Shown: one piece after another, positions 1-64,000 of the stretch
How positions within the stretch are numbered: position 1 is the first letter of the stretch
How the letters are laid out: the number at the start of each line of letters is the position of its first letter
From: Massalongia carnosa
Lineage: Eukaryota
DNA length: 64,000 nucleotides
Direction: 5' to 3'
Assembly (NCBI GenBank): GCA_965645245.1
Contig: OZ287077.1
Coordinates: 1,488,001-1,552,000 of the forward strand
Position numbers and translations under genes: made by a program
Notes under the pieces: model-generated
Seen by the model: only the letters and a program-made list of their open reading frames with translations
Told to the model about the DNA's origin: nothing
Databases searched by the model: none

Positions 1-630
1 TAGGGAACCAGTCAATCTCTACTATCGACAAGTATGGCAGCTTTTGTTGATTCGACTGTGCTATACATATCTGCCTATGGAAGTCTGTAAGAAGTTTGAA
101 GACGCCTTTGGATTAACATGGAACAATGATGTCCAGGCTTACATTATTAATGATACCTTGCACGATAAACCGAAAATTCAGAATGCACTAGTAACGTTCA
201 CTTTGGGTGGAGCGGTGACTAGCAAAACAATCGACATTTCACTACCATACGCGGCATTCGACCTTATTGCTGTCTATCCTTTAATGCCGAATAGGACTCG
301 CTACTTTCCTCTTATACGGGCTGCCAATAATAGCTAAAATACCCTTAGCCGCACCTTCTTACAGGAAGCGTAAACATTCCTCTCCAAGAGTAAACGTAAC
401 TTGACTGATTCTGTACAGATATCTCATAGCTGATTATGAACGCCATAGGTTCTCGATCTCTCAGAGCCGGTAGAATTTGAATACGGAGCAAAACGTCGTG
501 GCCATCGCGCCCCTTCCTCAACACGAAAAACAACATCCCCACCGTATACCAATAGCCAGGATTGCTGGTATCACCACTAGTAGCGTTAGTGCTTCGGGTT
601 CCTACTTTTGCTTCTGTACATTCTCCTAAA
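1..630 (+). pseudogene. Degenerate C-terminal part of a pepsin-like (A1) aspartic protease gene, truncated by the window edge
   Basis: Reads AFVDST..[frameshift]..LPMEVCKKFEDAFGL...ISLPYAAFDL...YFPLIRAANNS*NTLSRTFLQEA. After a GT..AG intron (370-418) it continues YLIADYERHRFSISQSR*. This matches the DST and LGRTFLQEAY...DYER..FSISQ motifs of fungal A1 proteases, but with a frameshift and in-frame stops. Confidence 0.8.
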
Positions 631-1211
631 GAAACTTCCCGGTTCAAATGCGTTCAACCCCTCCGAGGAGAAGGTCAAATTTGAGGCTGGAGATACCTCG
701 AATGAGATGGATTGCACGTCACTACAGTTAGAAGTTGAAGCGGCAACAAGACGTTACCTTGGGTCTATGCTTGATGATACTAAGTAAAAAGCTAGTCAAG
801 AGGTCGAGTGGACTGGATTCAAGAACTGCCTGCTGAAGAGTTCAAGATAGGCGAAGTGCCTGGCTAAGCAAGATTCTTAGAGCACAGAAAGATCTAGCCC
901 AGATATCAGCCATGTTTGTAGAAACGAGATGCGATATGACTTCACAGAGTACATCACTATCTATCGCAAGTGATGATTCGATAGGATGAAACGTGCTGTA
1001 AGCGTATTCGTGGATTGTTGACGGAGGATTATTAACCCGATCGGTGCCCCGCACGTGTTCCCCGCAAGTGGTCAGTTCTCATCCGTTGGCTTGCTGCAAC
1101 TGCTGTTAGGCAGAAGTACAAAGCTCCCCGGTAGATACCCCAGGTAGGTAGCTACCTCCTTACAATAGTACTATTGTGCCCTATCTCCCAAAAGACTCTT
1201 TGTACTTGGGT

Positions 1212-2630
1212 ATGAATCAATCGGCTGGAACATTAGGCCAAGAGGCAGTCTCCTTCGACTACCATACCGAAGAAAGTAATGGGACGCTCAGCATTTACTC
1301 TGATGCTTCCAAGACAAGTATCCGAGACGAGGACATTGTGGCTGTCCTGGAGAATAATAGGCCATCCGAAACTCTAACCCGTACCCCAGGAGGTCACTAT
1401 ATTTTGCGAGTGTTGAAGCCGGAAGATTCGAACCTATCACGGAAGGCGACGCTGGAGTTGCTACAAGTGAGCAATCTACCACCGAGTTTTCTAGAAGCAC
1501 ATCCACGGTCGCGCTGCCCATTACACTTGCAGACTCCTTGGTACCATGACAAAACGCCAAATTTGCATATTATCATCTCAACAGGATCTGGTATCAGCGA
1601 GGCCCGTCTGTTTTTCGATGATATTTTGAAAGAGGTTTTGCTGACATTGGGGATCAATGATGACTCGTATATGCTCCACACAACCGAGTCCGAGAAATCC
1701 ATCTCGGATTTAACTCGTTCAGTCTTCCTGCCACGTAGTAATGAGGGAGTGGCTCAGACGATTCTGCTTATATCTGGCGACGGCGGTGTAGCTGACATTC
1801 TCAATGAGTTGCTTTTATACTCACGAAAAGATGCTTATGTAAAACCAGTCATCGGACTGTTACCTCTCGGCACAGGAAATGCTTTGGCCAATTCTACAGG
1901 CCTCAACCGTGGCTCCACCAGAGGCCTGCGATCTCTGCTCACGGGAAAGCCTTATAGTCTTCCCACGTTCGCTGCAACATTCTCGCCTGGATCTGAACTC
2001 TTGATCGATGAGGGCAGGATTGCAGAGGTTCTACCAACCTTGGAGAAAGGGTTCGGTGTTGTATATGGAGCCGTAGTCTGCAGTTGGGCATTCCATGCGT
2101 CGCTAGTTGCAGATTCCGATACCCTTGAGTACCGCAAATATGGGAATCAGCGATTTCAAATGGCGGCCCAAGAATTGCTTACGCCTTCAGACGGCTCTGC
2201 TCCCCATGTTTATAAGGGAAAGCTGACACTCTTGAAGCGAGACAATGATGGCCACGAAACGAGTTCGACGCTGGATCGACGCGAGCATATGTATGTACTT
2301 GCTTCGCTTGTATCGAACCTCGAAGAGATGCTGAAGATATCGCCTCATTCGAAGCCGCTCGATGGACAGCTGCGGTTGGTGCATTTTGGAGCCGTATCCA
2401 GCGCTGAGGTGATGAGGATCATGGAACTCGCTTATCAAGGAGGTCGCCATATTGATAATGAAGCAGTCTGCTATGACGACATTGACGGCTTGAGGATCGA
2501 TTTTGAGGAAGAAAATGATCGTTGGCGACGAGTATGCGTAGACGGCAAGATTGTCCGGGTTAACCAAGGTGGTTGGGTGGAGATCAGGAAGGAGGTAAGA
2601 GACGTCATAGATATCGTTGCAGATTTATAA
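1212..2630 (+). CDS. Diacylglycerol/sphingoid-base kinase catalytic-domain protein (DAGK_cat family)
   Basis: Intronless ORF with first ATG at 1212. Motifs IISTGSG, LISGDGGVADILN, LLPLGTGNALANS and VCVDG. Confidence 0.85.
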   Translation: MNQSAGTLGQEAVSFDYHTEESNGTLSIYSDASKTSIRDEDIVAVLENNRPSETLTRTPGGHYILRVLKPEDSNLSRKATLELLQVSNLPPSFLEAHPRSRCPLHLQTPWYHDKTPNLHIIISTGSGISEARLFFDDILKEVLLTLGINDDSYMLHTTESEKSISDLTRSVFLPRSNEGVAQTILLISGDGGVADILNELLLYSRKDAYVKPVIGLLPLGTGNALANSTGLNRGSTRGLRSLLTGKPYSLPTFAATFSPGSELLIDEGRIAEVLPTLEKGFGVVYGAVVCSWAFHASLVADSDTLEYRKYGNQRFQMAAQELLTPSDGSAPHVYKGKLTLLKRDNDGHETSSTLDRREHMYVLASLVSNLEEMLKISPHSKPLDGQLRLVHFGAVSSAEVMRIMELAYQGGRHIDNEAVCYDDIDGLRIDFEEENDRWRRVCVDGKIVRVNQGGWVEIRKEVRDVIDIVADL

Positions 2631-3079
2631 CCGTGTAAAATGAAAGACGAGTGATCCAAAATCGATACATGTAAGAAGCGTGATCTGAATACCCTCAGGT
2701 GACTGAAGGCAGGTGCAGCTGGGCACCTCAAGGGGATAGGCTTACCAGGCATAATCCAGCTTGAGGCTGTGAGGTTCTTAGGAGCGCCGGGCAATGACCT
2801 AAAGTGTCGCAGACAGAAGGGTTGAAAAACTTCACGTTTATTGTCAGTTGCTTTGGATGAATGTTTGCTATTGATATTCCTTTCAAAGAGTCAGCCTTGC
2901 CTCCGCTCCGCCTCCGCCGCATCCGTAACCCTGAACTGACATATCTGCTTGACAGCCAGCTCATCACAATGCGCACTTATAAATAACTTTATCTCTTCGA
3001 GTAATCAAGAAACTCGCAATCGAAATTGGCCAGCACCAGCTGGCAGGTATCTCCAGGCCATCTTCGTTGTACTCGAGAA

Positions 3080-6000
3080 ATGCTGCTCGTTCATCAGGTA
3101 GGATCTGTAAGAGTGGGAGAGGTAGTACGGTAAGTCTAGGAAGCGTACAGTAATGTCTACAGTAGTTGATCTTATTTAGATATACCCTGACATATACACC
3201 CTCACTCGACTGCATTTTGCCGTCGCCAATACATCTTCACCTGAAAGTTAAGAATACTTCTGCGATTCCTCTTCGAGCGGCCTATCTCCATGGTCCTTAC
3301 ACGCTTTACTCCGCTTGTTACCCTTCAACCTTTGACCCGAACCACAAAGACGATGCACTGTCACAGCACGGAGCTCCAGATTTTGAACCCAATCTTAAAG
3401 CTGGCGGGAGTTGGCACAGCCGGCTTACCGTGCCAGACAACGTCCGGGAAACAGCGGGTAAGGCCAATATTAAAAGAATGATTGATGGAGGGATCCCTAA
3501 ATGCACGTGGATCATTGAAGTCTTATCACAAGTTATATTTTCCACATCTGCTACTGTGCACTACGAGCTACTGATTGGCAGAGATGAGAAATCGTTAGAC
3601 TTAGGATTCCCCAGCTTGACAGGACAAGTTATTTCCACTCCCGGTCAGCTACAGGATCATCAGCAAGGAAAGGGCAACAAGAAAAATCATAACGCTACTC
3701 AGTCTCACGGCATTTTCTCGACTGCAGTCACTTTGGAAGTTGACGATACCGCAAGTTTATGGAATAAGCCTGCTTTGCCGGAATGGAGTGACGACGGGGG
3801 GGAAAGGGGACTGATGAGCGATGACCATAGTGTAGCTGCGGATGAACATCCAATAAAGAAACGGAAGAGGGTTCATCTAGTAGTACTTACGCATGGACTA
3901 CACAGCAATCTTGGGTCTGATATGCTATATCTCAAGGAAAGCATTGACGCGGCAGCCAAGCAAGCTCGTGAAGATGCAAGAAAGAGAAAAATGAAGCGAA
4001 AGTCCAAAATCCCTACAGAGGTTTCCAAGTATGAGAATAGAGGGGAAGTTGTAGATGGTGTTTTTTCAACCGCTGCAGGGAAATCATCTATAGCTCCATT
4101 GTCTGGCGGCCAGGATGAGCTTGATACAACGTCGGGCGCCGAATTGGAGGACGAGGAGGAAGTCATTGTCCGAGGTTTCTCAGGTAATGCTGTCCGTACA
4201 GAACGAGGCATCCAGTATCTGGGGAAACGCCTAGCCAAGTATATCCTCCAGATGACTTACCCTGATCAACCATTTCTACCAGTCAAAAAATCGGTCAAAA
4301 AGAAAATTTCCCAAACTTTCTCAGGCCAACCACCAATGGACCTAGGTTCCGGATTACCAACCCATATTCATAGTAGTATACATCGCGGGCCGAAAAAAGC
4401 AGAAAATCTGGCATACAAAATTACAAGCATCAGTTTCATCGCGCACTCCCTTGGTGGCTTAACTCAGACTTATGCTATTGCTTATATCCACAAAAATTCC
4501 CCGCATTTTTTTCAGGAAATCAGACCAATCAACTTTGTTACAATGGCCTCGCCTTTGTTGGGTCTCAGCAATGAGAATCCTATTTATGTCAAATTTGCGC
4601 TTGACTTTGGTCTTGTTGGTAGAACTGGTCAAGATCTGGGACTTAGATGGAGAGCTCCCACAATGGTACGAAACGGATGGGATGCTATGATCGGTGGGCT
4701 TGGTTCTGAAGGCCAACGAGCGCTTCGGCAACCTGATCCCAGCTCCAAACCTCTGCTCCGAATTCTACCTACAGGTCCTGCACGAGAAGTTTTGAAAATG
4801 TTTCGAAATCGGACCGTATACTCCAACGTCGTCAATGATGGCATCGTCCCCCTACGGACATCGTGCCTACTATTCCTGGATTGGAGCGGTTTAGGTCGTG
4901 TTGAGAAAGCAAGGAGAGAGAACGGTATAGTCGGAACAATGGCAGGTTGGGGATGGGCGGAATTGACTGGGGCAAATTCGAGTTCCCATCGACGTTTTTG
5001 GGATATGCATGATGACGAAATTGACTCTCAAGCAAGTAAGAGTAGCGTGGAGGCAGCAAGTAGCTCTCACAAGAAGGCCGAGCAGGCCGTTGTACCCCAA
5101 CCTGCTGAGAGCTCAGCCAGAAACAACGCTGGTGGCACTGACAACGAAATCCCGGAGCAGGGTCAGATTCGTGGACGTGAAAGCCATATGGACGGAATAA
5201 CGGAGGAAGACGATCACAATGCAAAGAAGAAGGATTTACAACCTGTTCAGCCGGTTAACCCTATCGATAGCTTCTTCAACTTTCTACGGCCGGTTCAACC
5301 GAAACCTCGTCATATCTCCCCAAAGCGTAGCAAAATTTATACCAGAAGCCAAACTCTTAACCTAGATACGGGAGACTCAGGAAGTGTGTCCTCGGGCAGT
5401 ACGTCTGGCCTGGACAACGCTTTACCGGTGCGCCGTTCAAGAGCTGTAAGGGGCGGTTTAACGGTTGATGATCCAGAAATTGGCTTTACACCTCCAAAAA
5501 CCAGTTTCTTCGAAGCAGCCGGCGATTTACTAAACCCTCCTTTGCCGTCCATAGAGTTTATCATCAATCCTGCCAGCCGACCACGCACTATATTCCATGA
5601 TCGTGTCTACCACCCCGAAGATATCCCTGATCCACCCGCCAAAAAGCGAAGGGCGTTTTCGAGGACTTTTTCAAACGAATCCAACAACGGCTCTATACGA
5701 TCCGACAAGGGCCACAGCAACGAGAAAGCCAGCTCTACCAAAAGCGGTATGAAAGTTGAAGAGAAAATTGCACGAGCCTATCACCACGACGTCTCCTGGC
5801 GCAAAGTCCTTGTCCGCCTCGAGCCCGATGCCCATAACAATATTTGCGTTCGTCGCATGTTCTCCAACGCCTATGGCTGGCCAGTAATTAAGCATCTCGT
5901 TGACACTCATTTCTCCGATTCCTTTGTCGCTACCACGGCCGATGCAAGGGAGCCGAATCGGGACCGTGCCAAACCGATGGGCGAAGCCGTGGGCGAGCAT

Positions 6001-6615
6001 GGTGAAGAAGTCAATACGGCTGCTCCGCATATCGACATTCAGCGCACTGATAGCGAACTGCGCGAAGCAAAAGATAACGTTGGGGACCTAAATGTGCGCC
6101 AGGATAGCGGTATGAGCAGTTCCACAGGCCGGCCCCGGATGACGAGGGAAGATTCGGCGCAATGGGATGATGCGCTTTTCGATGTTACTGACGACGATTC
6201 GGAGATGGGGGATTACGATCATTCAAGACGGGATTTGGCGAATCATGGCGATAGCGATGGTACACTTGAAACAGAGGCCTTGGATACGAAGATTTCGCAG
6301 TCTTCAGGCTCATCGCCTACTAAGGTTGAAATTCCCCAGCAATTTAACAATGAGAGCGTGGATCGCATGTACGGGGAAACTGACGCCAGCAATGCAATGA
6401 TACATTCAAAATCCCCCAGCGACACCCCGCTAGTGATCAGAGGCGGAACTACAAGCGTGGGGCTGGGAAAGTCAGTCCAGGAGCAGCTGGCTAAGATTGG
6501 CGGGATGAGGTTACCTGCTGACCAAGAGGCCTGTGTAAATGTCGATCAAGCCAGAAGGAAAGATAGCGGAAATGGCGACGAACCAAGCAGCGTCGACCCT
6601 GCTACTTTGCCATGA
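3080..6615 (+). CDS. DUF676 putative lipase/serine esterase (Rog1-like)
   Basis: Exon 1 (3080-3129) encodes MLLVHQVGSVRVGEVVR. Intron 3130-3179 (GTAAGT..TTAG) joins it in frame to the 1149-aa ORF. Motifs HLVVLTHGLHSN, nucleophile elbow SFIAHSLGG, ASPLLG, YSNVVNDGIVPLRTS and DAHNNI. Confidence 0.88.
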
Positions 6616-7357
6616 ATGAAGTTTAGGGAATAGAAGAGGATATGACGGCAAAAACGAGCGAACGACTGACGGTAAGTAACGAAGCATAACATTTCCTAAC
6701 GGCGGCGTTCACGGCGCTCCTATTCTCCTTTGTTTCCCTTTTTTCGTCTTTCATATTCATCCAGGAGCAGCGAGTCTCGAGCATCTTCGCGACTCACCGC
6801 GCGAGCATTTTCAGAAAGCATTTACATATATATACAAAACAAGGACGCGGGGGGGGGGGGGTTTGCACAGCAGGAGTTATTTATTCCACCTTGTGGGATT
6901 CAGTTGATTTCCTTACCCGATACCCCTTGATCGCGTCCATAGAATTTCGTTTCGCCCTCGCATCGTCCGCGAGATAGAGTTTGCTTTCTAGATGGACTGA
7001 TTTAAAGATATATATGGATGGATGGAACCGAAGAGCGCAAAGGTTGTATGTGTACATACCTACATAGGTGTTGAAGTGGTGCCATGATCACAGCTTCCGC
7101 GTCCATGAATAGGGGACGGAATCACGAAACCTTTGGATCCGTGTCTACGTACTAACCCGACAGGTAGGGTTGCTTCACGGCGGATTACATGTCGATTTAT
7201 ACCAGGAACACGAAGATAATAAGAGATTTCTGAGCTTAGGTGTTCTGTGATATTCGTGCTCGGCAATGCATACGATGATATTATGGGTTACATAACTAGC
7301 TTATGCATACAATATACACATACTCCAACCCCAGCCCCCAAAACCATACCAGACCAC

Positions 7358-8257
7358 CTATGCCCATTTCCCCTTACACGCCAACTCCCTGCCCGTCTCG
7401 CAGAGCACGCCCAGAAACGGCCCGTAATCATCGTTCAGGAACGACACGTACGGATCCCGAAAGGTCCGCCGGAACGGCACCTGGTGCCAGTGCTCGATCA
7501 AGGCCTTGCACACCTCCTCCGGGCTGAACTCTTCGTGGAAACGGATCTCGTCCATGGGGAGGCCGAGGAGCTCCAGGTTTTCTGGGAACGCGTAGTGGAA
7601 GCCGTGGCAGAAGGCCAGGAGCGCGGCCGTGGGCATGGCGCAGCAGTCGTCCAGGCACGCGGCGTCCTGCAGCCGGACTTTTAGCTCGTCCAGCTCGAGG
7701 TGTTTCCACACGGGGTACATCTTGCGGGGCCAGACCTTGCTGACCAGGTGCATCTTGAACGTGTCGTGCATGTGCGCGTTCCAGGCCCGGTCGGCGGACA
7801 AGGTGGGGAGGTTGTCGGTGTCGGGCTGAAGCATGGTCTTGCGGTACAGTGCGATTTCCTGGTCCAGAATGTCTTCTTCCTCCCGGGAGGTCATGTCCGC
7901 TATATCCAGGCCAATCTCCACCGACTTCACCCATATGCGGCGAACCATGGTGTTCAAGCAGTTTCGGAAAAACCGCTTCGTCCCCACAGCGTCCGGTAAG
8001 ACGATTTCGTTCTGCTGATAGACGATGTATTCCCCTTCTTGACGGATGGATCGGCATACGCTTAAAAGTGCAAGAGCTGGACTCTCGAACATGGACGGAA
8101 CGTCTACCAAGTAGTCGATCACTGCATCACCCTCGGTGGGGGGAAGCCGGTGAAACCTCAACCCTTTTTGGTAGTATGGGAAAATCCTCCCGACCACCAG
8201 GCAGTGGGTATATATCATCCTCCGAATTTCTGGAGACAACGAGAAGAAATGAGGCAT
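7358..8257 (-). CDS. Hypothetical protein with N-terminal F-box-like 'FFSLSPEIRRMIY' motif
   Basis: ATG at 8257 (MPHFFSLSPEIRRMIYTHCLV) and the later motif ALLSVCRSIRQEGEYIVY are typical of this expanded fungal family. Strong GC3 codon bias in the 3' two-thirds. Confidence 0.7.
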   Translation of the reverse strand: MPHFFSLSPEIRRMIYTHCLVVGRIFPYYQKGLRFHRLPPTEGDAVIDYLVDVPSMFESPALALLSVCRSIRQEGEYIVYQQNEIVLPDAVGTKRFFRNCLNTMVRRIWVKSVEIGLDIADMTSREEEDILDQEIALYRKTMLQPDTDNLPTLSADRAWNAHMHDTFKMHLVSKVWPRKMYPVWKHLELDELKVRLQDAACLDDCCAMPTAALLAFCHGFHYAFPENLELLGLPMDEIRFHEEFSPEEVCKALIEHWHQVPFRRTFRDPYVSFLNDDYGPFLGVLCETGRELACKGKWA

Positions 8258-9087
8258 GTCGCTAAGATCAATGAGCAAGATTCTTAAGCTGAAGGTGTAG
8301 TATTCACCTGTCTTTGAACTTGCTTGTATTGCAAACAAACTTGAGTGATATTTTGCCTACCGTAGAGACATTGAACACTCGGTGTAAGGGCAAATAATAA
8401 TGATGTACTGAAGATTTGAACTAATGATCAAAACCACGCTACTCTAGCCAAAAGAATGATTCCAAAAGTTATTGAACAACCAACTGTCGAATCTACAGCA
8501 GGTCAACATAAGACTTGGTGAAGCAAATGGCCCGTACTCAACACTGGGTCACAGCTGCCGAGTATCGTTGGTAGCACCTACGTATCGGGCGCCGAGACTC
8601 AAGATTCCTGCTATCCGCTTTGCTGCAACCTTTTCGGTGAAATCCGCGTCGTCTTCTGGGTATCTTACCTTGGCTCCAAAGAAGATTTTTCTAATATTCT
8701 GGAAAGCAATATCAAGTGATAGCAGAAACCTTCGATACGCCGACATCCTAGTGATAGTGAAACTCTATGCAAGTGGGGCTTTTGGCAGTAAGGAAATAGA
8801 TGAGAATAGATGAGAATATAAATATGAAAAGGGTGTTTGTTGGCTTGCAACAGAAGGCGCTACCTAGTACCGATAAAGAGCGAACTTCGACCCAACGGAG
8901 TGTTAAGTTCTAAAATGCCCGAACTACTTACTGAACGGATCTCACAGAACGACTTGAAGACCATCCGCTGGGCGATGACCAAATAACAGGCATTCACACT
9001 AGAAGGTCCTTCATTTTCACTTGTATATGATTATATCGAAGGTTACGAGTACAAGATCGGCTAAGATGTCCAATGCAATTAGAAGAG

Positions 9088-9117
9088 AAGATAAGATAAG
9101 ATAAGATAAGATAAGAT
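9088..9117. repeat. (AAGAT)n pentanucleotide microsatellite
   Basis: About 6 tandem copies visible upstream of the IMPase gene. Confidence 0.9.
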
Positions 9118-9208
9118 CGAGACTTCAAGATACAGAACATAACACATGTCCCGTCGTTGAATAGGCTCACGACTTGGACTAACAATAACTCATAATGTTA
9201 TAGCAGTC

Positions 9209-10280
9209 ATGACGGAACCCGACTTGCAAGGTATACATGATTTCTTCATCGATCTGGCAGCAAAGGCTGGCGAGATGATCATATCAGCCAATCCATCCAC
9301 AGTAGACACAAAGAAAAACTGTACGAGTCAATCCCTTGGTCAAGACAAAACAGCAGTGCTAACGGTCAACCCACAGCCTCTGATCTCGTCACCGAGACCG
9401 ACAAAGCTGTGGAAGTAATGGTATCCTCATCGCTCAAATCTGTCTACCCCACCTACTCGTATCTTTCTCCACCCCTATCGCAAGCCCCCGCATCCATCCT
9501 CAAAAACCTAACACTTCTTACTCCAGCTTCCTAGGCGAGGAATCCTCCCCCACAGCCTCTTCCTCCCGTCTCACGCCCTCCCCAACATTCATCGTCGACC
9601 CCATCGATGGCACCACAAACTTCGTGCACAACTTTCCCTACGTCTCCATCTCCCTTGCCTTTGCCCACAATCTGCAGCCACTTGTTGGTGTCGTCTACAA
9701 CCCCTTCACGCAAAAACTGTACTCAGCCATTCACGGGCGCGGTGCCTTTCTTACTTGTCCAAAAATTTCCACCTTCCCCTGTCCCTCCTTCTCGGCATCC
9801 TCCGTCCCTGAATCTCGACCCATCTCAGGCGCACATTACACCACCCTTTGCCTTCCCCTGCATAAGCCTGTCCCTCCACTCAGCGGGCTACAGGAAGCCC
9901 TCGTGGCAACAGAATGGGGGAATGAGCGCGCTGGCCCTAACTGGGACGCCAAAACCGCTACCTTCTCCGCGCTCACGGGCGAAAAAGGCGCCATGGTGCA
10001 CTCTCTCCGCTCGCTCGGGTCTGCCGCGTTGAATATGTGTGGCGTGGCTGCAGGCGAGCTGGACGTGTACTGGGAAGGCGGGTGTTGGGCGTGGGACGTG
10101 GCGGCCGGGTGGGTGGTGGTGAAAGAAGCTGGGGGTTTGGTCGTTGGTGGGATCCCAGGGGAGTGGGAGCCGAAAGTGGATGGGAGGAGGTATTTGGTTG
10201 TGAGAGCCGGGGAGGGGGGAAAGCAGTTGGTGGAGGATTTCTGGGGGAGGTTGCAGGGAAGGGTAGAGTATGAGTATTGA
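9209..10280 (+). CDS. Inositol monophosphatase family protein
   Basis: Three exons (introns at about 9321-9376 and 9459-9526). Motifs DLVTETD, FLGEE, TFIVDPIDGTTNFVH, RSLGSAAL and WAWDVAAG. Confidence 0.93.
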
Positions 10281-10767
10281 GAGGAGCCGCAGCGAATTTG
10301 CAGAAATAGACGTTCGGAGTTTTTATTCTACATATTCAACGTATAGACGAAACCATGTCCAGGAAATATACCTATTATACTTTGGTTGTGAAACATTGAT
10401 ATAAAATATGTAGGGAAACCATAAAATACATCGAAGCAAGCAAAAGATTTATCAGTCACCTCATCTTCTGTAAGAGGATAACTTAGAACAACGCTATATT
10501 GCGAATCGTTTCCCTTAATGCATAATCGAGGGAGTGAATAGCTCCGGACTCGACGTTCGTCCAATTGAAACGCGCATCGAAAGAAACGAGTTTGCATGAA
10601 CGTTCAATTCACCATGCGCTGGAACTTTATTTCCTCGGGTTGGTTTAGGAAAGGGGCCGTGAATGTAAACGAATAAGCGGAGGAAAATATTAAATCAAGG
10701 TATCCCTGTTTTACCGCCTCTCCTATCTCATGCTATTTACCGGTAAATACTATAACCAGAACGGCCC

Positions 10768-11232
10768 CTACAAAACCTCCCCCAAATCCTTCCCATCGCG
10801 CGTGGGAAAATACATAACGCTCTGCCACATGGCGCCGCCCCCATAATCCGCCTGCTTGACGCAGCTATTGGTGCCCAGCACCTTGCGCGTGTCCCCGTCC
10901 CAATAGTCGCCGCTGAGGCTGTCCGGGATCGCTTTGGTGAGGTAGTCCTTACAGCTGGTGTCCGTGAAGGCGATTAGGGAGTGCGCGCGGTGCGTCGGGT
11001 CCCCCCAGTTGATGCCGATGAAGGTCGCCGGCGTGTTGAAGGGGATGCAGGTCTCCACGGCAGGGTTTTCGGGCCGGGCGGGCACGTTCAAGCCCGGGAC
11101 GGGGGCGCCATAGCATTCGTGGTCCCAGAAGCCGGCGATAGAGCCGAGGCCGCGTTTTTGGAGGGGGGAGGGGTGGGCAAGGGCGCTGATGGTTAGGAGG
11201 GCGAGGAAAGCGGTGGTGGTGGGGAGGTGCAT
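10768..11232 (-). CDS. Small secreted protein (154 aa; signal peptide, KR pro-site, 4 Cys)
   Basis: N-terminus MHLPTTTAFLALLTISALA-HPSPLQKR, high GC3, and a TATA box about 175 nt upstream. Confidence 0.8.
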   Translation of the reverse strand: MHLPTTTAFLALLTISALAHPSPLQKRGLGSIAGFWDHECYGAPVPGLNVPARPENPAVETCIPFNTPATFIGINWGDPTHRAHSLIAFTDTSCKDYLTKAIPDSLSGDYWDGDTRKVLGTNSCVKQADYGGGAMWQSVMYFPTRDGKDLGEVL

Positions 11233-11406
11233 GGTGATGCGGTTTTTTGAGGTTTTTTTTGGGGTAAATTTTTTTGGGGGTTTGGAGGGTGGTTCTTAGA
11301 ATACCGGATTCTTAAGAACAAGATTTTTTTGTTGTGTGTGTGGTGTTATGGTTTGAAGATGGTTGGTGGAAGGGAAGAAGGAGCGATGAGGGGAGTTGTC
11401 AGGGGG

Positions 11407-11416
11407 TTTATATATA
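11407..11416 (-). promoter_or_regulatory. TATA box of the 10768-11232 gene
   Basis: Minus strand TATATATAAA, followed by a pyrimidine-rich leader. Confidence 0.6.
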
Positions 11417-12214
11417 AGAGGGGCGAACGAGAGTCTTTGTGAGGACATAAGACATGACGATGAATGAAATATTCATATAAGAACAAGCAAACGACATGGA
11501 ATTATATTGAATGTGATTTACATGAAAGAGTATATGAATACATAAAAATACAAAGGAAAATGGTTCGAGTTCCCAAATCATTATAGCTGCCCTCAATTCG
11601 TAGACTCTCGTGATCTTATCCGTCGAAAGGAGGAATACGAGAGTAGGTAGAAAGATAGAGTCAACACTTCGTTCTAACCTCACGCGGAAATATATCCCTG
11701 AAAAGCGGGAAAACTCTCCGGCCGAAGAGCACGTGGATATATGCACGTTCCCAATGCCGCTTAACCAATCCGGGTTAAGCCATATATGCACTACTAAGTA
11801 CGAGACTCGGGAGATGGGGCTGAGAGAGTGAAGAGTTTGTTTTGCCTTCGTCGTCGTCGATTCGTCAACTACGCTGGATGTTGTTTGATGTTGAGTGAAC
11901 AGGTCAGAGCGCTTAGCCAGGCAGCTGATTGTTGAACTTTGCTCTTCTGCTTGCTTTGCTTGCTCCGGCTGGTGCGAACTCTGATGCTGAACAGCTGGCC
12001 TGCACCCGTTGGTTGCCCTGATCCTTGCCCGCGCGTTGCATCATTCGCCTGACAGCCCAATACGGGGGCTTGTTCGAATCTACCGCCAATCGAATTGCTG
12101 GACTTGAAAGTTGAAAGGTGGAGTAAGCTGGAGGGGAAGTAAGTTGTCGTCAGTAGGCACGAGAGATATCTCTATTACAACATCAACGCGCTGTGGTAAC
12201 CTAATCATCTGGCC

Positions 12215-14475
12215 ATGGTGGTCGGCACGAAAATCCCCACATCGAACCGGCGACGACGTACGCACGGCTCTGTTTCTCACCAGCTACGCTCACGTTCAGA
12301 CGATAAAACCTCGGATTCTACAGTTGTGGATTCATCCGATCCAGATCATCGGCCGGATGTGGAAGAGCTGCGTCGAGTCCGCGCCGAATTCTACAACAGA
12401 CCGCTACAAGATCGTCGAAGAGCCCCCCGGAATGAAATGGAACCTAACACCTCAAGAAGAAGAGCATCGCGCGTGAAGCAGCCATTAGCGAATGCACCCG
12501 AAGTTGTAGCGCAAGAAGCACGGAAGAAGCATGATTCAGAACGTCGTCATCACAGGAGGAAAGTCAAGGAAGAACTGGCTGGTGGGGAAGACTATGTATA
12601 TAGGTATGTGGGTGACGATCAAAGGAGTAGGGCACCAGAAAAGCTTCAATATAAGCGGAGACCGACCACCACGACAACCAAGAGCAAGGATGAGCCTGAA
12701 ACGGTCCGAGTTAGGGGGGCGAGTTTATCGAGGAGAAATACTGCAAGAAGAACCTCGCACCAACGGGAGGATACGAATCCCCCTTCACGACTTGATCGTC
12801 GTTTATCTTCTGATGCAAATGTTAACAATGTCCGCTCACGCCCTACAGTTGCTAGGTAGATGAAGCCATTCATATCGTCAGAACCTATGCTGATCGTGTT
12901 TTATCAGGAGCTCTTCTATGCGCGAAACCCACACCGCTCGAATATCGCGATCCCCACTGACGAGAAGCCAAACCACATCTCGCAAAGCCCGACGCTCGTC
13001 CTTTTCGCTGTCTACACCACCTGTTGTGAAGGAAAAGTTGGAAAGAAGAACATCAAGTGCAAAAAATAATCAACGCGCTCCTAGTATTTTTAGTGCCATA
13101 TTTGGATTGCCTAAACCTGTAGAACCTGTTCCGGAGAAACAGTACGCTGCGACTGAGATTTACATATTTGCCGTTGCTGACATGTTGCAGAGTCGAATGT
13201 CTGACTTGTCTCTCCTCCGACATACCCATTTCCAAATCCGCCAAACTCGCATGCCAACACCGGATGTGCCATTCCTGTCTTCGTCGAATCTTCACCATGT
13301 CTGTCTCCGATCCTCAGCATATGCCACCCAAATGCTGCACTCAAGAGCACATCCCTCTGAAGCATGTTGAAAAACTCTTTGACCTGCGCTTCAAAATGAA
13401 ATGGAACCAAAAATACCAAGAATACACCACCAAAAATCGTATTTATTGCCCCGCCAAGGGCTGCGGCGAATGGATCAAGCCTGCCAACATCCACACAGAC
13501 TCCTCCAATGGCAGCCGCAAATACGGCAAATGTGCTCGCTGCCGAACAAAGGCCTGCACGATATGTAACGGCAAATGGCACGCCAGCCGCGACTGCCCCA
13601 AGGACGAAGCAACGCAGCGATTCGCCGAGATCGCCAAAGAGCAAGGCTGGCAACGCTGCTTCAACTGTAGCGCTATCGTCGAACTAAAGGAAGGCTGCAA
13701 CCACATGACGTGCCGGTGCCGGGCCGAGTTCTGCATGATCTGCGGCCTCAAGTGGAAGACGTGCAACTGTCCCTGGTTCAACTACGAGGCTGTCGAGAAT
13801 GATCGTCTGAATCACTTGAATTTTGCCCAGCGCCGCGCGGGGCCCGCCCTTGGAGTAGCACCTGCGGTAGCGCACCCCAACCCTGCGCTTGGCTACCAGG
13901 AGGAGCTTGATCGTCGCCGCGAGCAGGAACGCCGAGACGAAATGCTAGCGCGCCGAATGCAAATCCTCGGTCTCGACGCCATCACTCGTCCCGACCACCC
14001 TACCCCAAATTTCTTCCGCCCTCCGCCTCCTCCCCCACCTCCTCTAGCTCCACACCAAGACTTCCTCCTACACGCTGCCAATATTCTTTCAGGCACCTAC
14101 GGCCCTGCGCCTGCTCATCGTATGCCACTGCCGCGCCACCAGCTGCCTTTGCCGAGAGGGCAACCGTTTCCAGGACAACAGCCGGACGGTCGCCACCACG
14201 AGCGCGCTCAGGTAAGGCCTATCGAGCGGGTTATACCGCGGCGTGCCGTGGTCAACGACTACGCCGCTGAAGAGGAAAGGCACAACCGACCGGTTGTGGA
14301 TGGTGTGGGGGCGGGTGCGGGTGCGGTTGCGGATATGGGAGCTGGAAATGGCAATGGCACTGGCAACGGGAACCTGGTAGGGGGTGGAAGGAGACATAGC
14401 GCGCTAGCGGGGCTGACGAGGAGGACGGTGGAGGGCCGCGTTGACGAGTGGAGGAGACATGTTGGTGATGATTGA
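12215..14475 (+). CDS. RBR (RING-IBR-RING) E3 ubiquitin ligase
   Basis: Introns 12856-12907 and 13142-13190 join three ORFs in frame. RING1 CLTC..CQHRMCHSC..CC, IBR YCPAKGCG..CARC..CTIC..WH..C, RING2 CFNC..EGCNHMTCRC..FCMIC. Confidence 0.9.
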
Positions 14476-15133
14476 CGATTGAGGGGAGTTTTTTTTTTGA
14501 AAATGAGCGAGCGAAAGCGGGCGGTTTCAGTGCATTGGATTTAGCAGCAGTAGCAGCAGCAGTAAGCGACTCAGGAGAAGTTGGATGTCTATCAATCAAC
14601 CATGAACGAATGAATGAGCTTTTTGTATCTGTATTTCTCTCTCTCTCTCTCTTCACATCTCCACTTCACTGCACTTCACTCCACTCCCAACCAAGCAACC
14701 AAGCAGCTTCCACACATCCATACCTTCATATTGCCCCCCATCGCGAAACCGGGGGGGGGGAAGCGAGGAGAGATGAGGAGGAGGGGATTCGCCAGGAAAG
14801 AGACCCGATAGCAGCAGGCAGCGAGGGAGTCCACATGTACTTGAAGAAGGGGAGAGGTTTACGGATTCTATTTCTATTTCTCCGTTTATTTCCATACATC
14901 GTCATCCCATCTCGAGTCAGTTTGTTGGTACCGCTCCAGGGATAACCGAACCAAAATCAACTCAATCGCTCTTATCTTGTTTTTTTTCCCGGAAGGGTGA
15001 GTGGGGATAGGTGGGTTTCCCTCAGAAAGAAAGACAGCAGGAAGTGTGGGGGGAAAATGAACAAAATGGTGTGTTCCGTATTATCAGTTATCTAAGCTAA
15101 CTCTCTAAGATAGCCCCTTCAGCCAGTCCTTTC

Positions 15134-16791
15134 TCATTTCAACCCATGATCCCCTTCCCCCTTCTCCTTCTCCATCTTCCTCTCCCACCAATCCCGCAAC
15201 CCCATCACGTCACACCCCTCAACCCCAACCGGATCCCTCACGAACCACTTGCGCCCTCCACAATGCTGCGGATACACATTCAACATCCCCCTTTCCCACT
15301 CATGGGTCGTCATGCTGCGGAACAGCGCCACCGTACCCACCTCGGGCACGAAGCTGGCGGGATCCACAAACACGCTCACGAGCACGCGCTTGTCGGTGCT
15401 AGGATCCATGATGCGGATGTCGCGCTTGAGCGGCATAGAGGGGGGTTTGATGGTGGTCGGATCAACGTGGCAGACCACGGCGAAGACGTCATGGACTTTG
15501 TTTCTGGTAGCGTTGCGGCCGGTAAGGGAGGCGAGGGTGCGAATGTTTAGGGGACGGGTAATAGGGAGGAAGGGTTTGGGGGGTTTGAGGGAGGAAGGGG
15601 GTTTTAGAGGGTGGAATGAAGAGGTTGTGTTTGATTTTGTGAGTTGATACTCCTTTGTGGTCATTGTTTGAGTGGGCCTTGTTAATGTGTTGCCCTTGTC
15701 AGGCGTTTTATCGTGATCGATGTTACTATGCTTTGCCGGCGTTGTAGGGGTCCGTTCTGCCTTGAAAGGGGATTTGGCCCTCGTCCCGTCGTTGGAAATA
15801 TTGCTTTTGGCAGCAAACGCATCTTCAGCCATCTTTGTGATTTTAAGGATCTTTGGCGTAAGGTTTGAATCAATCTCCTCAAAGGATTCATCTTTTCTCC
15901 TCTTCTTGTGCTCCGAGGATGGAGACTCGATGGGTGAAGAGATGGATGAACATCGTTTTCTCCACCTAAACTCTGAGGGGTACTTCGTAGGGGTAGCAAA
16001 TGATTCATATCTATTTTCCTTTTGATGCTCCAAGGAGGTATATTTGAGAGGCATAGCAAATGGGTTTATACCAGAACCTCCCGGTGTGTTAACATCCCTC
16101 TTAGAATGGGGCTCTCGCAATGACTCTGGAGTAGAGTCGTAAGGAATAGAGCTATTCTGACTGCCATGGCCCTCTCTCTGCTGCGAGTTTGGCTTGGTCA
16201 CCTCGAGTATACGGCGCTTGGTGGATCCATACCGCTCATCTATATGCTTAACGGACTGGCGCTGTGGAGTTTTGATGAGTTCCACATATAGGTCATGCCT
16301 CTCCTCGTCCACATCGTCTCTTGCCTCTTCTCCGATGGTATACAAGTCTTCGATGATTAGGTATCTATTAGTGGATCCGTTAGTGTAGGAAACAGAAAAT
16401 GCATGAACGTCTTACAAGACGCTTCCATTTCCGGACAGCTTCCTGCCCCTTGCCAGGCGATACGCCCTTAAGATAACATATGAGCCTTCCCGGACGTCCA
16501 AGCTAGTGAGGTGTCCATGACACTTGCGCTTGAGCACAGCTAGAAGAGGACCCATGAGTCTTAGATATTTTCTTCTCTTATGTGACCAACGTTCGTACCT
16601 TGAATAGATCTATCTCCATCGGTCAAGTAAAGGCGATAGGCTTTCCTGCTCGTTGAACGCTCGGTAGATGGTAAAGTGACAGTTGAGATCCGGTCAACAA
16701 GCAGCTTCAGGTCAGGGAAACAGACTTGAGTACGAGCTAGTTCTTCGATGACTGGCTTTAAGCAAAGGTCAGGCTGCCTTCTTTCATCCAT
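15134..16791 (-). CDS. OB-fold protein with RPA70N-like N-terminal domain, disordered linker and C-terminal OB-like domain
   Basis: Exons 16791-16599, 16539-~16415 and ~16364-15134 splice in frame. N-terminal domain AYRLYLTDGDRSIQAVLKR..VREGSYVIL; C-terminal domain DVFAVVCHVD..RDIRIMDPS..VLVSVF..VGTVALFR..GMLNVY. Confidence 0.7.
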
Positions 16792-17363
16792 TGTAACCCA
16801 AAGGCCGCAAAGGCGGATGGTGGGAATGGACTATCATGTGTAGCCGCGAATGCATGGTTTTGCCAGGCATAAAATAATATAGAACTGATCTGAGGATTTT
16901 TTTCGGGTTAAACCGTTCTTTGAAAATAAGAAATGGAAGCCTGGAAGAATAAGGATGGATGAAGTGGCCGAATTGGGCTGCGTTTTCAACGTGTCACACG
17001 CGCGTGCATGAAGTGCTGTCACGTGAACGGTGATGACGAACTACTCTGCTTACTCATCCCTGGGAAACGATATGACCACATCATCATTCTTGAGAGACTT
17101 TGATTTATACATCCTACTCCCTTCAACACACACTCCATCACTATACCGAGTACTCTGTATTCTGTAGCTACTCTTCAAGATGTTCAAAGGTGCGCGGGGA
17201 AGGTCGCTTAGTGCATCTTGGAAGACCCCAATCCTGGATTAGAACCTTCTCTTCTTCGAAGACTTCTTCGAAGACATTTCCAGGCTAATGAGGCACATGA
17301 GGAGATTGGTGACACAAATGCTAACGAAGTAGGAACTGGTTTTATCCAGCGCCTGACTACATT

Positions 17364-20300
17364 ATGTCTCAGGACCGCTTGCTCTCAGCAGTAACAGTAC
17401 AAGATAGTGCATCTTATGGCCCCAATAGGGCCGGTCTCAGCGACGGGGTTACAAAGCTTCACAGTGTCACGGGTATTAATCTCGGAGGGATGCGAAAAGG
17501 GAGGAGTAGCGCTTTGGATACGACCAGGGCTCCTGAACGTTCTAATTCCCGACGATATCAGGACGAGGATGCGCAAAATCTAGAAGATAGTATAGAAAGG
17601 CAGGATTCGAAAAGCATTCCTAATCAGGATGCCGATCGCAAAAAAAGCGGGCCAGGACGATCTTTTGACGGCCAATCACCTACGGGAAGCGAGGATGAAT
17701 ACAGGAGTTCAGCGGATGAGACTATTGATATTGATGGCATCAGCTGGAATGACGAAAATAATCCCGATGATTCCCTGTAAGCTATCTTCAGAGCGCCTAT
17801 GCACAAAGTGGCATATTTACTACCTCTTATGTCTTTCAATGAAATCTCTGGAGGATATTCTGTCTTATCGGATACTCACATAACCGTCTTTTGTTTTTAC
17901 CAGCCTTGAGCTTCCTTCCTATAGCCTATCATTACGTTACCATGTGGTTGCTCCTTTCGAAGAAATCTGCTCACTTGGAGATAGGTTCACTGAAGTGCGT
18001 GCTTTTGTATCTACCCTAGATGACACCTCGTTGTCAATCAGCAGTAGGTTTCTTCTTGGGTTGGGATGGAGTGGCTTCTAATTGGAATAGCACCAAGAAT
18101 GTGGGCTCTAGCTCTGTTATGTGCTCTTTTAGGATCATCCTCAAACCTTTTTTTCTCTCTTCGATATCCTAGCGTTTTTATTTCTCCCGTGATTGCTCTG
18201 GTCGTTGTTCATCCTCTGGGGCGTGCCTGGGACCGAATATTCAAACACTATGATGATCCAATTGAGGAATTCGATGATGGCGTTCGGAGGCAGTCGACAG
18301 CCGCACGAAACCATACCTCCCGAAAGCGCCGTTTGAGACTTTGGCTTGCTCAAGGCAAATGGAATGAGAAAGAACATACTTGTGTATATATCGCTAGTAA
18401 TGTTTCATTCGGTTTCGCGTTTGCCACCGATGTTGGTATATTCTTTCATCTACCGAACATACAGATCTAAGACCCTGTAGGTTATTGTCGAACAAACCAA
18501 GTTTTACCATCAGAACCTCAGCATAGTGTATCAGCTTTTACTTATCATTTCTACCCAAATCCTTGGTTATGCCTTTGCTGGAATGACACGCCAATATTTA
18601 GTTAGGCCTCCGGGGATGATTTGGCCTGGTACTCTTATGTCAACTGCAATGTTCAGCACGATGCATAAGTCAGAGAACAAGACCGCTAATGGGTGGAACA
18701 TACCCCGCTGGAAATTCTTCCTCATCGTCTGGTCTGGAGCTTTTGCTTGGTACTTTGTACCGGGTTTGTTGATGCCTGCATTAAGTTATTTCAGTGTACT
18801 GACATGGTTTGCTCCCAAGAATGTGATAGTTGCAAATCTAGTCAGTACCTGATTGTTGCATGAGGTTGTGGCGAGGCTAACATTCCAGTTCGGCGTCTCG
18901 TCTGGTCTTGGTCTATTTCCTCTAACATTCGACTGGGCTCAGGTGGCTTACATTGGCTCCCCCCTACTTACACCTTGGTGGGCTGCGGCGAATGTTGTTG
19001 GCGGATTAGTCATCGTAATGTGGATTATCGCTCCCATTATGTGTATGTGACCTATTGTTTCTAATTCGCCTCTTCTGACATATCACAGACTACAAGAACC
19101 TACTTTTCTCTTCATATATGCCTATACTGTCATCTGCAGTATTTGATGATACCGGCAAACCGTACGACGTGAGTAAGATCTTGACCAAAGATTTCTTATT
19201 CGATCACGAGGCATATAGAAACTACAGCAAAGTATACCTCCCAATCACGTATGCCTTGTCTTATGGAGTTCAGTTCGCAAGTCTTTCGGCGTTGATCACG
19301 CATACTGTATGCTGGCACGGTCGAGAAATATGGCAACAAACAATGAAGTCATTCATTAATGAAAAGAACGAAAGCATATCCGAGGATCAATCCATCCATT
19401 CTGGAGTAAGGGGTGTTGGTAGTGGAACGCAATATGCAACCCTTAGAAGCAAGAGCCCTATGGTTGAAGCCCGATTTGATGGCTTACTGGGTGGGAGAGA
19501 TGTCCATAACCGATTGATGGAGCGCTACGATGATGCCCCCCTTTCTTGGTATTTCGGTACTTTTGTTGTCATGCTGGTTATTGGGATCTTCGTTGTCGAG
19601 TACTACCCGGTGAACCTACCTTGGTACGGCCTTTTGCTCGCCCTCGCCATCCCGGCCCTTCTCTTCGTTCCCATTGGCATAGTCATGGCCATCACCAATC
19701 AACAAAGCAGCCTCTACCTGATCTGTCAAATAATTTGCGGCTTCATCTTTCCCGGCCGTCCTGTGGCAAACATGGTATTTGTGACATATAGTTACATCAG
19801 CTCGGCCCAGGGTCTCAAATTCTCTTCCGACCTAAAGTTGGGTTATTATATGAAGATTCCGCCAAAGATCCTATTCACGGTGCAAATGGTGGCGACGCTC
19901 GTTGCTAGTTTCACTCAGATTGGTGTCCTGAATTGGATGTTCGCCTATATCCCTAGCCTTTGCACAGTCGAAGCTATCAACGGATTCAGCTGCCCGATAG
20001 CAAGAGTACACTTTAACGGGAGTATTCTTTGGGGTGTGGTTGGACCTCAACGATTCTTTGGCGTAGGTACGCTTTACCGTCCTCTGGTATGGGCTTTCCT
20101 CATTGGTGCAATCGCTCCTATGATTGTCTGGTTTTTTGGACATCAAAGAAGCCCGGGTAGTATTTGGAGGAAGGTAAATTTTCCGGTGTTGTTTGGTAGC
20201 TTGAGCTATATTCCGCCTGCTGTAAGTCACTCACCCAGCTACCACCTCCGCACAGCGATTTTCCTTTTTCTCCTATAGAGTACACTAATCATTAAATACC

Positions 20301-20770
20301 TTTTCATCTAAAACTAGACTGGTCTCAATTTCTCAGTCTGGGCTCTTGTTTGTTTTACCTTCAACTCCCTTCTCCGCCGCCGCGCTCCCACCTGGTGGGG
20401 TAAATACACCATGACACTTTCTGCAGCGCTAGACTCTAGCCTCGCCTTCGCGGTTGTGGTTATCTTTTTCGGCGTCGTGTATCCCGGTTGGATGGCTGAC
20501 TTCAGGTGGTGGGGTACCGAGATTTACAAACAGGTGAGTTTTTAATTCTTCTGAGAAGAACAGCATCAGTTTGAATATTATAGACGAGGTAGTATTTCAA
20601 GAGCAAGATGTGCCATTTTTCTAGATCAAATCGATTCAATTCTTGAAAAATCATTGCGAGTCATGTACTAACGACTCATGGCGGGAAAACTCCAGGGCTG
20701 CGACTGGCACGCTTGTGTATACAAACCCCTTGCGCCTGGGGAGCATTTCGGTGGGGGGGGGAGGCATTGA
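17364..20770 (+). CDS. OPT-family oligopeptide transporter (about 8 exons)
   Basis: Motifs EVRAFV, WNEKEH, RQYLVRPPGMIWP, TFDWAQV, GSPLLTPWW, GRPVANMVF, DLKLGYYMKIPP, WGVVGPQR and WWG. Canonical GT-AG introns; stop TGA at 20768-20770. Confidence 0.92.
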
Positions 20771-22825
20771 TTTATCAACACTTCTAGGGTTGTTGACTCC
20801 TGTGCTCATTCTCGTCCCTTAGAGTCTCCTTTGTTTCTATCTCGGGTGGGATTATGAAGGACGCCTTCGTTTACGGTTATCTCTACACCCATTTGGTTTT
20901 AGCGCAGCTATAACTATTTTACAGCAAGTATCTTAGCTGATGCTCCCATATCTTTAATTATCTCGCATTATATCACAATATATACGTTGTTCGATAGAGT
21001 AGAAAAGAATGGCCGGTAAAAAACCTCATATCCCACCCCTTCAAAGATCAACGAGGCAACGGGATTTAGAATCGCTGGAACTTCTAAACTCGACAAAAGT
21101 CAACAAGTTCCATTTAATCTCATCAATCACAAGGCCTTTTTTGTCCAACTCTTGGTCTCATCGGACGTGACAAACGTATGGATGCCGCAACCTACCCATG
21201 CCACCGCGGCGACTCCAAGAACATCGAATCCCAATAACCACCAAATTTATACCAGCGAAACATCTTCCCACCCAGCGTGAAAAGCTAACCGAACAGTCAC
21301 ACCAAACCACCTAACTGGATACAATCAGGAGAAGCCCCACTCAACCAGAACCCAAGATATCGATCCCAAATTGCGTTTTCGCCTTACAGTGGAATGAAAC
21401 TGATCGATGTCATGACATATATTTCACCCAGCCTCCTCCCCTTTTCCATGTTATATCTTTCCGCTCATCAGAAGCTCCTTTTAGTACAGATTAACGTAAC
21501 ACAGCCTGAAGATATATTTCTATCTATATACGTATATGCTGGGATGGCTTGTCAAAAGGGATTTGTCACCAATGAATCTTAACATGATGTACCTGGCTTT
21601 TCTATTCGCCCGTTTTCTACGTCTCAGATCTCTTCAACCGCCACTTCTCCTCCAAGTCCACGGCATACCGCATCTGGTTTGTATCTACCTACTTATCTCG
21701 CCAAACATCCATCTCATCGATTTTTACAAAAGACCTAGTCCCAGTCCCAATCCCGGGCATCAGCCTCATTCACCACCACCGCTCCTTCTCTTTCCCCATC
21801 CATTCAATTCCTCTCCCCACACCCCCTATTTTGACTTTCCAAGAAGAAAAGATTTTTATAACTTACGAGGAACTATCATACATACGAATACACATACACT
21901 ATATCTCAATCAACAAAACTTTGGATTGATTGATTAATTGATTTATTAAATCAGTCAATCACTTCAAAATCCTTCCTGCGAAAACTAAATAAAAATGACT
22001 CAATGCATAAGATAATATCTGGCTTTGTTTGTGAATACCTATGGATTTGTTATTTTCATTAAAAACTTATGTATTAATAGCGTGGCGTGGCATATCGAGG
22101 CGAGGCGTGATTACTTCATTGACCGATTAGTAGGGAAGTTTGTGGCGTAGCGTGAAGCGGTTGATTGATAAGTCATGAAGGAAGGAAGGGTGATAGGAAT
22201 TTGGGGGGGGGGGAAACATGGGATGATGATGACAAGGGGTAGGGGGCATAGATGAAGACATGGATACATGATAATGATAATGATAATGGTAAGAGAAGGA
22301 AAAGCCCCCCAAAAAAGAGAATAAACCGAAGACGAACTACCCATCTAGCGAAGTCAACATACAGAAACTCGCAGTCAGTTTAATCAAGATAAATAGACGA
22401 AGCCTAAGCCAAGCCAAGCCAAGCCAGATAACTCGATAAGATGGAATATATAGCCCGATATACAGACAGGTAGACAGACATAGTAGTAGTAACAAGCTCC
22501 GGGAGACGGAACCAGGCAAGGGGCAACGAGAGCTAGAGAGATAAAGAGATAGATAGGTATGTATGTATGTTTGTATTGTTGTATTTGGGCATCCCCATAA
22601 ATTCCATTCCATTCCACTCTCCCTACCTACCTACCTAGATAGCTACGTACTCCTATTTCCCATAAAACTGACCCCCCAAGGGGGACACGAGTGTGTAAAA
22701 ATTAAACCCCTGCCTTTGAAATAGAGTAGTCCAGATCGCCGGATTTCAATCTCGCTCGCTATCCACGGTCCTCCGTCTCTACCCCGAGCTAAAGGAGAAA
22801 ACCAAGCCGCTGACCTCAACCCCCC

Positions 22826-25279
22826 CTACAGCGGCTTCAACAACTTGCTCGGGCGATCATAGCGCGAATTCTCGCGCATCAGCGCCGTGAAACGCGCTTT
22901 TCGCTCCTCGCCTACGACCTGACCTTTGAAGTACGCGAGTAGCTCGCCTACCTTGATGCCGGAGGGCGGGATGTGAGCGCGGAGTTCGGCAGCGGTGGGG
23001 AAGGGCGCGGTTGTGGGGTCTGAGTGGGGGAGGTTTCGTTAGTTGGGGGTTGGTTGATTGAACGGAAGAAGGGAAGGAAGGATAAGTGAGAAAGATAGAT
23101 GGGAAAGTGAGGGAAGGAAGGAAAGAGCGTACCGTCAAACCCACCGGTTTGCCCACTTCGCGCGGCAGTTTCTTGCCCTCCACCTCGAATCTCAGGACTG
23201 TCAGCCCGACTCGCAGGCGTGCTACCATCTTGTCCGACATTCTTTTTACCGAATTTCAGCTTGAGGCGCTGACGTGTGCCATCGCTCTTCTCGGCCCCGG
23301 AACCGACAGCCTCGTTATCACTGCCAGAACCTGCGTGACTGCGTGGCCCTTTGCTCGGTGATCGGGAGGCTTTACCAAGGATAGCGTCAGCAGGGAGGCG
23401 GGTTGATGAGGGTACGCGAGAATTGGAGAGAGCTGGACGGCTCATGTTTAGTTCTGGGGCTGAGGATGTGGGATGAACGGGGGATGTTGGTCTGGATGGG
23501 GGTTGTAGGGATGGTAATTGAGAAGATGGAAGGGAGTGTGGTTCTTTCTTCTGCTTTTTACGTGTCGATTCGGTACCACTTGCTTCTGAAAGATTAGGCG
23601 AGCCGGGGCGTTTGAGTGCGTTGGATGTAGAGTGAAGCTTTTTGGTGGGGTCGGAGTGTTTACTTGGACGGTGAGAGGGAGTGTTGTTGCCTTTGGACGA
23701 GGCCCCGGAAGAGATTTTTGATGGCCCTGCAGGTACGCCTTTCTCAATGTCGGACGGGTTGGGTTTTTTCTCCTCCTCCTTCTTACGTTCTTCTTTCAGA
23801 CGTTCGGTTTCGGTGTCGTCGGAGTCGGACTATGAGCCGGTCAGTTTGTATTGTTATCAATTTGACCATCGGGTTCACCTCTTCTGAGTAAGGATTATCT
23901 GCGGAGTCGGAGTCGTAGATATAGTTCTTTTCACGCCTTTTCAGCGCCTTCTTCACCCCTTTGCCAAGCTTCTTCTCCGCCTCCTTTTCCTTTCTCTCTT
24001 CTTGCTCCGCCAAATCATATTCCTTCTCCTCCTTGAGATCGAATATATTTGCCTGCAGTTGATCTCGCTTGATGCGCTCTTCTGCTTGCTTGGTTTCCTC
24101 ATCTTCGCCTTCAATCACATTCTCACCCTCATCATCCGCGAATTGATCCCCCTGAAAGTCCAGATCATCGGCGTCGGCCTGTTCCTGTTTGGTTCGGGGC
24201 GCCGCCGATCCACCGCCACCCGGCTCCTTCTCCCATTTGCCTAGAAACAGGCCTTTTGTGGCTTTCTTGTTCTTTTGCTCGTTTAGTTGCTCCTTGGTGG
24301 CTTCAAGCGACTGCATGAACCATCGGGGGTCCTTGAATTTTTTCCCCATACGGCTTTCGGCTTCCTCGATTGTCAAGGTCTTGAATTGGTTTTTGGGAGT
24401 AAATTTATACCACTTATTCAACGGTTCCATTCGAAAGACATCGTCCTGCCCCCGTTCCATTTTGAAGAAAGTTTCCGACAAAGCAGCCTCGTAGCTCCCT
24501 ACCCAGATGCTACTACCTTCAAAATCCTCCAAGTGCCACGGAAGAGCTTCTTCGTATCTTAGTTTTGACCCCGCTCGCTGCTCGTCGGTCTGATCGTTTC
24601 GAAAGATTTGCTGCGTCTTCTTCTTGAAGACGTTGACCTTTTTCTGCCCTCCCGAGTTCGCGGACGGGGCGACTTGGGCCAGTTCGGCTTCTCGTAGAGC
24701 ATCTCTTTCCGCCCTAAGGATCTCCTGCCTCTCCCTCTCCTTGTCGTCTATTGTGACCTTCGGGTCAACCCCTCCCATCTCCGTGTCTTCCGCTTTTATG
24801 CTCCCCCCGCCAGCGGGTGGAGCACGAGGATCTCGGCGATGTAGCCTAACCGGCCGAACAAACTCCTCCGTGTTCCGAGGATCCACGGTCTTTTTGCTTG
24901 CGAATTTTGCAACGTGGTGCAATTGCATCAACGACCCTTTCGTCATGACTAGCGGATAATCGGTGTATGGAGCGACTGCAGGGGAGGTGAAGCCACTGAC
25001 TGGGTCTGGGCCATCTTGAATCACGGGTAAAGGGCGAGGAAGGGCCGGTGTGGGTCTTCCAGGATGTTGTGGCATGACCTGTGTCTGGCCATGACGGAGA
25101 AGTGGAAGACCATTTGAGCGCGAGGGAGCAAGGTGATCCATCCCAGGTGGTCGTTTTGGTCGCTTGTTCCTATCTTTGGGTCGAACCAAGGGATCGGCCT
25201 GTTTGGGTCGGCGCATTACCGGTTGCAACCCACCATTGGGCGTTCTCCCTGGTGTCTGATCTGCCGGTGAGGCGCTCAT
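22826..25279 (-). CDS. TFG1: Transcription initiation factor IIF alpha (large) subunit
   Basis: Motifs FVRPVRLHRRDPR, KLRYEEALPWHLEDF, WVGSYEAALS, KWYKFTPK..TLTIEEAE, FADD and KRPGSPNLSEASG. Introns at about 23830-23878 and 23021-23152; ends ..MRENSRYDRPSKLLKPL*. Confidence 0.92.
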
Positions 25280-25946
25280 GATTACACGTCACTGATTTGA
25301 GATATCGGGCGGGGCGGAGCTTAGACGATTCGTACCGATGTAATTCAGTGAGTTGAGGCTGGCGCGAAAAGGATTGGAGGATTGAGATGGCGGATAGCTA
25401 AGAAGAAATGGACATCAATTACCATAGCCAGCGCCGAACTTTCACTATTGCGCCATTCCAGTCGCGTAGTCTATTCTAGCGGTTCAAAATTGAGTTTCGG
25501 CGTCGCAAAACTCGACAAAGTTGTGTTGTGGGTGGAATGTTGAGGGCATGGCTCGATCAATATCTCCGAATGAAGTTGGCTGGCACAGGTGGAGGAGTAC
25601 TATGACCACGCCAGAGCAGTTAACGCCACAATGAAGTTGAGATACCAATGCATACTCTGGCATAAGCCTTACGCCTCCTGACCAATCCTTCACTTTCTAG
25701 TCCATATCAAGCCCTACGGGGCAAGTCGAGACGCATGCCGGGAAGCGCCAACTCCGATTGAGCTTAGCTTCATACGGGAGATCGACGCTGCATGAAATTT
25801 ACCGTTCCAAAAGCGGAGGTCGTATTGATCACTTGTTGAGAACGGATCATCTAAAGGTACCTAAGATATGGTAAGGTATGATAAAGTATAGGAAATCATC
25901 TACAAGGTGCTCTAAAGATAGGTACCTAGATAACCACCGTCGGTAC

Positions 25947-25954
25947 TGACGTCA
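25947..25954. promoter_or_regulatory. CRE/ATF-type palindrome TGACGTCA in the TFG1/nucleotidyltransferase divergent promoter
   Basis: Perfect 8-bp site visible in the sequence; function is inferred. Confidence 0.35.
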
Positions 25955-26225
25955 CAACGCTGGGTAATCAAATACCTGTAATAAACCGAGCTAAAGTTAT
26001 GGATTCTTCTGGCGAATTCAATACGTGCCTCACTGTACGTGAATACTCACTTTAGGTACCGCAAGGCTAAGGCTAACCAAGAGAATTACTCTTTCTCTTA
26101 ATAGTCCCAACCAAACATTTCATGTACCCTACTTCTTTATGATCACTGATTTCTGCCTGTGTTGCTAGAGGTCTTGTCAAACGTTCTATAGTGAAACAAG
26201 CTCCCCTCTTCAATTACCAGAAATT

Positions 26226-29200
26226 TTGCGAATGAGCATGCCGGCCATAATGAGCGGCAACCCTCTAGCTTCTCAGCTACCCCAGCAGGACAGGGAGGGT
26301 GCAGAAGTTATTGACCTGGAAAGCCATTTGAGATTTCTCATCCTTAAAAATGGATCAAAAAGTCTGGACCCCAACAGTTCGGCTATTGGAATCGACGGAA
26401 AAATATTGAGCCCCGATGGAGAATCGGTTCTATCAGCGGACCTGCCGCGGCAGGTAGTCTCGGAGAGCCAAAACCGAAGCCTACATGCTGGAGCGAACGA
26501 GGTTACACGGAAAGGAGCAAATCAGGAAACGCGTCTGGATAACCAACCAGCTAGCTTGGCCTTAGATCTCTCACAACTTCGACCTCAAGCCGTGTGGGCT
26601 GGTAATCATGGGCCACATCATCTACAGCAACCTCGCCCTCCACAACAACATGGGCTTTCACAGCTCATGCCAGAGACTTCTCGACGAGTGTCGAGTACGT
26701 CGCAGAACAGGAACACTTACATTAACAGCCGACAATCATCTCAACCTCTTCGGAACAACCGTCAGTATAGCCAAAATTCCGGCCAAGCCCAGGACGCTCG
26801 CTCACATGGTCAACCGTCCAATAATCTTCCAACGACGTTTTCTTTACCAGTACCGAGATCAAACTATGTCACAAACCGTCGGCCTACTCCGCAGAATCGG
26901 CAACTTTATGATCCACACTCAAATGCATCACAGCATAGCCATCAGGCTCATGGCAGCAATCAGCTAGCAGCATCTACTGACCCTATCCATAACCAAATCA
27001 ACTACCTCGAGCAACTGGCGTCTATTGAGATTCCTAAGGCAGAAATGGGCGTGGATGAACTTGAGGCGAAGGAGAATTTCCGGGTATCTCTTGAGATGAT
27101 ATGTAGAGATGCAATTGCCCAGCATGAGCTTCAAAAGGACAAGGATTTTGACCCAAGCACGGTGACCCTTAAGTGCTTCGGGAGTCTTAGCTCCGGATTT
27201 GCTACTCATTCCTCAGATATGGATTTGGCTCTTATTTCCCCTAGGTCTTCGCCCGACACATCTTCCCTCGAGTCTGAGATCCCAAGACTTCTAGAGAAAG
27301 TACTGCTGGATTTGGGCTTTGGAGCGCGGCTACTCACAAGGACGAGAGTTCCCATTATCAAGCTTTGTGAGAAGCCAACCCCAGAGCTTGCGCAGGCTCT
27401 TTTGGAAGAACGTGCAAAGTGGGAGCAGGAACGAGATGCCCCACCAAAACCAAAGTTAGAGGGAAGCAAAACCAAGAACGAAGGTCAAGAGTCCAAACAT
27501 GGCTCGAAGAATGACTCAGCCTCTGAGAACCTACAGACAAATGGGATTAGCAAGCGCAACAACGACACTAGTCAGGCATCAAACATCACCTTAGGCCACA
27601 CATACGAATCTAAGGCTATACAGCTTAATAGTCTTGGAGGGAATTCGGTCACTACGGAGGACAAAAAATCTGAAGGCTCGCTAAAGGTGGACGAATTGGC
27701 TATTCAGGATGATATGCCACGATCGGATGAGGAACTTGTCTTCTTGTACAATCTGGCGATGGATGAGGGATGGTACGATGCAGAAGAGAGGAAAACTGTC
27801 AAAACTTTCTTGGATGCCGTCAATAACAGTGCCTCTGGAGCCGATGATGCATCACTCACGACTGCACGGCTCGAGCTGAAGTCTTTGACAAAAATTTTGC
27901 ACAGGTACCGCGCGCCAGTCGAAAACCATCTTGATTTCCCTAAAACGGGTGTAGGCATTCAATGTGACATTAACTTTTCGAACCCATTGGCTTTGCATAA
28001 CACTCTTTTACTAAAATGTTATTCGCTGTGTGATCCTAGGGTGCGGCCCTTGATAATCTTTGTCAAGGCATGGGCGAAGCGGCGCAAAATCAATAGTCCA
28101 TATCATGGCACGCTCTCGTCTTACGGTTACGTGCTTATGGTACTACACTATCTAGTTAACATAGCACGGCCTCCTATCGTTCCAAATTTACAACGAATAC
28201 GGAAGGCCTCTCAAGATAATTCTCCAGGAAACGATGCCAAGGTTGACGGATGCACCGTTCGATTTTGGCGTTCGGAGTGTGAGATCAAAGAGCTCGCCCG
28301 CCGTGGAATGCTCACCCGTAATACCGCAGATAACATAGGATCGCTCCTTCGCGGGTTTTTTCACTACTTTGCCCACCAAGGATATTACTCTCCTAATGGC
28401 GGATTCGGCTGGTCCCTAGATGTTCTCTCTCTTCGTTCTGAAGGAGGCCTACTATCAAAAAAATCAAAGGATTGGACAGGGGCTAGAACCATCACTATTG
28501 AGCCGACGGCCCCAGGCGGCGCAACACGAGAAATTAGGCAGCGATATCTATTGGCAATCGAGGATCCCTTTGAATTAGAGCATAACATTGCCCGAACCGT
28601 CGTACATAATGGTATTGTGGCCATACGTAACGAGTTTCGAAGGGCACACTCAATCATCCAGAGTGTAGGACCTAGGAATAGAATGGAGGACCTTTTTGCC
28701 GAAGCTGAAAATAGAGACCATTTAGGGAGGAGGGCTTTCGGACCTTTGCCTAGAAATGAAGAAGCGGAGACTCCAAACAAAGACCAGTCGACCGCTGGAA
28801 CTGCATCGAAAGAGCGGATGTCGGTTAATGCAGATAAAGCTCAGCCCAGAAAAACCGCACCGCGCGGGACTGTCCAACCTCCTGAGCAGAGCAAAGAGAC
28901 CGCTGCAACCAAAAATAGAAGAATAAGTTCGGCGACGAAAGGAAGCAGAACAAATACTGTAGGAGTCAAAGATTCTGTCAAAGCGCCTGCAAAGGGTCGG
29001 GGCAAGCAAGGAACTGGGACCCCATCAGGCTCAATCACGTCAAAATCAAGCTCATCTCATCGTAATGAGCCAAAAGGAGCGGAAGCCTTCTTTAGCAAAC
29101 CATCTTCCAAGAATCATTCCCCACCAGCCAAACCTAAGGCATCTTCCCTAGGGTCGAATGTTCAAGCATCAAATCTCCCAGCTCCAGATCCTCAGACATT

Positions 29201-29474
29201 GGCTTTGAACCCAGCTTCTCTGGAATATGGTCCGCTAGCAGCCATCCAAAGACAGGCGGATATAATGAAACAAGAAGCAGTAGCTTGGGTTCATCAACCT
29301 GCAAGCTCGGTTCAGCAGGACGCATTCCCAATCTTTGATACAACGACCAGCAACAGCAAAGCTACTACGGAACCAAGAGAAAAGGCCAACCCAGCTCAGG
29401 TGTTGGCGGATCCATTGCCTCAACTACAGCAACACCCGCCGAAAGGGGAACAAACGCTTGATACAATACGATAG
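26226..29474 (+). CDS. Cid1/Cid13-type terminal nucleotidyltransferase (non-canonical poly(A)/poly(U) polymerase); true start uncertain
   Basis: Motifs FGSLSSGFATHSSDMDL, RTRVPIIK, QCDINF, LALHNTLLL, KAWAKRRKIN..GTLSSYGYVLMVLHYL and the PAP-associated AIEDPFELEHNIAR. Confidence 0.9.
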   Translation: MRMSMPAIMSGNPLASQLPQQDREGAEVIDLESHLRFLILKNGSKSLDPNSSAIGIDGKILSPDGESVLSADLPRQVVSESQNRSLHAGANEVTRKGANQETRLDNQPASLALDLSQLRPQAVWAGNHGPHHLQQPRPPQQHGLSQLMPETSRRVSSTSQNRNTYINSRQSSQPLRNNRQYSQNSGQAQDARSHGQPSNNLPTTFSLPVPRSNYVTNRRPTPQNRQLYDPHSNASQHSHQAHGSNQLAASTDPIHNQINYLEQLASIEIPKAEMGVDELEAKENFRVSLEMICRDAIAQHELQKDKDFDPSTVTLKCFGSLSSGFATHSSDMDLALISPRSSPDTSSLESEIPRLLEKVLLDLGFGARLLTRTRVPIIKLCEKPTPELAQALLEERAKWEQERDAPPKPKLEGSKTKNEGQESKHGSKNDSASENLQTNGISKRNNDTSQASNITLGHTYESKAIQLNSLGGNSVTTEDKKSEGSLKVDELAIQDDMPRSDEELVFLYNLAMDEGWYDAEERKTVKTFLDAVNNSASGADDASLTTARLELKSLTKILHRYRAPVENHLDFPKTGVGIQCDINFSNPLALHNTLLLKCYSLCDPRVRPLIIFVKAWAKRRKINSPYHGTLSSYGYVLMVLHYLVNIARPPIVPNLQRIRKASQDNSPGNDAKVDGCTVRFWRSECEIKELARRGMLTRNTADNIGSLLRGFFHYFAHQGYYSPNGGFGWSLDVLSLRSEGGLLSKKSKDWTGARTITIEPTAPGGATREIRQRYLLAIEDPFELEHNIARTVVHNGIVAIRNEFRRAHSIIQSVGPRNRMEDLFAEAENRDHLGRRAFGPLPRNEEAETPNKDQSTAGTASKERMSVNADKAQPRKTAPRGTVQPPEQSKETAATKNRRISSATKGSRTNTVGVKDSVKAPAKGRGKQGTGTPSGSITSKSSSSHRNEPKGAEAFFSKPSSKNHSPPAKPKASSLGSNVQASNLPAPDPQTLALNPASLEYGPLAAIQRQADIMKQEAVAWVHQPASSVQQDAFPIFDTTTSNSKATTEPREKANPAQVLADPLPQLQQHPPKGEQTLDTIR

Positions 29475-30702
29475 CTCAAGGCCTTCTCGAAGGAAACTCT
29501 TCTACAAGCTCACTGAAAGAGACCGCGGTAGTAAGTTTTGGGCTGCAGCGGAAGCTGCTGTACAAAATATCTCGGAAGGTGGAAAGTTCTAGAGTTCTGA
29601 TAAGAAAACCAACCTTGATGGCTATAGGATTACAAAAATTGATATGAAGAGAGGTGGTAAATGATGCTTGTATATTATGTTTATGATTCTCACGGCAGGA
29701 AGTAAACGAGCTCATAGCATCACGGCCGTCTATTTTTTTCTACCTTGCAGTGATAACTGGCTCTCCCTCGAAGAGTCCCCACTAAACTTTAGAAAGTCAT
29801 CTAAGTATGCGGCCAAGTAGTATTATTTAACCTAAATCATCAACCCATCTCTTTGAACCTCCTCTGTTTCGCTCAAATATTGATTTTGTGGACGCCAAAA
29901 GAAATTGCTTGAACGGCCTCGGGAGTAAGGCTTAACAATATGATCGAAAATCCATGAAGCGCGTTGCCAGCATGTTTGACAGCCCCGTTTCTTGGGCCAT
30001 GGCGTTACAGAAAACGATGTGCACGCATCAGATATAAGCCTGACATGACTTCAAGTTAGAATCGCAACAGCTCTAAACGTCCCAGATCTGACTTTAAACA
30101 TCATGCAAGATTGAGGTGGAAGGGAGATGATTTCCCGACCTTGACATGGAGCTGTTATATACTCCCATCTGACCCGCCTACTCTGTGAAGTATTCTACCA
30201 AAAAGTATTTGTCAATATACCTAGCTTTGTATCTTTCTGGCTTCATGCCTCGATACCATCAGTTCTGCTTACTTTCTTACATATCTCTCTACTCAACTAT
30301 CTACCTTCCGCTTAATCGCTTCCTGCGTTTATTCATTCATCCATTCCAACTTCATGTTTATTTCTTTACTTGAACTTTAAAATTTTCATATACATTTAGT
30401 TTCTCTAATATTCTATTTTCGTGTCTATGCGAGGGTATTTCTGCTAGATCTGAGGCCATGGTGTTAACGAAATGGTTGATTACTTATGACGTTCAGATAA
30501 ATTTGACAAGTTCCCAAGAAAGCTCTTGGAGTTACCACAGGGGAGGATCTCTGCCCAATTACATACCGAGGATGTAATGAACTCTGATCTTTTCCTGATG
30601 AAACAGCTGTCGAATATATTCAAGTAAATTAACTGATCTCAAAAGAACCCACTTTCTGCTTTTCCAAGGACTCCTTACGTTTTTTCTGGACGACGCAGTC
30701 CA

Positions 30703-30770
30703 TCAGATGTTCACCCAGAGAAAGACAGAGCTGATTTCCACCATTCTTTTCTGTTGAATTTTCTCATCAT
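30703..30770 (-). ncRNA. Candidate box C/D snoRNA
   Basis: Box C ATGATGA (30770-30764), possible D' CAGA and C'-like TGGTGGA, box D CTGA (30706-30703). Just before box D lies TGGGTGAACA, complementary to the LSU rRNA A-loop UGUUCACCCA. Confidence 0.3.
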
Positions 30771-32115
30771 AGCGCTTTAAAGAAATTAGCTATCTTCTAC
30801 TTCATTTCTTCGTCTCGTTACCATCTACGTTTTTGTTTCTGTTTCCGTTATGCATACTCATAAAAAACAAAACTGAGATTATTGAAAGACCTCGTTTGGG
30901 CGGAATTGATATCATACTTGCAGCTGCGCCTGTGGTGGTTTGATTTTTGAGAACAAAAAGTGAAAGGGGTGTTTGGTTGGTTGGCTGTCTCTTTTCGGGG
31001 AGAGGGGGAATGGTTGGTTGCAAAGGAACCTGGACAGGGCAGAGAGAGTTTGGGAGGTGGGTTTTGATGGAACGTGCGGACTTTTAAACCTGGGAAACAA
31101 AGTAGAAAAATGTGCTTGGAAGTTGCGGAAAGAGTTATGGGCAGCAAGCAGGCATGATAAAGAGTAGGAAGGAGTAAAGAATTATCCCAGCATGCCAACC
31201 CTCGGTTTTCCTTTCCACCGGTTACTCCCTATAGGAAATCACGAATCTCTGTCTCATTATCTGATATTTCTCCCTTTTATGATAAGAAAAAGGGAATGAA
31301 TGAAAGCGCCCTTTCCATGTTTGGAAACATTGTTCATTCTTCTTCGATCCGTCGGATTGTCTCGCCTAAGTTTTCTGTTTCCTTGAAAGCCTTTTTGGCT
31401 CAGGACAAGGTTTTTTTGAGAGAATAAAACTTATTCACATATTTCTGGTTCTTTTTGTGGGGGAAGGGGGGGGGTGTGGGTTATGAAGACGAAGAAAATG
31501 AAACCAGAATCAAACGATGGTGATACCTTGGGGAGTTGAGAAGCGATGACTAGGATCATGAGCGTTAGATCTATGATAGGTTTTCGTGCGGTGGTGCGGA
31601 ACTAACTACGACAGCGGAAGGCCAAGCATTGCCGATAGTGCCTGAGGGGAGTGTTTGATCGAAGACGACGGGCTTTCGTTCTCTCCTCCCCCTTGCCTCC
31701 TCTTCCATTTCGTCTCAGCTCCTCTCTCCCTAGACCCCACTCATCTTCAAAGGGTTAGGATGGATTCTTTTTGTGGGATGGTGATGAGGTTAGCTGAGAG
31801 AGTGGGAGAGGAGATGAGAATAGAATAGGGGGGTAGAAGAATGGAGTGTGGGAATCGGGGGGAGGAAAGGGATGAATGAGTGAGTGGTGGATATGCTTTG
31901 CCTGGTCAGTTGATTTATGCAAGTTTACTATGTACGCTAGAATTAATGATACAAACGATAACTCGCTTTCGGGGCGTTGAGTTAGGGCTCTTCGAAATCG
32001 GGTCTAGCGCCATCTGTATGTTAGGCGATCTTCGCTTATTTATCGCTAGCGGCAAACCTCCATCGACTTACTATCTGATATGATATTCGTCACCCATTCA
32101 CATATCCTATTCATA

Positions 32116-33783
32116 ATGCCCACCGAACTAGAAGAGGTTTGTCAGATCCTTCCCCCGTCTGTCAAGTCATCCATGTTGGATCAACCGTTAAATCTGCTTT
32201 TCGCTGCAGCTGGTTGAATTCCTGCATCATGGAAATACGCAGATCCGACAAATTGGTGTGTATTTTCTTTCTTTCTCATCGTATCTCTAGTTTTTTAACG
32301 GGTTGGTTAAATTGAAGTCTTCCGGGACGTAATATGTACAAGGAGAGAAATAGTATAAGTGAAAATGGAAAATGGAAAATGGAGAATCCATAGAAGGGCT
32401 GATGAAGCTTAAATGTGTACTCGTTAGCTGTGGAGAACCTCGTTCCCTACTCCAGACAGCAGCCAGCGATTTTCAAAACAAGGCATCTGGCGTCGGTGAG
32501 GGATTTGAAACTGTTGGTGAGGGATTATGCTGTACGTGAGGGATCCTCCCTTTTCCCTTATCGTCGTTTAGTTTTTCTGATGAGGACAAGTAGCCAATTG
32601 CGAAAAACGCGGTGACAATTCTAATCAATATCTCCAGCGATGCGGAGGTATTGAAGTGCCTTGCCGAAGATGACAAGTTCCTTGAAACGATTCTTTCACG
32701 CATCACAGTACGTTCATGTGCAGTCTTGTTTTCAATGTTCCCCCTCCCACCCGGCTTACATTTCCATTGCTCTCCCTATGAAATCCCCAGAAAATTCAAT
32801 TTAACAATTTCAAACCTCCACAGAACCCCAAAGAACCAACAGCAAACGACCTCGCAATGCTCTTAGCGAATCTCTCCAAATCGCCCACTCTTGCCCGCCT
32901 CATCATGCTTAAACGGCCCGCCATCCCGGCGCTCTCACCCTCACAGCTGGCTCTTGATCAGCTCATCGATCTCTTCAACCATGGCGCTGATGGAGGATAC
33001 AACTCCTTGGCTACGTTTGATTACTTAGCCTATGTGTTCGCTGATCTCGCAAAGGTAGCCCTCCTCCACTTTCTTGAACCTCTTTCCACCGTTATATTAT
33101 CCCGTCCTAGCACCACATCTTTTCTCACTACATTCCAACCTCCCCTTGCTCCCCAAGACCAGAATCCCTTACTGAACCACTCCACTCAGTACTCTCAAAT
33201 GGCCTCTCACCTCCTAAACCCCACCCCCTCCGACCCCCTCCCGCCCATAACCAAACTCCTCCCCTCAACCACCCACCCCTTCCTGCCCCGCCGCCTTGGC
33301 CTCTCGCACCTCCTGAAAAACCTCCTCATCGCCGCTCCAACCTCCCCCCAACAGCTTCTCCTTCCCCCCATATCTACCCTCCCATTCCTCCTTCTCCCTC
33401 TCTGCGGACCCCATTCCCCCGCCTCCTTCTCGGACGACGAAACCGAGGCCCTGCTCCCGGAGCTGCAGTTTCTCGGCTTGGAGCAGCGTCGGGAACAAGA
33501 TCCCGTCGTGCTGCGGGGGTTGCTGGAGGTGCTGTATTTGCTTGCGGCGAGGGGCGGAAGCGAGGGCAGGGAGAAGCTCCGGGGGGCGGGGACGTATTTA
33601 GTGGTTAGAGAAGTGCATTTGGCGGTTGAAGACGACGGAGTCAGGGAGGGGTGCGATCGGTTGGTGCAGATTCTCATGGCGGACGAGGGGAAGGATGAGG
33701 GAGTAGGGGAGGTTAAACAGCGGGAAAAATCTAATGCAGAGGCTCGGCAGGACGGAATGGGAAGAGGGAGAGACCTGGAAAAT

Positions 33784-33823
<40 letters not shown>

Positions 33824-33855
33824 ACAATGATGATCAGATCGTAAAAATATTTTAA
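32116..33855 (+). CDS. HGH1: Hgh1 (eEF2 chaperone, FAM203 family)
   Basis: Spliced N-terminus MPTELEELVEFLHHGNTQIRQIAVENLVPYS, then ILINIS, MLLANLSK, FDYLAYVFADL, LQFL..REQDP and CDRLVQILM, with an acidic tail ending ..IVKIF*. About five short introns. Confidence 0.9.
33782..33834 (+). repeat. GAT/GAC trinucleotide tract encoding poly-Asp in the Hgh1 tail
   Basis: NDDDDDDDDDDDDDNDD in frame. Confidence 0.9.
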
Positions 33856-35269
33856 ACCTGTCCACACACATTTATGTTAATCTAGGTCAAAAGAGGCATG
33901 GCTATTTTTGTTTTTTTTGTGGCAGAAAGCGACAATCAGCAGTGGATTCAAAGAAAGAATCGAGATAAAAACCAAAACAAGGCGCCAGACAGACCGACAA
34001 CTTGATCCCACCCTAACGCTCCCCACTCCTCTGTCCTCTCCTCTCATCTCTTCCTCATTCTCATACCTAAATATCCCATTCAACCCCTACCTCTCAAATT
34101 TGTAAATCTAATCTACGTTTCGGCTGTTTTTTCTTTTTTTTTCTGGTTTATCTCCTGTCCTTTCATTCTCTATTTTTGTGTGTTTCCGTTTTCGGGTTCT
34201 CTTGCTATAATTTGCTATAATGTGCTGCCGGAGGGGGAGTAGAGAAAGAAAGGGGGGTTCTCACGTTATGAGCCAAATCTTCCAGCTTTTTCGGTTGAGG
34301 GGAGCGAAGAATGTTATTCCAAGGATTTCCGGCCGTGGACTGTTCGGCCGTTGTGGATTTCGGAAGCCATTGTTTCGAGGGTTTCCCGCATGGTTTATTG
34401 GAACTGGTAGCTGGATGGGAGAAGAAGAAGAGAAAAATGAAGTTACTGGAAGGTTGCTTTTTCACCAGGGGGACGTGAAAGGCCTTTCCTTTGGTTATAC
34501 GCTCAAGCTATTCCCACAGATACTACCATGTAATATTATGTATACGCTAAGCAGCAGGTCGAGAAAAAAATACTTGTCAGGACATGAGAGGTCAAAAAAA
34601 AGTTTTAAAAAGAATGATAGTTAGTGGAGATGGAGAGGAAGAAGAAGGTCACGTTTTTAGGAATAGACTTTTTCAGCCTTTTTTTTGGAATTTTTGGTTC
34701 GAAGTCGAGAGAGTTTGGATGATGATAGAAGAGACTTTTCTTATTCCCAAAAAAAGAAAAGATTATTGGAGAATCGGAGACGGGAGGAATCAGATAATCG
34801 ATTTCGGGAAAAGATATAATAACCCATCAAAAACACCCAATCCGGACAAATACATCGTACAGTTTCCGTTTCTATTTCGAAGCGTTCAGTATTGTAGTTA
34901 GGTCGAGGAGGATAATCACATGAAACTGTGAAATAAAAACTACAAGTATCGGTTCTGGATTTGATACAGTTGCAGTCACACCTGAAATTGATTGTTTTGG
35001 GTTTTGTTACAATACGAACAGCCAAAAATGATTCAGTTGAGAAGAAAGCGGATCTGCATCTTCGGAATAAGTAGAGCGAGTTGAAATATCTCCAAGAAGG
35101 GAGTTCTCGAAGGTTGCTTGGTGACCTAGCAATAGTGTAACCCACCTCCGGCTTCCGAACGTCTTGGATATACATGGTCCACGTCCAACCTCCATCCTTA
35201 TTATATAGACCTCCCCCTGACCAAACTCTCTGTCCCCCATCCTTCAACGCGATTTTGGCCCCGAGCTCC

Positions 35270-36245
35270 CTACTCAGCACCTTCAGCCAATCGACGAAAC
35301 TTTCGCGCTCGCTTCCTAGCCCACTTTCCCAACCTCAAACTATCGAGCCAATCGGTCGTATCGCTAGTGCCGCCACCACCAGCATTTGCAGCCTCAGCGT
35401 CGGTAGGGATGTTCTCATCTAGAGAAACAACCGCAGCAGGGCCGTCTTCGGTAGGAATACTTGCGTCGGAGCTGGTCGTTTCAGGATCGTCTGCCAGCGT
35501 ATTTGCAAAAGCAAAGATGTTCTCCGATCCCGTGGCAGGTAGGCTGTGCGTTCCGGCGGAAGCGGTGTTGATTTCCGCACCGGTCGACGCGGCAGAATCC
35601 GCTCTCCCAGGTGGCGGCCCAGACGTCAACGGCCGATTGGGGTTCGGGCAGTGGTTTTCTATCGGCGGCAAAAAGCGATTGATCTGGCCGGACACCGGGT
35701 CGCGGTAGTCGGGCGAGTCCTTGTAAAAGTCACGCTTGTAGTAAGGGTTCGGCTCTCCCTTAGCCTCTGGGTAACAGCCATGGGCGCAGCCAAGCCCTGG
35801 TCCACAGGGTTTAGCAGGGGCGGATATACAAAGCATTATTCGAGCATTGTAAAACTTACATCTGCGTCCCCAAGGAACTTCCCGGAAGAGACAATGATCT
35901 GGCGCCCATATAAACGCATCTCTTCCTTTTGGCAGCTTGTTGAATACAAAAGCATCTCTCCATTTAGGTTTCCGCTCCCTCTCTGGAGCGCCTGGAGCAA
36001 AGCCCGAGTCAATAATAAATGATTCATCGACGTCTATGGGTACATCGCCGGGGCAAAGACTCGTTAAATGAGCGTTGGTAAAAACCAAAACGCACCACGT
36101 GTTGGTTGACTAGATTTGAGTAATTAGATCCAGCAGGTACGTAAAATAGATCTTGACGGCTATGAACACACACCAGTGTATTCGCATCGCAGAGCGTTGC
36201 GAGGCTAAACAACAGGACCCAAAGTCCGCACAGAAGAATCTTCAT
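35270..36245 (-). CDS. Secreted Cys-rich protein with Ala/Ser/Thr-rich linker and basic tail (about 300 aa)
   Basis: Exon 1 (36245-36174) encodes signal peptide MKILLCGLWVLLFSLATLCDA. Intron 36173-36110 (GTGTGT..CTAAT..TAG) joins it in frame to the 35270-36088 ORF. Confidence 0.72.
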
Positions 36246-39200
36246 TTTCACGATCCGATCGGTACTTTCCTTCTACTCCGTCGATAGATGTCCCGTGAGG
36301 TATGGAAATTTGAGTATGTCCCGATGGAATGACTTATCAGATCCTTATAGGTAATCAAGTACCCCCTGGTCCCTGACACCGAGACTGGCCGAACCGATGC
36401 TTCCATCCTCCACGTTACATAAAGTGCCTGAGGTCAAAGCAGAAATCGTTCATGAGAGGCCATAATTCTGGACCATAGGGGCTAAGAATCCGGTTCATCG
36501 AGGCGACACATTGTGCAACATGATGAAAGCATGGCAAATGCACCCTATCACCTAGTGCAAGGCCTTGGATCAAGTGTGAAGCGCCGGCGTAAGGAGATCA
36601 AAGAGGATTTTCCGTCAAATTGTGATCCAAACCTATGGCACTCTACAAAAAGAAATTTCTGAAAGAACCCGCTTCCCTGTTATCATCATCGATCAAGTCC
36701 ATAGATCATGCGCATTGGGATAAGAATAGTTCACGTTGAAGAACCACTTGGAACTACGCACGCCATAGCACGGCACGTTGCCGCATCCTGGAAATCCCAA
36801 AACATGAAACCGGAAGCGATATTCCCCGTGACAAACGAAACCAACAAATGAAATCCACAAACGAAACCTGGGGTTTCCCAAACGCAAGATAAGCTGCTTG
36901 ATCTGCCTTGCGGAATGTGGCCAAAGACGAATGTAACAACGGGAAGTCCTCGTATAAAGTGTTGGATCCTGGTCTTTAGTAGTGAGAAAATGTCACACTT
37001 GAGCTGCCGATGATGCAAAGAAACGGAAGTGAACCATTCAAGCTGAGGAGCAGCTCCAGACCAACATGCGCGCAGGCCAGAACGGGTATCCCAGTTCCTT
37101 TACATCCCGTAGTACATACTTTTCTGATGAAGCGAAAGAGCCCCTTGCTCCGAACTTTCCTGCGGTCCGTCGATCATATCGTGAAGATCATAGTTTGATC
37201 GAAGCCCCCGAGCAACTCTGCCTGTTCAAAAGCGAGGCTCGATAAAAGGCTGCCCAACTTGTAACTACCCAAAACCAAACCCTCCTGGAAAGAGGAGGTA
37301 GAAAGATACGAAGCAAAGTTGACGGAAGGATAAGTGTTACCTAAATACTCAATGGTCAATCACGTGATATTTATCAGGTGACCAGCTAACTCGTAAGAGC
37401 CATTGCCAACTTCGACTGATACCTCTTAAGAGACCATCGTCTTTGACATAGAAAAGGGCACGACAAGCTCGTATCAACTCAGATTGATGCTGTCTATTGA
37501 GATCTAGACGAAGGGCGAGATACATGCCCACTCTAGCCTCCTGTTAACTGCATCATGACCAGAAAGGCAAAGGCAAAGAGCCAGAGATACGCCATCGCAA
37601 GTAAGGTGTCATGCAACCAGTTGCGAAAGGTGTTGTCCTGCAGAGGCGCTGAACAAGAAAAAAAGTCACAGCAGCTCTTTTCAAGCGAAAGAATACTTCT
37701 GAATTCGTATCAAACATAATGCAAACTTGGCGCAAGCATGATAGAAGATGGATTCATTAAGGGGAAAAGCTGATCGTACGTTACAGATCTCTCTGTGAAA
37801 GCGCCCAAGGGAAATCCGGCAATCACGCTCCAGCACGCTACTAGCTGTGCACGCTAGGTGATGTTTGAGATGCGTATATGTTCGGAATCTTTAGCGCTGT
37901 ACAGCTATGCCTACTCATGGATAGAGTCTGCGTCCTACAAAAATGTACCGCATGATGCTCTTGGAGATTAGTAGGTTTGTATGGCAGAGGGTATCATTCG
38001 CAGGCGGTATTGGCTCATGGTGTAGTTATGGTCTACTCGTCTCTATTTTGGATTGGGCTGATTTAGACGATGGAGAATACTCTTGTTTCTTTCCCACATT
38101 CTCCGTTGTGGTCCCAAAAGGATCAAGTTGCTCTGACTGCTTGTATGCCTCCTTCCTTGCTAGCTCGATGAGCAAATAGCGAGGAAGAAGAATGGCAGTA
38201 GATGAAAACAGGAAAAACAAAAAAGATGGTCCGGAAATATACCATAAACTCGTGCTCTGTTGGCATTCATGACGACGTTCTGCCAAACAGTCAATTTGAA
38301 GCCTCTGTTGCAAGCAACCCATTTGCCACCGAGAAATGAATGAAACAAGAGTTGGATTTTTCGACATATCTCCATCATTTGTCCAAGTTTGTGATGGACC
38401 CGTCCGCCTATCCGATCGCAAATCGCTCATGATTCAACAAGAGCTACCTCCATTGGTGTCTCTCGTCTCCCAGAACCATCCTTGACGAGATACACTCAAC
38501 ATCGGCGAAATATCAGATCTTAACATTCCGATCGGGATGTGAAAGATAGCGATTGATCAGTAGAGCATTCATAGCTTTTCTCTGTTCGTCTACAAGTGTC
38601 TTTTCTTTCCATTAGTCCATCTTTTTCCAGCACATTATCTTCATGCATATCATACCAACCAAGCGCCTCCACCAACACACTTTTGCATCCAGGATTCCTA
38701 AAACTTACTTTAGCCGCATAAGTCATTAATGAAGCCCGCCTATATATTCTAGAAACCCATTTACAATAAAAATTCTCGTCGCCGAGCGGCGATGAGATCC
38801 TTATTCGATGGAAATTACACCTTAGTACACCAAAAAAAAATGAGTACGTCTGCAAGCCACTCCAGGTGCATATACTATATTCGGTTAGCGCCATCAACCC
38901 TCACTATCTGACACGGATCTTCAGTCCAGGACCGGTCGAAGTCGAAGTTTCGGACAAGCCCGGCTCATATATAGAGCTGAAACCCCCAGGGAGTTGTGCA
39001 AAGTCCACCAACATAAGGGAAATATCGAACATGGGTTTCAGCAATTCATGTTTTCCAATCATCTTATCTTCCATTCCTCTGCGACAATACATGACTACCC
39101 TCAAACAAGATACTCCTACTCATTCTCCGCCACATTACCAACGATCCTTTATATCCAACTAAAACCGTCAAGTCATTCCAATAAACACGTTCCCAGCCCC

Positions 39201-39256
39201 ATACCCTCTCTCTAATTCTACACGTTGCGCTTCGATCTCCTGCACAATTCCCCTAG

Positions 39257-39568
39257 CTAAGCATCCGACAAAGCCTGATCAGCGCCATTCACCGCGGTCG
39301 TCTCCATGCCTGGTGCATTCTTCGCTACATCCTCAGCTACCACACCAACCGTGCCAACACTTACCGCAGTGCCGAGTATGGCGTTCCCATCTTTAGCCGT
39401 AGTGTCTACGAAACCTCGGCGGGTAGCGATTGAAGAAGCTAGATGGTGGTGTTGGTCAGCTGACAGTCTAAGGGGATGGAAGGAAAGGGAGGGGAAGGGA
39501 AGGGTAGTACAAGTTGGCGCTGCGATCGCAGGCAATAAGAAAGGAAGAAGAAGGATTAGGAATTGCAT
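39257..39568 (-). CDS. Small secreted pre-pro-peptide (about 79 aa)
   Basis: MQFLILLLPFLLPAIAAPT, then a phase-1 intron (39510-39439, GTACTA..GCTGAC..TAG), then SSSIATRR-GFVDTTAKDGNAILGTAVSVGTVGVVAEDVAKNAPGMETTAVNGADQALSDA*. TATAAAA at 39721-39715. Confidence 0.75.
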   Translation of the reverse strand: MQFLILLLPFLLPAIAAPTCTTLPFPSLSFHPLRLSADQHHHLASSIATRRGFVDTTAKDGNAILGTAVSVGTVGVVAEDVAKNAPGMETTAVNGADQALSDA

Positions 39569-40692
39569 GGTCGTTGGTGTTGTTTGGTGAGGGACGTTGG
39601 GGGGAAATGGGGTTTTCTGGTTGTGGAAGCTTTGAATCGGCGTACGAAGGATTAGTTGTCTTGTCTGGTAAGTAAAGGGAAAAAAAAGAGGAAAACGAAG
39701 AGGATCGAGACTGGTTTTATAGACATTTCCTACTCCCACGCATCCATAGCCTCCGAGGGGACTATTTCAGAAAGTTTCGTTCGGGAAAAGGTATTATGTG
39801 CTATTCGGAAATGGCCGAAAGAGATGGGTGAGTGAGTCGGTGGCTTGCGTCATAAACATGATCTCTGCGAGCACCGAGCATGGCCGAAATACGTGGTTGC
39901 TAGTATTGACTAGACGCTGGCCCCGATCCGGAACCGGAAAGCCTACCTTTTTGGGGGAGGGGGGAAGAGAGCGTTAAATGGACGGATGGATAGATTGATG
40001 TGGCAAAATGCAAAGCCTAAATCGATTGCATATATAGTAGAATTCTTCGAGTCCGAAAGAGGGTGGGAGGGGAAGGAAAGTTTAGTTTCGGGGTTTCAGG
40101 TCGCCTACTCCCCAGTGAAAGAGAGAGAAAGAAAGAGAATGGATGGATGACATGCTTGCTCGGTGGCTCGCTCGCTCGGTCTTGACAGGGTTCGGAAAAG
40201 GGTGATAGATGCACGAACGGGTAAGTAACGTAGGTTGCTTATATCCCATATACCGAGCGGTTTATTTCTGGATTTAGGGGGGGGGGGTGGGGGAATATAA
40301 GTTCCAAAGTCAGGAAAGGGCGAAGAAACAAAAGGAGGATGGGAATACGGGAGATTGACGAGCAAGAGCAGGGTTTAGTTTTGATTTAGTAATTGGTGTT
40401 CTTCGAAATGGGGCCCAAGCAAAGCGAAAAGGGGATGTTTTTTTTTTTTGGATGGATGGATGGATGGGATGCTATGTACGTATGGAGCCGGGAGGGAGGG
40501 AGGGAGAGGTAGGGAGAAGGAATGAGGGAACAGGAAGAATTGGACAGGTACAGTAGGTAGGTAAACCAATAGATAAATAAACGGACTATCGTCATCTAAA
40601 CCATCCAGCCATCATGAGACAGGGAGGGGTTAAATGAATGAATGAAATACCTGTTGGAAGAGGAAGAGAGGAGTTAAACCACGGGGAATAAA

Positions 40693-40738
40693 ATGGATGG
40701 ATGGATGGATGGATGGATGGATGGATGGATGGATGGAT
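40693..40738. repeat. (ATGG)n tetranucleotide microsatellite
   Basis: About 11 tandem copies; a shorter copy lies at about 40450-40467. Confidence 0.95.
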
Positions 40739-41396
40739 AGGTATATATATATTACGAACGAAAGAAGGGTTTTTCTTGATCATGTGTGTGACGAAGCTTA
40801 TAGAGTATTTCCGTGAACTGGAACGGCTCTTCGCGCGCGCACACACGCGGTTGAGGGATGAGGGATGAGGGATGAGGGGTAGGGATATGAAGAGGAGAGG
40901 AGGAGGAAGAAGAGAGAGAAGGAAGAAGTTGGAGTTAGACGAAACGGGAAAGACGGATTTTAGGAAGAGCGAATGACATGAGAGAAAAGGGGGGGGGGGG
41001 TGGACGCATTAAAGAAACGATATAACAGTAATAATAACTCGACAGGTATATCTGAACTTGATCGTTTGAAAAGAAAAAGAAGAAGAAGAAGGATAAAAAA
41101 GTCAAACTTGAATTAAGCCGCAAAAAGTTTTGCATCCAACTACTTAATGCGAGTGATGACAAACCCAAAAAAAAAGGAAGAAAGAGAGAAACCTCCCCTC
41201 TCTCAACCCTTAATCCTCCAAAAGGAACCATTTACCTCCAAGAATGCTGCCTCGTAGCGCGAATCTTTCCAATCTCCCCCCCCTGCCTTGCCGAAAATTT
41301 GACCTCTCTTGTAATTGTTTTCGCTAACCCCCCCCACAACCAAACTCCTTCCTTCGTTATTCATAAGCTACCCTCAACCTCGCTCCTCTTCCCTCT

Positions 41397-41654
41397 TCAA
41401 TAATTCCCCAACCCCACGTCCACTCCTACTCCCACGTCCACTCCCACTCCCACTCCCACGTCCACCTCAACTTGCCTTGAGATGAGTTGGTGGGGTGCAG
41501 GGAGAGAATCTGAGCAGGGAAATGGGGGTGTTTAGTTGGTTTTTTTAAAAGTTTGAGGTTAGGTGAACGAGGGGTTGGCTTACTAATTGGAGCGGCGTGA
41601 GCAGCAGAGAAAAAAAATGGAGACTAGGAGCAGGGAGATGGTGGCTCGATGCAT
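41397..41654 (-). CDS. Tiny secreted Val-Gly-repeat peptide gene (about 60 aa), frameshifted by +1 in a T8 run as assembled
   Basis: ATG at 41654; intron 41583-41510 (GTAAGC..CTAAC..CAG). With T7 instead of T8 at 41610-41617 it reads MHRATISLLLVSIFFSAAHA-APINSLPAPHQLISR-QVEVDVGVGVGVDVGVGVDVGLGNY*. TATATATA at 41835-41842. Confidence 0.62.
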
Positions 41655-43015
41655 CTCTTCCTGTTTTGGGCGTTGGGATGGTCGGGTAAATTGTGGAGCT
41701 GTGGAAATGGGGGAACTGAAAGGTGAAGACGATGGAGGGTTTAAAGCTCTATAGGGTACTGGTGTTGATTGAGAAACGAGAGGTAGATGGGGAACGAAAA
41801 GAAAAGCAGATCAGTTCGAAGGGATTGAGGGGGGTATATATACCTGATCTTGCTAGGCTTCAAGAATCCCTTCTCATCAGAGCACCGAATAATAGGCGAT
41901 TATGGCCTTGAAGGCTTCATCTCCGTTGCGTCAGTGACGGAGGAAAGAGGTGGTGTAGGGGATCATGTCCACCCACGGATATGGGCTTTTCAAAGAATTT
42001 AGACATCGGATTATTGGCAAGAATATGCGAGCTTGGAATGAAAGACCTCCATGAAGTCGGCGCCGAAGGTCTAAGTTAGACGTATCGGAAGACACGATAG
42101 GCCTAGAACTCAGAGTGTCTAGTCTTTGATTATGGTATTGGAGAAACCGCAGTTCCCGAGGAAAAGTTCGATGATTGGTCCGAGCAAGCACGCACTGTGA
42201 TACACACTGATATCAAGGAGGTAGAGAAAGAGCATTGAATTAGCGATTAACCGCAAGAAAGCTTGTAAATGGACTATATCTGCAGGGATGCATGACGCCT
42301 AACCGAATGCAGTTGTTTCAACACAGCCACCGACTCATAGACATTCCACATTGGCCTCTTTCCAGTGGTGACCATCTATTAGCAACCACGATATGACCAG
42401 TAATTAGTAAGTGTTGTCTACACTAGAGCTCCGAAATTCTCCCCCAAGCTATGTCTTTTAACCTATCATCGACCCAAAAGATGGCTTGTCTGCTCTGCTT
42501 GCGCAACGGCACTGTCGTCACTGTCATCACAGTCTTTTGTTATCACGGGTTCCAATTTGCTAGAAGCTTAATACCATTCATCTAGCTTGAGAATGTGAGG
42601 GCCTGTTTGGTCTTCTCATTTCCGAAAGAAGTAGAAATACGTCTTGTATGGGGGAAGCGATGCTGTGCTATGCATCAGTCGGGAAGACTGCTTCCTGTGG
42701 AATGTCCCGTTCTCCTTGAAGACACACATAGGTAATGATGAAGTGGTATAAAAGTCTTTAGTAATGGGTGCTCATGGCAAATTTGGACCTTATGTGATTA
42801 AATGCGTACCTTTTGAACCGCTAGGTGAGGGAGCTATGCATGTTGGGCGTTCTGCATTGAGGCGATCCACCATTAGGCTCTTGGTTGAGCATATACTGCC
42901 CAATTATTTTAAGACTTTCCGATGATTGTTCCGAGTGTATTATAGCGGCTTCACATAGTCTCATTACTTTTAAGAGTGCAGCTGTATATGAAAGTATTCC
43001 AATAACTTTCACCCC

Positions 43016-43854
43016 TTAATTGACTAAGCGACCATCACAATCAAGGGCTTGTTCGTGCTCATCCTGAAATTTGTAAGGTATTAGCTTCAACGTGCTGAAC
43101 AAAGATAGTTCCATTATGTCAACAATAAGTTGCAGAGAATGGAATTACTCATACATCAATTTCTTCACAGCAGTAAACGGTCTCTCGATTTCTACACACT
43201 TCAAAGCCTTGTGTCTCTTTTGTGTCTGTGCAAAACATCAGCTTTCTTTGAGAAAAGTACGTGACCATGTGCCTTACAGTATATGCAATCTCTAACATCA
43301 AATATGTCCGCCGCCTTAATTGCTTTCCGCCTTCTTACCTCGTTACCAGTGCAACAGACAGCCCGAAGGCTGCCACAGTGAGGAGTGAAAAGTGGCGGAG
43401 ATGAGTCTGGGATACTGTATGGGGGCACATCTTCATCCGGGTTTGGGCATTGGTTGCCCGGGGCCGGTTTTACCTTTGGAATGTCTTGAACAGGAGAGGT
43501 TCCAAAAGAACTGGATGTAAGTCGCAAAGGAACAGACTCAGCATCACCTGACTTAGAAGCTTCAATAACCAGGGAGCTTGATTCTTTAGAGTGTTCGCCG
43601 AAGCATGGAACAGCAGCCAAGAAGTCAGATGACAGGAGGCCGGGGTTTTCGCCCGGTATCTGGTTCAGGCCGACGGCGGGAACTTGACCGCTGATAAACG
43701 AAGAAAAGGATTGATCCAAATTCGAAGGCTGTTCAAGGTTCAATGACTGAAGATGGCCGATGTCTTGGGGTGAAGTATCAGAATCCCAAGAATTGTCTGG
43801 GATAGGATTTGCGACTGTCATAACCAAAATTGCAAAAAGAGAGAGGGCAAACAT
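43016..43854 (-). CDS. Secreted protein with C-terminal 8-Cys module of hydrophobin-type spacing
   Basis: Signal peptide MFALSLFAILVMTVA. Exons 43854-43278, 43225-43155 and 43063-43016 splice in frame to ..PHCGSLRAVCC..DCIYYTKETQGFEVCRNRETVYCCEEIDDEHEQALDCDGRLVN*. Confidence 0.78.
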
Positions 43855-45686
43855 ACTTCTAAACTAATCAAATATGACCAGTAAAAGTGAGATGTGGAGT
43901 TTTACGCCTATTACATGGGATGAAATAAAGAAAGAGCCCTTGGGAAGGGGTTGGTTCTTTTCGAGACAAGCGGGATCATAATAGGGCAGGCATGCCAGAT
44001 GGCAGAAGTTGCATCGGAAGTTTGGAGATGGGACGCAGATTGCCCTGCCGTCCATCGTAGCTCGATTTCTTCGTCCCGCCTACGCGTTGCGAATGACGAG
44101 GGCTAAAAACTCCATCGGAATTGGGTAATCAAGTGTTTTAAACCGCTCACCTCGCAAGCTTCCCGATCACGGCTAGTCAGGCGGTTCGATCGACTGGGGA
44201 AGTCTGATACACCAGTCGTACCTAGGCATCAATGAGATTCTTGTGAACATGGAACGGAAGGATGGTGAAGTTGTGAAGTTGTGAAGTGGTTATTTTATAT
44301 TTAGGCTATGGCACTCCTCGCTTTGATACCTGCACACTAAACTCGGCTAGCTACACACCTTTTAGTAAATCTAGTCAACCAACAGTGAGGAAATCCATCA
44401 AATCATTCCATCAAATCATCTTCACCAAGCATCGTCTATCCAACGCGAAATTATATAGGTAAGCTAATTATGTCAGTGATAAAGTGTTTTCATATAGATA
44501 CCACCCCCTTTCTGCAAAGCCCCCAGCAGGACTTCGAGCAATCCCATGATGGTGGTTTCAAACTCAGGGTTTCCTTCTCTGACAACGCATATTTAACGCC
44601 TTGATTCCTCTGGCGGGGCCGTGGCGCTGCCATGAATCAATGTGAAGCCAGGTGGTAGAGTACCCTTGGTTCGCTATGGCTAATCATATGGAACTCTTCC
44701 ACGGATTCTTCATGTAGAGAAATCGAAGAAAATCGAAGAAAAGAACACGACGAGGACTTTTTTACTTCGGCCACGGATGCCATTTTGAAAAGGTCAGATT
44801 TTACATGGACTTAGGTACGTAACCAATACGAATCGTCTGAAAGAATGGAAGATCATTCTCAACGCCAATGGCAAATACGCTTCCGGTAGAGTTGGCAACG
44901 TTAAGGGTGTTACAACCAGAAGAAAGATGCCAAAGTCAATCAAAGTCTCACGCCACGCAAGTAGATGGACAAGACCAACGCCGAATACCCTCATGATAAC
45001 ACTTAAGAGGGAAAGCGCGCTGCAGAGCACGGTCACGGGATGGCATCTGAGGATCGATGGGTCCTGAACTGGCCTCAGACGAGAAAATAGCACGGAAACT
45101 TAAAGACCACGGGTTTAGGCCTCGATCTTGAAAGTCACATGGTGCCGAGACTTCTTTGATGTCACGTGTATGCTCATAAACGTCTTGATACTTGTTGAAT
45201 CGCAATTGGAACGGCTGTGGCTTTGGTGGCTTTTATGGCTTCAAGCTATTCTAGATTCGATTACACTGGATGTCCGAATACAGGCTGAGCAGTGCAGATC
45301 ATTTACTCGATTGGGATCTCGGGAAGAAGGGATCCGCGAGCAAACATTTTCATCTGCAGAGAGACTTTCTAGAACGCTAAGACAAGAGTATTATGAATCA
45401 GTTTAAAGGAGGAAGGATGCAGCTAATCACTTTAAGTGGTCATCGTTATTTATCCGGTCTGGCGAGCTTCCGGCGGCTTGCCTTAAGTTACTCCCGTTGG
45501 ACCTGCTGTTTCAACCGAGTTGCAATTCTTCACCCTTCAAGATTTTCTTATTCTTTGCCCTGGTCAGATGTTTTCAAGCAATGTCTCTCATGTTCTCGAG
45601 CACTTGCAATGAAGGGTTTCGAATAAACGCTTCATTGAGATTTCTTCATTCTCTCTAACTAATGCCCATTCCTCCTAAGTGTAATT

Positions 45687-47679
45687 ATGTCTTTGTCAGA
45701 ACCCAAACTCGCAGAGACCTCACCGAACCCCCGACGAGGCACCCGCATCACTCCTAGAACCTGCTTATGGCCTCTGGCAGGCAGTCTAGTCGCGACATTC
45801 GGCCTCTCCATTGGCTTAACATTCCGCTCCAATCATCACTGCTTCGCTGGGACGTGTGGGGAATGGCTCTTCCCACTTCAAGCCCGCCTACACGTCGTTG
45901 TCTGGTATGCTTGGTTGTCCATCTCTGTCACTTTCCTTGCCGTGCGCGCATTCCACCCGGAAATGCAGAAAGTCTTATCGCGGCCGCTATTACTGCGGAA
46001 GTTACCCATCGTGGGGAAACACCTCTCCGGGGGGGGAGCGCTGATGCTCTGTTGGGTGTTAACTCTATATGCTGTTGTTGTGGGCATCTGGTGGATTCGG
46101 CTTCGGAACTATTTCGTCAATCGTGGAATTGCGGGTGGGGTTAAGCACGGAGGCCATCAGCTGGCAGCCGTGGGATTGACGGGACATTTGTGCGACATCA
46201 CAATGGGGATGGTCCTGCTGCCGATTTCAAGGCACAGCGCGCTGGCCTCCTTTTTCAAGCTGTCCGTGTCTACGACGTTGACGAACCACATGCTGACCGC
46301 ATATACGCTATTTGTGCTGGTGCTGGTGCATGGCTTGATTTACCTGTCTTGGGTTCGGGTATTCAACAGACTGTCAACAGCCCTCCGCAAGATAATTCCA
46401 CTGCTTAATCCAACCTACCTCTATCATGAAACTTGGCCAGGCAACACCTCATCCCTGGGTCTCTGGCGGGCATCATTAATTTTCACGGGAATCGTCGCTG
46501 TGTTAATCATGTCTGCTCTTTTCATCACTACGCTGCCGACCATCCGCTCAAAGCACTTCAACCTCTTTTACTTCACGCACCTCTTTAGCATCTTGATGGT
46601 CATCATTATTTGCTTGCACGCAAGCACAATGTTCTACTGTACTGCACCGGGGCTCGCCATGTGGTTTCTTGATTGGGGCATGCGCCTCTATGAGTTGCGC
46701 CGTGTCCTGGACGGCGAAATCACCACCATCGGGAATGGCTGGTACTGGTTAGCTTTCCTTCTTTTCTTGTTTGCATTGTCTTTCTGCAGAGTTCCAAGGG
46801 ACAGTTTAAAGATGAGTGCTAATGAGTAAACACAGCATCAATATCCCTCTCCCGCGCTCCCGACTAACCGGCTGCTCCTGTCGCTCCCCCCTTGCCCATT
46901 TTTATATTCACCACGCCGGCTCCTCCCTCCGTGAGCTCCACCCCTTCACCACAACCACTCATCTCGCCTCCCAGCACGCCGCCACTCCACCCAAATACCC
47001 CGATCTCCCCATCCAGTTCCTCTTCCGCAAGTCTCGCTCGCCTTCAGCCCTAACCCCAATCCCATCCTACAACTTTTTCCGCCCACTTCTGCACTTCTTG
47101 CATCTCAGCAAATCCCCTCGAAAAGGCACGCAATGGACGGAAAAACTCGCCAGCTTGGTTGACAACGATCCTATCGCTCAACCCCCTTCTCTTAAGGGCA
47201 TCCCCGTCTCCCTTCGCCTCGAAGGTCCCTACTTCTCCCCCGCTGATCCGTCCCGCTACGCGCAAACTCTATGCCTCGTAGCCGGCACCGGCATCAGCGG
47301 CGCCCTCGCCATCGCCACCGCCTTCGTCTCTCAACCCTCCCTTTCCTCTTCATCCCATTCCATTGCCCCCCCTCCAGCCTCCCAGGAGCGAATATGGCGC
47401 CGCTGCACTATCCTCTGGAGTGTTAAAACTAGCGAAGCGATCGATCCCCCCCTGCCGTTTTTCCCGCCATCGGGGGTCGAGGGGCTCGAGATCCGAGTGT
47501 GGAGAACAGGGCTGGGAAAGGAGAGGGCGGATTTAAGGGGCGCGGTTGAGGATGCTAAGCGGGAAGGTGGGGGACGGATGTGGGCTTACATCTCCGGCCC
47601 CAAGGCTTTCGTGACAGCGGGCGAAGAGGCGTGCAGGAGCGTTGGGGGAGTGGATTTCTTCGCTGCTGGATGGGGATGA
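45687..47679 (+). CDS. Ferric reductase-like transmembrane flavocytochrome (FRE family)
   Basis: Intron 46748-46835 joins two ORFs. TM His pairs (NH..VHG; TH..LH), FAD motif LHPFT, LRLEGPY, LVAGTGISG and YISGP. Confidence 0.88.
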
Positions 47680-48473
47680 GGGGGAAGAGGGGGGGAGTAA
47701 AACCCTAAACGGAGATATCTCCCAAGAGGAAAAAGCTATATATCACCATTTTCCGCTTCACCGTTTATCACGAGGGGGCCGAGCTCAACCACTGTTTCCC
47801 CGAGAACTTTAAAAAAAGAAGAAAAAACACGTAGTTATTGGAAGTAGGAAAACACGGGAGGAGGATACAAAATTTCCTGGCTCAATGAAATAGCCGGGAT
47901 TGGTTACATATTAGCATAGCATAGCATAGCTAGTTTAGTTTGATGGCGCAGAGAAATGAAGACAAAAGGGGGGGGGGGTGTGGGGGTTTGGCTCTTTGTG
48001 GTCAGCAGTGGGATCGCGCGAAAAGTATCTCCAAGGAAGAAAACGAGGAGGGAACGTGTTGACGAGGGGTTGAGAGGATGTCTGGTCCAGCTGCTTGAAA
48101 GTTGGAAGCTTGCGAAAAAGTTGATCGACAAAGAGAAAGTTGCGTGGCTGTGTTGTCTCGAATCTTTCCAGTCTCAACGAAAGAAGCCTATAATCCATTA
48201 AACACATAACAACTACTTTGCCGATAATACCGCGGCGATAAGCCTGTTCCTTCTACGTGCATGAAAGCAAACGGTCTCCGCCAAAACAAGATGACGGAGC
48301 CATGACGTGCAAACAACCCCCCCCCCCCTTTTCCTCCAAGATACCCCGTTCCTGAATACAATATAAGCTTTAATGACGGGGCGAGCCAGCCCAATCTGTT
48401 CGTCCTATGTAGTTGCTTACCGCCTGCTGCGAAAGGTAGTATTATACATAACGTGTTCTACCGTTTTGCGCTT

Positions 48474-51400
48474 TCAAAACTGCGAAATGGCAATGGCAAT
48501 CGCCTGCGAGTCACTATGGCTAATGCTGACATTCACGCTCTTTACCCCCGCTCTGGCAGCGGCAGCTTTGGCGTCGCCAAAGAGCTTAAAGAAGTTAGCA
48601 CATGGTACATCGAGAGAAGCTAGTATGGGACACGTACAGTAACAATCGGGGCACCCTTTTTATCGTTTGTAATCTCAATATCTTTCAGCGCAGCTCCAGC
48701 GCCTTTTCCTGCAACGCCAAGACTCTTGAAAACAGCCTCCTTTGCGCTCCACCGGCCAGCGAAGCTTGCCCGCACACTCGGCGCCTTGCGACAATACTGT
48801 TGCTCTTGAAGGGTGAAGTTGCGGTCGATGAAGGTGTCATTCTCAATGTTGATAGCATCAACGCTCTCAACGTCGACACCTACTTTGGAGTTTCCGGTCG
48901 CGGTGGCATTGGCGAGCGACTCAACCATGTCTCGAGTGGCTTCGGACTTCCTGTTATTCGGCTGAATGGGAGCGCCCACAGGATAAGCCAACTCAGAGGT
49001 CTTCTTATCAAGCGCCACTCGTGACGTGGGGTCCAGGAAGATCTGGCTTTGCTGGTCGTCAGTGTATGGACTGTTGTTTTTGGCGACAAAAAGTGTATTG
49101 CTGATCAGTCCGTTGTGGAAATACCGGTAAGCACGCTTCTGTCTGGCTTGGACTTTGGTTTTGTACGTCAGATACTGGGCATGGTCAAGTGTCGCAAACA
49201 GATACTTGGGATGTATGCCAATGGCCTGTGCACCTTTCTGCCCAAAACCAAATGAAGTAACGGAGAAGGCCTTAACCCCATCGGTCTGGATTGAGCGACT
49301 TGGATACACAATGTAATCAAATTTTTCCATCACCTTGTCCACGTTGTCTGCGTTTCGATTTCCAGGCACTAGACCGCTGTTCAGCACCTGCAAGCAACCA
49401 TTCATCATCCATGCCCCAGCAGCACCCTTTGGGTGACCAGTCAGATACTTTTGGAAAATGCCCAAGAGTGCGTTGCCCTTCTTGCGACCCAGGTGCTTCA
49501 TTTGTTGGCAGATAACATCAGACTCGTTCTTGTCGTTGGCGACCGTTGATGTACCATGAAACGAGGCGACTCCCAGGTCATCGATTGTCAAACCCCAGGT
49601 AGCAAGTGCTCCTCTTAGAGGTGCGATGCGCGAGTCTTGCTTCCAGAAATTGTTGCCCAAGCTATAGGTAGCGTCCTTTTCTTGCCGAACGGCTTCCCGC
49701 TCGATGTGTCCAACCCGATCTTGCATGTACTCAGACTCGTTGAACTCGCCGCCCTCGGACTTCATGGCTGCAACCTCTTCTTGTAGGTACATGAGCTCTG
49801 ATTCCTGCCATTGCTTGATTTGCACCTTTCGTAGATCTAGCTGTCGCCTACGATATTTGATGTCGAGGAGTGGCGAGGGGAATTGGGAGGGTGTCTCCCG
49901 TGCGGTTGTCAAAACACCTTGTCCAGGAGCGGGTACCGACCGACCAATTTTATCGGTGGCGGTCGCTGTGAGTCCAAGAATGCCGTAGATCGGCACTCCC
50001 ATATCCAGAGCGAGCTGAGCGGTCATGATGACTTGCATACCGCATCCCTGAGATTCCATGAAGCCGCTTCGGGTAGTTGTAGTAGGACGTGACATTTCTC
50101 TAGGTGTTCTTCCATGGGCAAATTCGTCCTCGGCATTGCTGGTAGCCTTCATATTTGCAAACTCGTACGATCCTTCCTCTTGAAAATCGTCAAACCCTCC
50201 TACAAAGCATACTCTAGCTTTACCCTCGAGAATAGTCTCATAACCAATATCCACAGACTCCACAGCCGTTGCGCAAGCGCCAACCGGTGTCTTTATCGGT
50301 CCAGTGGATGAAAGGAGCAACATGTTGACCCATGCGCCCATGGTGTTGATAAAAGATTCCTGCAGGATATCTTTTTGAAGAGGTTTGTCCAAGAACCGAT
50401 CTTTGTACATGCCACGGAGGGCCGTAGAGCCGCCAATCCCTGAACCTATACAATTACCTACCTCGGATATATGGACATATTGGTAAAACTCATATGGGTC
50501 GGTAATACCCGACGCAAGAAGAGATTCGGCGGTACACACAAGAACATAAAGAGTGACGGGGTCCACCTGTGAGATGATGTCGTCAGGAATGCCGTAATTC
50601 TTAGCATTCCATCCTGTAGGAATTTGGCCGGCAACCAAACGGTCGAATTTGAGCGCTTTAGGGATGAGCAACGTTGCCCCCTTTTTGATGCGCACCGTAA
50701 ATTCGCCCGAATCCGGGATTTCAAAGACCTCGACCTTATCACCATGTTCGCGCTTGAACTCCTCGGCAGTCTCTTTGGACGACTCGAACGGATCGAGATC
50801 TTCTTCAATCACCACTTCTTGGAGTAGCTGCTTCTTCTTTGGATCATACCCGTTGAATAGCTCCGGCTCGATTAAGCGAATTCCGGAATGTTCAAGGATA
50901 TATTTCTCATACTTGGCCTTGATGTTCTTATCGTCAACGGGTTCACCAGACTTGCTGTCAATCCAGCCCGAATATGACTTTCCTTTGAGCGGGCCGTTAT
51001 GATTTTTGATGAGGCCCATGATCCACGCCATCTCTACGCAACCTTCGAGGGAAAATTGCCCATAGGCTTCCATTTCCCACCTAGTCCGTGAATTGCCCCA
51101 GGGTCCAACTTCCGCGAAGCCCGTCACAACGACGACTTTGTCAAGGTTTACCATACCCTTGAGGTTGATATTCAGTGGCTCGACATCGTTTTCCCAGTTA
51201 GGCAGCTCAGGGAACTGGTACTTGATATTCGCGCGAGGTTCAATCGTGACTTTTCTGTACAAGGCTTCACTGTCTTCTCCATTCACTATCTTGTTCTCGA
51301 TAGCGGTTTCTTTTGTGACTGCTTTGCGGACTTCGCTGGTCTCCATGATCTCTTTACGGAGATTGGTCATCAAGTCGTTCAAATCGGGTATAAATTGAAG

Positions 51401-54161
51401 TCCACCGTTGAGGTCGGCGAAGACAGGCTCGACCTGGCAAAGATTAACAATGTTTGGCGACATGAGACCGAGCAGATTGAAGGCCATTTCCTGTTGAGAA
51501 AACGTGCGAACACCGTAGCGTTCGACTCCTTCGGCAACCACGTTGTTACCAGACATTAAACCAGTGCCACGGGTCCAGCCAATCACTGCACCACAAACGG
51601 TAAGGAAATGACCCCAATGTTCCGAATGCCATCGGTTGAAGAGCGTCTCAAGAGCCAACTTTGACTCGGAATATAGACCATCGTTACCGAATGTGCCGTG
51701 ATTTGGTGAAAGCGGCAGTATTACCTGCGCCGGCCGTGTTTCGAAGCCTCGTTGCTGTTTTTGAGTTTTAATGCATCCTAACAGCCTCAATACGTTGGTC
51801 AACATAATACGATGAGCAAGTTCCGACTTGGAATCTATGCTGTCAATTTCGCGACCATTCTCGGGAATCGCGGCAAACGGAACAACATAATCGAGATCCC
51901 ATCCCAGACAGCCCTTTTTGGTGTCGTAGATGTATTCCACAAGCGCCTCGACGTCTTGTTTACTTCCCTGGTTGAAGGGTACCACGACCAGCTGGGAGCC
52001 GCTGGCACCATATCGCGCATACATTGATTGATAGTATTCGGTGACTTCTCGTGAGAATCTGCTGGTTGTTACAATGACCTTTGCGCCGCCGCTGATGAGC
52101 CCCTGCAGAACATCGGCACCAATGGATCCAGCACCAGCTCCAGTCATCAAAGCGTTCTTGCCTTGGAATGTGACACCTGATTTGGCTGCTTGCTCCAATC
52201 CGCTAAGGTAAATGCCTGTCAGTTTCTTGCTATACTCCCATCCATGTTCGTCTTTTCGCTTAAGATGTAGAAAAGGTATCGTCTCGACTTTGCCCGGCTT
52301 GACGCCTTTCCTGGGGTGCCCATTGAGTACCTTACCATTTTCTAGGGGCATGATTTGGCCCTCACTCATAGCAAGAGAGCGGATGACATTTCCATACAGT
52401 GACTTGATCTGAAGTCTAGAGGACTTAGACAGCTTATTTTGTTGTTTTATCAGCTTATAGATGCAGCTTAAGTCATTTTGCACCTTGGTGCGATTGCCAT
52501 ACTCTGAGATTTTGCCCCCGTCGGCCATCTCACGGACGTAATGCTCCAGCTTACGTGCACTATTTCTAGGCACCTCTGCGTATTCAAGGTTACCTCCAGC
52601 GTCGACGTTGGTTTGCGGTCCGGTGGGAATCGCAACGTCTTTATATACTGGAGCTTCCCCTAAGACGTCTTTGCAGTTTTCGATCAGTTGCTGTCCCAAC
52701 TCTTTGGCTAATTGATACGTCTCTCCCCGCTCCGTGGGACAAATATCCATATGATACTGCATGAAATCAAGGAGAAGGGGATTCGATCGGTTCATGATAC
52801 GGATGCATCGACTGACTATTTCACGGTCGACAGCCTTCAACCGTCCAAAGATAATATCATAATACATAGAAAGGACATCCTGACGAGCCCAGTTCCATGC
52901 CGAATCATATACCCTGGCTTTAAGCTGGCTGAAAGCAGGTTCAATGCCACTAGCATAAAAGTCGCCATGTTCGGTGTTCCACAGGTCAAGTTGCGCTTGC
53001 AAGACCCTTTGAGATTCTTGCGATCCAACAAAAGCTTTGTCGCCAGCTCGCAAGTCCATCTTAAGGTAACGTGCAAATAACTCCAACTGTTGCTTGAACA
53101 ATGCCTTTTGATCTTTGGTCAGAGCATCAAGAGCGGCCGGGTCCATCATCATACTACCGCCCGCGGCACCAGCGTCACCACCAATGGCAGGTGCTGAGAT
53201 ATTAACGCCGGCAGCGGTAGCATACTTATTCGATGCGTCGTCAAGGAAAACCTTCGCATCGTTCTCGGATGCCAACCGCGACGCAGGCTCCATCGTCAGG
53301 GCAAGCAGTAGCACCCCATCTTGCCGTCCGGGTCCTAAACCCCAACGGGTTTCCAGATACTTTCGAACCGCGGTTATATTGAATCCACCAGGCATTTTTG
53401 ATGACACCAATCGTGCCACGAGCGATGATGACTGCTTCCCCAATTGGCCATCGAAGGTTGCCTGCATCGATGCTCCCAATTCATCGAGTGGAGTGTCCTC
53501 TGGCTTCTCTGGCGTGGATCCAAACTCCTTGCCCAGGTCTCCAAGGATTTCATTTTGAAGCGTCGATTTGCCTGGGAAAATACGGATTGATTAGCCATCG
53601 GTCATGGAAACCCTGGTGTCGATACTGACCTCCCACCAGATCCTTTATCGCTTTGCTCAGGGGTATCTCTGCCAACGGCTTCTTCAGTTTTTGAGCAATC
53701 AACGATCTCACAATGTCCACCGCCAAGACCGGAGCATCCGCGACCGCTGCTGCAGGGCCGGAGCTCGCCGGGGAAGGTGCTGCCGCAGCAGCTGGAGCCG
53801 AGTTTGGCGTTGGTCTCGGCGCTGAGGTAGATGTCGAGGGCCCCCCATCGGCAGCCGACAGCACTGCGTCATCCTCGACCGGATCTACATCGTAGTAAAT
53901 TTCCTTGGCGTCTTTGTTGTAACATAAAATTTGGCGTTGTACGGACAGCGCTGCGTCGTAGGCTTCGTATTTGGACGCAAGGGTTCGCTTTGCCATTCCT
54001 CCAAGGGTATCGGCTGGACCAATTTCGACAATTCGCTCCGTCGTCTTTTCCGCCAGAATCACATCCTGCGTTTCTATCCATCGGACGGGACTTGCAAACT
54101 GGTACGCAAGCAACTCGACCAGCAACGTATGTGCCAGCTCTTGCTCGACGTCGGGCGTCAT
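48474..54161 (-). CDS. FAS2: Fatty acid synthase subunit alpha (ACP-KR-KS-PPT)
   Basis: Starts [44 protein letters not shown] is split by an intron at about 53573-53629. [54 protein letters not shown]. Last intron about 48585-48637; ends ..ISQF*. Confidence 0.97.
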
Positions 54162-54764
54162 GATGAGGTAATTTCCCGTTTCACACGGAAGGGGGGGTTG
54201 GTTGAGATAGATGTGGGGACTCAAGATGATCTGTTTCAGCGATTGGTTTTCGAGTTATCTTTACAGGGAAAGGGCATCTGGGGAAGATGGAGATTAGCAA
54301 GCGCTCATGGACTTATGGTATTTTTGTAGCTCTGATCGAGCGAGCGTTTGTTTATTTGCGAAATGCTCTATTGGGGAGGGAAGGGGATGAGAGAAGAACG
54401 ATCAGCTTGGAAGACCGACAAGACCAATAAGAGGAGAAAGACACTTACGTTATCTCCAATTTATGAGCACCGGCTGGGATTGGACACTAGGGATTTCCAA
54501 TGGGGGAGGTGAGGGCTATGAATGGTGTGCGTAAAGTTACTGAGGATTCCAGACATTCGGGATCGAGTCTGGAATGTCGCTCTATGTTTTTTTTCCCAAT
54601 CGCCTTTGAATCGCCCTTATGCCGGCGAAAAAGCGTAGAAGCCGATCGCCGCCGGTTTGTTGGAGACGCTATGGCCCGACTTGGTTAGACAGGTGGCAGG
54701 AACAACCCCAGTTTTGTTGAATGGCGTAGATTAGGGTTCGCCCGTGGTTCCGTGCCTCCCGAAA

Positions 54765-54820
54765 TTTTCGTATATTTCGTATATTTCGTATATTTCGTAT
54801 TTTTCATATTTTTCGTATTT
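54765..54820. repeat. Tandem 9-10 bp (TTTCGTATA)n repeat in the FAS bidirectional promoter
   Basis: About 4 near-perfect plus 2 degenerate copies. Confidence 0.85.
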
Positions 54821-55256
54821 TGTCTCGTTTCGTGGGAGGCGGCGGAACTATGAGGGAAGCTGATAAGCAGAAGATAACGTGCGAGTTACTCGACGCCTGC
54901 TCAGCATTCGGTATTTCGCACCTACTCCGTAGATTATCCCAATCATCCCAATCTCCCTATGACTGAATGCGTGTAGCCAGTTTCCAGTTGTCTTCACGCT
55001 CTGCTCGACTCCACGGTCGAGCCCACCACGATTGAGCGTCTAGCCTGGAGATAAATCGGCGGCCAAGTGGTATGATTCTCCCTTCACCTTCATGCGTGAA
55101 AATCCCCCCCGTGTGATGCTTCCAGTTAGCGTTGTACCAGAACTCCTCGTTGCATACTCGGTGTGTTCTTCCATAAAGCTAACGGACGTCAAGAATAATC
55201 TTCGTAACCATTTATCTCCCCTTGCCCTTCTCACCGCTCCATCCACCACTCGCGAA

Positions 55257-58200
55257 ATGTACGGCACTGGCAGCACTGGCCCTCACACGGGAGTCTCCAC
55301 GCCCCGTTCATCCTCATCTCTGCGACCGCTCACCCTCAGTCATGGCTCCATTGAGCATACGCTCCTTATACCCACCGCCCTGCATTTTCATGCCGCTCAG
55401 CTCAAGGACCGCTTCACCGTAACCCTACCCACACCAACAGACGAATTAGCCCAAGACGACGAGCCTTCATCGGTACCAGACTTGGTGGCACGCTTCTTGG
55501 GTTACGTCGCGGTGGAGGTGGATGAGGGCGAAGATGATGCCCAAGGCACTTATGATGAGGTGCTGAAGCTGGTGCTGAACGAATTCGAGAGGGCCTTTTT
55601 GCAGGGGAACGACGTGCATGCGTTGGCAGCCTCGTTGCCAGGCATTCAGCAGAAAAAGCTGACCGTGGTGCAATCCTACTACGCGGCGCGAGCATCCACC
55701 AATCGACCAGTAAAGTCACATGAATCCGCCCTTTTCCGGGCAGCAGGCGAAGGGGACGCGAATATCTATGCCATATTTGGTGGTCAGGGGAACATTGAGG
55801 AGTACTTCGAGGAGCTTCGGGGTGTCTACACGACGTACCCATCGTTCGTGGAGAGATTTATCGAACGCTCGGCGGATCTGTTACAGTTACTAGCACGAGA
55901 CCCGCGAGCGGAAAAAGTCTACTCCAAGGGACTCGACGTGATGCGATGGCTTCACGACCGAGACACACAGCCAGATACGGACTATTTGGTCTCTGCCCCG
56001 GTGAGCCTGCCGCTCATAGGGCTTTGCCAGCTTGCCCACTACGCCGTGACCTGCAGAACCTTAGGTCTTACACCCCAAGAAGTTAGGGACCGGTTGTGCG
56101 GCACAACAGGTCACTCCCAGGGTATTGTTACGGCCGCAGCCATTGCGGCAGCGGATTCATGGGAGTCGTTTGATAGGGTTTCAAGGGATGCCCTAACCAT
56201 TCTATTTTGGATTGGCTCTCGGAGTCAGCAAGCATATCCACGAACATCGTTAGCTCCATCTGTCCTGCAAGACTCGGTCGAGAATGGGGAGGGTTCACCA
56301 ACACCGATGCTTTCAGTTCGCGACCTTTCACGGGCTGCGCTAGAAGAGCACGTTGACGCAACGAACCATCATCTTCCCGAAGACCGTCATATCGGGATTT
56401 CGTTGACCAATAGCGCGCGAAATTTTGTTGTCACCGGGCCCCCAATTTCCTTGTATGGATTGAACCTGCGGCTCCGTAAGGTCAAGGCACCCACCGGTCT
56501 CGACCAGACAAGGATCCCTTTTACCGACAGGAAAGTCCGCTTCGTGAATCGCTTCTTGCCCATTACTGCCCCGTTCCATAGCTCCTATCTCAGCGAAGCC
56601 ACGGCGAATGCCGTGGATGATCTCAAGCACGTTAAGTTCAGCCGCAAGAATCTCGGGATTCCCGTATACAATACCGAGTCGGGGGACGACATTCGCACGG
56701 AGGATGCTGATGATATTGTGCCTTCTCTGGTACAGCTGATAACCCAGAGTCCGGTCAATTGGGAAAAAGCAACGGCTTGCCCACATGCAACCCATATCGT
56801 TGACTTTGGTCCCGGTGGTATCTCCGGTCTTGGAGTTTTGACGAACCGAAATAAAGAGGGCACGGGCGTCCGAGTCATCCTTGCCGGCGCTATCGATGGT
56901 ACAAATACTGAGGTTGGCTACAAAACCGAGCTTTTTGATCGCGATGAGGAGCACGCTGTCAAATACGCCGTCGATTGGGTCAAAGAACATGGGCCAAGGC
57001 TCATCAAAAACTCGGTAGGCCAGACGTTTGTGGATACCAAGATGAGCAGGTTGCTTGGGGTTCCCCCCGTCATGGTTGCTGGTATGACACCTTGTACCGT
57101 ACCTTGGGATTTTGTCGCCGCAACAATGAACGCTGGTTACCAGATCGAACTTGCTGGTGGAGGATATTACAATGCCAAAACAATGACGGAAGCACTCGGT
57201 AAAATTGAAGAGGCTATACCGGCAGGTCGTGGAATTACTGTCAATCTGATCTACGTCAACCCACGAGCCATGGCGTGGCAGATCCCTTTGATTGGACAGC
57301 TTCGGTCGGACGGTGTTCCTATCGAAGGTTTAACCATCGGTGCTGGTGTGCCGTCGATTGAAGTTGCCAACGAATATATCGAGACTTTAGGGATCAAACA
57401 CATCGCTTTCAAACCTGGATCTGTGGAAGCCATCCAGCAAGTCATCAATATCGCCAAAGCGAACCGGCACTTTCCAGTCATCTTACAATGGACTGGTGGC
57501 CGAGGGGGTGGTCATCACTCGTTTGAAGACTTCCACCAGCCCATCCTACAAATGTATGGCCGAATTCGAAGGTGCAATAATCTAGTTCTCGTCGCCGGGA
57601 GCGGTTTTGGTGGCTCTCAGGATACATACCCATACTTAACCGGAACCTGGTCTGCCAGATTTGGCTATCCGCCTATGCCCTTTGATGGTTGTCTCTTCGG
57701 TAGTCGGATGATGACCGCCAAAGAAGCCAAAACATCCAAGAACGCGAAAAAAGCGATTGCCGAAGCCGAAGGCGTTGATGACAGCGAATGGGAGAAGACG
57801 TACAAAGGGCCCGCTGGTGGTGTGATTACGGTTCGTTCCGAAATGGGTGAACCTATACACAAGCTTGCGACCCGTGGAGTCAGATTTTGGTCCGAAATGG
57901 ACCAGAAAATCTTCAGTCTAGACAAAGCCAAGCGTGTGTCGGAACTCAAGAAGCAGCGCGAATACATTATCAAGAAACTCAACGACGATTTTCAAAAAGT
58001 ATGGTTCGGGCGGAATGCTGCCGGGGAGGTTGTAGATCTTGAGGATATGACTTACGGTGAGATTGTGCGCCGCATGGTAGATCTCATGTATGTAAAGCAC
58101 CAATCGCGTTGGATCGACCAATCGCTAGAGCGCCTGACTGGAGATTTCATTCGAAGACTTGAAGAAAGGTTCATCGCTACATCTGGAAAGCCCTCCCTCA

Positions 58201-61200
58201 TTCAGAATTATTCCGACCTAGATGAGCCATTTGTCATTGTTGATAAAGTTCTCAACACCTACCCCGAGGCCAATAGCCAGCTTATCAGTGCTCAGGATGT
58301 TCAGCATTTCTTACTCCTATGTCAACGCCGGGGGCAAAAGCCTGTGCCATTTGTTCCATCGTTGGATGAGAACTTTGAGTTCTTTTTCAAGAAAGACTCC
58401 TTGTGGCAATCCGAGGACCTTGAGGCAGTTGTGGATCAAGACGTGGGTCGAACGTGCATCTTGCAAGGCCCGACCGCTGTAAAATATTCAAACACGATTG
58501 ATGAGCCAATCAAGGACATACTAGACGGGGTTCACAACGATCATATCAAAGGATTGGTCCAGGACGTTTATCATGGTAAGGAGGAGGCGATTCCGGTCGT
58601 AGAATATTTCGGCGGTCAGCTCCGCTCAACAACGGAAGATTATTCCGATCGGGACGGTCTTACCACGTCGCAAGACAGCGGAAAAATCACCCATCGTCTT
58701 TCGTCTGGGCCCAACATTACCCTCGTCGAACCAGACGCTTGGCTGCATCTTCTTGCTGGCAAAGGACGTTCTTGGCGATATGCTCTCTTCACTGCCGAGG
58801 TATTCGTCCAAGGAAAGCGGTTCCAGACGAATCCTCTCCGCAGGCTATTTGCGCCGACGAAGGGTATGTTTGTGGAAATCCTGCACCCGGATGAACCTGA
58901 TAAGACCGTAATCACGGTCAAGGAACCTTCTCATTCGGGCAAAATGGTAAGGACGATAGAAGTCAGCAAGACGGCCCAAAACGAGATCAATGTCAACCTT
59001 TTCGAAGAGAGAACCGCCCAAGGCAAGCCTGTCGCTCTGCCGCTTAAATTCACATATCATCCCGAGGCCGGCTACGCGCCTATCAGAGAAGTCATGAAAG
59101 GTCGCAACGATCGCATAAAGGAATTTTACTACCGCATCTGGTTCGGTAATGAAGAGGTGCCGTTCGATACTCCTGCGACTAGCACGTTTGACGGAGGCCG
59201 AGCCACTGTCACCAGCCGCGCTATCGCTGACTTTGTGCATGCCGTGGGAAACACCGGGGAAGCGTTTGTCGAACGAGCAGGCAAAGAGGTTTTTGCGCCC
59301 ATGGACTTTGCTATAGTAGTTGGCTGGAAGGCCATTACGAAACCGATCTTTCCCCGCGCAGTTGATGGAGATTTACTCAAGCTGGTACATCTATCCAATG
59401 GCTTCCGCATGGTTCCTGGAGCCGAGCCTCTAAAGAAAGGTGATGTTGTGCTAACAACTGCTCAAATTAATGCCGTTATCAATCAGGATTCTGGTAAAAT
59501 GGTGGAGGTCTGCGGGACGATCAAGCGTGAGGGCAAGGTCGTCATGACAGTCACCACCCAGTTCCTTTATAGAGGTGCATACACCGATTACGAAAATACG
59601 TTTCAACGGAAAGACGAGACGCCGATGCAGATTCACCTTGGCTCCTCAAAGGATGTAGCCGTCCTGCGGTCAAAAGAATGGTTCTACATGGATGAGCCGG
59701 AGCCGGAGCTCCTGAACAAGACTTTGACGTTTCGTTTACAAACCTTGATACACTTCAAGAACAAGACGGTTTACAGCCATGTGGAAACAATCGGTCAGGT
59801 TCTCCTCGAGTTACCCAGCAAAGAAATCATCCAGGTTGCGTCTGTGGAGTATGATGCTGGCGTGTCTCACGGCAACCCTGTCACCGATTATTTGCAGAGA
59901 TACGGCTCATCTATCGAGCAGCCCGTTAACTTTGAGAACCCTATCCCATTGAGCGGTAAGACCCCGTTGGTTCTCCGAGCGCCTTCTTCGAACGAGACTT
60001 ATGCTCGTGTCTCTGGTGACTTCAATCCCATCCACGTGTCTCGGGTGTTCGCCAGTTACGCAAATTTGCCAGGCACGATTACCCATGGAATGTACTCCAG
60101 CGCCGCTGTACGCAGCTTGGTCGAGACATGGGCTGCGGAGAACAATGTTGGCCGGGTTCGGAGTTTTCACTGCAATTTGGTGGGCATGGTCTTACCCAAT
60201 GATGATATCGAGGTTAAGCTTCAACATATCGGTATGGTGGCTGGCCGGAAGATCATCAAGGTAGAAGCCAGCAACAAGGAGACGGAAGAAAAGGTTCTTC
60301 TCGGTGAAGCAGAGGTCGAACAACCTGTATCATCATACGTGTTTACCGGTCAGGGTTCTCAAGAACAGGGCATGGGTATGGAGCTTTATGCTAGTAGTCC
60401 AGTGGCCAAGGAAGTGTGGGATCGAGCCGACTCGCATTTCATGGAAAACTACGGTAGGTAGATTGTCGTTCAAAGGACCCCCCCTATGCTAACCTAGTCA
60501 GGTTTTTCAATCACCAACATCGTCAAAAATAATCCCAAGGAGCTCACCATACATTTTGGCGGACCCCGAGGCAAAGCTATCCGCGAAAACTACATGTCGA
60601 TGACCTTTGAATCCGTAAACGCGGATGGCTCGATCAAGTCGGAGAAGATCTTCAAAGAAGTCAACGAAAACACCACTTCGTACACCTATCGCTCTCCCAC
60701 CGGTCTTCTATCGGCAACGCAGTTCACTCAGCCTGCCTTGACTCTCATGGAAAAGGCTAGTTTCGAAGACATGCAGTCCAAGGGTCTCGTACAGAGGGAC
60801 AGTAGCTTCGCAGGGCATTCGCTTGGCGAGTACTCTGCGTTGGCCGCCCTGGCGGAAGTCATGCCCATTGAGAGTCTGGTTTCTGTCGTCTTCTATCGTG
60901 GTCTTACTATGCAGGTTGCCGTTGAGCGCGACGCCACCGGGCGATCGAACTATTCCATGTGTGCTGTCAATCCCAGCCGCATCTCAAAAACGTTCAACGA
61001 GCAAGCTTTGCAATACGTGGTAGAGAACATTGCTGAAGAGACTGGCTGGCTTTTGGAGATTGTGAATTACAACGTTGCGAACATGCAATATGTTTGCGCG
61101 GGCGACGTCAGTCTAACCCTCTCTCCCTGTTTCCGCTCGCATGCTAACGCTTCTCTCAGTTACGCGCTTTGGACTGCCTCACAAACGTCACCAACTACTT

Positions 61201-61636
61201 GAAAGCTCAGAAAGTTGACATCCAGTCTTTGATGCAAACCATCTCCCTTGAGGAGGTAAAAGCCCACTTGGTAGAAATTATCCAACAATGCGCCAAGGAA
61301 ACCGAAGCCAAACCCAAGCCCATCGACCTTCAGCGCGGTTTCGCCACCATCCCCCTCAAGGGAATCGACGTTCCCTTCCACAGCACTTTCCTACGTTCTG
61401 GCGTGAAACCCTTCCGCAGCTTCCTGCTGAAGAAGATCCACAAAACCAGCATCGATCCCAGCAAGCTAATTGGGAAATACATCCCGAACGTCACCGCCAA
61501 GCCATTTGCTATCACGAAAGAGTATTTTGAGGAGGTGTACAAACTGACGAATAGCCCTAGGATTGGCAATGTGCTGGCTAACTGGGAGAAGTATGAGGAG
61601 GGGAAAGGGGAGGTATCAAGGACACAGGTCTTTTGA
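55257..61636 (+). CDS. FAS1: Fatty acid synthase subunit beta (AT-ER-DH-MPT)
   Basis: ATG at 55257 ([12 protein letters not shown]). Motifs [54 protein letters not shown] and IDVPFHS. Introns 60454-60501 and 61107-61159. Confidence 0.97.
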
Positions 61637-63789
61637 GGATTCGAATGGACAGTATAAGGAAATCGCTACTACCGCACGGCGTTTTCCGAAGGCCGGCTTG
61701 TTGCTACTCCTAGATATCGGGAGTGTGAACGGAATAGAATAGATCGCAGGGATAGGGTGGCCAGTGGGTTGCTTCGTTTCATCGAACTGTATCAATCGCT
61801 AGATCCATTTTGGGGATGTGAAGGGAGACCGATGAGGCTACAGCCTATTTGTAAGTAGATACGATGCATTAATCAATAGTACATAGTTACCAGATGAACG
61901 GAAGATGCGGTTTGTCCTCATCTCCTTTGCCAAGCCTCGACGCTCGAACGCTAATTCACCAGATATAGCCCCCCTAAGCGCTTTGGATGCCTGCCTCTCT
62001 ACACATGCAAGTTATAACAAGAGCTTCCTACTCAGGCAACGAGCGTGAGGTGCATGGAGAGAGGGAAGTATGTATGTAGGTTGAGGTAGGTAAATGGAAA
62101 AATAGAAAGAGAAGTACCGTAGCGATTTCTCCTTTTCGTTTTCGGAGAGCTGATCACCTGTTTGCTGAAAGACGAGAAAAAGAAAGAGAAATAGAGAGGG
62201 AAGGTCTAGGTATGTAGATAGGAAGGGAGGGAGGGAGGTAGGTTGATGGAGAGATTTGATGGAGAGGTAGATGAGTAGTTCTCAGCCATACGTGCATATG
62301 CGACTTACTATTCGTCTATAATTATCTTTTTCCACTCCTAAGTTTTCCTCCGTCTTTCTTTCCCTCCTCCCTATGCTGTATTTCTTTCCTTAACTTTTGT
62401 TCGCTTCGTGCCCATTCATATCGTGTTTAATCGAGTCGTTGTAAGTTTTCGAGACCCATAAATTCCTTTTCTTCTTCTTCTTCTGTAATTTTCTTCATTT
62501 TCTCTGGGCGTTGAGACTAAAGACTCCGGGAATCAAGAGTCCCGAAGTTCTAGACCTTTCCTTGAGCTTATGTTGTGGGGAAGGGAGGTTTTTCCGAGGG
62601 TTCTGAGAGCTCGAAATTGGTTTTCTCGATCGATAACTATCTATGTATTGTATGTACACGTCGACGTCAGGAGTCGGAATTGGGATCGAAAAAGGAGCCG
62701 GACTCGAAGTCGGAATCGAACTTGAATTCTGATGGGTAGAAGATACATGGAAGAGAGATATACAAAACACGTAGATAGACAAAGCAATCAACCAAGCAAC
62801 CTTTCGAAAAGGGGTTTAACGAAACGCTAGAAAAAAGGGAACGAACTTGTGAGGAAGTGGGGGTTAGTAAAGATGAGGATGAGGATGGGAAAAGGGACAC
62901 GAGAGAGGAGGGACAAGGAATCTTTTTTCTTCTTTTCCTTTCTCCTCTCTTCTCCTCCCGTCTTCCAGATTCCCATCCCCAGTTTCCGGCAACTCCTCAC
63001 ATAGCAGCCAACTACTATCCACCACCCCCAACTCTCCTCCCTTTCCTCCATCCGGTCCAGCATCTCTATCCAACTACCTTTATATATAATCCACAAACTC
63101 TCCCCCTTTCGTCCCGATAACGAATTGATTTGTGCCGTGGATACATACGTAGTGCCTAACATTTGCATGGCAGGCCTCGTGGAGATCATATCAGGAACGC
63201 ACACCCGTTCCCACCCCCGCACAATCAGGTTCACTATCCAAAAAACGCATCAAATTGCACGAAACTCTAGCCAAATCGGAGAGCGCGCTAGCCCATTCAG
63301 ATACGCTCAGAAAAGATAGACCCAGCCGCCTTCCTACATAGACACTGAGTCCCAGACGTCTCGTCCCCGAACTGCTCATGTGGCTGGCACAAACAGACTG
63401 CAAAACATGTGATCATATTTTGCAAACTCAACGACAACAGACAAACTCTGCTAAATACGATAGGCACAAACAACTATCGATTAATCACTGAGTCATCTAA
63501 AGCAATGAAATTAGTCACAAAATGGCTACTGAAGACAGGTTTGTTGTCACAATTTTCGCTGACAGCACAGCATCTATACTGCTAACAGTATTCATGCTTT
63601 GTTTCATTTTTCATACTTATCTTGGGTCAAAGGTTTTTTCATGGAGCACACGGTTGGGACCCGGAGGGTCCTCGGCCGGACACAGGATTGCATGGTTTTT
63701 TCTTCCTCAAAAGGTTTTCCATGTACTATACAACTAGATAGACTCGCCCGCATGGGCCGGCCTTCGGCCGGTACCACATCGGAATAAGA

Positions 63790-63830
63790 ATCATCATCAT
63801 CATCATCATCATCATCAGCATCATCATCAT
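63790..63830. repeat. (ATC)n trinucleotide microsatellite, interrupted once
   Basis: About 13 copies with one AGC interruption. Confidence 0.9.
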
Positions 63831-64000
63831 ACGTAGTGCCTAGGGCGGTTTTAGTAGGGTAGACTCGAAAATGAATAGACTGTGGTGAAATGCTATATAA
63901 TCTCCTCTTTGAATGCCTTTTTTGTCAACTTCTTTTTCTTTTTTGTCACTTCTATCTCCCTGCGATTCTCCCACCCCGCCTTCCTTCCTTCCTACCTTCC

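Follow-up and report, generated by a model that had tools for sequence, protein, structure and literature searches.

The window, i.e. the whole 64-kb stretch of DNA that was analysed, is fungal, and a lichen metagenome is among the public sequencing runs that contain it. In addition to a divergent FAS1/FAS2 pair and a ferric-reductase-like gene (Table 1), it encodes an OPT transporter, a DUF383/384 protein and other genes. No Pfam match was found among the ORFs between approximately 34 and 45.6 kb. This interval, in which the candidate described below is located, contains three minus-strand ORFs with signal-peptide-like starts (at 36245, 39571 and 43854) and looks like a fast-evolving compartment. 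The ATG at 36245 is a textbook signal-peptide-like start just 5' of a 279-aa ORF without a Pfam match (35273-36109), and, to judge from the sequence, the segment 35273-36272 of the minus strand is probably a secreted protein with an intron. The candidate is flanked on the same strand by ORFs of 217 aa (43204-43854) and 104 aa (39260-39571), both with hydrophobic N-termini and no Pfam match, the shorter one with its own TATAAAA about 150 nt upstream; these are either fast-evolving secreted proteins or non-genes. The segment 39400-41100 is dense with simple repeats, i.e. (AAGGG)7, (TGGA)n, (GGGA)n, (ATGG)11.5 and (TGAGGGA)5. Its plus-strand GC skew reaches +0.58, and the lineage of the lichen metagenome (run X5, described below) differs there by one 7-nt unit and by 1 nt in a run.

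A sequence-only reading of this DNA had proposed a gene for a secreted peptide in which Val alternates with Gly, Asp or Glu, switched off by one base in a homopolymer. All of its statements about the sequence were reproduced on the minus strand: the TATA box, the first ATG at 41654, the signal-peptide-like start, the 74-nt intron and the 25-residue core at the C-terminal end of exon 2 are each where they had been placed, and the observation at 41397-41654 is confirmed.

Table 1. Positions in the window of the parts of the candidate locus and of two groups of neighbouring genes
Feature	Position	Strand	Basis or remark
Divergent FAS1/FAS2 pair	48.6-61.6 kb		
Ferric-reductase-like gene	45.7-47.7 kb		
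TATA-like box TATATATA	41842-41835	-	About 180 nt 5' of the ATG; direct reading
Leader, C/T-rich, without ATG	41655..41834	-	Between TATA box and start codon
Start ATG	41654-41652	-	First ATG after the TATA box
Putative exon 1, signal-peptide-like N-terminus	41584..41654	-	Translation and heuristic signal-peptide test
T8 homopolymer (A8 on the plus strand)	41617-41610	-	T8 = stop at codon 24; T7 = open
Putative intron, 74 nt, phase 1	41583-41510	-	GTAAGC donor, CTAAC and CTAAA branch-like sites, CAG acceptor
Putative exon 2, 36 residues (P0001), with TGA at 41399-41397	41397..41509	-	Translation
Val-alternating tract, 22 residues, also an imperfect hexanucleotide/18-nt tandem repeat	41406..41471	-	Regular expression on six-frame translations

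The TATA-like box is weak evidence on its own, because TATAWA occurs 79 times in the 64-kb window (both strands). In X5 the two bases immediately 3' of the box, 41834 and 41833, are both altered and lengthen the A/T stretch. The strand bias of the leader (plus-strand GC skew of +0.45 at 41500-41999) is not specific to the candidate unit either, since the same bias extends across much of 39.3-42 kb.

Translated from the ATG by script, the assembled T8 sequence gives a hydrophobic N-terminus and ends at codon 24, whether spliced or unspliced. With one T fewer the spliced model has 60 open codons followed by a stop, in agreement with the early stop and the restored frame of the earlier proposal; the unspliced T7 version of the window sequence stays open to codon 76 in a different frame of the repeat, a product of 75 codons in which the repeat is read as Trp-Glu/Trp-Thr. 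A cleavage-type motif, A-H-A before the predicted cut and A-P after it, in a small-residue c-region encoded by the eight codons that follow the T run, occurs in the T7 frame only, and the GTAAGC donor follows about three codons past the predicted cleavage site. Read from their junctions, the introns of the FAS1, FAS2 and OPT transporter genes measure about 45-65 nt and have GTAGGT, GTCAGT or GTATGT donors, CTAAC or CTAAT branches and CAG acceptors; the putative intron is slightly longer than these real introns of the window and agrees with them in its branch-like sites and acceptor. Rescue of the T8 sequence by alternative splicing was rejected on a manual check, as each acceptor after the strong donor leads to TAA, TAG or an immediate TGA. 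Exon 2 begins with a short linker that has a single Arg and closes with the 25-residue alternating tract. Neither strand has an ATG-started ORF of 25 aa or more over the tract, in agreement with the absence of the proposed gene from the ORF track. As a gene model the candidate is supported as internally consistent.

The alternating tract is at the same time a tandem repeat. Tandem Repeats Finder reports periods of 6, 12, 18 and 24 at 41413-41472 with 82-95% matches, and the units, GTGGGA/GTGGAC, are open in all three frames of the minus strand. Val is encoded in the tract of exon 2 by GTG eight times, GTT once and GTA once, with one TTG (Leu) in addition, i.e. two of the three departures from GTG are synonymous and the third changes Val to Leu. 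The variants of the alternate codons give Asp or Glu or are synonymous, and the interruptions of the repeat thus retain Val or Leu at every second codon in one frame. However, the 18-nt unit itself has been copied, and these departures therefore represent few independent events. Codon scores in the model frame are weakly positive in three of the four segments (+2.1, +1.8, -0.95 and +3.8 bits). The sequence-only reading had argued that the codons vary and that the tract is not a pure microsatellite. The repeat is indeed imperfect, but the tract has the head-to-tail short units of a microsatellite and a polymorphic number of them (12 extra nt in X5), which weakens the argument. The 12-mer repeat unit occurs five times in the window at no more than one mismatch (0.29 expected). 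Word depth over 41419-41459 reaches about 7330 in run X3 compared with about 840 alongside, run X1 has a depth spike too, and additional short unitigs that carry 2-4 mismatches align to this segment; the hexamer repeat is therefore also present elsewhere in the sample, in the same genome or in partner organisms.

How often the remaining signals arise by chance was assessed with a signal-peptide heuristic of our own, not SignalP, that requires a positive n-region, a stretch of 10 or more uncharged residues averaging at least 2.2 in hydropathy, and small residues at -1 and -3. The candidate ATG passes in the T8 and T7 readings alike. Only 3 of the 2256 ATGs in the window do so, among them the one at 36245; apart from the candidate, they comprise a membrane segment of a transporter and what is probably the start of a real secreted protein. 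In 30 shuffles that preserve local composition, passes averaged 0.83 per 64 kb, and when the 388 nt upstream of the repeat were shuffled 4000 times, a pass arose in 3 cases. The GTRAGY word is found 77 times on the two strands of the window. A looser finder for the whole model, which asks for a signal peptide and at least 55 codons, treats the intron as optional and allows a one-base slip, returned two models in the window, the candidate locus in its unspliced T7 version and the start at 36245. Of 40 shuffles, 4 contained a single model each (a mean of 0.1 per 64 kb), and 477 kb of related loci contained two, which represent the same real gene in loci L012 and L017. We consider the arrangement unusual, though chance is not impossible given the many windows scanned.

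The state of the T run was compared over 39200-44000 in four public runs, all of them DNA-like contigs in which no joints were seen. Runs X1 and X3 belong to the same study, possibly the source of the assembly, X4 to a second study, and X5, the lichen metagenome, to a third. X1 and X3 each yield one long contig across 41193-44000 with zero differences from the window, and X4, in which cover is patchy and depth low, yields a contig across 41512-41696, again with zero differences. T8 is thus present in the contigs of three of the four runs, from two of the three studies; it is a real state of the locus and not an assembly error. As they show no SNPs with respect to the window, X1, X3 and X4 were counted as one haplotype. 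One X4 contig departs from the window at 41849, just 5' of the TATA box, with 25 unlike letters; either a structural difference or, at this low depth, a chimeric contig may account for it.

X5 is a different lineage, with 26 SNPs in 4.8 kb (about 0.5% divergence), and it has T7 at 41610. The earlier proposal had left open whether T8 was an assembly error or a slippage allele. The first option falls with the three T8 runs, and T7 in X5 favours a real length polymorphism. X5 differs at the locus by two further indels. Its intron has a 1-nt deletion in an A-run (41540), along with one SNP (41551), both harmless to the spliced model, and its repeat has 12 extra nt, i.e. two hexamer units, behind 41437. 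The latter insertion is uninformative about coding because the unit measures 6 nt and every change in unit number is in frame. Rebuilt by script with the resulting 73-nt intron, the X5 allele has an intact frame of 64 codons and a stop when spliced, and a stop at codon 62, upstream of the repeat, when unspliced. T8 is accordingly not fixed: one of the two haplotypes is intact (X5), and the other, that of the window, is broken. The outcome that the earlier proposal had named as a refutation, T8 fixed and no intact orthologue, is therefore not what the runs show.

The weight of this result depends on how readily such runs change. Nine homopolymers of at least 7 nt occur in the 4.8 kb, of which three are changed in X5 and two lie in stretches that the comparison skipped; among the four runs of length 8, the run at 41610 is the only one changed. 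We estimate that T7 would be met in X5 in the absence of coding constraint with a probability of roughly a tenth to a quarter, so that a gene is favoured by a likelihood ratio of perhaps 3-5. The SNPs add little. X5 has none in the 184 exon bases, one in the 74-nt intron and four in the 246 nt of leader and promoter, and the zero in the exons carries little weight because only about one was expected. All six SNPs in the two neighbouring ORFs are non-synonymous, which leaves the exon comparison without calibrated power or a yardstick of constraint.

Homologues were sought at several levels. When the 44-residue stop-to-stop frame was used as the query of a word-indexed protein search, none of 1838 word-sharing candidates (24-77 aa) matched it at E <= 0.01. 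There was no usable match in the ESM Atlas, no Pfam match to the candidate peptide at E <= 1, and nothing significant in the PDB (a single row at E = 0.49). A phmmer search against 1.84 billion representatives returned two matches, both of which were rejected as unrelated, internally repeated proteins that align to the linker. The only Rfam match scored 18.5 bits against a gathering score of 60, i.e. no known RNA family is recognised at the locus; no tRNA was found there, and our literature search on Val-Gly repeat peptides led to papers on the bacterial protein VgrG and to no fungal Val-Gly peptide family.

The orthologous locus was sought in 32 loci (L001-L032) of lichen-type metagenome contigs around relatives of the ferric reductase, with up to 10 kb on each side. 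In 28 of them most of the query aligned, at an identity of 67-82%; the other four matched only part of the query. Window positions 41200-41900 (701 nt) gave no blastn match in these loci, five neighbouring window proteins gave none at E < 1e-3, and a Val-alternating frame was found in none of their six-frame translations. The relatives do not have FAS2 or the other neighbours of the window gene (45687-47679) alongside, meaning that either the gene order around the ferric reductase is not conserved or the matches are paralogues. Since gene order was not kept, this search did not reach the orthologous locus and is no proof of absence. Weak exon matches in L002-type loci, in L024/L025 and in L012/L017 were rejected as G-rich antisense sequence or as part of an unrelated secreted protein. 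This protein, at 3138-3977 on the plus strand of L012 and also in L017, is clearly coding and has a 255-aa second exon. In its gene the signal-peptide exon extends a few codons beyond the cleavage site before a GTAAGC intron begins, which is the layout proposed for the Val-Gly locus.

The explanation that we tentatively prefer, with a confidence that stops a little short of even, is a small, lineage-restricted and strain-polymorphic orphan gene of a lichen-type ascomycete for a secreted peptide, null in the window strain and intact in the lineage of X5. Such a gene would be transcribed from the TATA box, with the transcript starting 5' of 41654. Exon 1 would encode a cleavable signal peptide, the 74-nt phase-1 intron would follow directly, and exon 2 would contribute a short linker and then, over about 25-29 residues, an acidic tract made up of Val (one Leu) in alternation with Gly, Asp or Glu. 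As the tract is built on an imperfect GTGGGA/GTGGAC repeat, its length would drift by whole hexamers. In the window lineage the extra T would end translation at codon 24 and make a null allele, and in the X5 lineage T7 would permit a 64-codon precursor. This reading makes a prediction that was tested on X5: the run there has seven Ts, and the other two indels of the locus leave the spliced frame intact. The observations that weigh against a gene include the broken reference allele, the frequent homopolymer length changes between the two lineages, a repeat that is open in every frame and the searches that found neither a homologue nor an orthologous locus. Taken as a whole, the interpretation given by the sequence-only reading is partly supported; transcription, splicing, secretion, processing and function are steps that we infer for the candidate.

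After removal of the signal peptide, the mature product may form an extended strand. The alternation of Val with Gly, Asp or Glu makes such a strand two-faced, one face all Val and the other Gly/Asp/Glu, and a strand of this kind would tend to pair into sheets or to occupy hydrophobic/hydrophilic interfaces of the hyphal wall. An AlphaFold2 model of exon 2 from the single sequence (mean pLDDT 79, pTM 0.18, no secondary structure by DSSP) is uninformative about assembly. The tract is preceded by a single Arg, which does not make a dibasic Kex2 site. Cleavage after this Arg, an N-terminal pyroglutamate, sheet formation, an amyloid state and surface activity are all hypothetical.

The main rival is that nothing is encoded here, the locus being a coincidence in a pyrimidine-rich, microsatellite-bearing intergenic spacer in which the T run and the repeat vary neutrally and the free choice of intron and frameshift makes the "gene". 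We regard this as possible, if somewhat doubtful. The core is, after all, a called tandem repeat within a 3-kb stretch rich in simple repeats and with strong strand skew, the reference sequence must be changed for the model to work, and a third of the long homopolymers are altered in X5. Neither a homologue nor a conserved locus emerged from the searches described above, no known RNA family fits, and shuffled windows do yield the occasional chance model. On the other hand, a signal-peptide-like start, itself rare in the upstream shuffles, a strong donor nearby and a TATA box are jointly far rarer than each of them singly. In addition, the one other haplotype among the runs compared has just the number of Ts needed to open the spliced frame, and its intron indel would break the unspliced frame and spares the spliced one.

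We think it unlikely that the locus is a real transcription unit with another product (a non-coding RNA, the 23-residue T8 peptide, the unspliced T7 product or a decaying pseudogene of a larger secreted protein): the TATA box with its ATG-free leader, the unspliced T7 frame of the window that the model finder picked and the several signal-peptide-like ORFs in an interval (34-45.6 kb) without a Pfam-recognisable gene agree with it, but the unspliced frame of X5 ends before the repeat, so that the Trp-Glu reading is not kept, and there is no relic of a longer ORF downstream.

The preferred reading, that of an orphan secreted-peptide gene, can be carried further. We speculate that this may be a young gene born on a microsatellite and still segregating as T7 (on) and T8 (off) alleles in natural populations of a lichen fungus, whose acidic peptide of 25-29 residues with an all-Val face forms an amphipathic sheet in the water-repellent wall layer of the symbiosis, hydrophobin-like in action, free of cysteine and of no known family. 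In this full form the proposal is improbable, and we put it forward as a speculation.

If the gene is real, it adds an unannotated orphan secreted peptide to a lichen-forming fungus, with a natural null and an intact allele one base apart. The length of its repeat tract would vary between strains, and it would provide material both on how simple repeats become coding sequence and on the role of small secreted peptides in lichen thalli. If it is not real, the locus is a caution: where a fungal spacer is of low complexity, a repeat may come to lie behind a signal-peptide-like ATG and a plausible intron, and the homopolymer "fix" that such a model calls for may be met by neutral variation. Since nature provides an on/off pair of alleles, the candidate is cheap to test.

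Finally, the candidate can be compared with known systems. Surface-active peptides of the fungal wall are the first group. Hydrophobins have eight conserved cysteines in the pattern C-CC-C-C-CC-C, and the Rep1 repellents of Ustilago are cut by Kex2 from a large polyprotein. The likeness to both is confined to how the peptide is proposed to act, by assembling at interfaces as a small amphipathic product outside the cell. There is no sequence likeness, the candidate is not a large Kex2-cut polyprotein, and a hydrophobin is ruled out, as exon 2 is without cysteine and has no Pfam match at E <= 1. In its pattern the tract resembles MAX1, a designed peptide that forms beta-sheets or hairpins from alternating Val-X. 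In peptides of the MAX1 type Val likewise alternates with a small or charged residue to give a two-faced strand, but these peptides are synthetic. VgrG, the "valine-glycine repeat" protein, is a large spike protein of the bacterial type VI system; it is unrelated in size, taxon and repeat period, and the likeness is one of name alone.

The earlier proposal had also seen a resemblance to Val/Gly-rich RiPP cores, while remarking that no tailoring enzyme is adjacent. According to the available text of PMC12048977, dikaritins and other Kex2-processed precursors are marked by a signal peptide, highly repeated cores and Kex2 sites, with a DUF3328/UstY-type oxidase, and often a tyrosinase or methyltransferase, a few genes from the precursor. 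In the T7 frame the start of the candidate passes our signal-peptide heuristic, and the reference allele is frameshifted; a putative signal peptide followed by repeated sequence would be the layout of the precursors of ustiloxin, phomopsin and asperipin. Firstly, however, those precursors have separated core copies with dibasic sites, whereas the candidate has one continuous tract preceded by a single Arg, and no KR, RR or KK occurs in exon 2. Secondly, a Pfam scan of 29.5-48.6 kb that took in all 86 stop-to-stop ORFs with 70 aa or more, and that shorter intron-split pieces could escape, recognised only DUF383/DUF384 and Ferric_reduct. DUF3328/UstY, tyrosinase and methyltransferase domains were found neither in these 86 ORFs, which extend some 12 kb to one side of the locus and 7 kb to the other, nor in 25 long ORFs elsewhere, taken from the 65 in the window that reach 130 aa. 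The remark on adjacent enzymes therefore holds and the resemblance does not: of the three defining features, as they appear in the available text of that source, the candidate fails two, the dibasic sites and the neighbouring enzymes, and we reject a RiPP cluster.

Two comparisons come closer. With the effector-like, orphan small secreted proteins of filamentous and lichen fungi the candidate shares a putative signal peptide, a tiny size and the absence of a Pfam domain and of homologues, and also a setting in which no conserved genes are recognisable and a strain polymorphism of the presence/absence type. It differs from them in that its predicted mature part is without cysteine and is entirely a simple alternating repeat on a microsatellite. 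With hexanucleotide microsatellites it shares the 6/18 periodicity, a two-unit length difference between lineages and repeat words that are over-represented in the samples. What distinguishes it from a plain microsatellite is that its interruptions retain Val or Leu at every second codon, and that gene-like signals lie upstream.
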